The notes beneath the pieces were generated by a model. The model did not search any database. It was not told where the DNA came from and was given only the letters and a program-made list of their open reading frames with translations. From Marsupella aquatica (lineage: Eukaryota; Plantae; Marchantiophyta): DNA of 64,000 bases. The number at the start of each line of letters is the position of its first letter. Positions within the stretch are counted from its first letter, which is position 1. The stretch spans positions 9,970,184 to 10,034,183 of the forward strand of contig OZ316895.1 of NCBI GenBank assembly GCA_973895155.1, read 5' to 3'. Positions 1 through 64,000 of the stretch are shown one piece after another. Made by a program: the position numbers and the translations under genes.

Positions 1-2892
1 CTTCGATCCACCTCCTATGGACTGATCCTTTAGCTTGTATATCCAGTTGTTGTCCACCACTTGCTGTCCCTTAGGCAGCTTGACAAGCTCTCAAGTTTTG
101 TTGTCCTTCAGTGACTGCATTTCCGTTTGCATTGCTACAACCCACTCTTGCTTCTCGTTTGAAGCACTTGCTTCATGAAATGAAGAAGGTTCCCCTTCTT
201 CCAAAATCAACGCGTCACCCTCATCATCAGTAACAAAGTCCTCCTCTTGCAATTGAGATGAATCAACCCACTGTCCATACCTTGGTGGAGCGCGTACAGT
301 GCGACCAGATGCTCTTCTAGCCGATGACTTCGGTTGATCTGCGTGTGCTGGTACAATTTGAAGCTCAGCAGCATCCATTTGCTGCTCACCAACATCAACA
401 AACTCCTCTGGTTCCTCTGGCACAGAAACCAACTCCATAATTGGAGCAACTCCTTCTCTCCGGTCATGCACCTCATGACCAATCTCCCCCTCAACGAGAT
501 CCGGGATAGGAGATTTTCCTTTGTCAGTACGGGAGACCTGAGTATTCTCCCCCTCCTTCAATAATCTGGATTCATTGAAGGAAACATCCCTACTGACAAC
601 GAGCTTATAGGCAATAGGATCCCATAGCCTATAGGCTTTCACACCACTCTGGCACCCAAGAAAAACACATTTATTGGAGGTAGGATCCAACTTGGTCCTA
701 TTCTGCTTTGGTGTGAGAGCATATGCATCACTTCCAAAAACTACCAAGCCATGATAGTCTGCTTGCCGCTTATAGCGCATCTCAAACGGCGTTTTGAAAT
801 TGATAGCACTAGAAGGAGAAAGATTTACCAAATAAGTTGCGATATTGACAACTTCTGCCCAAAATTCTTGTGGTAAACCTGATTGGCTCAACATACTTCG
901 TGACCGCTCCAATAGTGTCCGATTGAGCCTCTCAGCGACACCATTCTGCTGCGGAGTATAAACTATGGTGAGATGGCAAATTATCCCCTGTTCTGAACAG
1001 TACTTTTCAAATTCCACTGAAGTGTACTCCCCGCCGTTCTCTGACCTCAAACTCTTCACCCTTGTATCCAAACACTTGACCGTGTTTCCAGTCTGATTCT
1101 CCATCTGGGTCTTCCACTTCTTAAAAATGGACAAGACATCAGACTTATGCGTCATGAAATAAATCCACACAAATCTTGAGTAATCGTCAATAAATGATAC
1201 ATAGTACAACTTTCCAGAGTATGAGGGAGTCGGGGATGGACCCCACACGTCACTATGTATATACTCAAGAACCGCTTTGGAACGATAAGTTCCAACACCA
1301 AAAGCACGACGATGCTGCTTTCCAAGAATGCAATGCTCACAAAACTTTAATTTACAAGATTGCAAATCAGAAATGAGCCCATTCTTCCGTAAGATAGCCA
1401 AACCCTTCTCACTCATGTGGCCTAGCCGTGAATGCCATAGTTAAGTCATCTCCCCGTGAGATTTGGTTACATTGGCCTCTCCACATACAGTATTGTCCTG
1501 TAACACATACAAATTCTTTTGTCTGCTCCCCTTCAAAATCACTGTCTCTCCCGACTTGACTTGAAGTTCATCATCAATAACGCTCCATTGATGACCATTT
1601 GAATCCAACACACCAAGTGAAATCAGATTCTTACGCATGTTAGGTACATACCTGACTCCGGACACTGTGCGTACAATGCCATCAAACATTTGAATCTTCA
1701 GAGACCCAATTCCCTCAATTTGACAGGAGTGATCATTTCCCATCAGAACTGAAAAACTCACGAATGTAACAAATATGAAAAGAGCAAGCACAATCAAGAA
1801 TCCATACATCATCTGCTCTCCTAGATGACGTGCACAGGGCATACTCCCGGCTTCATAAAACATACTCATCATTGAGTAAATCAGCTTCTCCATTAGCCCT
1901 AGCCACATTTGCCGATGAAGTTTTCGTTGCCTTTCCTTTACAGTCTCGCTTGAAGTGTCCAACTTGGTTGCACTTCCAACATGTCACCTACCTCCTTTGA
2001 GGGGATTTACCCCTGGACTTAGATCTGGATTTAGATCTAAACTGGGTTCTACGGTCCCCAGTTGGTCGTTACATACTCCTCCCACGGTAAACATTGAGAG
2101 CAGCACCAGATGATGAAGGCTGTGACGTGATGTGCATCTTCTGTTGAAGATCGTCACTAAGCAGAGAACTTACCACGTCATTGTATGAAATGGTATCCCT
2201 ATCACGATGCAACAACACTCGTGATAGGGACTGGTAAGATGGAGGCAATGAACTGAGAAGCTGCAGAGTCTTCGTCTCATCATTCAAAGTCTCTTCAAGG
2301 TTTTCCAAGTCAATGACCATGTCGTTGAAAGCATCCACATGGTCTTGCAACTTTGTACCGGATTCTTTCATCCTGAAACTCATCAGTTTGTAGGAAGTAT
2401 AGAGTCGGTTCGACAATTCTTTGCGGTGATACTTGCTCTGCAATTCCGCAAACAAGGACATGCAATCCTTATGTGCACCCAATTGCTTGATGATGGGAGG
2501 CATGAGATAGAGTGTAACACACCACACTCCCTGCTCCTGCATGCGGTCCCATTGTTTCTCATCAATATCGTCTTCATGAGGGCTCAGCAGTTGGTCCATC
2601 CCTGACGCATAGAGCACTCCCTTCACCTGCTTCTCCTATGCAAGTAGTCAGAGCGCCCATCATACTTTGTCACTTCATACATGGGTCCCCCAAGCTTGAA
2701 AGTCCCCATCTTCTTCTTTGGCACTACCGTGAGCTCCGGTAGTAGTAATGCTTCCTCCACCACACGCCGCATCGGTGATGGTATTGGAGTCACGTGCTCT
2801 TCCTCTTGCTCCTCTCTCTACCCCTCAAACCGCCGCGGTAATCCTCGTGCTTCAAGTTCCACATCTTCAAAAAACTACTCCGAATCACTCAT
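1..2892 (-). pseudogene. copia gag-pol polyprotein, disrupted by stops and frameshifts
   Basis: gag from ATG about 2892 (YEVTKYDGRSDY, LLSSLPPSY). CWKCNQVGHFKRDC knuckle at about 1940-1985. Integrase ORF 91-1416 has CEHCILGKQHR, HSDVWGP, FIDDYSR, PQQNGVAERLNRTL and KCVFLG. Several in-frame stops, e.g. TGA at 91-93 where W is expected. Confidence 0.93.
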
Positions 2893-3287
2893 ATGAGAAA
2901 ATCACAAAAATATCATTTTTCACAACTTCTCAAAAAACCGAAACTCAACACCGTCACATAGCTCACAAAGCTAGAAGTCCAATACTGAAAACCGAAATCA
3001 AAATCAAAATTTGACGGAAAAATTATTCAAATTTTGATCGAGGTGGGTAAAACCTTGGGAAACTCCCCCGTTTTGACCACCTCAGGGAATAACCAAAATA
3101 CCAAGTACAACCCATTGTCGGAATTGCAATGCAATCGGTGCGCCGTGTTGCCAACTTCAATGGCTACGACCTCACCGAAAAAGAACCAAAAAAGTTACTG
3201 TTCGGCAGACAAAATCTTTGTCGGACGACCAAAAAATAGCTCTCTATTTTTTGTGAATATTCCCGTATAGTCCGACAAGTCTCATAG

Positions 3288-4927
3288 AGGGCTGTTCCCC
3301 CTGTCTCAAGCGGTTAAAATGGAGGGTCAGAGGGCCCGGGATGCGGCACAACCAATGAGGAGGAGGAGAGAAAAAAATTCAGAAAAAACACTTTAAAATG
3401 GGTCTTAAAGCCCCTGGAAAAGGTGCATGTATTCGCAGCCACGCGCACGTATTTGCGACCAGAATTGCATATAAAGTGCAAAAATATGTGAAAAAACGGG
3501 TTTAAATGGGTCAAAACACGCATATTTGGGCCGTATAAGGGCGTTTTGGGCCGTATTTTCACCAAAAAAAGCACATTTTTTGCGCTTAAAGGGGTGTGGG
3601 AGGCCCGGGCGCGCGCCGGGGCATATGGCAAAGTAGGTTTATCGGGATTTGAAGGTATACAGGCCGTATGGGGGCAAAAAAATGCCCTAAACTAACCTTA
3701 AAATGTGCCAAAAAATGACACAAAGGCCGTGTTATAAACCTCAGCTGCCTTCGCTTTGGTTTTTAATGAGAAAAGTGATGACCGCTGTCGTGGGGATTCC
3801 CTTTAGAAGGCTAGAATCCATATTGTGTTATTTGAGTTTATATGAAAAAGAATTTACTGAAAAGTTTCATAGTAGTACTATTAGAGCATATATGTTACAT
3901 TCTATTTGCAGTGTGTACATTCTACAATAATACACAGTAGTTCCACCATTTATGCATAGTAGTTTTACCAACTATGCATAGTAATTCCATCAACTACGCA
4001 TAGTAGTTGCACCAATTACGCATAGTAATTTCACCAACTACGCATAGTAGTTGCACCAACTACGCATAGTAGTTTCACCAATTACACGTAATAACTCCAC
4101 CAACTACGCACAGTAGTTCCATCAACTATGAATAGTATTAGCACATTTATAGGTGTTTGATGCTTGCCACTTGGCTTCCATCCAAGGGTCAAGGCATCGA
4201 TCCATGCCCTCTTGGAAAGCACAAAGGGACACTATAAATAAAGTGAAGAGGAGCACACTCTCCTCATTCGCATTGTTTGATCTATCATGTTAGACTTGCA
4301 ACACTGTAAGGAACTATTTCCTTCTTGTGCACATGTCTTGTTTATTATTTACATCCATGCTTGGGTACTAACTTGATTGTTGGCCTTAATTAGAACTATT
4401 TTATGTTTTATGTTTATTAGTCTTGAGATCAATTTAGTGTGCTTGTAATGAATAATATGATAAATGGAGTACCTAGAATTTATCCCCCACTTGCTCTGCC
4501 ATTTGTCAATCCTTTCTTAATTAGAATTCATTGTCTTAGCAAACATACCATGAGAATGCATCTTCTTTATCATTTTGGGTTTGAGTTAATGGAAACAGTT
4601 ATGAATAGCAATACAGCATTTGTATACCCGATTGTTGTTTATGGAAATGAATGGAATATAATTATTTTTATTTTATATTAGATGGATTTTAATAGACAAC
4701 CCGTAAATGTACCGGAGTTAGATTTGAATAGGCTTCCTAATAATGTGTCTGATTTTCCTTCATCTATTGACATTAGAGTGGTATGTCGTAAGAAAATTGA
4801 TTGTAGAGATGTTTTAGTTAGAAAGTATGGAGATGAAAGATACAATGTTATGCTTAGGATGTCAAAGCCTATGATTATATCATCTATGGTAAATCTTAAG
4901 ATCATAGTCTTTGTTTTCTATAATTGA
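3288..4927 (+). mobile_element. Truncated DNA-transposon-like insertion (possibly PIF/Harbinger) in the copia leader
   Basis: Composition changes abruptly at (A)GGGCTGTTCCCC. An internal 22-bp minisatellite is present. ORF 4682-4927 has DLN and MLRMSK, reminiscent of a Harbinger transposase N-terminus. No second TIR seen. Confidence 0.4.
3934..4137. repeat. 22-bp minisatellite, about 9 copies (CATAGTAGTTNCACCAACTACG)
   Basis: Tandem units directly visible. Confidence 0.9.
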
Positions 4928-5844
4928 CTTATCTAATTATACGATTCGTTGGAAATTGCAATCCATGACTTGACTTGGGAAGTAAGTTATGTGGAAAGAA
5001 GATAGGCCGATTCGAGGCTTAGTGTGAGGAAGCCGCTCATCGTAGAGTGGGACAAAGGCTGTGAGAGATATTTTACAGGATAATGGCGAGAGAAATTGAT
5101 CGACAAAGGGGATCACAATGGTAATGTGAGGTGAGAAAATGCGTACTTTGGAAAGGTTTCTTCCAAGATAGGAAAAACAAGAGCTCGGTGCTTCCCAAGA
5201 ACTAAAGATGCCCCCGATACCGTCGACATAAAAATGTTGTCGAATTGCACCGGGACATCTGTAGCTCCACCAAAGAAGAGAAAACCTCCGCCGTGTCTTA
5301 CTCTCTACGCGTCAAGGGCCAATCCCGGACTCAAAACGATTGCCTCACCACAATCTCTCTGTTGAGCCTCAGCACTTCGCGTTTCTTCCTCCTAGTCAAG
5401 CGTCACGATGAGTAATCTGGTTTAGGGAAAAATAAGCACCATAGCTTGTCAAAAAACCAGAACTCAACTTTCACTCATCACGACGCACTCGCTCCACAAA
5501 CTCTAGCAAACCAGGTACCAAAATGACCAGCTCGCTTCAACCTTCAACTTGAGCTATAACATGCAATGCTTCCCGCACCGCACAGCTCACACCATTGAAA
5601 AAACAATCTCTGGTCTCTCCCCCGAAATCTCGTCGAACACGAATAAACCCTGAACGATGCAAACTTCAATTCCTTTGCACCACGGATACCGATCAGCGAG
5701 TTCTAACCACTGTTAGAAAGCCCTCTCACTAACCTATTCGCTCAGCCACACACATTCGAGTTTCATGCAACGAAACCCTAAATGCAACACCAACAATGAA
5801 CGCTGGAAAACCATCACGAAGAAACCTCGTCACCTCCCAGGCAT

Positions 5845-5856
5845 GCTCTGATACCA
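5845..5856 (-). promoter_or_regulatory. Primer binding site complementary to initiator tRNA-Met
   Basis: Plus-strand GCTCTGATACCA is TGGTATCAGAGC on minus, 2 nt from the LTR edge. Confidence 0.92.
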
Positions 5857-5858
5857 AT

Positions 5859-6209
5859 TGTTGAGCATAGACGACAATCGCAACGGCAAGCCCATGAACC
5901 ATCCAACGCACAAGAGTCGACACAGAGAGATACGTGGTTCACCTCCACATGAGGCTACGTCCACGGGAACACACATGAGCTTTACTGCACTCTAGGCCGA
6001 CCGGCCATACCAAGCATCCACAGCGTAAGCTCTCTCTATCTCTCAACTAGCTCCATAACAATGAGCCTGAGTTCCCCCTCTCCAAGGAAACACCGCTTGG
6101 TTATAGAGTGTGCACAGCATGACTAACCTAACCAAGTCTGCGACTAAGGTTAGCCTTAACTACGGTACATTCGTAACTCTAGACCTAAGAGTAAATCCTA
6201 ACACTAACA
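5859..6209 (-). repeat. 5' LTR (about 350 bp) of the copia element
   Basis: TGTTG...TAACA termini next to the PBS. The outer end could alternatively be 6203. The partner LTR is outside the window. Confidence 0.75.
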
Positions 6210-6264
6210 TTGATAGATTTTGTCAAGTACTAAGGAGATGATGAGTTTTTAATTTTACTTTAGC

Positions 6265-6470
6265 TTTCCAATGAGTGTGACATTAAGAGATTTTATCAAG
6301 ACAATACTAAAGAGGTCACGAGTTTCTAAATCTTGATCTTGAGTTTTCCAATGAGTGTGACATTGAGAGATTTTATCAAGACAATACTAAAGAGGTCACG
6401 AGCTTCTAAATCTTGATCTTGAGTTTTCCAATGAATCAAACATTGACAGATTTTATCAAGTACTAAGGAG
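6265..6470. repeat. 80-bp tandem repeat, about 2.5 copies
   Basis: TTTCCAATGA recurs at 6265, 6345 and 6425 with near-identical intervening sequence. Confidence 0.9.
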
Positions 6471-7187
6471 ATTGATTATTTAGTTTTACAATGCGAAGCC
6501 AAAGGGGTTTTAACTATGTACATTTCTATTGGTTGGTTTTTTCAAGCTTGCAAACAATTAAAAAATACAAGTATTTTGATATAAAACACTGATATATCTT
6601 TGACAAACATTAAAATGGTAATTTTATTTTACTAAATGACATATCTCCCTTTGTATTTTGGTTTTTTTTACGTTCAATATTTACGACATGGTGCCCCAAA
6701 AATTACGTTGCTTTTGCCACAAACAGGAATGTGCATGTTTGTTATTGTTAAAAGTAGGATCATTCCTGTTTGTGGTTGGTTGTGGTGATGTGGCGCAACC
6801 TCGTGCCAGGGAATTTGCAAGAGACCTCTCATGGGGGTCCGTAAAAATAGAGGGAAAATGATTTAAAAAAATACACAACAATTAGTGTTACTTTGGACTC
6901 AAGATCATCCATTTTTTACAAGCAATTTAAACTAAAATGAAAAAAACTGTTTTGAAAACCAATAAAAATTAGTGTTACTTGGACTCAAAATCATTTTTAC
7001 CAAAATTAGTGTTAGTAACACTAATTTTGTACTAACACTAATTCTTGCATAGCACTAATTATGGTGAACAGTGTAGGTAAGGTAAGGTGTAACATCTAAA
7101 TGGATGACTAGGACTGAATTGTGAAAGTGATGTATGGGATGATGTGGACATGGAAATTAACCACGTATTTAGATCGTAACCACTCGA

Positions 7188-7585
7188 CCCGGTTTGGCCT
7201 TGACGGGCATATTGGGGCTCTCGACCCCGTCAAACAGGCATTCCGTCACCCGGTCGCCTAGTCCCCCACCCAGCCCAGCCCCGACCCCGACCCCGGCTCG
7301 GCCCTGCTCGGCCCCGACCCTGCCCCAACCATTTTTGACCCGGTCCACCATTTTTGACCGGCCCCCCACCATTTTTGACCATTTTGACCCCACCCCCACC
7401 ATTTTTGACTCGGTCCGGCCCCGACCTTGCCCGGTCCCCCACCATTTTTGACCCACCCCGATCAATCTTGACCCAGCCCGGCCCCAACCTCGCACGGTCC
7501 TCCCACCCGAGCAACCCGGCCCCTATCCCGACCCTGACCCTGCCCGGCCGGGACCCCAAACTGGGGACCGGCTTGCTAGACCGGG
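7188..7585. mobile_element. GC-rich MITE-like element related to the one at 54100-54485
   Basis: Starts CCCGGTTTGGCCTTGACGGGC and ends TAGACCGGG. Internal CCACCATTTTTGACC and CCCGACC repeats. No TSD seen. Confidence 0.5.
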
Positions 7586-10304
7586 GGAGTCCGGGGGGAG
7601 TCTAGGGGAAAACTCAGGAATGGCTGGGGAATAAGTGAGAATTTGCGTCAAATTGCCTGTTTTTGGCCTGTCATTTGAACATTTACGTGCCAGGCAAGGT
7701 ATCAAGTTACTTGTCACATTAAATCTGGCCAGTGGATAGTAATCTTTTGGCAACTGTGATATGGTAGTCTTTTGACAAGTGTCAATTGTGGAGCTTATAT
7801 TTTGTTTGAAGGAGGAATTTGTTCGATGGAGCTGTAAACCCAAACCTTTGCCTTGATTGGGGTCCAGCTTTGAAGATTTACTTAATGTCAGTGTTCTCTT
7901 TGCACTAGGGCCTCATAAAGCAGATTTCACCTATTGTGAGGGCAGATTGTCCATCCCTAAAAACTATCAAATTTGCTTGATGCCCGAGTGCAAAACCTGG
8001 CCTTGATGAGGGGGAGTCCAACTTTGAAAACTTACTTGACAAGGTCAAACTACAATTTGATACATAGTGGGAGAATCAAACCCATGATCCCAACAGAAAA
8101 CACCATCTCAACAAGTCTTAAAGTTGGGCCCCCAGGAAGTAAATTTCTCTCCTACAGTACTTTCTGTACAAATTTGAGACAAATATCACACTGCTTATTA
8201 GAGATATTTCTCTCATAGCCAAAGAAACCCAAAAAAAGAGGCCAAACCAGGAGACAGGATCCAAGAGCTAGACAGATCCAATGAAGGGAAATAGAAGAAG
8301 ATCAAAGAGCCAAAAAGGCCAAGAGTCCCCTACAACAACAAAGGGAGAAAGCCTTACTACTAGTAGGAAACTCATATGCACCCAAGTAAAGGGACCGCAA
8401 CCTGCTTATTATTCCGACCTCTTAAAGAGTTGTTGTCACACTGCTTTATTACTAAGGCATGTTAAAGCTTCAAAGTTTGGGATGATGGCTTTTGGTCATA
8501 AACAATGGCTAGATCTCTTAAATGAGTGTTGTGTACATGTTTTTTTGTTTTTTTTTTCAAGTAGCCTCTGCAATGACTTATGCTTTTAATAGGGTTGTAT
8601 ATGAGTTTTTTCCCTTCTTTTTTGCACTAGCCTCTACAGCTACCTTACGGTCATGGCACATGATCGATCTTCATGGCAAAGAGTTATGGACTAACAATGA
8701 GTTTGGTAGTCCAAAAATTTTCTGTCCATAACCTCTTATACTAAGGTCCATCAAATATTGAGCTTTGAGACTCCTTTAAAAATAAAATAAAATGAAATGA
8801 AATGAACAGTGAGCTTTGAGAACCCGTTCTGTGTTCCTTGGTATGACTCTAGTCTGATTGTCGTTTGTCATCATCCATTCGTGGAAAGGTTGTGGATTAA
8901 TTAAGTTACTTGAGAGCAGAGAGGGACGAGAGTCGACGCGAGGAGAGGAGAGGAGAGGAGAAGCGAAGCGGAGGTTGAGAGGCGAGGGAATTGATAGCAG
9001 TGGAAAGGAGTAGGCCGAAAGACAAGCAGGCGGGGATTGAGGCGAGGAGAGGAAGAGGAAGAGTGGAGGATTGCGTAATTGAGGACGAAGAGCCAGAGGT
9101 GGTGCCAGAGGTGTAGAAGATTTCGTTCCACGTACGTTTTTGGGCGGGCTCACTGTGAAAGCGGAAGGGAAAACGTCTAGGAGACGGGGAGAGTTGACAG
9201 AAGAAGGTGAGGTTGATTGATTGATTGATTGTGATTCCCTGGAGCGGTGGGGGTCTAGGTTTTCATTGTGGAGGGCCTCTTCCTGTCTGTGGCTGGCAAT
9301 TCTCTGTTGCTAAGAGAAGGATTCAGTCTAGCGTCGAGGCAAGGGGAAGGGTACAATTGTCGTGGGATCTAGATTCTTATACGCCTTTCCGTAACCGTGT
9401 AGATTTGTTTCGCCAGCTCTGTCGTTTAGATATCGGACGGGCATATTGCTGGCTGGGTTGATTGATTGAGGATAATGGTGCAGAGATTCCCTAGGGCAGT
9501 GGATTGTTTTTCCGCCTCTTGTGAGGGTCTCTCATGTGCCAGTTGATTCCTTGAGAGTGTGGGGATTGAGAAGTGAGGGGTTTGGGGGGCGGAGAGGTCC
9601 CTTAATCCAGTCATTTGGGAATACCAGTGTCCGCTTGCGTGACTCAATTCCTTAGCTCAGAGATCGGACCTTGGATTGATTGACAAGTTGGGCATCGGAC
9701 AGGTGATGTAGTGGATTCCTATAAGCTACGTTGACACGTTGTTGCGTCGGAACATTCAGAGATTGTGTGGGCGGGTGAGCAGACTGGCGGGCAGGGCACT
9801 GGTGTTCACGAGTTTTTACTAGAGAGCCTGTCCACCATTCGTGGATTTCGAATTAGGGTTGCCCGTGGACGAGGTTCGGTGCAACACACGGGCAGGAAAT
9901 TGTGTTGATGAAGGCGGCTCTGTGGTGCAGGATTTAGTTTGCAGGACAGGGGATTCTGGTGAATTTGTCGACGATTGGAGATTTTCGTTGTGGCTTTCGT
10001 TGTGGCCGGGATTCATTGTGTTGCGGGTGAATATGGAGACTACGGAGGGATGAAGTTTGAGGCGTTGGTCAAGGAAAGATCTGTAGTGCGAGGACGAAGG
10101 CCGGACTTCGTCTCCGTCACAGATGCAAAGTTTTGGCGTTCAACTTGCATTGGATGGATGGTGGGATTGAAATGAATTGAAATAAGTGTAGAGTTCACTT
10201 GGTCTCTGGGAGGAAGAGAAGACGATCAAATTGGATTCAGTAGGGAGAGAATTGGCTTCAGGTGGTTTGAAAGGCGAATTGGAGAGTGAGGGGGAGAGAG
10301 CAAC

Positions 10305-13300
10305 ATGGTTCTATCACAGAGGCTTCACGAGGCTTTCAAGGGGGCCGTGGAGCGGATGACCGGCCCCCGAACTGTCTCAGCTTTCAAAGAAAAGGGTGTC
10401 CTGACCCCGGAGGAATTTGTTCACGCCGGGGATAATTTGGTGTCGAAATGCCCGACTTGGTCTTGGTAAAATATCTTTGCCCAATGATCAGCCTTTTCCT
10501 CTTCAACATCGTCGAATCCCTCTTGACTGCTCAAATATTCAGGTGTCCGGCTAGGATCAAATGATTTTGTGCGAAAAGGTCCTGGGGAATCGGTCTATAG
10601 TATCTGTAGGTAGTACTGCAGTATCTGCAGTATCTGCTGCCTTGCTCATGGCATCGAATAGGTAAGCAGACTAGAGTTGTGAGGACTGCCCATCGTCGTC
10701 TATTAGTTTTCTGAGATTTAGGTTTTACGGCCGTTTTGACACCTAACTTTCTAATAGCTCGATCTATATTTCGAATAAGTTTTGTATTTAGGGAAATGAA
10801 TCGATATGGAAGAGACAATTTTCGCGTATGGTTCACGTGCTTCCATCTCTCGTTTGGCTTGATTGATCGAAGTTTCTTCTCTTCTCGATGTGGTAAAGAA
10901 TTCGGATAATTGTCATCGAATATCAATCTTAGCAACGGTAGACCAGGTTCTGGTCATGAAGCTGTTGAGATCCTAATTTTTTTAAGCCTTCTGCTATTTC
11001 TGTTTCAAATGTTGTTGGTAATGGGGTAAATATCTTGTGATCTTTGCTCTCCTGGATTTTTTCTCTGTCACTTGTAGCAGCAACCTATGTCAAATGGAGA
11101 TTACCCAAGGCTTTCGCAGGATGTGTTAAGACTCTTGACATTTTCTTTCATTGGATCCCCTCATGGGTGAGCAGGGAAGCTGGCGATCCAAACAAGAGGA
11201 AGCCATACTTTCCTGCAGACAAGCAGTACCTCATTACTCGAAATGGTATTCTCCACACATCTGCCAGTCAATGCCCTGCTCCCGCTTTAGAAATGTATGT
11301 AGCAAGAGTAGGTCAAGAATTGGGTGAAAGCGGGGCGAATTTTGATGTGGGAAGGTGCAGTTCCATGCTTTCGCAGGGCTGCTTCAATTGAAGAAGAGTA
11401 TGAGGCTGCAGGTGGAGAAGTTCTACTGGACACTGATGATGATGAGGGTTGGCTCGCAACTCATGGTGCACCATCAGGTAGTCTCTGATTTTGTAGTTTT
11501 GGCTGGGAATTTTATATCGTTCCTCTTGACAGACCTGATGATGCTGTATGCTTAGTAAACAGATTCTTAAGACAATAGGAAAGATTCACCTTGAAGGATT
11601 GGAGATGAGGCCGACACCTACTGCGTAATTTTCTTATGGCTGATGAAGCTTAGTTCTGTAACTGATGTAGAGACCTTGCTGTAGGTGATAAGCCGGACGA
11701 TTCAGAGGATGTACCCTCAATGGACGAAAAGGCGGCTGAAAAGTCGGAAAAGAGACCGATCAATATAATCTCCACTTACGCCGCTGGAGATGAAGATGAT
11801 GATGTGCCAGACATGGCGGAATTTGAAATGGAAGATAATCTTGCTAAGGATACGGTAAAGTACAGGCTTTTGTGGAAGCTAATGGTTTGAATACCCTTAA
11901 TGAGGGATTGGATCTGGATGGATGGCATATTTTGTTGTTCTCTTTGTGAACATTTTGAAAGATTGTACTGGATACAGGGTCGGGCCTAGTGGGCCAGATT
12001 TCTACTTCCTACTCAAGGATGAGGGAAGTTGAAACGAGTTTCTGGTATATCGAGTACTACTTGCATCGGTATTATCTTTGGTTATGTTTTCGACAAGGTA
12101 AATGTCTCTTTAGAACTTCAAGCAGTCTAATTGCATGCAAACGTAACTCGGTATTGAATGCTGACTGTAATAGGCCACGGTTGAAGATCCATATCCGTAC
12201 TTGGTGGCCAGTGAGCCGGATGAGGACAACATACTCCGAACTCGGACTTACGATGTCAGCATCACGTGAGTTGCTCTAACCGCGGAGCTACTACAGAATA
12301 AGCAGCGAAGGAAAGAATCGGAAAAAAACAAGAATAAATGCTGGAGCTTTTCTTTATACAATCGTCGATAACAGTCCCCCCCTCGTTCAATTGGATGAAG
12401 GTGGCGGGGCCCGGGAACGATGAAAGAGTCGTAGCTCTCTCTCTATCCATCGTTTCTTCGTTTATGCCCGTGAAGGCTTTTGTTCTATACGGTCCACAGC
12501 AAATTTACGTGGTTACCCAATTGTCTTGTCTTGTTCACAGGTATGACAAATATTACCAAACTCCTCGAGTTTGGTTGACTGGATATGATGAGGTACGACT
12601 TCTTGCGACCCTATATCTCGTGCAATTTCTTGGTTGAACCTGAAACTCCAAGTGATATTTATAGATTGCCATAGTAGGACGGAAGTCACATAAGGTCCCT
12701 GGAGTGTGCTTTCTAAGTCGTCTATCATTTTGGAGTAAGCTAAGGAAAACAGGGCATACTACAGCCTTTTGTTAAAGAAGATGAACTTGCTCAAAAGTAC
12801 CTATGGCTGTAAGGGTGTTCTGCCGTTGATGTTTGAATTGATGTTATGTTGCAAGAACAGTCGAAAATGTTGCTCAGGCCGGAGCTTGTATTGGAGGATG
12901 TCAGCCAAGACCATGCACGGAAGACGGTAAGTCGGGAGAGTAACTTTCCTTTATTCAGACTTTGAGGGGGTTTACAAGGATGGGATCTACTCTTCGGATA
13001 CTATCCCTTTCTTGTTTTTTCGTCAATTTTTGTTCTCTCTTATGTCCGACTGACAGTCCCCGGTCGGCTTTGGGGCCCTTGAATTCCTTCATAGTAATCC
13101 TACGGCAGAAAATACTATTCTACGGCAGAAAACTGCGGAAGTTCAGCTAGGGGGTTATAATTGGGTGCACGATGCGACCTACTTGGCAAAGTTGCAAAGG
13201 TAACTCTCCTGATTGGTTTCAATCGCGTGCAGGTAACAATTGAGGATCATCCCCACATGGCTGGAAAACATGCGTCCGTACACCCATGCCGTCATGGTGC

Positions 13301-13743
13301 AGTCATGAAGAAGATTATTGATGTTCTCATGTCTCGGGGGGTTGATCCAGAAGTTGACAAGTATGCATTCATCATCTTGGTGCCTGCAGTATGATAATGA
13401 CTTTCTGAAACCAACTGATAATTTGTAGTCACACGTGAGAGCAAGTCCTTTTGTTTGGTTTGGATTCTCTGGTGTCTTTGCAAATCCCCGTTGGGTTCTT
13501 GATATTGGGTGGCAAATCTCGCAAACTTTTTGAAATAATGTCTGAAGGGCATTTATCAATTTATTGTAGCCAAGTTTTGAGAATTAGGAGTCTTCGTGGC
13601 TCTCGGGTACAGCTGCCTAAGTCTGCATATGCAATATGATGTGCAGGTATCTGTTTCTCTTTCTGAAGTTTGTAGCATCAGTGATTCCAACAATTGAGTA
13701 TGATTACACCATGGACTTTGACCTGGGAGGTTCCCAGCAATAA
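10305..13743 (+). CDS. ATG3: Autophagy-related protein 3 (E2-like enzyme for ATG8 lipidation), 9 exons
   Basis: Exons 10305-10465, 11175-11245, 11361-11477, 11685-11854, 12174-12265, 12541-12592, 12861-12926, 13233-13360, 13647-13743, all GT-AG. Motifs [49 protein letters not shown], catalytic HPCRHG and FLKFVASVIPTIEYDYTM. Confidence 0.97.
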
Positions 13744-16700
13744 TCACAGGTGCTCATATGTTTAATTTGGGTCCATTGTCGTCCGATTTTCTGTGAGGGG
13801 ATGATGTTCATTTTGTCTGTATCTTGGTTAGTTTTCAATGAAGTTTGTTGTCTTTGTGAAGTGAAATCAATTGTGGAACGAGATTTTCTCATCATTCTTC
13901 AATTTTGTCAACCTGTATCTTGGTGCAGGACCCTGGCAGTTCATCGTCTGAATCATGACCATGTGAACTAATGACGATGGTATGAACTGCTCAAAACAGG
14001 TGGTTGGGGTGGCCTGAGAACTTTTACTTGCTGTACAGCCATTGCCAGTAGTATAGGGCTTTACTTCTGTAATTCACTCCCAAACACTTCCATATTTAGT
14101 AGTTTGGGGTGGACTCATCAAACCTCGGTAACGAAGGTGTTATCTAAATCTTTCGGCGGTTGGTTACTGCCATTGCACTTTTAATTGCGAAAGTGCCAGA
14201 AGTGCAAATAGCTTCAGTACCTGCCCCGTGTGCTGATTGACAACTACTGCTGCTGGGTCTTGGATTTATGATCTCCTAATGGAGCTCTGTTCAGTGAGTC
14301 ACCTGGGATATCCAGTTCCCGACCACACTTGGCACATCTTTGATGCCGTCACTGAATGTGCAGCCGCCCCTGGTAACAATATTTTGGACTGCCTTTAAAT
14401 GGGTGATTGACGTATCTTGTTTTGACGCGCCAGAAAGTAGTTGTGGAGCAGCCATAAATGGCTTTTATGCCAGCTATCCAGACTATCCTAGGAAGGGACT
14501 TACTTGGTTAGAGGGTCAACAGCTGAAGTTTGTGGACCTGAACCGAGTGTTGTGTTTGAGGACTTGTCATCGTAAACCCTAAAATCTCTCCCCCCTTTCC
14601 ATTCTGAAGAAAAGTTCCCCATGGAAGTCGGTTTTCGTGAGGTGCGGGTTTTGTACAGCAGCAACTGCAACAGTGAAGCTTTCCAGAATGCGAGGCCACT
14701 CAGAAACAAAGCCGACTGGATGATTTACAGCCTTCTGAGCATGCAAAGCTGGGTGATGCTTTTGAAGGGTACCGCTGATTGTATGATGTTGACTCTCAGC
14801 TTACTGAAAAATCTCAACTGTAGAATGTGAGTAGCCCTGAACGCTTCCTTCGTTGGGTTGACTTTGAGGGGATTGCTTCAGCAGAATTCACCTCATTTGG
14901 GTCTGTTAGTTCCAGTGTAAAGTCACAATACAGGTTAGTTTGTGTTGATCATTTGTAGTTACAATGAACCTGGCTGCTTCAATGGTATGCAGGATCAGAA
15001 TTGTTGGTGCCTTTCTTGAGTTTGCCCTCCAAGATAGGCTTGAAGGCGTCTGTAATTTAAAATTGATGGTGATGAAGTAGATTAGATATTCATTACGTTC
15101 ACCAAATTGGGCTGAATGGGCTTGCAAGCTTCATGAAATAAAAAGAGCCTTCCCTGCTTGGTAATGCTGGCACATCGGTTGTTGTCAGCTCCGGCACTGG
15201 AAAGCATTTGCATATACTGTACGTCCTTGTTGTAAATAGTCTATAAATGTATTCTTAAAATTGCAAGCAGCGTTACCTGTTGGCATCCACAGGAGTAAAG
15301 AATCTTCATCTCTATCAGATTTGAATTGCTAGACGAACATTAGGGTTACTTTCAACGTGTTCGTCACCAACTTTTACTGGAAGGCTTCCTGGCACAACGC
15401 ACAGCCTGTTTTTTCCTGTACTTCCGTCATAGGAGTAGTATAAAGTTTTCTAAAGTACCGTGACACTCGGCAATACCTTCACATACAGCACAAGGAAGTT
15501 TCTAGAGAGGGTTTGTTTTCAAGATTTTGTTCTTAAAGCCCAGAGCTCTCTCAGGGGCTTAGCGTGACGTGCAATACTGGGGAAAGGACGAGTTGAGAAC
15601 TGCGGTAAGTGCACAAATCAATTGGTATTGTAAAGATTTATGCACCGTTACTTGATGTGAAAACTTGTCATAGAAAGGGATGTCCTAGAATGCATGTGTA
15701 CACCAAGGATTATGAAAGGGCAATTGCCAAGAAAATGCTCTTTAAGAAAGCTTCCCCAGAAGTACGGCAATGACAACCCAATTGGCTCCAAGATTCGGAC
15801 AAGACAAGCATGGTAGAGCCCTCCCTGGGGAGGAGTTCCCCAAATGAAAGACCCTCAGGCATTCATTCTGGAGAACACCCTCCATGGACAGCTTTAACTT
15901 ATACTTGCTTAGACATCCTTTTGGACAGACGCACATGTCAGGCAGGTGGAAACCACCAAATAACAGTGCTCTGTAGATGTGACTTGTCCATGCTTGAAAT
16001 GTTGACAACATTACTCGGCCTGGGGTCTTGTAAAGATTCCGTTGGAGAATATCCTTGAGGAGGCTTTAGGAGGAGGGGTTTAGGGCTATGAGAGTGCTTG
16101 GGTTACTCAATACAAAGAAAAAACAGATATTTCTGCCCTCAATTTGCCAACTCGGTGTCTAGTTAAGAGGATTAGTTGCCCAATCTAATATTTTCCTTCA
16201 ATCTATGGAAATTGAATAGTTCACTTGTGTACATCAAAAGGTGATCACAAAAGATTTGCCTGGGAAGTCGCCAGTCACGCTATTTTATGAGAGAAAATGG
16301 CTCCCACCCACTTGCCAACCAATCAACAAACCAACCAACTAATCCTCTGGAACACCCACATATCTGGCAGGTTGAAATTGACAAATAATTTCCCAGGCTA
16401 GGGCCAACTGTTTAATTCTTTATTGCTCACTGAAAAGTCCATTTGCAGGAAAAACAAATTAGAAACCAGTGTTATTTTTGTGCGGTTCTCTCCTCAAAAA
16501 TAATGGTGACAGTATGAGTGGGCCGAGGTCTTGTAAAGAGTCCCTTAGAGGAGAGATCTTTAAGAGTTTAGGAGGATGGGTTAGGTTGACAAGTTGTGTA
16601 GCATAGCCCCTCCCTTGAGGGGATTATAGGTTGCAATCCCCTATGGCGATCAGCGCGCGCAAGGGAATAAAGAGGGCATGGATTACCAAGCCTAAATTCA

Positions 16701-17914
16701 ACAAGTACCGGAATATTAGGCTTGGGAGGAGCTAAGGTTCTGATCACCCCAGTGGAAACACAATCATGGAAGATTCACAAGGATGGTAAGTTACAAATTA
16801 GTGTAGGAACCATGCTCCCACCCACCGACCCACTAGGCGCCTGCATCTTGACAAATGCGAGGAAGGTGAACCAAAGCTAAGGCTACGTACAGCTGCAGTC
16901 GTTCACAACATCAGCGAAGTGCAGATTGAACACATTGTAGCATTAGAGCCCAGTAGTTGGAGAATCACATATTCCAGCTAATTATATAAAACTTTTTTTT
17001 AGCAAAGTTCACAAACATGTCTAGTTGGAGAATTGGATAGTTTAATATGTAAACTTCTTTCAAGGGCGTTGCTAAACTAGCAAACACTTCCTTCTGTTTG
17101 ATCAATTGTTGAAGATTAGCAGTCTACAACTCTGCCAACAATTATAGGAGCAATGTAGGTAAATTTGTTTGACTTAGACCCAACTACAATGAAACTCCAC
17201 ACAACGTAAAGTTGACAGATCACCATTCACAAGATGAAAAAGCTGTATAGAAGTGGACAACAATTCACTGTACCACAAGGACAGAGCACGGAGATGAGGC
17301 GACGTCGGGATTCCTTCTTGACCAACACAAGGCCGCGCCATCCAGGCAGCCAAAACACTTGTGAAGGGGACCAGAGCTCCACTGAATTTTGACTTGTAGC
17401 GATGCATGCCTTCTCTCACATCAGTGCCCCGTCACCAATATAGACTTGTTTTGTCCTTGTAGAACTCTTGGAGACGCAGCCGCATTGACAGTGGTCTTTC
17501 CATGCTGAATGGGTGCTACTACGGAATTGCTTGTACACAAAGCTCCCCTAGCATCAAAGCAGGAGGCAAAAAAAAGTTGTCCATGAGCATGCCATAGCCT
17601 TGGGGAGATCACTATGTGGAAGGCCATGCATCATGTGCAATGATTTGAATTATTTATGATGCCCCTAATCACTTTAAACAAAATTGTATGACATCAATAA
17701 TATGATGACATGTATGTATTTTGCAGTTAAAAAACCCTATATTTCTACTAACAACTTAAATGATTAAAATGACCCTATACTTTATTGCATGTGATGTATG
17801 ACTTCCATGAAAGTGACGCCCACCCTGAGACGGTATGAAAGCTAGCAAACTTGTCAAAATTTGATTTCTCCACGACAAAAATATTGTTACCCAGCCATAG
17901 ATCTTGACAGTCAA

Positions 17915-20900
17915 GCTTGAATGCAAATCACAATGAACTTTAAGTCTCCACAGCTTCTGCTGCTGCAACATACTCTGCTTCTATAGTAGACTGAGATATA
18001 CACTTCTGCAAGGTAGATTTCCAACTGATACATCCTCCTCCAAGAGTAAATACAAACCCAGTTGTAGACCTCCTTGTGTCTAGACAGCCTCCATAGTCAG
18101 AATCTACATAGCCAACTAACATTCTATTTGATCTGTTATCAAATAGTAATCCATAGTCCCGTGTTCTCTTCACATACCTGAGAATCCATTTCACAGCTTC
18201 CCAATGTACCTTCCCTGGATTTGACATGAATCTGCTCACCTCGCCCATCGCTAGGGCTAAGTCATGCCTAGTACAAGTCATCAAATACATCAAACTGCCT
18301 ACTGCCTTCTCATAAGGACTCTTAGCCATCAAATCTTTCTCCATAGCATCCGTAGGATAGAAAACCGATGATAACTTGAAATGTGAAGCTAAAGGAATAC
18401 TCACTGGCTTGCAGTTCTCCATGTTGAATCGTGCAAGTACTTTCCTCGCGTACTGGCCTTGACTCAAGCACAACTATCCAGTATCAGAGTTCCTAAAAAA
18501 ATCCATCCCTAAGATCCTCTTGGCTTTACCAAGATTCTTCATCCTGAATTCAACACTCAATTTCGCCTAGAGACTGTCAATCTCAGATTGATCTTTAGCC
18601 ACAATCAGCATGTCATCCACATAGATCACCAGAATGATGAAACCAAACACATCATTTTTGACTGATTTTGTATACACACAAGGATCATACACCATCCTTG
18701 TAAAACCTTGAGCAAACATGAAATCATCAAACCGCTTGTTCCACTGTCTGGGAGACTGCTTCAATCCATACAAGGACTTGAGCAATCTGCAAACTAAGTT
18801 CTATTGGCCCTTCTTTATAAAGCCTAGTGGTTGTCTCATGAAGATCATCTCTTCTAAGTTGCCATAGAGAAAAGCAGTAACAACATCCATCTGATCCATC
18901 ACCAGACCAAAAAACACAACAAGTTGACACAAGATCCGAATTGTGGAATACTAAGCCACCGATGAAAAGACCTCATTGTAATCCACTCCTTTATTTTGAG
19001 TGAATCCCTTGGCAACAAGCCTTGCCTTGTAGATCTTGTCTCCACCCTCTAAAGGACTGTCCTTCAACTTGTAAATCCACTTGCTGTCCACCACTTGCTG
19101 ACCTCTTGGAAACTCCACCAGCTCCCATGTCTTGTTGTCACTCAAAGATTGCAAATCCCTCTGCATTGCTGCATTCCACTCATGCTTCTGCTCTGACGCA
19201 CAAGCCTCACTGTACGAAGAAGGCTCTCCTTCTTCCAAGATCAAAGCCATGTCACCATCATCAGATGCAATGTCAATATCATCTAGCTTAGATGAGTCTG
19301 CCCATTGACCATACCTGGTAGGAGCTCTAGTAGAACGACTGGAAGTTCTTCTAGTAGATGACTCAGGCTGATCTGCTGCTGCTGCTGGTTGAATTTGAGG
19401 TACCCCAACAACAATCTGCTTCTCTTGTTCCATCACAGGAACTAGCTCCAAGCCCGAAGCTTCTCCATCTCTCCTGTCATGAACAACATCATGACTAATC
19501 TCTCCCTCAACCCGGTCCGGGATGGGAGATTTCCCCTTGTCAGTATGGGAGTCCTGAGAACTCTCCCCCTCCTTTGATGATCTGGATTCATTAAAGGACA
19601 CATCTCTACTGACAATTAGTTTATAGGTTACTGGATCCCATAACCTATAACCCTTCACACCTTTCTGATAGCCAAGGAAAATGCACTTCTTTGACTTGGA
19701 CTCCAGCTTGGATCGAAGCTGGGAAGGTGTAAGCACATAAGCATCACATCCAAAAATCCTTAGATGTGAGTAATCTGCTGGACGCCCATACCTCATTTCA
19801 AATGGCGTCTTGAATCCAATAGAACTGGATGGAGAAAAATTTACCAAATAAGTTGCAGTGTTGACAACTTCAACCCAAAACTCATGTGGTAAGCATGATT
19901 GACTCAACATACTCCTCGAGCGTTCCAATAGTGTTCGGTTGAGTCTCTCAGAAACACCATTTTGCTAAGGAGTATAATTTGTTGTGAGATGGCAGGTAAT
20001 CCCTTGCTCCTTACAATACGTTCCAAATTCACCAGAACTGTATTCACCACCGTTATCTGATCGAAGATATTTCACCTTATTACCAGTCTGATTCTCAACT
20101 TGGGCTTTCCACTCCTTAAAAGTGGCAAAAACATCGGACTTATTGTGTAGAAAGTATATCCACACATACCTTGAGTAATCGTCAATGAATGTGACATAGT
20201 ATAACCATCCAATATGTGAGGGAGTAGGGGCTGGACCCCACACATCACTATGTACATACTCAAGTACCTCCTTGCTGGTGTGAGTTCCAACTCCAAAGGG
20301 TTTCCTGTGCTGCTTCCCTAGCACACAGTGCTCACAAAATTTTAACTTACAAGATTGCAAATTAGAAAGTAATCCTTTCTTCTAAAGAATAACCAAACCT
20401 TTTTCACTCATGTGGCCTAAACGGAAGTGCCACAGTCGGGCCGTCTCCTCATGAGATAAGGTTACATTGGCTTCATCACAGACTACACTGCCTTCCAAAA
20501 CGTATAGATTGCTATGTCTCTTTCCCTTCAATACAACTTTAGTACCAATTGAAACCTGAAGGACACCATTAGCAAAACTCCACTCATGGCCATTTGCTTC
20601 TAAAACTCTAAGTGAAATAAGATTTTTCATCATGCTGGGAATATGTCTCACATTCCTCAACGTTCTCACAACACCATCAAACATCTGAAATCTTACAGAT
20701 CCAAGTCCAACAACTTGACATGGGATTTCATTTCCCATCAACACTGACCCGTTGGAAACCGTGTAAGAACTGAAAAAATCTCTCCTAGAGCAAATTTGAG
20801 AAGTACATGCACTATCTAGAATCCAGTCATCACTACCTAGATTTGACACTACGTTGAGAGGATAACCTTGATATCACAATATGTCATCATCATCGAGTAA

Positions 20901-21140
20901 ATCTACCTCATGCGAGCTCGATGCTGTGTTAGCAGATGCAGTAGGGACCTTTACTCGACAATCCCTTTTCATGTGACTAGGCTTGCCACAATTCCAACAT
21001 GCAAGAGGCTTCCTCTCTTGTGATTTCCCTCTGGATTTAGATCTCCCCCGTGATGTAGATCTAAACTTGTTCTGCCCATTCGTGCGCTGCGCTGGTCTCT
21101 CACGGTTCATGTTCAGCGCAGTGCCAGAAGAAGATGCTGT
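17915..21140 (-). mobile_element. Second decayed Ty1/copia internal region (gag C-terminus, PR, IN, RT, start of RNase H), truncated at both ends, no LTRs
   Basis: CWNCGKPSHMKRDC knuckle, WILDSACT protease, HSDVWGP integrase, YKARLVAKGFTQ, LYGLKQSPRQW, YVDDML RT and YVDSDYGG...STTG RNase H. Many stops and frameshifts. Shares TDKGKSPIPD-VEGEI with the first copia, so likely the same family. Confidence 0.93.
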
Positions 21141-21471
21141 ATGTAACTCCGTGTTGAAAACAAATGTAGGTGTCATGAAGGAGATTCTTAGGTACATGGC
21201 AGTTCCGTTCGAGGAAGACCAGCTCACTTACAAGGATAGGATGCATGAGTACATCCAGGTCACAAAGGGAGCTCGTCTAGAGCAACTAACCAGATTGAGA
21301 CATGATTTCAAGATGCCACTTGATATGTTGGTAGGGCTGACACATCAGCAATCCCAGTCCCTGATCGACAGGCTGAGGAGGAGCAGTGACCAGGGGCTGC
21401 TATCTGACGTCCCTGCCCAAACAACAACGGAACAACCCACCACATCCAAGTGGAAATTCAACGCGATGTGA
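21141..21471 (+). other. 3' fragment of an unidentified coding sequence abutting the truncated copia
   Basis: About 110 open, protein-like codons (KEILRYMAVPFEEDQLTY...KWKFNAM*) followed by AT-rich sequence. It begins where copia homology stops. Confidence 0.35.
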
Positions 21472-22313
21472 CAGTTGTTTCCATGATGTAGTACAAGTTT
21501 CATTTTTCAGAACAATGTGGTGTATCATGCAAAAACAAATGACAAGTCCCAATAAAAATACCCATTGTCGGAAACATATTTATCTATATCAATAACTATC
21601 TACTTTTTAACACATTTTTTATTTGTATCAATAACTATCCACTTTTCAATCTCAATCGAATAAAAACAGGTGGGGGTCCATGAACTAATTTTCAATAAGT
21701 TTAGATAGCAAAGTGTTAGAACGGTGTAGCTATATCCTGACCTTTGAAAAATGAAGACTAGATGATCCTGTGGTGCTAAGGTCAAGGCTTTATCCTGAAA
21801 ATTGAGGAAGATGTGAAGGCTGGATTTTTTTGGGCTAGCTTTGTGCAAAATAGTTCTAATCACTTACCCTAGGTTGAGGCATTTACAGAACTCTAATCAC
21901 TTGCCCACCAAGTAATCAAAAATCCTGTATGGCATACAGGTCACCAACATGTAAACACTTTGGGGGCACTTGCTATTCCCATAATCTGTTTCCCGGAAGT
22001 AACCTTTTCCTGGGCAGAAATTACGTACTATACAGGTCCTGGAGGTCTGGTATGGGGTTCTAGCTTGAACCATCCTTCAAGAAAACTCATAAAACCTTCC
22101 CAAGTTGCCGTCGGTTAAATTTTCTTCACTTCTGATCATTGTGGTACATACTAGTAACTCCAGACGGTACGTCCATTATCCTATCTTACTAATAATTTGC
22201 AAACGGAAGCTACTTTTGAGGCCTAAGGTCTAGAAGGAAGCCTCTAGACCCTGACTCTACTCTAAGTCACAAACACAGAGACAGAAAGATGAACTGCAAG
22301 GTACTTTTTTGTC

Positions 22314-22830
22314 CCCATCCCTCTCCCAAGGAACTGGTACTTGAGGCTAGTCAATCAAGTAACCAACCATAGTTTGTGTTGAAGAGGATCAGCCAGTTCC
22401 TCATCCCTCTCCAAAGGAACTGGTACTCGAGGCTAGTAAAATCAAGTAACCAACCATAGTTTGTGTTGACAAGGATGAAGGATCAGCCAGTTCCTCATCC
22501 CTCTCCCAAGGCTCTGGTACTCGAGGTTACCGGTAGTACAATCAAGTAACCAACCATAGTTTGTGTTGACGAGGATCAGCCAGTTCCTCATCCCTCTCCC
22601 AAGGAACTGGTACTCAAGGCTAGTCCAATGAAGTAAACCAACCATAGTTTGTGTTGAGGAGGATGAGAGGCTCAGCCAGTTGCAGTACTCGAGGCTAGTA
22701 CAGTGAAGTAACCAACCATAGTTGTGTTTAGAGGATGAGAGGATGAGCCAGTTGCGATACTCGAGGCTAGTACAATGAAGTAACCAACCATAGTTTGTGT
22801 TGACGAGGATGAGCATCTGAGCCAGTTGGT
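22314..22830. repeat. Minisatellite, 6 units of about 70-90 bp, upstream of the pyruvate kinase gene
   Basis: Core AAGTAACCAACCATAGTT(T)GTGTT...GAGGAT...AGCCAGTT occurs six times. Confidence 0.92.
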
Positions 22831-22933
22831 TAGTTGGTGGGTTGTTGTTGCCAATAACGAGGCGGACCGAACTATGGCGAAACCGAAGAAAGAAGCGAAG
22901 CTACAGAAGCGGTGATGCGCACCATCATGGCGA

Positions 22934-22964
22934 ACTGGACTGGACTGGACTGGACTGGACTGGA
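22934..22964. repeat. (ACTGG)n microsatellite
   Basis: About 6 tandem pentamers. Confidence 0.9.
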
Positions 22965-23799
22965 CAACAACGTAGCGTGCAAAATTGACGCAGGACGGAA
23001 GGAATTTCCCGCAGCATCGGAATCGCCGATCCGAACGAGACATCGGAAGAGGAGGAGCAGAGCGGGGATTCCCGAGGACGCCCGCAGATTCTCGCGGCGG
23101 AGCAAACCATCATCGGTACCTTCGGGTTTCGAAAAACAGAGGACAGCCGACGAAATAGTTAATTGATTCTTCTCGTTCCTCTTTGCCCGCCCCTTCCTTC
23201 CTTCCGTCCCTCCGTCGGTCAGTGAACCTCTCTGCATTGTGCGTATAACGAGCGAATCCCCGTGCTGAGTGTGATTTCTGCAGCGAGCCGCTTCGGTATG
23301 TTCGTCTCTGTCTCAATGTTCTCCTTCGATGGCTTGGCTTTGATTTGGCGTGATGCTTTGATTTGATTGAGTACATTGGATTGACTGGTTATCCAGTGGT
23401 GCATGCTCTAAAGTCTGTCCGTCTCTTTCTTGCCCGCACTTCAGTGAGTTTTACTTTCTTTCTCTCTCTCGATTGCGACTGCCGCTGTTGTTGCTCTTGG
23501 AGTTGTTTGCTTCTTCTGATTATTCTGAATCTTCTTGCTCTTTCTTTGCCCGTCCCGTACAATTCTCTTCTTGTTGCGAGGTTTTCCTCGATGGCGCCAT
23601 GGTCTGCTCGCTCGCTGCTGTTCATCTGATTTTCCACCGTTTCTTGGCCGCTTAACGTTGCTGGAATGATTGGACTGGTTGCATGCCAATCTTGCAGGTT
23701 TTGAAACGAAACTTGCAGTTTCAGGGGTTTAAGGCGCTTGGTCTATTTCTCGACGTGCGGGCCTTCTGAGTTTACGGGCGAACGCCGTGGGAGAAGAAA

Positions 23800-26700
23800 A
23801 TGACGACGGTGCTTCTGTCTACAGCAGCAGCAGCAGGCACGGCGTTGTCGTGCTCGACATCCTCCAGCAGCAAGGTGTTTCTCCAAGATGAATCGTTCTG
23901 TGTGGCATTTGGGGGGCGCCACAGCGGGCTAAGGAAAATGGTGGCCCAGAGAATGAATAAATCTCAGCAGCAACAACGGCAAAGAGGAGTAGGAGGAGTT
24001 CAAGCCAGCAGCATGAAGCCTCCACGCGTTCTGAGTGATACGGCGGAGGTTCTCCCGGTGTCTCCAGACGATCAAGGCTTCTACAATTCTGGCAGTCAGG
24101 TAACTTATTGGCAACCTTACTTCCTTCTTCTTCTCCAGACAAATTTCTCATACTCTACATGGGCGGCTTTTATTTGAAAGCTTGACTGAAATGCCTGCGA
24201 TGTTCAATATTATTGGGATTGATGGACGGACAATGTCCTGGCTGTTCACCCTCGTCTTGGAGCAAAATCGTCGGCCATGATATGGGCAAATGACGGGTGG
24301 ATCTCAATTTTGGATTGTCACCCCTCGTCCTGCCCACCAGTGACCGTCTGTAAACATTGTTGATGCAGACGTGTGCCTTTAATATTAGGAGCTTCTCAAC
24401 TTGGGATCCCCACCCCCCTCCTTCTCTTCTTGCCGTTGTGTTTTCTATTGCTAAAATTGGGATTGCTTCTTTTTGCTTTCGTTTCGCCATCCTGGTTACT
24501 AGGGAGCCAGCTATCTACACTTACGAAGCAATGTTCCTGAGTCTTTACATTGGCAGCTTCTCAATAGGGATTTTCCAACCCCCAACCTTCTTGCGGGCTA
24601 GCTAACTATAGAGCCAGCTAAATACATGAAGCAAAATGGTCCATGGTGTCACAAGGCTCATGGTGGTGGGCTTTCTCTTATTGTGGGGTGCCGTGTCTTT
24701 CTGGGAATTCAATCGGTGGGAATGAATTATTTCTTGAGCTTGGGGATTGAGAGACTGACCTAATTTTGGTTGTGTGAGGATAGCCGACAGTCTCTCTGGA
24801 GCAACTTCTGGCCATCCGCGATGGGAAGACTTCTGGAAGCATGTGGGTGAAGCCCAGTTTCCAGAGAAAGACCAAGATTGTTTGCACCATTGGTCCTACC
24901 TCGAACACTCGTGAGATGATTTGGAAGCTCGCCGAGGCAGGAATGAACATTGCCCGTCTGAACATGTCCCACGGAGACCATGCATCACACAAGAAGGTCA
25001 TTGATCTCGTAAGGGAATACAACGAAGAGGCTGGAGCTCATATTATCGGATTGATGTTGGACACAAAGGTATCAAGCTTTGTCTCACACCCTCTGCTGGT
25101 ATAGTTTTTGGGCATTGAAGTTGTCTCTTCCATGGGGAGTCGTTCTAAAATCTAATGCTCCCTAAAATATCGATACTTCTTTTATACCGCCTGCTTTTAT
25201 ATGTTCAGGGATTGCAATCTCTTGTCGCAACTATATGTAGAATGACAGGAAAGTAAGTCTGATAGGGAATAGACGGAAACCCAGATCCTGGGTCTAATTG
25301 GATTTTGGTGACAAGTAAAACCTCATGACAAATCCGAGCTGGATTCGCTGCTGTCGATTCTCTTTTACTTCGGACGTCCTCTAACTCTGAAATGGGGCGC
25401 ATTTTCAGGGTCCAGAAGTAAGGAGTGGAGATTTGCCACGACCAATCAAGCTTGATAAGGGACAAGAGTTTACGTTCACTATCGAAAGAGGCGTTGGGAC
25501 TGACACTTCAGTCAGTGTGAACTATGATGATTTCGTGAATGATGTTGCCAAAGATGACATTTTGCTTATTGATGGTATTTATCCCTCCATCCTTCTGTTT
25601 GCCACCACGGTTTCACGTCAACCTTCCGATCAAATATATAATCATGTTGGTGGACCAATCAATCCCTTCGTCGGTTTAGATTGCATTTATACGCTGGTTG
25701 TCCGTTCAGTTTGTACTTCAGCTGCCAATCGATCTTTTTGGCGAAGAAGTTCATATTATGGTGAAGGGTCATAGTTGGGTTGGGCGATGATGTTTCCAGT
25801 GTTGTAAGATTACTTCCTGGTTGCTAACTTTGGACCTGTTTGGTAACTCTGTTGTAAACCACAGGAGGAATGATGTCACTTCAGGTAAAATCTAAAACAG
25901 CAAAGGAAGTGCATTGTGAAGTGGTGGATGGTGGAGAGCTCAAGTCACGTCGACATTTGAATGTTCGAGGGAAGAGCGCAACTTTGCCTTCAATAACAGG
26001 CAGCTTCCTTATCCTAGTGCTCCAACCGTTCTTGAGACATTCTGTCAAACTCTTGCCTTGGCTCTTTTCAAAACTTTAGCAAGCTTATGTCGAGGTCTAT
26101 ATTCAGTCATCTTAGAAACATTCCCTTCACAATTTTGCTGGTTTGCATTGGACATACGTGCTAAACAAAAGTTGCGATCGTGAGAAAGATCGTGATGCGC
26201 CATGTCCTGATTCAGATCTTTGCACGTATTTTCTTTCAGATAAGGACTGGGATGATATCAAGTTTGGTGTTGAGAATAAAGTTGACTACTATGCTCTGTC
26301 GTTTGTGAAAGATGCTCAAGTTGTCCATGAGCTAAAGGACTACCTGAAAGGTACTTGACTTTGGAAGTATAAACGTTTGCTCTTGTACTATTTCGGCGGA
26401 TGTTTCAGTTGTTTGTCACCTTGCAATTTCCCTCAGTTCCTCTCAGTGGTGATAGTTGTCCTCTTAGGTCCGTCTCAAATCTTTGCTCCTGTTACTCTTT
26501 GCTTCTGGGTTTGTGTCCTGTGCTATCTCTGTTTCTCCTCCTCCATCACGAGAAATTCTAATGTTGTTTCGTTGATGTGGGGAGCAGCTCAGAATGCCGA
26601 CATCTATGTGATCGTTAAAATTGAAAGTGCTGACTCTATTCCTAACTTGCAGTCCATTCTTGAAGCTACTGATGGGGTGAGTTAGCAAACAGCTCCATTC

Positions 26701-28689
26701 CTCCTTCCTTCTCTTAACTTTCTATTTTCACGTCCTTTATAGTCCTCTAGATTGGAGCCAAGCTCTTGAAGTGGATGAGGAGGTGCTTCTTTTTGCTGTC
26801 CGATGAGTTTATCTGCCTCATGTGTTGTATCTTGGTCTTGGCCGTTCTCCTCTAGTGAGCTGGATTCACGCTGGCATGGGATTACTAATACTTTTTTCCT
26901 TCGTCTTGTTCAATGCCTATTCCAACTGTCTGTCTAGGCTATGGTTGCTCGAGGAGATCTCGGTGCAGAGCTTGCGGTTGAGGAAGTCCCATTGCTCCAA
27001 GTATGATCGCGTGTTATCTGCTTATTGATTACTCTTGGATTCCATTCGGGGAACCGAATAGTTACTTTATCAGCTTAAGTAGCATGTAGAGTAAATAATA
27101 CCTGTATTGCTCATCATCCATGATCGGTCAGTTAATGGTGGTCATTGTGACCTCGTATGTCATTAGAAGGGTTGAGATTGGAGTGAAGTACAATTCTGAT
27201 TCTTAAAAGCTTTAAGAATGTACTTGCCATTGTATGAATGCAACTTGCCCAGTCTCATCGTGAAAGAACGTGTGCAGGGTCAAATCATCAGAAGTTGCAG
27301 AAGCATGGGGAAGCCGGTAATTGTTGCCACCAATATGCTGGAGAGCATGATTAATCATCCTACTCCAACTCGTGCTGAGGTCTCAGATATTGCAATTGCT
27401 GTGCGAGAGGGAACCGATGCAATCATGCTTTCTGGAGAAACTGCACACGGAAAGTATGTTGGTCTCAGACTTGTGATAGAAGATAACTCATGCGTCTTTT
27501 TGGTCGCTAAGGAGAAGTAATAGGTGAATAGTAACTATTCTTACTGTTCCTGACTCTAGCTGATGAGCCTGAGTGACACACTGCAGGTATCCTTTGAAGG
27601 CTGTGAAGGTGATGCACACAGTAGCACTGCGCACGGAAGCTACTTTGCCTGAAGAGCAGCCACCTGCCAATTTGGGCCGTGCTTTCAAGGTTATCTGTCG
27701 ACAAATGCTTCATTATTCTTTTAGGTTGTGGAATAACGGTAGTCTGTCTGGAGGTTTTAAGACTAACAAAAACAAGGATGAAGCACGACGGTGTAGTAAA
27801 GAAGTAACGATGTTGATATTCATACGGAAAAATGCTGTACGGCAGCAGGTTCTTCCAATTTTTGTTGAGAAGGTTTTTGTCGTTTTGGACAGGTGGTGAG
27901 CTATTTCCAGCCTGTATGCAATTTTTAACAGACTGCTTGACTTTGCAGAATCACATGAGCGAGATGTTTGCCTTTCATGCCACCATGATGTCCAATACTC
28001 TGGGAACTTCTATAGTCGTCTTCACACGCAGTGGTTTCATGGCTATGCTCCTGAGTCATTATCGCCCTGCCGGCACCATATATGCTTTCACCAATAAGTA
28101 TGTATACTCCATCAGGATATTGGTGTATTAATGATTGAAAGATTGGAGGCATGCAGTTATTTTGTTGAGAGTGCAAATGCAAAGGAAAAGAGTAAATATC
28201 GTAGACGGTGATTTTCTGGAATATCAAACCAAGCCGCCTACGTCGTATAATCCATTCCATCTTGGTGCAATAGAGTGTCATTTAAAGTATATAGTAATCC
28301 AATGTTTTTTTTCTCACATAGTGTGTGTTCATTCTGATTTTGCAGCAAGCACGTACAGTCGCGGCTGGCAATATATCAAGGTGTACGAGCATTGTATATG
28401 GAGTTCTCAGATAATGCAGAAGAAACTTTCTCTCATGCCCTCGCAATCTTGCAGGTATATTTAGCATTTCCGAGCTCGCGGGCCTCGGAGCATATTCGGC
28501 GTTTGGTTTCTGATTGAAGTCATTATCCTCCCTGACCATTGTTCTGTGGTGTTGGGTATACAGAAGGGGGGAATGGTCAAAGACGGAGAAGAGGTTGCCT
28601 TAGTGCAAAGTGGCAGACAGCCTATCTGGAGAGCAGCGTCAACACATCACATTCAAGTGCGCACGGTTCATTTAAAAACTACTAATTAG
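23800..28689 (+). CDS. PKP2: Plastidial pyruvate kinase, beta-type subunit, 12 exons
   Basis: Exons 23800-24099, 24784-25068, 25409-25574, 25865-25999, 26240-26350, 26588-26676, 26938-27000, 27278-27453, 27587-27689, 27949-28097, 28346-28454, 28564-28689. Ser/Ala-rich transit-like N-terminus, [11 protein letters not shown]...[40 protein letters not shown]...[15 protein letters not shown] and SGRQPIWR...HIQVR. Confidence 0.96.
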
Positions 28690-31600
28690 GTGGAGTCTGA
28701 GAGTAAATTGCAAGAATAGGGACACCACTCAATGATGTTGATTGGGTCGTCTCTAAACAACTGAGGGAGGCGAAATCTTAACCTGTCATGGAGGATGATC
28801 CTTCCTTCTAACTGGCTCTTTGGGGCTCAGCAGGTTGTGTAAGTGGGATTAAGTAGCTACTCACATAGTTGCGCTTTCCATTGCTGGCAATGTCTAAGGA
28901 GAACAGCGATCTCACAAGTCTGTTTGTAGTCTAGGCACACTTTGATGTATGATTATTATGCTATGTAGCTCAAGGGTATAGTTTACGAATTTGGGTACCA
29001 GCATGGCTCAAGTTCGTTTGAGCTTGAGACGATGAGTACTAGATCTAGAAAGTGTCCTCGTCGTGACCGATTGATTCTTTCAATAAATCATGCATGTCGG
29101 TGTCTTGCAGAGTAGGCGTCTAACAATATGGTGTTATGATACTTAGACAAGGAAACACGTTTTTAACGTATCATGCAATAGGTCATTAACTCTCAAACGA
29201 ACTGAGATAGAATATAAACAGGTCTATTTGGAAATATGAAAGCTTATGTTGTAAACTGTCTTTTGGGTTTGGGCGCTACAGATTGTATCACCAGGAAGGT
29301 ATTATGCTTCACGAGGCTACATCAACTGAACGGTTTTCTTTAAGGGCCTTCAACAATGACTGGACACCCATTTGGCACTGCTGCCAGCGTGGGGGCACGT
29401 GTGACTCCAGTCGCTTGATGCCTTCAACACATAGACATGATTTGGCTTGGCATTTGTATCAGCGTGGGTGGTGTTAAGGTATAAACCTCAGTCGCGTTTG
29501 GAATCTTAATCGAAGTTTGTGCCGGAAACCCAGAGCTCTGGTGATCACATGCGCAAAGAAACTGAAATGTGCCCTCCATGAGGAAGAGAAAATCGTAGAG
29601 AACCTACAGCATGTTGACGAGAAGATTGCAGGTAAAGTGGAGGAAAATTACTGTTCACTGCCATCGCCATCAGGTGCATGGCAGTAACATATCTTTTCGT
29701 CTCTCTAAATGGTGCAGAATAAGTGCCTCGACTAGGTATGATGTGGTACTTAGGCATTCTCCTCAGTGAAAGGTGGCCAGCCAGGGTGGTAGATTGGTTA
29801 TTTGCATTCTCTGGTAATCTTTTAGAAAGCAATTTTCTGGAGTATTCTTTATTGTTCATGAAGAAATATTTCCACTTGGCGCCACAAAAAGACGTCGACT
29901 GATCCAGGTAGAAGCCCTTTTTGATCTGAAAGTTAGTCTCCGGCTGCTTGCCTTTGTGTTAGAAGCATTTTTAGTCCGAACGAGATTGAGTGACCTTGGA
30001 AGTTGTAATGGAGAACGGGGTAATATCTGAGTTCCTCGCAGTATTAACAACGGAGAGTGTATACTGGTTTTTGTTATTGATCGGAAAAATTACTGACGAC
30101 CTCCCCTTTACCAACACTGGCTGCAATTACAGAGGACGTCGCCTTTCTGTAATTGTTCTGTCGCCTCACGATCCATGTTCCCCTACTTCGCTGCTACAAA
30201 GTTTTGGGGATGTATCAGTTTGGTGCTGTAGTGGTTTCTCAATACTTCAGTACCCTTGTTCAGCTTTGTCTAAGCGGCCGAGGATCCAATACCTACACCG
30301 CAGACTTATTGAGTGGAACCGTTCTCCTATGCATGAAGCAAACTCTGAGGTCTTCTTGCATTGCCTTCTGATCATCCACTTCAGAAGATGTGTATTGCTA
30401 ATCGCGGATAGAAACTTCAGTCTTTGTGCCAGTTTTGAAGGTTCATTGCTCATCAATGCCTCAATGCCTCGTTTTCAATAAGGACAATTCTCACTTGTTT
30501 ATGTCTGGTTGCAAGTCGAGATATATGGAGAAATCGCGAAAGTATTTCACAAGAATTTATGCTTCATACGAACTCATTCGTGGAGCTTGATTTAAGACAA
30601 AAACCATGTCAAAGTTTGAGGTAAAAACTCAAAACTTTCCACTAACACGATAGAGTTTCCAGTTAGACTTTTCATGCCCTCTCTGTTTGAACGCAGAGCA
30701 AAGTCAATGAGCTGTCGTACTGTCAATGCCAGCCATGGTTTTGGGCGAAGATTTGCTCATTACTTACCTTACAAGCAGGCCTACAAATGATACTCAGGCT
30801 AGAAAAAAGAAAAACCTGTTTCATTTGCCTTCATGAAAACTACGACGTTGGAGCTTTTGCCGTTCACTTACCTGCAACATAGGCAGCACATAAAACTCGG
30901 ACTAAAACGAATATCTGCCATTCGCCACAATCGAGTCCACCATGGGGCAGAATTTGCCGTGAAGTATTGTACAATCAACATAGGCAGGCGAATAAAACTC
31001 AGACTAAGATGGAAACGAACCTCTACCATTTGCCTCAATCGAGTCCACTATGGGGAAACATTTTCCAGAAAGTGTTGTACAATTGACTATCAGTACTTCA
31101 TAATCAGAATTCATCCCTGTCCTTTCAAAATTTTCTTGAGACTGCTATATCAGATTTCATCCCAGTCCTTTCAGAGAAGTTCCTGCCCTGCTTCTAGAGC
31201 TAGTTGCCACGTTGATTTTAGAAAACAAGAAAAAAAATGGGTGGTCAATGCATGGTTACTGAAAAGTTACTTTCTAGTCACTTTCCTGAGTCTAATAACA
31301 ACTTCCTAAGAAAAAGTGCTTGGTCCATTGAAGTTTGGCATTGTGAGGTAAAATGTTGTGGTCCATCCCAATATCAAATTTCCCATGACACTTTTAGTAT
31401 GAAAATATTTATCAGAGTTTGATCAATTGTGATCAATGTGATCATTCACAGTTGTCATATTTAAACCAAAGTTTATCAGACCCTTGAGCCACTCTCCATG
31501 AAGTTCAACTCCCTCACGAAGTAGAAGAAAAGTGCCTCTTGAGATTTGGGGGAGGCCAATCATTTTTATTTGAGGGTTAGGAGGGTGGGAGGATGCTTTG

Positions 31601-33037
31601 ACAGTATCAACAAGGTGCCCAAAGGAGTAGAACAATATCCCTACCAAAACATTATAATATCATGACACACTAACACTAAACATATAGTTCCAGCCTTGAT
31701 ATGTTCTACTGTCTGCCGCCTTTGGTGGATCGGATATGCAATTCATGCAAAAAACTCTACCATAAAGTACCATCACTAGACTTCATCCAGTCAGTTGATA
31801 AATATACTAAAGTTCAATAAACAGTGGCTAACCCTAAACTAAAGTTGGACAAATGCTTAACAAAAAGTAGGAACTGATTAGTGGAAAAAGCTCAACTATA
31901 CTTGCAACTTGTCCACTTATGACCTCCCTCCTGTTTTCTTTCTTATTTTGGTCCCAAAGCCCAACGCACTCTTTTATTTTTATTTTTCATCCAATATTTT
32001 ACATCGCATAGGTTTGATGAGGGTCATCCCAAAGTTTGGGAGATTTCTTTTTCTCAAAGTTATTTTGTAAGTAGGTTACACCCAATAAAATGCTGAGCCC
32101 AAACAGATTTGAGAAGACAAATTATGGCTAAAACACTTTCCACACCTCTTCAGATGCTGGTGTACCCCAATAGCACAGAAGCAAGGCAAAATTGTGGTTA
32201 GACAACTTGTTTGATTAATCTGACAGACCTAAAGTACCCAAGTAGCAAAGAAACAACCTTGCAAAAACCCAAATAGAATGATTGATGGACTTTAAAATTA
32301 CACTTAAATTGAAGTGCACACCATTATTGTTAATTACAACATCTGAACTCATCCATCAATCTGCAAAATACAACAACATGCTCAACTAAATGCACCTTTC
32401 TTGTGACTGTTGCGTCTGGTCGTCCACCATTCTCTTTGTTTATTTTTTCCCTCACATGTTGAAATGAGCATGGATTTTGGAGACTATGATCTGTTGATGA
32501 TATAGCTACATCAGTCTAGTGCTTCACTATTTTAACTTATTGAAAAATATATAAAACCTAAGTTATACTATCATTTCTAAATTTATTAAACTACAAATTT
32601 TGCATAAGACAATGGAAATATAAAGTAACCATAAAACTTGCAATTACGAAGAGCATGTGAATTGAAGCCCATTGAAAAATCTCAAACTCTGTGCCCAGGA
32701 TGGGGAGGCACCGGCCCAGAGGAGGCTGGTGGTCATGGAAATATCAGAATGATTTCTATGTTAAATATAATTAAGGTACAACCTTTTTTCAATACATCTA
32801 TGTGATGCATTGGTAGAGGTGTCCAGTTTGAACCTTGAGGTCACTAGTTCGAATCACTAGTAGTTTTTCTTGTCCCTCCAATTAACAGCAGAGAAAGGTG
32901 GCACAGAAATAAATAAACTTAAAGGGTTCAATCAATTTCTACATTGAAATAATAAATGGAATATATACGGGGGGTTCAAGTAATTCACACAGAGAAAAAA
33001 ATACAAGGGAGCTAGCCATGGGAGGCTCAACTCCAAT

Positions 33038-33108
33038 TTGTCGTGCTCGACGTCCTCCAGCAGCAAGGTGTTTCTCCAAGATGAATAGTTCTGTGTGGCA
33101 TTTGGGGG
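33038..33108 (+). repeat. 71-bp copy of pyruvate kinase exon 1 (source 23845-23915)
   Basis: 69 of 71 bases identical by direct comparison. Confidence 0.93.
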
Positions 33109-33111
33109 TTT

Positions 33112-33133
33112 ACCCTAAACCCTAAGTCCTAAA
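33112..33133 (+). promoter_or_regulatory. Telo-box-like motif (ACCCTAAACCCTAA) upstream of the ATXR2-like gene
   Basis: Plant telomere-like AAACCCTAA about 100 bp before the start codon. Confidence 0.5.
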
Positions 33134-33230
33134 CTTTCGCAATTGTTGTCACTAGTTTCCTCGACCAAGTCTCGTTTGCGTCCAGAAAATTGTCACCTGA
33201 TGCCGAGGGAGCTCAGGTCTGCCTGTAGTC

Positions 33231-36200
33231 ATGGTGGAGCAACTGCTGGCACGTCCGCCGATTCCGCCATGCGGGTGAGTTTGTTGTTGTTGTTGTGGTT
33301 GCTGTTGTTTCTATGAGTAGTACCCCTTCTATCGTTTTTGTTAATTCTATGTCACATCTCGCGCATTGCATTGGAGTCCAATATTATCAGCTAAGGCGGT
33401 CTTTGTCTCATCGTCCGTCTCTGAAAGTTATAAATTCTGAAAAGTAATCCATTAGTTTCGTTAGAGGGGAATTGACGATGTAGTCACTCATTGACGATGC
33501 TTGGGAACTTGCATTGAATTTTGGTTGTATCAGAGATTTTGCCTCGTTTGTAGTCGGTTATTCACTTCGTTGTGACAAGCAAAGTGTCAATCGCGGATAT
33601 ATTTGAAGTAGCTTGGCCTTGTGAAGGATGTGGGTGAATAAGAGTTTACATACGGGCAGAATTTTTGAGTTGAGAAACTGAGGGACAATAGAGTGGCTCG
33701 ATTGGGGGCTCTTTACAATTCTTACTGCTAAACTTTGAAACCCTTGAGATTCCTTGTGCACATAGCAAGTATTGAATACTATCTTCATGCAGTTGCAGTG
33801 CAGCGCATTGTCCATGACAAGTTTAGTGCTAGATGTGTGATGTGTAGCTTCTCTGCCATGAGTGTAGTAAGTGTCCACATCTAAAACTATGGATGGGACT
33901 GTGCCACCAGAATTATTATGATAAGCTGTCAGCATCAGGAAGAGGACCTGGGTTGCGAGTGGACCAGATTGGAGGTGCTCTGGGAAAAGGTAGGGCATTC
34001 ATGTACCCTTGTTCTAGTTTTACCGTTTCTCCAAATTGGTAGTGAAAGGTTTGCGCTGAACCATGCACATGCCATGCCATGCCATCTCTTTATACAATGC
34101 AGCCCTGGTATGTAATGCGTGCCTCCAGGTTTGTTCGCTGAGAGAGTTTTTAAGGAGGATGATCTTGTGCTACGAGAACTGAAGCTGGTTGGAGCTCAAC
34201 ACACTGCAAATAAGGTGCCCTCTCTTTTCTGTCCTTTAAGTATTTTGCTGTATATGTAAAGTACTTTCGAGGACGTGCCTGAAGGCCATGACTTACATTC
34301 ACTTGTTCTTTTTTGCACAGCGAGGATACGGTTGTGAGGTCTAACTGACATATTGTATTTGTGAACGTCTTTCAATCAAACAGGCAGATGCTCTGGTTTG
34401 CAGTTTCTGTTTCCAGTACATCGGCTCCCTAGAGCTTCAAATTGGACGTCGACTTCTTGAGGGAGGAGATGAGTGTTTACCCGATGCTTCCCAACATCAT
34501 CACCAATCGCATACTAGTACACGCGGACCAATAATAGCTGGGTCCAACTCCAGGGGATTGGAGGATTTAGCTATGGATATCGACGAATCTAGTAGACAGG
34601 AAAGTAATGATGGGGAAGAAGGGTGTGGTTGTGAGGACTTGCCGAGTGGAAAGAAACCCATCTCAGCAAAGCTCGTGAACGCACTTTTGAATGGTGACAT
34701 TAGCTTGCCTGAAAAGGACCTCTTCCCATTACCCGCAATAATAAATTGCCTTGGTGGTTGCAATGAAGAACTCTTTTGCAGGTTCGTATTAATGATCAAG
34801 TTTTAAAGTAGTAGCGAAGTCACCATGTTGCAGAATTGTTTTCAAATGTCCTTTGCAGAAGGATTTTGTGGCTTTCATCTGCTCTGAGGTACTGTAGGCT
34901 CTCGCTAAGAAAGTTAACTCCAGTTTTCTGAACCTTGAAGTTGTAGTGTTGCAGCCATCTATTTTTCTGGAGAGTATTTGGATGAACCTGTCAATTTTCA
35001 ACTGTACTTGGGGGGCAGGTAGGAGCGTCTTCTGGTTAAGAGTTGGTAACAGCGATGTTGGTGCCAGCAATGCATGTGCAGGTGACGCATGGAATAGCTA
35101 CCACTCACTTCTATGCAGTGGTCCAGGTTCACTGTGTCAGGACCAACAAGCCCTGGCCAGATTCAAGGACTTTGCAGATGGTAGGTCACAGTTTGCCCTG
35201 AATTATGTGTGTTGGTCAGCTTACAGGTAGGCTATACTGCTTTGGGCTGGGATTGAGAATCCTTATAAAACTGATTCACGTATTTATGCGCTGTCAAGAA
35301 CACGCGTGCGCCTTGTGTAGTTCCATTACATTTATATTTATATCCGATTGCTCGAATTTGGAAAAAAATAGATGTTTGTTTGTAACATCGAGTTATCGTG
35401 TGCAGAAACCAATGACATATTTCATGTTGCTGCCCAGGTATGTAAATATCGATTGCCGTGTGACGACATGACTTGTAAGTTTTTATTTAACGGAGCATAA
35501 GTAATCCTGGGTAAGTGTTGGGCCTGAATCCTGTAGGTCATCTGGAAGGTGGTGGGAAGCTGTTGCATTGCCATCCGGGATGAGTTCCTCAGAGGAAACA
35601 GCGTTCAGAGAACAGATACAAGGGCTTGCCTCCAAGGTTTGTTTCCCAAAATGATTGAGATATAAAGGTCGTCTTGAAAGAATCAACATAATGTTGGAAA
35701 TATCAGCAACAACTTGCTTTATTAGTGTGCTCCCAGCTTTTAAAGCAGCGAGATGTTCGAACAGTATACTGGTGGTAGAGTTTGAGTTTGATCATGAATG
35801 ATGAAAAACCACACTAAAGACAGCACAAGTATTCATGAGTTATTTATTAAGAAAACACTTTTGGATACATAATTTGTACAGAAATTTATCCAGTCGGATG
35901 TTGGTTTGGCAGTCCTTGAAATACTTGAAATAAGCTATCTATGAAGAAGGGTTTTCTCCTTGTATCCTTGTGAACGACTACCTTCTCGACTCTTTCCCTT
36001 TCTGTGCTCTCCTTAACCAGCTCGAGTCAGTAGACGTACGATTCCTTAAATTTTCATTCGAACTCTATTGAGTAGTAAAAGTGTGCTTGTGGATCATTGT
36101 TGGCAGCATCAAGGAGTCCTAGCCTTGTTCTTTCTCTACCGGGCTTTTTCTTTCTTTTGTTGAAGGACGTTGGTATCTGAATGTAGTAGACAATGTCCAA

Positions 36201-37945
36201 CTTTAACTGGATTCTTCAGTATTTTCTATGGAGGTTTACGGGCACGTTATCGGCATGTTCGAGCAAAACAACTTGTAATGGTTTCTCCTGTAGATGTTCA
36301 CTTTTCTTTTTGAAAATAAGCTAAAAGCTTTCTTCTTCATTGTGAAGATAAATCTGCTCACATTCTCTCTCAAATTTTCTAGCTGGTTACATGTTCAGGG
36401 AGATAGTGGTCGCTTCACCAGTGGAGGACTATTTCATATACATTGATGATCTTCCACCTTTGGCCAAAGTAGGTTCGGCTGTTCAAAATTACCCCTTGTT
36501 TCTAGAAGAAATCTATCGTTGCATTTCTGGGTCCCGGTGGCATCCATTCTTCTCATTCGTAAACGGCAATCTCTTTGGACGGCACAGAATATTATGGACG
36601 ATTACTAAATTCGCTAAAATCTCTGCATGTCACATCTCGTAACCAGGCTGAAGCGGACTTGATTGTTAAGCCATTCTTAGATGCCTTGGGTTCTGAATAT
36701 GCAGCTTATTGTCAAGGTAGTACCCTTTCCTGAACTTTGCAACATTTTTTGACAGCTGTTTAAGTTTGTTGACGTACTGGGCCTTTCACTAGTCCATCGA
36801 AGTTATTTCTGCTTAGGTTCTTTCTCTGATAAATGTCATGCAAGATCCACGTTGTCAGTGGGCCTCACAGGTTCCGCTCAAAGTTTTGATTCACTTCAAG
36901 GTTTGAAAGTGACCCCAGCTTCAATGTTGCAGGTTCAGGATTTTTTGCTCTACAGAGTTGTATCAATCATTCCTGTCAGCCCAATGCGAAGGCCTTCAAG
37001 AGGGATGAGGTAGGTTTTGTTTTACAAGTTTGAAAACGAAATTTGTAGAGGTAATCTGTGTCATGTAGAAGGTTCGTTAATTTATTTTTTCTCGTGCTAG
37101 TGTCTTGAGTCTTGCAGTATATTGCTCTTGATGCCCATTTTTATGTAACTGCGAAGCTTAACTTTGATTGCCCGCCTTACCAGTATTAATATGACTGTTC
37201 TTGATATTCACCAGGACAGGGATGGCCATGCTGTGGTGCTCGCAGCAAGGCCAATCAGGAAAGGTGAGGAGGTATGTACAGTACCTCCGGCTCTTCTCCT
37301 TCGCTCCTCTCCTTAGACTACATATGAACATAGTCTAATTTCCAAGATGAATATTTCTTTGGTGGCTCGTCTGCCATTGCATCTTCAGTATGAATTATCA
37401 AAAGTGATCCTTCGGGAAGTTATCAGCTAGGCCTGACTGAAAAGAGTGAAAGGTGGCTCGTATGAGTTCGTTGAATCCACCGTACTTTCCTTTGAGATAA
37501 GTTTCCCCTAGCTTTGGCCATTTCACCGTATCCGTGTTCTACTACGAGAAACTGCCTCTGACTGGCACAAGAGAGATTACCCAACTTCGTCCGAAACTCT
37601 TGGTGTCGAAAGAAAGGGGATGTGTTGCTTGATTTGGTTCGCACATAACGGTTTTCGATTTATAGCTGAATTCTTTGTCTGAGATCGAGAGTCTAATTTG
37701 GCTCCAGTTTTTGGCCTTGAGTTGTCGTGTGGATTTTTATGAACAATAGCAAGGATTCAACATGATGGTGGATATCTAATGTTGGTTGCTTGGAACTGTC
37801 GTCCATGCAGATAACAATAAGCTATATTGATGAAGATGCAGACCTTGATGATAGGCAGGCTATGCTTGCTGATTATGGTTTTGTTTGCTCCTGTCCTCGA
37901 TGTAAAGAGGAAAGGATCCAAAGCGAATCGATTTGCAAATCTTGA
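33231..37945 (+). pseudogene. ATXR2: ATXR2-like split-SET/MYND histone methyltransferase, apparently disrupted
   Basis: Spliced exons give LVCSFCFQYIGSLELQIGR, CLGGCNEELFC, AWNSYHSLLCSG, ETNDIFHVAAQ, RWWEAVALP, YGHVIGMFEQNNL, VASPVEDYFIYIDDLP, QSCINHSCQPNAKAFKR and ISYIDE...DYGFVCSCPRC. Lesions: probable 1-bp frameshift in exon 1, loss of most of one exon at about 35540, and in-frame TAA at 35931-35933. Confidence 0.88.
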
Positions 37946-38920
37946 CCAGTTGACGTAGTAAAGTTTCGCAGCAGAGTTCGTAGTCCCCATTTGGGCTCAT
38001 TCTACCGAAGTTGCCATGTATAAAGTACAGTTCTCTCAAGAGGAAGTTCTATTAAATAAAAGAGGGCTGCCTGCCCAAGGGCTTTCATATAGGGGGTTTA
38101 GAGTGTAGGGTTTCTGAGCATTTTCGAGCTTTATTTTGAACAACTTAAGACCAATACTTAAGCTTCCATCCGTGATGTTTTCCCTTTATCAGTGTGCGCA
38201 GGAGGGCATTTGCCTCTTTGAGTATCTCGGATTTGGGGAGCATCTTGCTTATTAGCCATGGTTTAGATTTCACCCCCTTGGCATTGGAGAGGAGTTTTTA
38301 TGTGTTGTGTCTTGGACTCTATCATCATCACAATATTGTTGTGCATTATCCTATCATCTATCTCCATATCAGTTTCCAGTTGTTGTTCTTGGAGGAGTGA
38401 TTGGATTGTAGGCTATGTGGATGACTTTAATACTTTCAACAGAATCTCACTAGTGGCCATATATCTTGCATTGAGAGCTCCATATCTAGACATATGACTC
38501 CTTATCCATTTCATCTAGCGTATTTATGGTTTTGAGAGCCCCCTGGTATAGTTTCATCTTACCTCTATAGGAGAGTACACCATTATTTGAGCCATTCTTT
38601 TTCTTCTAAGGGTACATGATAGGAAGATGTAAGAATACACATTTAACTGCATTGCGAGCAAGTGCCCACTGGCCACCCTTTATGTATATTTCTCATTACT
38701 TTTTGATAATATCCTAAACCCATTTGTCCACCTGATCAGGTAGCTTCTGCACTAGTCATCCTTTTCACGTAGTTGTGGTGTTTGGTGGGGTCCTTACGGG
38801 TTACCCTCAAATTTAGAGCTCCACCTGGGTTTTTGGTGTGCTGCAGGTGTTCTTTGGATACTCGGTTCACCACTTGGTACTGACTACTTTTGCTAGTTCT
38901 TTATATGCCTCCCCCCAAAC

Positions 38921-39227
38921 CCTTAAGAAGAATACTCTAGTGTAGCAGTTGCCTAACCCTTATGGAGAGTACTCTAGTGCAACAGTTGCCTCCCCCAAAC
39001 CCTGGAGAATACTCGGGTGCAACAGTTGCCTAACCTTCATGGAGAATACTCTAGTGCAACAGTTGCCTAACCCTTATGGAGAGTACTCTAGTGCAATAGT
39101 TGGCTCCCCACAAACCCTTATGGAGAATGCTCGGGTGCAACAGTTGCCAAACCCTTATGGAGAATACTCCAGTGCAACAGTTGCCTAAGCCTGATCAATG
39201 GAGAATAAGTACTCTAGTGCAACAGTT
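38921..39227. repeat. Minisatellite of about 37-43 bp, 8 units, with a palindromic GCAACAGTTGC core
   Basis: Units resemble CCTTATGGAGAATACTCTAGTGCAACAGTTGCCTAAC. One more unit follows the SINE at 39528. Confidence 0.92.
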
Positions 39228-39527
39228 TTTTTGCCTTGAATACCAAAAGCTGACCCATCCGACACACCCATCCGACACAGGATAGACTATTAACTCGGGA
39301 GCATCCACCTCTGTAGGGTAGCCCACAAGGGGGGTCACACCCAGTACCAGGAGGGAGAGAGGGTTGGACCAGAACCCCAAAGCAGACTAGCAGATTGAAG
39401 AGGAACCAGGACTCCCCCCACTACACCCCACCCACAGACACTCACCCTCCACACCCCTTGCATGTGGAGGGGGATTGAACCAGGGACCTCTTGGTTCTAG
39501 GCTCATCCCCTGGCCTCTTGATTCTAG
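39228..39527 (-). mobile_element. tRNA-derived SINE (about 300 bp) inserted in the minisatellite
   Basis: Minus strand has a B-box-like GGTTCAATCCC near the 5' end and an oligo-A 3' tail. Flanked by direct repeat ACTCTAGTGCAACAGTT (39211-39227 and 39528-39544). Confidence 0.7.
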
Positions 39528-40645
39528 ACTCTAGTGCAACAGTTGCCTCAACCCAAAGGAGAATAGTGAATTGACTGAGGCCCCTTTAGCGCAACAGGTT
39601 GAATGTGATCACTTCTGTTTATGTAGCGCCCCTTTTAGTGCAACACGTTGAATATGTAATCATTTCTATTTATGTTCCAAGAAATAGGGGACTCAGGCTA
39701 GTGCTCCAGTAGTGTTCATGGCTACGCAAAAGTGGGCGTAGTGCTACTGTTCATCAGTTCATGGCTACCCCGGAATTTGGCGTAGTGCTCGTGTTCATGG
39801 CTGCCCCGGAAGTGCGAGGACAGTACTGTCGAATCACGAGTTCATACCAGTGTCGAGTGTCGGCTTTGGATGAAAGATTTCGCAAGCCCTCCTCAATTTA
39901 CACACTGTAGTTCAGTGCCAATTCCCCTCCTGGCTCATGCAAAAGCGATTGGCCCGCAGAATGTCTGTACATTGCATCCGCCGCGCGACGATGGCGGAGA
40001 AACTTGCAGACTGATGCTCAACCAGCAGCCGTGATTACTGCCGGGGCAATTCTTCGTCGATCCATACTCCCGTAGCCTTCATGCAGAAAGTTGCGTCGGC
40101 TTGGGCGATCTCGCAACCCAATCCAGGAACCGAGCAGAGATTTTCACAAATAATAGTATGAGCGGCTCAGGGTTGAGTTCGATTGACTAGTAAGTCGTCG
40201 TACAGGTTGAACTGGATGATTTGTAGCAATGGGTGATTGGTGCCAAATTGAACGAGTAACGTGGAATTCAATCTGCGATAAGGGATGAGATTAAACACAT
40301 TTCAGATGTACTGTACGTACTGGCAAATGATGTCGTGGGATCCTGAATCATTCTGTACCAAATCGGATCCTTGCGATACGACATGTCTACGTGACTGGCG
40401 GTGGAATCGAGACAGTCGATCGATCATGGGGAGCGGTCAACTACGCGATCTCAAACGTAACACGATCATACTGCTTCTGTCACTGCTTTCTCGCTAATCA
40501 TAAGTTGCAACTCATAACACTGTTCGAAGACGGGACTTACTATGAACTTTTATCTCTTTATACTTTTCTTTCTGGTTCCACAAATTATGATACCGTAAGT
40601 ACCTACACGCCATCATTCTGTCAATACTCAATACTGCCAACTGAC

Positions 40646-41145
40646 AGACATTTGTCGATCAACTTTATTTTATTTTGGTCTTGAACGATTACAAGAAATT
40701 CCAATTGTAGGATACAAAAGCCATCACCTTGAACTGATAATGATTTGATTTGTTGATTATATTCTACGATAGAAAAGCAAGCTAGCAGCAAGTTTACTTT
40801 AGTTTAATCTACCCTGTTCATTACCGATCCAGGCCTAATAGCTCTAAGCACATATTTGCTTGATGAGGGTACACAATTTTGCATTCACTTGATGGAGACA
40901 TTTGTCGATCAACTTTATTTTATTTTCGTCTTGAACGATTACAAGAAATTCCAATTGTACGATACAAAAGCCATCACCTTGAACTGATAATGATTTGATT
41001 TGTTGATTATATTCTACGATAGAAAAGCAAGCTAGCAGCAAGTTTACTTTAGTTTAATCTACCCTGTTCATTACCGATCCAGGCCTAATAGCTCTAAGCA
41101 CATATTTGCTTGATGAGGGTACACAATTTTGCATTCACTTGATGG
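40646..41145. repeat. Recent 250-bp tandem duplication
   Basis: 40646-40895 versus 40896-41145, two mismatches seen. Confidence 0.95.
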
Positions 41146-42981
41146 GGTCAAACAGGTGTACGTATTTGATTTCAGTCTTGGGTCTTCTTGAATTACGAAG
41201 GAAAACATGCTCCCCATCCGGGTCCCCATCGAGTGAATTTCAAAGTTACCACCACATCAAACGACATATTACTTTCAGTCTAGGGCCCATCAAGCAAATG
41301 TCTGTCGATCGGAAGTGCTGCACGGCATTCATTGATCACATGGTAACTGATGCAATTCTGAACAATTTAAAATATCAAGCACGAACACAAAGCTTGCACG
41401 CTCAGTCACTCAGGCTACTGTCATTTGGCGACTCGAATTACCTCAATGCTCACAGCCGTCTACTAGGTGTCGTCTCTAAACACCATTTGAGATTTTGACG
41501 ATAAATGTTTAATGAATTGTAGCTGGACAAACTCCGGGGACAAACTGCGTGGCCAGGAGAATAGCAAAATTGCGTGACCTTATTATAATCTGGATCGCCG
41601 TCTACTCGGATCATATTATAGATGAGATGAGATTCCAACACTTTACAAAAAACAGCGAGAAACTAAATTATATCCTCCTCGCTGCGGGCCTCGTTGACCT
41701 CGTCATCATTTCTGTCCCTACATTAACAAAGGAAAAGCACGTAGACGTACGACATATCTGGGGTTCCTCCGCCGGAAGAGCTAGATGTACCATACTTGGT
41801 CTGTACTACTGTACCAGATCGAGGGCAGTGGAGGTCACTATTATCCTCTAGAAGCTAGTTATGTGGCCAACCACGCTTTCAAGGAAAAGGCCACTAGGCA
41901 AGCTAGACATAACAGATAGGTATGATCGCAGACGGCCAGCCTTACCACGACCATTCGCAAGGAGATTAAGTTGATGCACATGATTTCTCGTCTACGATCC
42001 TAGGGTCTGACAGTGTAGTAATTGAGTACTCTCCCCTCCTGGCTAGAAAGGTGGCCGAGTCGGATTGGATGATGGAGAGTTCTGACTTTGCAGGAAAGGT
42101 GTGTCTAAGGAGATGGAGATCAGAAGAGGAGGAGATCAGAAGGAGAGGAGATCAGAAGAGGATTGGAGAGATAGAGCTGGAGGACTAAAGTTTGCTGGCT
42201 AGCTGCTAATCAGCACCAATTGAGATGTAATGTACAGTACACGGCTCTTCGTTCAGGACAACACTGTTACACAGGGCTGGTTAAATAGGACTTAGAACTG
42301 TCTGAACCCACTCCAGAGATTTGGAACCGCCAGCGTCGACACCGTGTAGGTACTCAGGGGAGGGTCAGCCGAGGTGCAGGGCAGCTAGGTAGACAGCAGC
42401 AGTCAGTCTCCTGCGGGTCTGCTGTGCTGTGCTGTAGCTAGCCCTGCGGTGCCTATCGATCCGATGAGTTGTACAGAATGATGGGTGCATGTATTGATCA
42501 GTGTCTGACTATTAGCTACATTGCCGAATCTAACAGAAACTGCTTTCCTCCAGGGATGTATGGGTAGGCAGAGCCTGATGACTGCGAGCTACAGCAGTGA
42601 ATTATAGATTGCTCTAGCTCTTCTAGCTATCCATATATGTTTGAGGGTTCTTCATATCTTGGCAGCAGCAGCTCCAGAGAGAAGTCATGGATACTACGTT
42701 ATATGTACTGGGTCGGCTACATGCATTAGGATTCGATCACTGCAGATGGTAATAAGATCGAGAGAGATTAGAGAGATTGATTTGTGTCGTGAAAGGCCCC
42801 ACAATCCGCAAAAGCCGAGGCTGAATTGATGCAATGCAGCAGCAGGGAATGCTTCGGTACGTTCTCGCCATTTGAAACGCACTTCTCCTGTGTCATATAT
42901 ATGAGTTTCATGATTGTGTAATCCATGAATGATGTTTGATGTACAAGTGGTGTATATATGAAGTTACGTTGTACAGAACGC

Positions 42982-44450
42982 TTAGTCTGAGTCGTCTCTC
43001 CACAACCGCGTCTTCCTGAAAAGCTTGAGATCCCTACACGCAAGCAAGAGGTCGCCGGGCGGTGCTGTCCCAGTCACTGTAACCATTTCTTTCAGTAGAA
43101 ATGTTACCACATCCGCCACACCTTATTAGACAAAAATATACACGAATGCACAATTAGAGCATGCCCACATGTGATGCTTGCACGCACCCACGGATTACAT
43201 TTACGGAATGATCTCTACTGATTTGTCTATTTAGACATTAATTGCGGAACGGGTTGCGGAATTAATTGAAGCCCTGTCCTCGTTACAAATAAAGCAGACT
43301 GAGCACTAAGGGTCATGCATAACTACGACATCCAAATCTCAAGACTTGCAGATTGTGATCCATCACGCAAGTAGACAGAAAATTCACACAGGTCACCAAC
43401 TGTAGAACCAGGAACTCTTACACAGACTTAATTGAAAATATGGTTTACTGACATAGCCACCCATTTGATATATCTATCATGATACACATACCATACGCAT
43501 TCACAAGAATAAAATAGACGACTCCTAGCTGTGAATTCTTTACACTAATTCATGAATTCAAGCTTCCAAATTTAAAATTCAATAGGGGAAATCAATAGAA
43601 ACAATGAACCACACAATTAACACATGGATATTGCACGGCTAGCTGGTCCTCAAGACCAGTGCAGACTAGTTGTGGTTAAAACTACTATTATGCCTACGGC
43701 ACTAATAACCCCAATGAGAGTAAGTAGGCAACGATAATTATCACTAGGATAGCTACTAGAATATCCAACTGTTATAGGTTGATTACCAGCCACGTTCTTT
43801 AGAGCGACGGTCACAGTTTCTTCGCACTCCGGGCAGCACATCGGCACCTTAAGAATAACTTTCGCTTCTTGAACATCCTCCGGCTGCCTGTTGGCGTTAC
43901 TGATTCTAGACTTCTCCTCGTTGTGGCCATCTTTGCTCAAATCATCTGCGTCTTGGACTGATGACTGTCGAGCTGATGACTCTCTGGACGACTCTTCAAC
44001 CTCTAGCCAGTTGCTTTCCAGATCATCGGACTCTTCCTAACTCAGCGTCATCCATTAGACACAATCATTCAAGAGGGCACGAACATGAGACCTATACAGA
44101 ACACAGGTGGATATGCTCATGGGCAGTCCAGTCAAGAGTTCCCCGAATGTTGACGGATCATATATACATTTCAATGAGGGAGTCAGGCTATGAAGGTTAT
44201 AAAAATATATACGTTACAGAAATGCATGAGCTGCGGTATGTAATTCACCTCTGAATCGTCAGTAGTAACGTCAGATTCGGCGTCAGATAGTGGTGGCGAC
44301 GGCTCAGTGTAGAAGTAATTGTAGCGGTGGATGATCTCGAGAATTTCTCTGTGCTCGTCTTTCAGAATTTGAACAGACTCCCGTTCACCGTAAAAAAGCT
44401 GTAGCTCAAACAAACATGGAGGTACGCTATCGAGTTCGTGAATTCTTTCA
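42982..44450 (-). CDS. Heavy-metal-associated (HMA) domain protein with acidic N-terminal region; 5' end not determined
   Basis: Exons about 44249-44450, 43787-44036 and 42982-43121 join in frame via GT-AG to give ...DDSE|EESDD...VILKVPMCCPECEETVTVALKNVA|GVADVVTFLLKEMVTVTGTAPPGDLLLAC...*. The CxxC metal motif is present. Confidence 0.75.
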
Positions 44451-47400
44451 TGACTGCTGACGGAACGATAGGATCAATAGTTCCCCGAGTAGTTTCAGCT
44501 AAGCTGAGGATCTACGATGGAATTGAAGTACTTCGATCAAAACAACTCAATATGCTTGTTACTCACATCTGTCACTGAAATCATTGCCATTTTCAGCCAG
44601 ACTTTTGGTCCTGGAGATCAGTTGACAAAGCTCACTGAAAACGGTTGTGTGATAATGCACAGTAACGCCTGGAGCCACGTCGTCACCTGCAGTTGCCACA
44701 GATATGCACAACGTACGTTCACTTGGTATGACAATACGCGGGAGTATTACTCCAAACAGAGCTTAGCACTCACCCAGACGATCATGTGACTACAGCAGAC
44801 TCAGAGGAAATGCAACTCGATCATTCTTCTGGATTCATACTGATATGAGAATGGTGCACATGTCTATCAATCTCCACTCATTACACACACACATGTGGTT
44901 CATTCAGCTGTTGACATGACCGCATTCATAGCCGGATATTTTAAGTAGACTCTCCCTCGAGCTCGCAGGATCAAAATGACGGCAAGAACAACTTCAGACG
45001 AGACAATGGCAAAAGTGCAAGTCCGCCTCAGATTAACACCCTGTAATCAAAGAGGTACAATTTGAGCATATAATTATGACACATTATGAGGATCTGAAGA
45101 GCAAACATTAATCACGTACTGCGATCACGGCATCCAAAGTACAAATGAACAATGTTAGAATTTGAAGGGCGATCTAGATATACACGACCCACAGAATTTC
45201 ACCAATTAGCCTCATTTTCCTGATCGAGTCTCTCAGTATTCTCTGCTCTTGGCTTTGTATCTCTTCCTGGGAGGTTATTCTCATGTCTAGATAGGAAGTC
45301 AGATCACCTTAGCACCTAGCTCGTGGGCCGCCCCCCCCAAAAAAAAGCTCAAATCAGCACCATGCAAGTAATATGCAGCCAGAACTTAGCGCGGAACTTA
45401 GACGAGTGACAGTACATAATTGCTATCACAGTTTGTACCCACCCGTGATCTATTCCGTGCACCGAATTCCTTCAATTGACCTTTTCAATTCGACGAAATG
45501 GTTGAGTCATGTCACAATCTCGTATGCTTTCCGATCGCTCATGCAGTAGTCCAGGCCAGGATACCAATTCAATGTTCTTATCTAGCGCTTGGCCACAGTA
45601 CCTGATGGACTGAGCATGGATCACCCAAACAAACAGTACAATGAATACTGAGTGCAGCCTGCTTTCCGGGACAAAAATCAGCTAGCTCTCTATGTCAGTG
45701 TCCGGCAGAACATGAGGGGGTGGTGGGTGGGTCTAGATGTCGTGGAGAATTTCCGAAGATCGAAATCCCTGCCTCACACCACCAATCCTCGTCCTTCTGC
45801 AATTCTTCTGGACTGGTCCCTTTCTATTTCTGCTGAAGTCAGTCAGAAAATAAAGCAGCCAGACTACACTGCCGTAGAGCTCTATAGAGACATAGAGCGC
45901 TACTCTACTAGGGGTCAGTATGTTGATGACAGTCGATCAGGCAGTTCAAGGCAGCAGTCCAGGAGGCAAAGACAGACAGCAACAGACTGAGGCATAAAAC
46001 CCGAGAAGACTCTTGCTGATGAGCTCAACAATCAAATGGAATGAATGAACGAATTGGACTTCGTGAAGGATGAAAAGGATTGACCCTGCTCCCAGTCTCT
46101 CACCTCTTTAATACTACAGAGACCCGGGCCCGCAAGCATGTTTCCCCACACCATTTGGTCGTTCGATCCCCAATCTGAGCAACTTCACTTTGAACTCACA
46201 GCTGGCACCGCGGATCATCCAAAAGGCATCGATCCACACATCCAAAATCCGGCTTGGTATCATGTACGTACTAACGAGGACGGGCAAGCCATCGTACTTA
46301 CCGTACCATACTGCATACTTGAACACCATGGATGGATTGGATGTGCAGCAGTAGTACAGAGAACTTCGCTTTTGTGGGTTGTAAACTTTCAGACGTGATC
46401 ATGACCGGCTCACTGTCGAGCCACGTGAAGTGAAACGTGCGTGATGTCCTTTGGATATAGTGGTCTTTTCTAGTACATTGGAAGAAAACCTGTGTTCGGC
46501 AATTAATTATTATCGACGTGGTACAAGGCCAGCGTAGAACGCAGAGGCCGAGGGTGTAATGAGAAGGATTGTTTGGGTAGTGGGGTGTTCTGTTTGCAAG
46601 GAGACTTGTGGTTATTTTAGCGCTTAGACTTAAACCTCAGAAACCTTGTGGAGCCTGTGGCCGCCATCATGAAATGCAGAAAAGTGGCCGACTGTTTGCA
46701 TGAACGAGTTCCCATGGATCATCGATCTATTATCATGGCCCCGAATCACAATTTGCTTTAGAGCTCTCTTAACAACCAAGCATTTCCCAAAATGTCAGAC
46801 CTCTGAGTTCTTATCGACATCGTCTATGATGACTGTCAAGTAGCATGATTCTAGAGTTAAATTTCCCAAACGGGCTGTAAGTTGCTGAAGGCAATCATCA
46901 CGTGGATCAATTGGTGAATGTGGCTGTGTGAGGGAAAAGAAGTCGTCAGTTCTGTTGTATAGTACGTAGAGCCCATTAAAGTCATGAGACTGGTGGCTTA
47001 GCGAATCAAACTCATTTCTTGATTTCCTCAGCCGCTAGCTCATCTCAAGTAAAGTGGAATTCGTTGATTAAATGAGCATTTACTTATGGATGAATAGTTT
47101 TGCTTCAGAAAAGTTTCAGCCAGGTGCCTAGGTCCTGCCTATATACCAAATCTCAATCTGAGAGACAGGCTGCCTGAGCCCCAGCAGTGGCGGCGCGCGT
47201 GCTGTGGGAAGGGAGAGGGGCGGGGGGCCTGGGGCTTAGCCTTTCATCAGCTGGATTCTTCTGGGGCGTCAATGTTCCAGAGTGTCGCAACACAACACCA
47301 CATACCGTACTGGCAGGAAGAGTACTATGTAGGATGTTTTCATACAGATCTAACACCTGTCATAGTGTCACAACAGATACGCTCTCAATCAAAGTGACAT

Positions 47401-50400
47401 GTTCTTATGTTGCGTCCTTGCTTTTCTGGACACTACGACACCAGGCAGCCCCTGTACCTAAGGTGCGGAGGGTTGAGCCTGACTGGGTCCAGGACTGGGT
47501 AAGTGATGGCATGGTAGGACCAAGTCTTAATCGGGTCTTCATTCAGATATTCGTTCTAGTTCAAGTACCTGAGTATTCTGGATGGCTTCGGAGCAACGAG
47601 TCCTCCATATAGAAAGGAAAAAGTACTGCTAGAACCACTGCCCCCAACCAATGTGGATCTAACGAAGGTGTCGCTTGATCGAGTTTTTTCTTCATAGCTT
47701 GATGCTAGCCTGCAGTGGAATTTGATTTGGTTGTAGATGCCCTTTTCCAAATGAATACTCAGATTATGCCTGGAAGAGATGCTTGATATGTAGATGGGGC
47801 AGATTTAACTTTGCAATCAAAGTAATTCATGCAGTACAGAACTTTTTTGAATATAGAGCGCATCATCATCACCGATTGTAGTTCCTCTGACGTCCAACAT
47901 CCTAGAACATCTCCTAGATATTGGATGTTTACTTAGGGACAGAGGTCAGTGCATGTCCAGCTCGATGCAATTAATTCAATTCCCCAAAACAATGCCTGAT
48001 CTACCACGTGCCTCCACACCTATTCCCAGTTATAAAAGAGCCTCGAGAAGACAGCAATATTCATTTTCAGTGGCGCATTTCGAAAAAGCAATCTCCAGAT
48101 TTTGGGGATTTTCGTTCCTAAGCATGAATTCATAAAGCTAGCTTGTCACAAAAATTCTAGTACGGTAACAACATGGTCAAAGACAGAATGATGCTGCACT
48201 GTAACAGAGGCGGCCAGGTAGGTATTCGTACGCGACAATACCAGAGTTTGTCTACTGTAGGTGAACACGAGCAGTGAAAAACGAAACTTGTCTTTGGCGA
48301 ATATTTGTTCTTGTCTTCTTGATGGAGATCGAGGAATGTTTAATTTTCTCGTATTCAGTACCCTATTTGGCGGTGGTAGTATATGTTATAGCGAACTGTT
48401 CATTTTTGGATAACGGTTTCTTGGGTAAAGAGACCAACCAGGCCCAATCTGGTTTCTGTTAGAGAACTTTCAGAAAACTCTCAATTCCCCCAAAATACAG
48501 CAACTTTCTGAATACTGTTCTCGCCACTCCAGGGGGACAACAACATTAGTTAAAACGCCTGGATAAGAAAGCCACTATCTTCCAATCCGAGTGGGTACTC
48601 AAAACGACTAAAAAACAGCGAGCCCATACTCGTAACATGTTTAATTTCAGGCCATCTGTGGCTGGAAATGACCACTGCACGCATATTGAAGGACTCTCTG
48701 AGCTAAAAATTGAACAACAAGCTCTATATAATTATACTAAAGATTTGTAATGAGCTGTGAAATATGAAAACCATTTAAATAATTGATTTAATTAGCAGAC
48801 AGGGGCATGTATCAACAGCTGTACTCAGCCAGCTTAATTAGGGAACATCACAGCAAGAAATTGAAGCAAACATCAACACAACTTTTGATGAAAATGACGC
48901 AGCAGCTGCGAGTTCCTACTGTAGTCCAGCAGCAGGTGATCACTTAGTAACAGTAACTTTCGGAAAGAAACGAACCAGCAGATAGAGCAAAGCGGCTGAT
49001 GCCTGATGGTTCTCATTGCAGAGCCATCCAAGGTCCTGAGCAGGAAAGCATCTGGACGAAAAACGCAAAGATCTGCTCATTGGGAAGACCCATCCATCCG
49101 TAGACGAGGAGGGCACTCTCACGCGCAACTACTAGGTCCTATCGCTGGGACCTTCACTTAATCTTGATATTTGAATAACTAGACAAGAAATGTATCTAGT
49201 TCAGCAAAACTACCTTGATGTTTTGTCGAACTTGGAAAATAATAGTTCATACTTGTTCTACCTGTCTCAAAGTCAGATAGACCTATATAGTGTATGTAGA
49301 GTAGCTTGCTGACCTTGATGGTCCTCCACTCATTGGGTTCACTGGGTTCATTCCTAATAGTGATCTAAGTAACCCTATTCCGCTATTCGTACCAGTTTCC
49401 CGACCAGTTTAGGTGGAAATTACGAGGCCATCTCCTCTAGGTTTTTGTGCATACCAACCTTGGAGGTTTTAGCAGGATCAGGGCCCCACGGTCCCACAGT
49501 CTGACGTCAAGAATGTTCATAGACAACGTGTGGGGCCTAGACTATCATACGTTCCGCATGTTTGTATGTTTAAAATTGTGACCAAATGACTGAAGTGAAC
49601 TGAATGCTTTACTAACACTTCGAGAGTTGTCTTTGTCTCTAGATCGACGATGAGTTGGAATGGGATACGGACTGTACTTCAAACAAATTGGTTCGACCAC
49701 AATACTGTCAGTAGCTTTGCTCACGAGAGGTCTATCGATCAGCAGATCAAAGTTCCAGGACTCACTTATCTCCGAGGCAATTTGGATGGCCAACTGGAAC
49801 TTCAGCATAATCATCCAAACTGAGGTGATCCAGATTTGATGCCTACCTAAGAAAGCTAGCACATTAAAAAATTGGAGCGTCCTGATGCACAGTGATGCAC
49901 ATAGGGCTCTACCGAGTGGGGTAAGTTTGCCGACCTCTAATGCGTAGGGGCCGGGTAGAGCATACTGCAATCATTTTGCTTTGAATAGGGACCACCACGG
50001 TACTGCCATGCATGTTGCTGTCCCACGGAGCTCACCGGTGACAACCATTTATTGACAACCATTAATTATTGTTGCACCTGGTACTCTTTTATCATGGCCA
50101 GGCAACCTTTGTTTGTAGTCACACATTACTCACTCACATAGTCATTCTTTTCACGCCATCTACGCACAGCAATGATGTGGGATGGTTTGAAGGAACGAGA
50201 GAGATTCACTTGAAGTAATTCCAATCTGCACCTCGGTTTTGCAGCATACGCCCGCTTGATTTTACATCATCCGCCCCCTCGATTTTACAGCATCCGCCGT
50301 CCAGAGCCTCTCAAGATCGGACAATTTAGAATCTTCCCTAGGGTGAGGAGCAAAACTGGTCAGTCACCATGAGAAAGGCTCTTTGCATAGCGCTCGGCAG

Positions 50401-51248
50401 TAGTAGGGCTGTTGAGGTAGATTCTTAGGGCAGAGGGCGGTCCTCCAGAGAGGCAGTAGAGTAGAGTGGAGTGTATGGACCGGTCGGTCTGTCTCAACTT
50501 GGGTTCATTCATCAGGAGCGACAAACAAAAGGGCAAAAGGTGATCGATGAAACAGAAAGTGCAGTGAGGCATGGATCAAGCCAATAAAACGGCCAGGCGG
50601 CAAAAAGGCTGCCCAGTGAGGATGTCGGATCCGTCTGATCTGTCTGTCCGTCTGTCGTTCTTCGAAACTCGCCACAGGACTGGAATTGATACGAGTCGAA
50701 GAGAATCCGAGACGGAGGGGAGACAAAGAGAGAGAGAGAGAGAGTGAGAGGGAGAGGGACGACCATGGTGGAGCCGTGGAAGGAAGCCAAAAAGGAAGCA
50801 TTCCTAAACGAACGAACAAAATTGATCGAAACGACGGCGCTGATGACAGTACTGCACGCCTCTCTCAACCTTCCCTCCATTCATTGGTGTTGCTCGGGCT
50901 TCGGGTCACGAGCTTGCTGAGCAGCTGATGGGTTGGCCCCATAAATCTTACCTGCCGAAAAACACTCTCGCCACACGATAAGAGCAATAAGAGCATTCGC
51001 ACGGGATTCCCAGTTTGTGGGCCTACGATCTGAACAATTTGCAGCATTACTAACTTGCTTCGCCATGTTCGATCGCACTTCTTTTATTTTGCTGCCTCAT
51101 TTTCGATTCACCACGAAACTAACGCAATCTCGAGGCCGAGCCACACGTATATAGTTGCCCCCCTTCGCGGCCGGGAGAATGTAAATTTATATTAATTAAG
51201 TGACAATAGCACGGATGTAAAAGAATTCTATGTGTCAATAGGAGGGAG

Positions 51249-51680
51249 GAACCCCACTTTTGGTTGGGGTGAATGTTAAAACAATTTCAATTGGAATCCG
51301 GAGGATGCAAACCAGGGACTTGGGGTGAATGCTAAAACATTTTGGAATGGAGAGGATTCAAACCAGGGACTTGCCCAGCCCCAATGAGGTGCTCTACCAT
51401 TTTTTCTAAGTGTTGAACCCCACTTTTGGTTGGGGTGAATGTAAATTAAACATTTTGGAACCGGGAGTATGCAAGTTACCAGGGACTTGGGGTGAATGCT
51501 AAAACATTATGGAATGGGGAGGATTCAAATGAGGGACTTGCCCAGCCCCAACGAGGAGGTCTACAGCATGAATGAACCCCACTTTTGGTTGGGGTGAATG
51601 TTAACACATTTTGGAACCCGGAGGATCCAAACCAGGGACTTGCCCAGCCCCCATGAGGTGCTCTACTGCCAAGCGAGCCT
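51249..51680 (-). repeat. Tandem array of three tRNA-derived SINE-like units
   Basis: AACCCCACTTTTGGTTGGGGTGAATG at about 51249, 51416 and 51574. Minus-strand heads carry (T)GGTAGAGC (A-box-like) and CCCTGGTTTGNATCC (B-box-like). Confidence 0.65.
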
Positions 51681-52030
51681 GGGAACCGTTGAGGGAAAAT
51701 TCACCTTGTGCCCGATTTATACGGTTAACCAAATATGGCATGTCAAGCAGCAGGCAACGGCTTAGGGCTAATGAATGCTAATTAGTATTAATTATCCTCA
51801 AAATGACCTTTCATCCTTAATTATTTTTGCAGGTGGCCATTTTGGTTTTTCTACCCCCCCCCGATTGGACACCCTGGGGACCTTGTTGAGGCCCTTCCTA
51901 GCCTTAATTGGTTTTGAAAGGTCCCTGCCGCCCTTGGCAAAAACCTTAGCTGCTCTGCCTAGTTTGAATTTGGCGGCATATGTGTTGGCCAATGACGTAC
52001 GTAGTATGTACTCGGGGGGGGGGGGGGGGT

Positions 52031-54099
52031 CACTATATGGAGGGCCATACATTGCGTGCATGCAAAGTTTTAGGGTTTGACCCCCCTAACTTATAAGTGA
52101 GAAATAATCTTTTTGCAAAGCCTTTTCTTTTTAAAATTTTTGTCATTTTTTATTAAAAAACCTCTAAAAACTTTAAAGAAAGTATTTTTTGCAATTAAAT
52201 AGGCCTATGTGTTCTTTAAAGTTGACCAGTCAATAAAACATGCCCTATGTGTTCTTCCACCAAAATTTGGAAGTCTTCCACCACACCCATTTAAATGGGT
52301 CTATACTTCGTCACACGTGATGTGCCACTTCCGTGGAAGTGAACCCCCTGAGAGTATGTAGCTCAAGCGTGTGACACATCGGCGTTTGGAGTTTGCAAGA
52401 TGGTAATAGTTGGTTTGGGCCGAAAGCCGCTTCCAGAAATGGCTTTTCGAACCACTGGATTATTAGAATATTTTATTTTCCTACGGAAGAACCTGTAGGT
52501 TGTTCACTCACGTCCAAAAAGTTTTTGAGTCTACTTTTCCAGGTAATTTGTTGACACAAGGAAAAAATTGTGGTCATGCTATTTCAATAGAAAACAGTCA
52601 CATTTTCGTAGGCTAGGAGGTTTTTGAGAATTTCATGTCTGCAATTCCAGTTCTTCCCATTTCACATTACTTGCATATGTCTCCACCCCACTTACCCCAC
52701 AGTTTTTTCATTGTCGCATTTTAATTAACTCACCACTTAGTGCAATCTCAAGCTCATTTTGAGCCCTCCTGTACCTTTTCCCGCCCCCCTTCCGCTGCCC
52801 TTAATTAATATGTTTTGTGAGTGTAACTATCTATAAATGAACCCCAATTTTTGGTGGGATGTGTCTAGAAAGATTGCTGCCAGTAAGGTTCAACCCCACA
52901 ACTTGCCCTCCCGCATTCAAATGATCTACCACTGCACCAACATGTCCCATATGTTCAAGACCGCTCACAACTAGCATAGAAATTAATACTGGCGGGTAGT
53001 GCTTTCCTAATTAATCATACAGCCAATTAACTTAAATTAGCCTTGGGATTGCCTTTCATTCTTAACACATTCTAACCATGTCTGATCTAGATTGCCAATT
53101 TTCTTAATTTATAATTTTGTGTGCATGAGCCTAAGAAGTGTTGTGGTAGAGCAGGTAGATTTCAATGAAGAGAGTGGATAGCTTTCTTGATTCTCTAGGT
53201 GAAGGAACTGTGCAGTTTTGGTGATTGTGTGATCTTGCATATTCTCCCAAGTATGCACCTTTGTGACATCTCTAGCAAACTAAGTGCTTTGTATTTCACT
53301 TGTCAAGTTGCAATGAAATGAACTTTGATTTCATAAATTTAATTACTAGTTCATTGACCCCCCCCCCCCCCCCTTTATGTATGATTTAATGTTTGCAACT
53401 TACAAGAAGTGACACTTGGATTTCTCAATGACACACTCCTTGTAATTAAACAGAAAATCCTCCAAACTTTATGCACCATTCTTGTAACACGGCTTATCCA
53501 AAGAAAGTTATCTGCTTGGGGCCTCACTCCAAAGGGGCTCATATCATGCACAACATTCTTGGGTAATAAACACGGACCCTCAAATTAAGAAGAAATTGAA
53601 AACTAGTTCTACCCCTATTTATGGAACATTCTAAAAATATTCCTAGATTTGATTTAAAAATTCCCCTGAGTTCTTATAATTCTTAAAAGCACCCCTATAT
53701 AAGTCTTTCTCTATAGTAAACCCAATTATAACCCTATAATTCTCCATGCTTGATAGGTTGCACACAAAATTAGTGAGGACCCTGGGCTCCAATGTAAGGC
53801 CTAGAGGAGTTTATACATGGTGAAAGTAGTGCTAGTCTGGAGGGGTTTCAGTTCCACAAAGTGTCAGATCATGTGTGACAAAGCATATGGTTATTTTATT
53901 GGTTCTAAGGGAAAACTAAAAAACTTTATTGTCCGAAGAACATTAGGGTTTTTCAAAATCCAATTTCTCCATAATCATGTTTTGTAATGTTCCAAGAATG
54001 TTCTAGCTTAGTAGGGGTAGCAAAATAATATTTTCTCTTAAATACATTTTAGGAGGGAAGTCAAAATGTTGCAGGTGATGGGGAGGCCTCCATATAGTG
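52031..54099. mobile_element. Non-autonomous CACTA-type element (about 2.07 kb)
   Basis: Perfect 13-bp TIRs, CACTATATGGAGG (52031-52043) and CCTCCATATAGTG (54087-54099). Non-coding AT-rich interior. No 3-bp TSD recovered. Confidence 0.65.
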
Positions 54100-54485
54100 C
54101 CCGGTTTAACCTGACGGGCACCTTGACACCTTGTCGGGCATGTCAAATTGTCAAATGACGGCCCGAAAACGACCAATTTGATGGATATTCGATAAGATTC
54201 TCCCGAACTCACCCGAACCGACCCCGGACCCAAACCCAAACCCCCCCCCCCAGACCGCCTCTCCCTGGCCGGACCCTGAACCCGAACTTCCCCCCCTGAC
54301 CGCCCCCAAACCCAAACCCGAACCCGAACCCGGACCGCCCTCCCGGACCCCCCCAAACCCCCCCAAACCCGAACCCACCCCCCCGAACCCGAAATCAACC
54401 CCCCCCTGACTACTCCCGAGCCAGGGTGCCGGTTGCCGATTTGCCGGCCGTTTTCGCCCAGTTTGACGGGCAAGGTCAAACCGGG
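54100..54485. mobile_element. GC-rich MITE (386 bp) with 8-bp target-site duplication
   Basis: TIRs CCCGGTTTAACCT and AGGTCAAACCGGG. TSD ATATAGTG at 54092-54099 and 54486-54493. Internal CCCGAACC and CCCAAACC repeats. Confidence 0.85.
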
Positions 54486-56545
54486 ATATAGTGAGACCCC
54501 AAGAATGCTTTGCATGACTATAGGGATAGGGCAGGCTGCAGAGCAACACGCAAACTGAGGTACAACCGGCACACATACCATTGTGGATAGAGATTGCTGC
54601 ATTGTCAGAGCACCAATGTTGTAGCCTCACTTGTGCTAGAGAGTCCAGCAGGCCGGATGAAACTTCTCACCCTAACTATATGATTTGCAATTGATTGCAT
54701 GTCATGTCTTTGTTGAGTGTGGTTATGACCTTGCTCCACTCCCGGTCAAAGGGTTTTATTTGGTATCATCGCCCCCACTTGGACCCCTTAGACAGTCCGT
54801 GGTGCTGCCGCGCTTGGTTGATCTATGCTTTGGCCTTTTGGGTCAGTCTGTTTTCCTCTGTGCCCCATTAATTGTGTCTTTGCCGTCATGGTCGTTGGAA
54901 ACACTGGCCGCACTGCCACTTTTGTTTAAAAATCATTCTAACATAGAGTTAATTTGCTTACATAGAGTATTTTGGGGATTTCTCCACATAACATTTGAGG
55001 TAAGGAAACTATTTGTCAAATTGTCATGTTTTGTGGGAGTAAGGTCTCACTTACTTATAGGAGGGACCTTAATAACAAAGAGGTGACTGTAGACAAAAAG
55101 ATTTGCTCTTGAACAAATCTAAATATACTATTCTGGCCAATGTTAAATATTAGGGGACTTTGTTTCTTCAACTTGATATTGTTTGTGAACCATTGTAATA
55201 TTTTAAAATCCATTTCAGTAACTATGGCAGTGTGAAAAATCCATGGAACAACTCAAGTCCTTGTTTTGTTAATGACATTTTGCAAATGTTTTTCAGTTTT
55301 GTGCGCATGGATACTGGCTATGACACATTTGAAAGTAGAGCAAAATTAAGAGAACAAATTTGTTATGGCTGCACTTCTTATGTATTCTTTCAATATTCTT
55401 GAATGTCCAATTTCCTTACCTTACAAATACCATGATTGCCCAAAAAAGCATGTGAATTATGTGGAGATTTTGAGTGAAAATAGATTCAATCCATATGCAG
55501 CGACTAAAAAGGTAGCTATGTGGCACACTTCAAGCCTAAGATAGCAAAGTGTTAGAACGGTTTAGCTATACGCATGGTGAGCTTGACATACCAGTTTGAG
55601 AATAAATAGAGGTGCAGACAATAACAAATCTTGCAAAAAAACAGAGTCCGTACTATAACAGCCTTATGGTTGCTCCAACCATAAGCAATCTTCCCCAAAT
55701 GGTAATAATAATATTCAGTACTATCGTATCTAGATAAATGAGAAAATAATTAGGGAAATAATTGAGTACCTAAAAGTGTGAGGATCACCGAAAGGGTAAA
55801 ATAGTTTGTTTCTATGTTTCCCCTCAAAAGGATTCCCATGTTGAGAAGGATAATTAATCATTCATTTTTAGAGTTTGGATGAATTGTTTAGAAACCCTTT
55901 TAAAGCAAGAGTAAATTAGTTTGGTGCGGCTTGGTTCCTGTGCCTAAATGCTTATTCCTTTACAAAGTGTGTTCTTCCTTTAGGAAGTGTTGGCCCCACT
56001 TCTATTCCCACATGCTGTTTTTTCTAGTAGACAAGTGTATAGCTTCTAAACTATAGTCAATCCCTTAAAAAAAGGGGCGAGTCTCTCTTAATATGACTTA
56101 GGTTAGGGATACGTAAGTCACTCAAAACCATATTAAACTTAGGAAACAGAACTATGAGCTGTACTTAGTTAAGAGGGGAGGAGGTGAAATGTTTGTTTAA
56201 TTGTTTCTCACACCCCTTGGATTATATCACAGTCTTTGTCATGTGAATAGATAGCTTAGGATCTAGGTATCCATAGTGTATTTGTCACTCCATAAACCTA
56301 GACACTACTTGCTTGGTCTCTTACATTAGGTTTCTTTAGTTTCTCCCATAGCTTTCTTGTCTCATTGTGTGACTCTTTCAGTCTTTCTTCTCGTTGGCAA
56401 TGTAACTTATCTACCTAACTAACTTACTACTAAACCACAATGAGAAAGTAGAGTAAAAAAACAAACACCGGGAAGATCAGAGTGGCCAAAACAAAACAAC
56501 TAGCGCATCTGCAGGTTTCGATATAATAATTTAAAGTTACCAACG

Positions 56546-56996
56546 CACTACGCTAGGCTTGCTGGTAAAACAATTACGATGCCGACAAATATCCTCCCCG
56601 GGCCGGCACAGCTTGTTGTGCCTTTACACTTTACCGTACTGTATGGGGAACCGTATTTTACAACAGTAACGCTAAAGGCTAAAGCGAAAAAGGGCCCCGA
56701 CTGACATGCTGACACCAGGCGTCGTAACGGCACAGCCTCAGCCTTGGGGACGGCGATTCGGGTCGCTCCGTCGCTCGGACTCCTGCCTCGGACCGGAGCA
56801 CGCGAGGACCAGAGCACCGGACCCTCAGTGCTAGGCGGCCAGGCCCCTCTCCTATCGTAAGTGTCAGGGCTTGCCGTTTACACTTTACAGTACAGTGCTC
56901 TTACACTTGGCCCCCTGGTATGGTAAATCACTTGCCTTGGGGCCGTCTTGCATGTAAAAGGCCCTAGGAAAACTGGCTTACTACTCTTGCATAGTG
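56546..56996. mobile_element. Short CACTA-like element or CACTA terminus
   Basis: CACTACGCTAG ... CTTGCATAGTG (9/11 TIR match). GC-rich interior with repeated TTTACACTTTAC. Flanks ACG and AAG are only an imperfect 3-bp TSD. Confidence 0.45.
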
Positions 56997-58427
56997 AAGA
57001 AAAAGTGCAATCTCCACAGAATCAGCTAAATAATGACATATTCAATTGTTTTATTACAAATTTCATTTAAAGGTCGGAACCTGAAGGGAAAGGCCGGAAA
57101 ATTCCAGGCTGTTTCCCTTGAATATACTGCAAACGTGAATATCTTGTTTACTCATAATGTGCTTGAGGGCCTATTTTGAGGACCGTCTACATGCAAGATG
57201 ACCTTTAGTCATAGTCCTTATGCATACGGTTAAGGACCTCGGGTATCCCTTAAATGCAATATAAAGTCAAACATATATATGGTGACTCTATTTCCAGGAG
57301 GCATTTCAGCCCATTAAGGGATTACCCCAGATCGTTAGCTCTTAGTTCAGGTTGTCAAAGACTGATATCCCAAACATTATGCAAACCCAGCTACCCCAGG
57401 GGCAAACTTGATCAGCTACCAGACTGTGTAATGTAAGGTCCAATTTTAATGACATAGAATTTTTGGAAAGAGGGCTTGTGTATCTACTTGTGAGTGATCT
57501 AAAACCTGAAAGTAACCCTAGACCACCTTAATCTCATATATCATACTGCAAGGCAAGAAACCCAAGAAAAAGGGGAAAGCCACCATCAAAGTACCAAATG
57601 GAAGTTCAGCCAATTATCAGGTTGCTCCCCATTTTGTAAACCTGTTAGTTTAAGCAGACCAGACTAACCTAAGATGACAGGTAATGTTTGGCATTGGTAG
57701 ACCTGTGATTTTTACAAGCTAAAACATCACCCTATTCATTAAAACTGGAATTTCTCTAGTCCAGAAGTTGACCTTCAAATTTCTTATTTTACCCCCAAAA
57801 GTTCTATAACTTGTTCCCCAAAAGTATATATTTTAGTGGCCAAATATACACTTTTTGAGGTCTAAAATTACAATTCTAATGCCCAAATTATTAATTAAAT
57901 AATTCAGTTATCAATTATTAATACTTATTAATTAAAAGACAATAAAGTGTTCTTATTATATACAATATAAACAATGAAAAAATAGAATAAGACAATATAA
58001 TAAATTCAAATGACCCGTGATAACCAAGTTACACAAACAGGGAAGGTAAACCAGTGATGTATTATAAAAGTAAAAAACCTATTTTTACAGGGTCGAGACC
58101 ACGTCTGCCCCAATGCAGGCTCTAGATGGTTTTGACCGGTTGTTGAATGTATATCAATTCCTATGTAAAAATCTATGTCGAGATTATCTCGACCCAAATG
58201 TAGGGTCCACATAATTTTGACCCGTTGTTGAATCTATATTTCTAGCTATTCCCTTTGTATAGGGTCAAGACCCAAATAACCTTTTTCTGAGAACATATCT
58301 ACAAGTAAAAGAGGATCAACAGCATCTAGACTCAAATGGATAGTACGCATAGCTTCACTTATTTTTGAGTAAGAATATGTATATCTACAACTCACATTGT
58401 AACTATTCAGTGTAGGGTCGAGATAAT

Positions 58428-59702
58428 CTAGACCCAAATCTCATGCTCCTCCACCCCGCAGAATTCATTTGAGCAAGTAAATCTAGACCCTGACGGGTCA
58501 TATTTCATATCACGATTGCAGAAATTGAGAGGCTTCCTATTCCAGAACTTCGTGGTGAGGTCCCTACACCTCAAGACTTCCGAAACAAATCCCCGATGAT
58601 TGTCTCTGTAGGGTCCTGTGTACTGATATCCAATTAACGTCTTTGCAAGGTCGTTGATCGCCTCCTCTGTCAATTCCTCCATTGGTGGTAATTGTTGCAC
58701 TTCATTCTTGACATCCCAAGGAATTTTGTCCGCTGTGACATCCAAGACTGTATGGATAACTGAATGAACCCATATCATACTACCCCACCGCTCCGTCAAC
58801 AACGCATAAATGGCAGCCTGTTGATCTCTGTCCGCTAAAACATTTATCATAGACCACTTTGGATGATTGATAAAAAGGTAGTGCTGAAGATTGAAGGCAT
58901 GATACAATTTCCTGAGCATAGGCCATAGTATTTCTGGAAAGAATGTATCATCCGTGGAGTGATGCGAAAATGAGGAAGGAAACAACCCACAATTCTCTGG
59001 ATTCGCAAATGCCTTCATTGGAGTGTCATCAAGAAGGAGTATATTAGTTTCGTCGTATAATCCACCATAACGTTTCCAAACCACCCTCAAATCCTTCAAA
59101 TGAATATTTGCCTTCCCATCGGTAATGTCAGGCCTCTGGATTCCAATATCAAATGTATCTTCTTGTGTGAGAATAAACTTGAATTGCTCTCGCTCTTCTT
59201 GACTGAAGATCAAATGAATCATTTCATCCGTCCTGGGTTTCCTTGCACAAGTCCAAATGGCAACATCAAATAATGAAAAAGCTGCGATTAAGAACTCGTG
59301 AAGATGGGGTCGCTCAACATACATAAAGTTAAACCCTCCACGTCTCCCCCAGTGGACACCCTTGACACTTGTTGCACTACGGCGCGGATCGGAACTTGGC
59401 GTTTTGACAGAATCCCAACACATTTTGTTGAGGTCAAGAATCAATAGCTTCCGTCTGATCGGACCGTGAAGTGGAGGCAAGGGTCCTGCAAAGAAGGAAC
59501 ACCAATGTTAGAATTGTGGGAGATAAAACAAAGGAATGCTCGAGACGATCTCGAGCATAACAAGTGAATGAACAACAGTCAACGTCATACCTATTGTTGG
59601 TTGAAGGTCAGTAGTTGAAGAAATCTCAGGACATCTTTGGAGATTATTGTCGACGCACTCCACAACTGGTAAGGGCCCACCTATTTCTGTGAAGGTAGAC
59701 AT
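58428..59702 (-). CDS. FCP1/NIF-like HAD-superfamily phosphatase, 2 exons (59702-59591 and 59485-58428), apparently intact
   Basis: Phase-1 GTATGA...TTGCAG intron joins MSTFTEIG...PTIG to PLPPLHGPIRRKLLILDLN. Family motifs ERPHLHEFL, FDVAIWTCA, LKDLRVVW and NILLLDDTPMKAFANPEN. Cys/His-containing C-terminus. Confidence 0.8.
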
Positions 59703-59756
59703 AATAATTTAGACGGCTGAATTTCAGGACTGTTCAAACTAACTTGGGTTTCAACC

Positions 59757-62700
59757 TCACGTGTTGAAAGACCCAAATTCATTTAGAAGGTTATCTCCTA
59801 GTTGGTTTTGGATGTCCAAATTTATCCCTCCGGGAAGGGTCTCAACAAGAGCTGGCTCAGACCAAACTGGCACTAATTTGAACTTATCCTTCCTATACTT
59901 TCTAGATCGAATAATCTTCTCAGACTGCTCTATACTGACTTGTTGACCTTTTGACAGTCCATCAGTCCAAACATAATGAGTAGCACTTGCTTTGAGTGAT
60001 TTGTAACCAGTTCTACCAATTTTAGTCCCCGGTTTCCTAACAAAAGGGAGAATTACGGGGCTTCTAGTAGAAGAATCTGTGAAAACAAGCTTATTCTCTG
60101 AAGCACAAAACATTTGGTCCAAGGGAGATGACGATGCACCTGCCTCGTCCTGAGGGGGAGTATGGCAGCCACTAGCTTTCTTAGTAGAGAAAATCTCATC
60201 CAGTTGAGGAGGGCTTGGAATTGGTTGGCTAATTGCATCCTGCAAGGTGGATTCCCAGCCAACATCCAAGGTTGAAGACTGTTGTTCATGTTGTGCATCC
60301 CCAAGGCCACCCGATGAAGGAACACCTGGAACGTCGAGAGCATCTCGAGCATCATTTCCAAATTCAGGCAGTATTTCACCCTCCTCTTCCATGTAGCTTG
60401 TGATTTTCGGGCTCTCCATTTTTTGATGCTCTAAATTCTCCGCAAATACTTCCTCATAAACACTGGCTTCCACCGGAGCTATGTCTAAGGCTGCCTCTTC
60501 TATTACAACAAGGGGACCGGCAGTAATTTCCTCAGATGGTAACGGCTCCTTGGGTGGCACATATAAAACCTGCTTGTTGTCATGAAGGAGCTGAGCAAAG
60601 GCTTCTGTGAATTCCATCTCTTGAGCTGTGTCTGAATACACAAAACAATCACGACCAAGAATGACACAAGCTTTCAATGTCTGTCCTCCAGAGAAGAAAT
60701 CCAACACTGTATGACCTGGGCACGAGAAATAATCAACAAGACGCTTTGTCATTCGCAAAGGCTTTGCTCTCGGATCCAGCCACCACGCCGACCACGCCGA
60801 CCGACCATCTCATAAGATGGGGCCATCTTCTCCAAAACTTCGACATCAACAGTGGATTCATCGAGCTTGTCTTTCCCCTTTGATTGGTCTTTGTTGTTCC
60901 CAGTAGGGGCCTTCAAAGGCAAGACTGTGAAGTCTCTGTCCCACTTCTCACTGTAGTTCCAGAACGCATAAAAGTCATCAAAAAAAATTTGGGACTAGTC
61001 TGGTTCCTCTTCACAACAAATTCCCCCAAAGATGATTGAGTCTCGGGCTCCAATGAGAAAATCTCCCTTCTCCTTGGGCAGCTGATCACGGTAGTAGCTC
61101 CCGTACTCCAGCTTTGTGTGGACTTTCTTCTCATGACGAATCTTTTCAAAGGCACTCTGAATCTGGCCTATCAATGGGCCTTGACGGAAAAAAAAGATTA
61201 CTAAGAGCTCTGTCGAGTTCGCCATCTACAAACAATACTCCAGCAAGACAAAAATTTTGGCATCTGTCCACTGCCGTTGTCGAAGACGACCAAAATCGAC
61301 AATGGAGAGTGGGCACGTCCTTTGCACCGAGTCAACAATCTCAGGCTTCATTACATCCTCATCAAATTATCGCTAAAAAATATGCGATAAGTAGTATCCT
61401 CCATTGAAGGCAACCCGCCAAATACCTTGCAATATATCTGCTCAAGCCTAACAATGAGACTTTGCGGAAATGGGTCTTTTGGCCTATTTCTTTTTAGGAG
61501 ATTGGAAATCCAAACCTCTCCAGCAAGTTGTCTAAGTTTCGGCAACTCACCACGATCCATAAATGTAGGCAAAAATTGAGTTAGCTCAAACCAAGTGAGT
61601 GAATTGGCAAACCAATCCGGATACTTCAAAACAAAGTACTCCACAATTTTTGCCCTCAGCTTGGTCATGACTTTGAAAGTATGAGCCATATCACTCATTG
61701 ATTGAACATCAGATTTGTTGGTTGGGTCTTTCTTCAATAAAACCTTCTGTTGTTGAACGGCAGTAAAAACTTTCAGAATGTCGTCACTACTCAGGTCTCC
61801 TTCAAAGCATCTAAACAATGCCGGCGTAATCATTTTTGTTGTCCGGGATTTCCCATTTATTTTTGAACCTAACTCCCCTAGACCATCTGGAAGAAGTCCC
61901 TTGACCCAATCGATGCACATTTGTCTCCAAGTTCGGAAGAGGTTCTCATCCGAAAACAGCAACCAAAAAATATTCCTCAGATCGGATTTTCCAGTCGTTA
62001 TTTTGGCAAGGGCCATAAAATCCCGATCCAAACAGTACAAAGAAAATCTGAGGCTCGAGACGATCTCGAGGTAGAATTAAGGAACTATGGTAAAATTTAT
62101 GGGAAAATACATGAAGATAAATCAAATATAGAAACTTGACCTCGAGGCTCAAGACAATCTCGAGCTAGAAGTGGATTTGAGTTTGAATTTACCTGGAACT
62201 TTTGATGATCCGTTAGTCTATTGGACCCAATCACGGGTCTCTCCGGACGGCCACACTCGTCAAATTGTCGACGGGCATGGACCATAGTATCAAGAAAACA
62301 GGACTCATACTCCATGGTCTTATTAACAGCATTTGCCCTTTGTGAGTGTTGAGCAAGTATTATTCTTGGAGTTCTGTCCGAAAGAATTGCAGACTCTTCG
62401 CGACCTCCTTCAACTTTGCATCGCTCTTAGCCCAACCTATGATCCAAACAACTGCCTTTGCCGAGTGTTGTCCACTGATTGCAAGGAACTGCACCTTCTT
62501 ATTCTTAACACCCCACTCGAACTCCTTTCGATCCTCAGCAGTATTCTCATAATGGAGCAACTGCAAACTCTCTCTTGAATACGGAATTAAATCTGCCACA
62601 GCTGGTACCATTCCAGGGTTTCTAACCATGCATTTTGCGACCTCCATGGCATGGTCTTTATTGAACATCCTATATACCAAAACTGCAGACGGTGAATCTA

Positions 62701-63139
62701 TACTAGTGACAGGGATGTCAAAAGTTTCATTCATGCCAAATGTGTAATACTCCTCAATCTCCTTAAGAACTTCGGCTCCTTCCTTAACGCTCTTTTCTCC
62801 CAGAGCATCTCCTAGAGTGCCATCATCATCGGTATGTGCATTCACACCCGAGGAAGATGCCGGAATGAGATCTACCTTGGGCGGCGCGGACTTTTTTTGA
62901 GGTGGAGCCTTCTTCGCTTTGCTTTCGGGTTTCTCAACCCTCTTCCTCTTTTGAGACACCTTTTCTTCCTTTTTGTCCAAACCTGACGTCTTGTCTCCCG
63001 CAGCTACAGATTTCAATTTACCTGTTTGTCTCCGATGAGACAACACCCACTTTTTACAAGCATCCTTGTCAAATTCTCCGGCTCCAAACACAAAATCAGG
63101 GGATATGGATTCAAACTCCCCCAATTTGGATTCCGACAT
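59757..63139 (-). pseudogene. ParB/Srx-like domain fused to a beta-class DNA N4-C/N6-A methyltransferase-like domain, disrupted
   Basis: QFLAISGQHS ParB-like signature at about 62462-62490. DPRAKPLRMTKRLVDYFSCPGHTVLDFFSGGQTLKACVILGRDCFVYSD (about 60630-60778) matches the HPxxKP...LI...S..GD.VLDPF.GSG...GR motif X-I-II block. Intron 62192-62023. Frameshifts at about 62400, 61370 and 60790. Stops at 61226-61228 and 60995-60997. Confidence 0.72.
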
Positions 63140-63187
63140 TAGTCTCAAAACCTCCACGTGAAAGGAGTCGTGAATGCATCATCACGA

Positions 63188-63690
63188 TCAAACCCATATA
63201 TACTTTCGACAATAAAGGAATCCAAAAATTATGTCCGCTCCAGATATAGGAGTATCTTCTAGCAAATTACTTGTAGTAAAACCCTCGGGGAAGAACCCCA
63301 TTGATATCACGCTCAGTTGTTTCCTGGCTGCACGTTCAATGTTAAGATCGTAAGAGTAGTTTTTGGCGTGAAGTCTAATTAGAGCCCACTTCCCTGTCTT
63401 GTGGTTCTCCACCGTCAAAACCATGTCCTTACCGTTACTCGTCACAATAGAAACAATAGGCCCTAGAAGGCTGCACACTAGAGGATTGATTGATGGAGAC
63501 CCCGTCTTCACACAAATAATAGTTCTTTCCATGTCTTCAGTTTCAGCAAGCTCAATGGCCCAACAGAATCCAAATAAATCCTGTCCAGGGCAGGAAACCT
63601 CGATTGCATGTTCATCTTTGACTACCAAATTAGGCAATCCCAATTTTGCACCTGGTACAACCAAAATATAGCAATTGTCAGAAACATGTA
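63188..63690 (-). CDS. Last exon of an unknown protein upstream of the ParB-MTase gene
   Basis: About 165 open codons after a TTTTGTAG acceptor at about 63691. It ends about 50 bp before the next ATG. No recognisable motif. Confidence 0.45.
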
Positions 63691-64000
63691 CTACAAAACC
63701 AATAAACAAATAGGTGGCTCGAGATGATCTCGATCTTCCTTTTAAGTTTAATAGTCTGACATGTTCCAATGCCATTTCATCCGTGGAATTTAAAAAAAGA
63801 TTTCAAACCCAAGAAATCTAAAAAGATAACACAATAGTTAGGAAACACAATAGGCTCGAGATGATCTCGAGCCACCATCTGTTAAAAAGATCTCGATCCT
63901 CATATATATCAATTGAGGTTTTATTCCATTGCATATCATGAACCAGTCAAATTTAACGAACAACATTTTCAAGAATGATCCAATGTCACCTATTCGACCA

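What the first reader, a model, noticed from the sequence alone, without database searches (positions are those of the whole stretch)
58100..64000. Intron-containing ParB-like/DNA amino-methyltransferase plus HAD phosphatase cluster: candidate undescribed mobile DNA-modification system in a plant
Seen: three co-oriented minus-strand genes about 50 bp apart, far denser than the host genes. They are an unknown ORF, a roughly 1000-aa gene joining a ParB/Srx-like domain (AISGQHS) to a beta-class amino-MTase fold, and an FCP1-like phosphatase. Established: ParB-domain/amino-MTase fusions are typical of phages and bacterial mobile elements. Horizontally acquired beta-class amino-MTases make 4mC in Marchantia (DN4MT1) and bdelloid rotifers (N4CMT). 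Standard plant DNA methyltransferases are C5 enzymes. Inference: this is cargo of a large transposon or virus-derived element with its own DNA-binding or modifying module, extending past the window end.
Basis: partly seen in the sequence, partly recalled or inferred. Interest (0 to 1): 0.9.

Follow-up and report, generated by a model that had tools for sequence, protein, structure and literature searches.

The report
Plant transposon's disarmed ParB-methylase cargo
This is the broken end of a much-repeated mobile element, likely a DNA transposon of a liverwort-type plant, carrying one long gene predicted to join a bacterial ParB-like fold to a DNA-methylase fold that lacks the usual catalytic motif, plus a phosphatase-like gene; the long protein likely binds a palindrome that sits in the element's own introns, a design already described in algae.

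Summary
The cluster is real, but it is two genes, not three. Relatives read through from the 'unknown ORF' into the ParB-like part, giving one spliced gene of at least 1,240 codons: PH-like, ParB/Srx-like, helical and beta-class amino-methyltransferase folds (models of relatives; Z 7.6 and 14.2). An FCP1-like phosphatase gene follows. This copy is broken.

It is the end of a multi-copy element. Depth jumps about 30-70-fold at 57,726, where 19 of 26 listed junction contigs switch to other flanks. The transposase and other end lie beyond the window; no whole genome is held.

The methylase is probably not a standard writer: DFxR stands where (D/S)PP(Y/F) is expected in 10 of 12 relatives covering that site, and none has PPY. 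A palindrome, TCGAGA-N3-TCTCGA, occurs 8 times in the element (7 non-coding, in all three introns) and not at all in the other 57.7 kb.

Best reading: a transposon accessory protein that binds its own element, likely against silencing. ParB-methylase cargo is published for Ectocarpus Sola1-1 and red-algal Plavaka; I found no land-plant report. The scan has found this design many times elsewhere in this genome.

The parts
57726..64000 (.). Visible left part of a multi-copy mobile element; continues past the window end
   Evidence: Depth in run X1: 6.5-10.9 on flank contigs, 320-453 on single element contigs; a joint 57,814 to 62,608 in runs X1 and X2 shows an internally deleted copy
57726..57760 (+). 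Element terminus, reading ATCACCCTATTC; summed depth is higher still over the first ~35 bases, so shorter relatives may share this end
   Evidence: 19 of 26 listed junction contigs leave the window sequence just before 57,726 (5 in X1, 2 in X3, 12 in X4; 21 further loose-end rows not shown); sequence
58092..58439 (.). Subterminal repeats holding two palindrome copies (58,178 and 58,418)
   Evidence: Repeat families D5, D7 and inverted pair I14
58428..59702 (-). FCP1/NIF-like HAD phosphatase gene, two exons (59,702-59,591 and 59,485-58,428), 389 codons, open; first motif reads DLNKM; C-terminal cysteine cluster
   Evidence: Pfam NIF E 9.5e-17; UBLCP1 E 1.6e-9; splice sites read from sequence; relatives P0001-P0003 at 41-60% identity; motifs
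59757..62022 (-). Long gene, last exon: helical domain, beta-class amino-MTase fold (DFGR at 61,297 where the catalytic motif is expected; DFFSGG motif I at 60,701), acidic linker, conserved C-terminal segment. Broken by frameshifts near 61,355 and 60,790, two in-frame stops and a lost splice acceptor at 62,024
   Evidence: tblastn of P0076-P0078; fold searches; motif table; coordinates; other copies differ from the window at 62,024 and 60,779-60,790
62193..63651 (-). Frameshifts near 63,200-63,150 and 62,385
   Evidence: Relatives align through in one frame; model of P0004, mean pLDDT 81.6; ParB Z 5.6-7.6, PH/FERM/PTB Z 4-5
63652..63989 (-). Probable intron with two palindromes (63,719 and 63,856); the upstream exon and gene start are inferred to lie at and beyond 63,990
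   Evidence: GT...AG in matching phase; donor inferred from sequence only
62023..62192 (-). Intron with two palindromes (62,055 and 62,149)
   Evidence: Calypogeia gene models P0077, P0029 and P0090 join across it at the same place; an intron-like break at the same place in L029
59486..59590 (-). Intron of the phosphatase gene with one palindrome (59,540)
   Evidence: GT...AG, in frame
58178..63870 (.). Palindrome TCGAGA-N3-TCTCGA, 8 copies at up to 1 mismatch: 58,178, 58,418, 59,540, 60,334, 62,055, 62,149, 63,719, 63,856
   Evidence: 8 in 6,275 bases, 0 in the other 57,725, shuffle mean 0.03; 7 of 8 non-coding against 22% expected, P 1.5e-4

Best explanation
This is a decayed copy of a multi-copy mobile element, likely a large Sola1-type DNA transposon of a liverwort-like plant, whose long accessory protein, predicted to carry ParB-like and methylase folds, likely binds the element's own palindromes rather than methylating DNA, and so would help the element escape silencing or transpose. 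Shown: many copies, a sharp terminus, two spliced genes, lesions in this copy, the palindrome's enrichment and non-coding placement, and DFxR in place of the PPY motif. Predicted from models of relatives: the PH-like, ParB/Srx and beta-class MTase folds. Inferred, untested: a dimer reads the two-fold symmetric site, as ParB reads parS (recalled); the MTase fold serves as a DNA- or SAM-binding module; the PH-like domain and the FCP1-like protein recruit or modify transcription machinery, in the way VANC proteins act on VANDAL elements. Odds by step: mobile-element cargo about 0.92; MTase fold not a standard writer about 0.7; protein binds the palindrome about 0.6; purpose is anti-silencing about 0.45; Sola1 class about 0.6, resting on other readers' unchecked notes and not tested here.
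For: Multi-copy, sharp end and an internal-deletion copy. Several distinct paralogs in Calypogeia fissa (8 of 12 hits) and three in Riccia sorocarpa. Folds. DF[SGAT]R in 10 of the 12 relatives that cover the site, plus the window and L029, and no [DSNH]PP[YFW] in any stored relative. Motif I kept as DFFSGG in 9 of 10 relatives but one residue shorter than in M.RsrI. Palindromes in 3 of 3 visible introns and the subterminal region. Precedents: Ectocarpus Sola1-1 accessory protein, proposed to bind and modify its own element (PMC12477816, passages); inverted-repeat arrays beside the ParB-domain PAG3 gene (bioRxiv 10.1101/2025.02.11.637652, passages); VANC21 binds motifs in introns and terminal non-coding DNA (PMC5735166, passages).
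Against: No binding, expression or methylation data: no RNA holder was listed. No transposase, second end or target-site duplication is in the window. The register of DFxR against the canonical motif rests on strand order in a model that is only moderately confident there (pLDDT about 60-70); hhalign did not align that part. The ParB match is modest (Z under 8). The palindrome pattern was chosen from these same sites, so the shuffle test overstates it. One copy lies in coding DNA. L029, a distant relative, has no copy of this palindrome in 1.8 kb. Strong conservation of motif I leaves an unusual catalytic activity open.
Confidence: 0.5

Rival explanations
1. The protein is an active but atypical amino-methyltransferase that marks its own element with 6mA or 4mC, possibly at the TCGA halves of the palindrome.
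For: Full beta-class fold; motif I nearly invariant; the Asp of the presumed motif IV is kept; N4CMT's closest bacterial homologs recognise TCGA (PMC8885841, passage); the Ectocarpus authors predict such activity for their protein.
Against: No PPY-type motif in any relative, while SPPY is required in N4CMT and DN4MT1 has TSPPY; the glycine loop of motif I is one residue short.
Confidence: 0.2
2. The accessory protein is a transposition helper, like TnpA of CACTA elements (recalled): it binds the palindromes to bring the ends together or to regulate the element's own promoters, with no role against silencing.
For: Two palindromes sit in subterminal repeats within 700 bases of the end; ParB-type proteins bridge and slide on DNA (recalled).
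Against: Five of 8 sites are in introns 1.8-6.1 kb from the end, which matches the VANC pattern better than end-binding.
Confidence: 0.2
3. The carrier is a Helitron whose 5' end is at 57,727 (A|TC), not a cut-and-paste transposon. This changes the vehicle, not the cargo.
For: Most junctions share the A before TC, which fits the Helitron rule of 5' TC inserted after A (PMC4683698, passages); an unchecked note reports a Helitron with ParB cargo in this genome (e1-10635230).
Against: Sola1-1_Ec32 has termini starting with A and a duplication biased to end in A (supplement row), so A|TC is not diagnostic; notes on elements with this three-part cargo in the same genome mostly report Sola-like transposases.
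Confidence: 0.25
4. An endogenous virus fragment, or an ordinary single-copy host gene cluster.
For: Best structural neighbours in the viral library include phage and Pandoravirus methyltransferases, at 8-14% identity.
Against: No sequence relative in viral or prokaryote collections; spliceosomal-type introns; many copies with different flanks.
Confidence: 0.04

Closest known systems
Accessory protein of Ectocarpus Sola1-1_Ec32 (PMC12477816; passages, reference-list passages and supplement rows seen; figures and sequences not seen)
   Same: Large transposon-borne protein (1104 aa there) with a ParB-like domain and an N4C/N6A methyltransferase domain, proposed to bind its own element
   Different: Brown alga versus land plant. 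Here the catalytic motif is replaced family-wide, there is an N-terminal PH-like domain, an FCP1-like gene follows, and palindromes sit in introns. I could not align the Ectocarpus protein, so homology and the state of its motif are untested.
Plavaka accessory genes PAG2 and PAG3 of red algae (bioRxiv 10.1101/2025.02.11.637652; passages seen, supplements closed)
   Same: Giant DNA transposons with an N6-methylase gene and a ParB-domain gene beside arrays of inverted repeats
   Different: There ParB is fused to a 2OG oxygenase and the methylase to a SET domain, in separate genes; here ParB and the methylase fold are one protein.
VANC proteins of Arabidopsis VANDAL elements (PMC5735166; passages seen)
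   Same: Element-encoded protein with short target motifs in introns and terminal non-coding DNA: the functional analogy
   Different: Homology to VANC was not tested; VANC motifs are tandem and same-orientation, these are dispersed palindromes; binding is shown there, only inferred here.
Marchantia DN4MT1 (bioRxiv 10.1101/2021.02.12.428880; passages) and bdelloid N4CMT (PMC8885841; passages)
   Same: Beta-class amino-MTase fold in a eukaryote (N4CMT structure matched at Z 11.9)
   Different: Both are active host enzymes with SPPY; DN4MT1 has no extra domains. This one is multi-copy element cargo without the motif.
Beta-class prokaryotic and phage MTases (CcrM, M.MboII, M.RsrI) and phage ParB-terminase-locus MTases (PMC4738411; passages)
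   Same: Fold and motif order; probable remote source of the domains
   Different: 8-21% structural identity; no close prokaryote or phage relative found, so no donor can be named.
FCP1/SCP/UBLCP1 (NIF) HAD phosphatases
   Same: Pfam NIF above cut-off; first Asp and the DD motif present
   Different: Second Asp of DxDx(T/V) is Asn (DLNK) in the window and in 2 of 2 relatives covering it; added cysteine-rich tail.

Membership tests
Beta-class DNA amino-methyltransferase | Rossmann-like fold with catalytic region before the SAM-binding motif I | tested here: met
   Model of relative P0077: CcrM Z 14.2, rmsd 4.1, 194 aligned; 11 beta-class or Type III MTases at Z 11.3-14.2; M.RsrI E 2.7e-7 at the C-terminal motif I
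Beta-class DNA amino-methyltransferase | Catalytic motif IV (D/S/N)PP(Y/F/W) | tested here: not met
   DF[SGAT]R in 10 of 12 covering relatives, window DFGR; no PPY-type motif in any stored relative or in three minus-strand frames of the element. Exact register is from strand order.
Beta-class DNA amino-methyltransferase | SAM-binding motif I FxGxG | tested here: inconclusive
   DFFSGG in 9 of 10 covering relatives, one residue shorter than M.RsrI
Beta-class DNA amino-methyltransferase | Methyl transfer to DNA | not testable with these tools
   Needs an assay or long-read kinetics
ParB/Sulfiredoxin superfamily | ParB/Srx fold | tested here: met
   Top 7 VIA rows are ParB-like, PadC, KorB, SerK, Srx, SbnI, Atu1540 at Z 5.6-7.6; top Foldseek rows Noc/ParB/PadC, best E 3.9e-3; Atlas neighbours with DUF3723 14% and ParB_N 11%. 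Modest scores.
ParB CTPase clamp | Arginine patch GxxR of the nucleotide site (recalled) | tested here: not met
   GQHS 40, GQHL 2, GQHT 2, RQHS 1 of 45 relatives that match the pattern; none has Arg at the fourth place
ParB CTPase clamp | Helix-turn-helix domain that binds a palindromic site | tested here: inconclusive
   A confident helical domain follows ParB but the fold-search rows covered the MTase part; it was not folded alone
FCP1/SCP HAD phosphatase | NIF domain profile | tested here: met
   Pfam PF03031 61.6 bits against 21.8
FCP1/SCP HAD phosphatase | DxDx(T/V) catalytic motif (recalled) | tested here: not met
   DLNKM in the window, DLNKI in P0001 and P0075
Transposable element (any class) | Many dispersed copies with one sharp end and different flanks | tested here: met
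Sola1 DNA transposon | Sola-type DDE transposase | not testable with these tools
   Would lie beyond 64,000; no genome held; no long relative contig found
Sola1 DNA transposon | Terminal inverted repeats and a 4-base target duplication (AWWT/AWDT in insects, PMC3845634; ending in A in Ectocarpus) | tested here: inconclusive
   Only one end is visible; the flank is not AWWT under either placement of the end, but fits a duplication ending in A
Helitron | 5' TC inserted after A | tested here: inconclusive
   A|TC at 57,726-57,728 fits but is not diagnostic
Helitron | RepHel gene, 3' hairpin and CTRR end | not testable with these tools
   Beyond the window
PlavakaB (termini CATCA, PMC12730594) | 5'-CATCA terminus | tested here: not met
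   The window reads CATCA at 57,725, but 19 of 26 listed junction contigs do not share the C

The most novel reading that the evidence does not exclude
Liverwort transposons carry a phage-derived, parS-like self-recognition system. A ParB-pseudomethylase dimer loads on family-specific palindromes in the element's introns and, with a PH-like domain and an FCP1-like partner, keeps RNA polymerase II on the element and host CG methylation off it. Alternatively, DFxR is a new active site that writes 4mC or 6mA at TCGA. Either would be a second, independently evolved sequence-specific anti-silencing system in land plants.
Probability: 0.3. Interest if true: 0.8.

Novelty: new variant of a known kind. 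Interest (0 to 1): 0.48.

Why it matters
How transposons evade host methylation is well worked out in plants mainly for VANDAL/VANC. ParB-methylase cargo on algal transposons has been proposed to do the same job but, in the passages I read, is untested. This family puts the design in liverwort relatives and supplies a concrete candidate site, so binding and methylation can be tested directly. The family-wide loss of the catalytic motif suggests a writer turned reader. The basic architecture is published, and this copy is dead and truncated by the window, so better copies elsewhere in the genome are the ones to study.

Tried and rejected
Whole-genome work was impossible: no genome is held.

Viral origin: no relative in IMG/VR by phosphatase, ParB or MTase queries, none in GTDB, none in GenBank phages for the ParB part, and only E 0.2-1 motif-I hits for the MTase. 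These pattern scans are insensitive to distant relatives. 22 IMG/VR loci hold one exact palindrome each; none is related to the element by tblastn or blastn.

Looking for the transposase: metagenome scans gave nothing and one 1.8-kb contig.

Expression: no RNA holder listed; this is no evidence either way.

Motif IV register: hhalign of 6 family members against 6 phage MTases aligned only motif I (prob 94%) and did not fix motif IV.

Pfam ParBc: no hit in 46 relatives; DndB weak in 2 of 46.

Empty insertion site: none seen in the contigs laid.

Splicing of the MTase gene into the phosphatase: a GT donor-like site overlaps the MTase stop, but checking three nearby acceptors by eye gave no in-frame join; fusion in intact copies stays open.

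PlavakaB terminus rejected. A tree with DN4MT1 and N4CMT was not built because their sequences were not held.

Literature searches for a land-plant report found only the algal papers. The library lacks most subscription journals. Iyer et al. 2011, apparently the Ectocarpus paper's source for the green-algal case, and Repbase were not seen. Bostrychia Supplemental Table 6 (closed) may list relevant elements.
Full report
OBSERVATION. The minus strand from 63,651 to 58,428 is dense coding DNA broken by stops and frameshifts. Pfam confirms an NIF/FCP1-like phosphatase (E 9.5e-17) and a borderline N6_N4_Mtase hit (E 6.9e-6, 26.6 bits against 26.7); the other seven ORF pieces tested had no significant family. 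A search of cluster representatives with the ParB-containing ORF gave 63 hits at E<=0.001, one of them (P0044) an unrelated repeat protein. Six relatives align in one frame from about 63,670-63,560 through the stop at 63,190 to 62,369, and so does Calypogeia P0091. P0076-P0078 cover the last exon in three frames, and Calypogeia gene models join across the 62,192-62,023 intron. The two visible exons hold 1,240 codons; a probable further intron runs to 63,989, so the start lies at or beyond the window edge. The phosphatase gene has two exons and 389 open codons.

FOLDS. The window copy is broken, so relatives were folded. P0004 (46-sequence alignment, mean pLDDT 81.6) has two domains. Residues about 305-490 match ParB/Srx proteins: the top 7 VIA rows at Z 5.6-7.6 and the top Foldseek rows, though none reached E 0.001. 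Residues about 15-166 match PH/FERM/PTB folds at Z 4-5, which is weak. P0077 (8-sequence alignment, mean pLDDT 51.5) matches beta-class amino-MTases: CcrM Z 14.2, M.MboII 13.7, rotifer N4CMT 11.9; Foldseek 32 matches at E<=0.001.

CATALYTIC MOTIFS. In the P0077 model the first core strand of the MTase (273-279) ends in Asp, where motif IV is expected. Of 16 relatives aligned, 12 cover this site: 10 read DF[SGAT]R, one reads DLIA and one Riccia model has no match; four do not reach it. The window reads DFGR and L029 DFAR. No stored relative has a (D/S/N/H)PP(Y/F/W) motif. DN4MT1 has TSPPY and N4CMT needs SPPY. Motif I is kept as DFFSGG in 9 of 10 covering relatives but is one residue shorter than in M.RsrI. 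Profile alignment could not fix the motif IV register, so that step rests on a moderately confident model. The ParB motif reads GQHS in 40 of 45 matching relatives, never with the arginine of ParB CTPases (canonical motif recalled). The phosphatase has DLN in place of DxD (canonical motif recalled). All three enzyme-like parts thus deviate from their standard active sites across relatives, not only in this decayed copy.

MOBILE ELEMENT. No genome is held, so assembled contigs of public runs were laid on the window. In run X1 the flank contigs have depth 6.5-10.9 and single element contigs 320-453, roughly 30-70-fold more; depth is only a rough guide to copy number. The step falls at 57,726: 19 of 26 listed junction contigs leave the window sequence there, with low consensus agreement (0.43-0.62), meaning different flanks; 21 further loose-end rows were not shown. 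A contig in two runs joins 57,814 to 62,608, an internally deleted copy. Run X5, under another organism label, holds diverged copies but little of the flank. Other copies differ from the window at several lesion sites, such as 62,024, 63,152 and 60,779-60,790. X1 may be the window's own source; the four runs per call come from three studies. Named relatives are from liverworts: Calypogeia fissa (8 of 12 hits) and Riccia sorocarpa. At about 39% identity they suggest a liverwort-like host but do not identify it.

CLASS OF ELEMENT. Only one end is visible. It reads A|TCACCC, which fits the Helitron 5' rule. It also fits Sola1, whose Ectocarpus member has termini beginning with A and a duplication biased to end in A. 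The insect Sola1 target AWWT is not met. PlavakaB's CATCA is matched by the window but not by most junctions. Unchecked notes from this scan describe many 12-21 kb elements in the same genome with this three-part cargo beside a Sola-like transposase, and others with Mutator or Helitron carriers. I lean to Sola1 (about 0.6) on those notes alone; look-ups by sequence found none of those elements as look-alikes.

PALINDROME. Repeat finding picked out a family in the introns and subterminal region. TCGAGA-N3-TCTCGA occurs 6 times exactly and 8 times with up to one mismatch in 6,275 bases, never in the other 57,725, and 0.03 times per shuffle. The pattern was drawn from these sites, so the shuffle figure is generous. 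Seven of 8 are non-coding where 22% of the element is (P 1.5e-4), and all three visible introns have one or two.

MECHANISM. The simplest joint reading is an element-encoded protein that recognises its own DNA. A two-fold symmetric site suits a ParB-like dimer (recalled). The placement matches VANC21, which binds motifs in introns and terminal non-coding DNA and lifts silencing. A methylase fold without its catalytic motif could still grip DNA or SAM. The PH-like domain and FCP1-like protein could link to polymerase II; this last step is speculation. Rivals are an atypical active methylase (0.2) and a transposition helper (0.2). Nothing here shows binding, expression or activity.

KNOWN AND NEW. 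[quoted passage not shown] The Bostrychia preprint describes ParB and N6-methylase cargo with inverted-repeat arrays. Both papers first appeared as listings in my own search; I read them after the scan's notes named them. Four searches found no land-plant report, within a library that lacks most subscription journals. No viral or prokaryotic sequence relative was found, so the prokaryotic origin is remote and no donor can be named. New here are the land-plant host, the family-wide motif replacement, the PH-like N-terminus, the phosphatase partner and a defined candidate site.

PAPERS SEEN. Passages only: PMC4738411, 10.1101/2021.02.12.428880, PMC8885841, 10.1101/2025.02.11.637652, PMC3845634, PMC4683698, PMC5735166. 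PMC12730594: part 2 of 7 plus passages. PMC12477816: passages, reference-list passages and supplement rows.

VERDICT. Real, partly misparsed, and a new variant of a published kind. Interest 0.48.

Noticed in passing
window 52,028-54,102: A 33-base inverted repeat pair beginning CACTATATGGAGG, both ends at very high depth (45 junction contigs at 54,099 in X1): a separate CACTA-like non-autonomous element or two element ends. A C-rich tandem tract follows at 54,208-54,422.
   Followed up: partly
window 57,726-57,760: Summed depth over the first ~35 bases of the element is about six times that of its interior in run X1 (2,600-3,200 against about 440), suggesting short non-autonomous relatives share this end.
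   Followed up: no
window 58,430-58,520: The phosphatase ends in a cysteine cluster, C-x14-C-x4-C-x2-(C/H) or close to it in six relatives, a possible zinc site; the window copy lacks the last Cys/His at that spacing.
   Followed up: partly
window 59,760-60,150: A conserved C-terminal segment of the long protein (about 130 residues, 32-48% identical in relatives) after the acidic linker; low confidence in the model and no family found.
   Followed up: no
window 91-2,635 and 17,940-20,873: Two decayed Ty1/copia-type retrotransposon coding regions (integrase, SH3, reverse transcriptase hits).
   Followed up: partly
window 51,798-52,085: Short piece with a group II intron maturase domain hit (PF01348, E 1.4e-4), probably organelle-derived.
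   Followed up: no
window 25,391-25,774: Host exon of a pyruvate kinase (Pfam PK E 0.001); ordinary plant host genes lie left of the element.
   Followed up: partly
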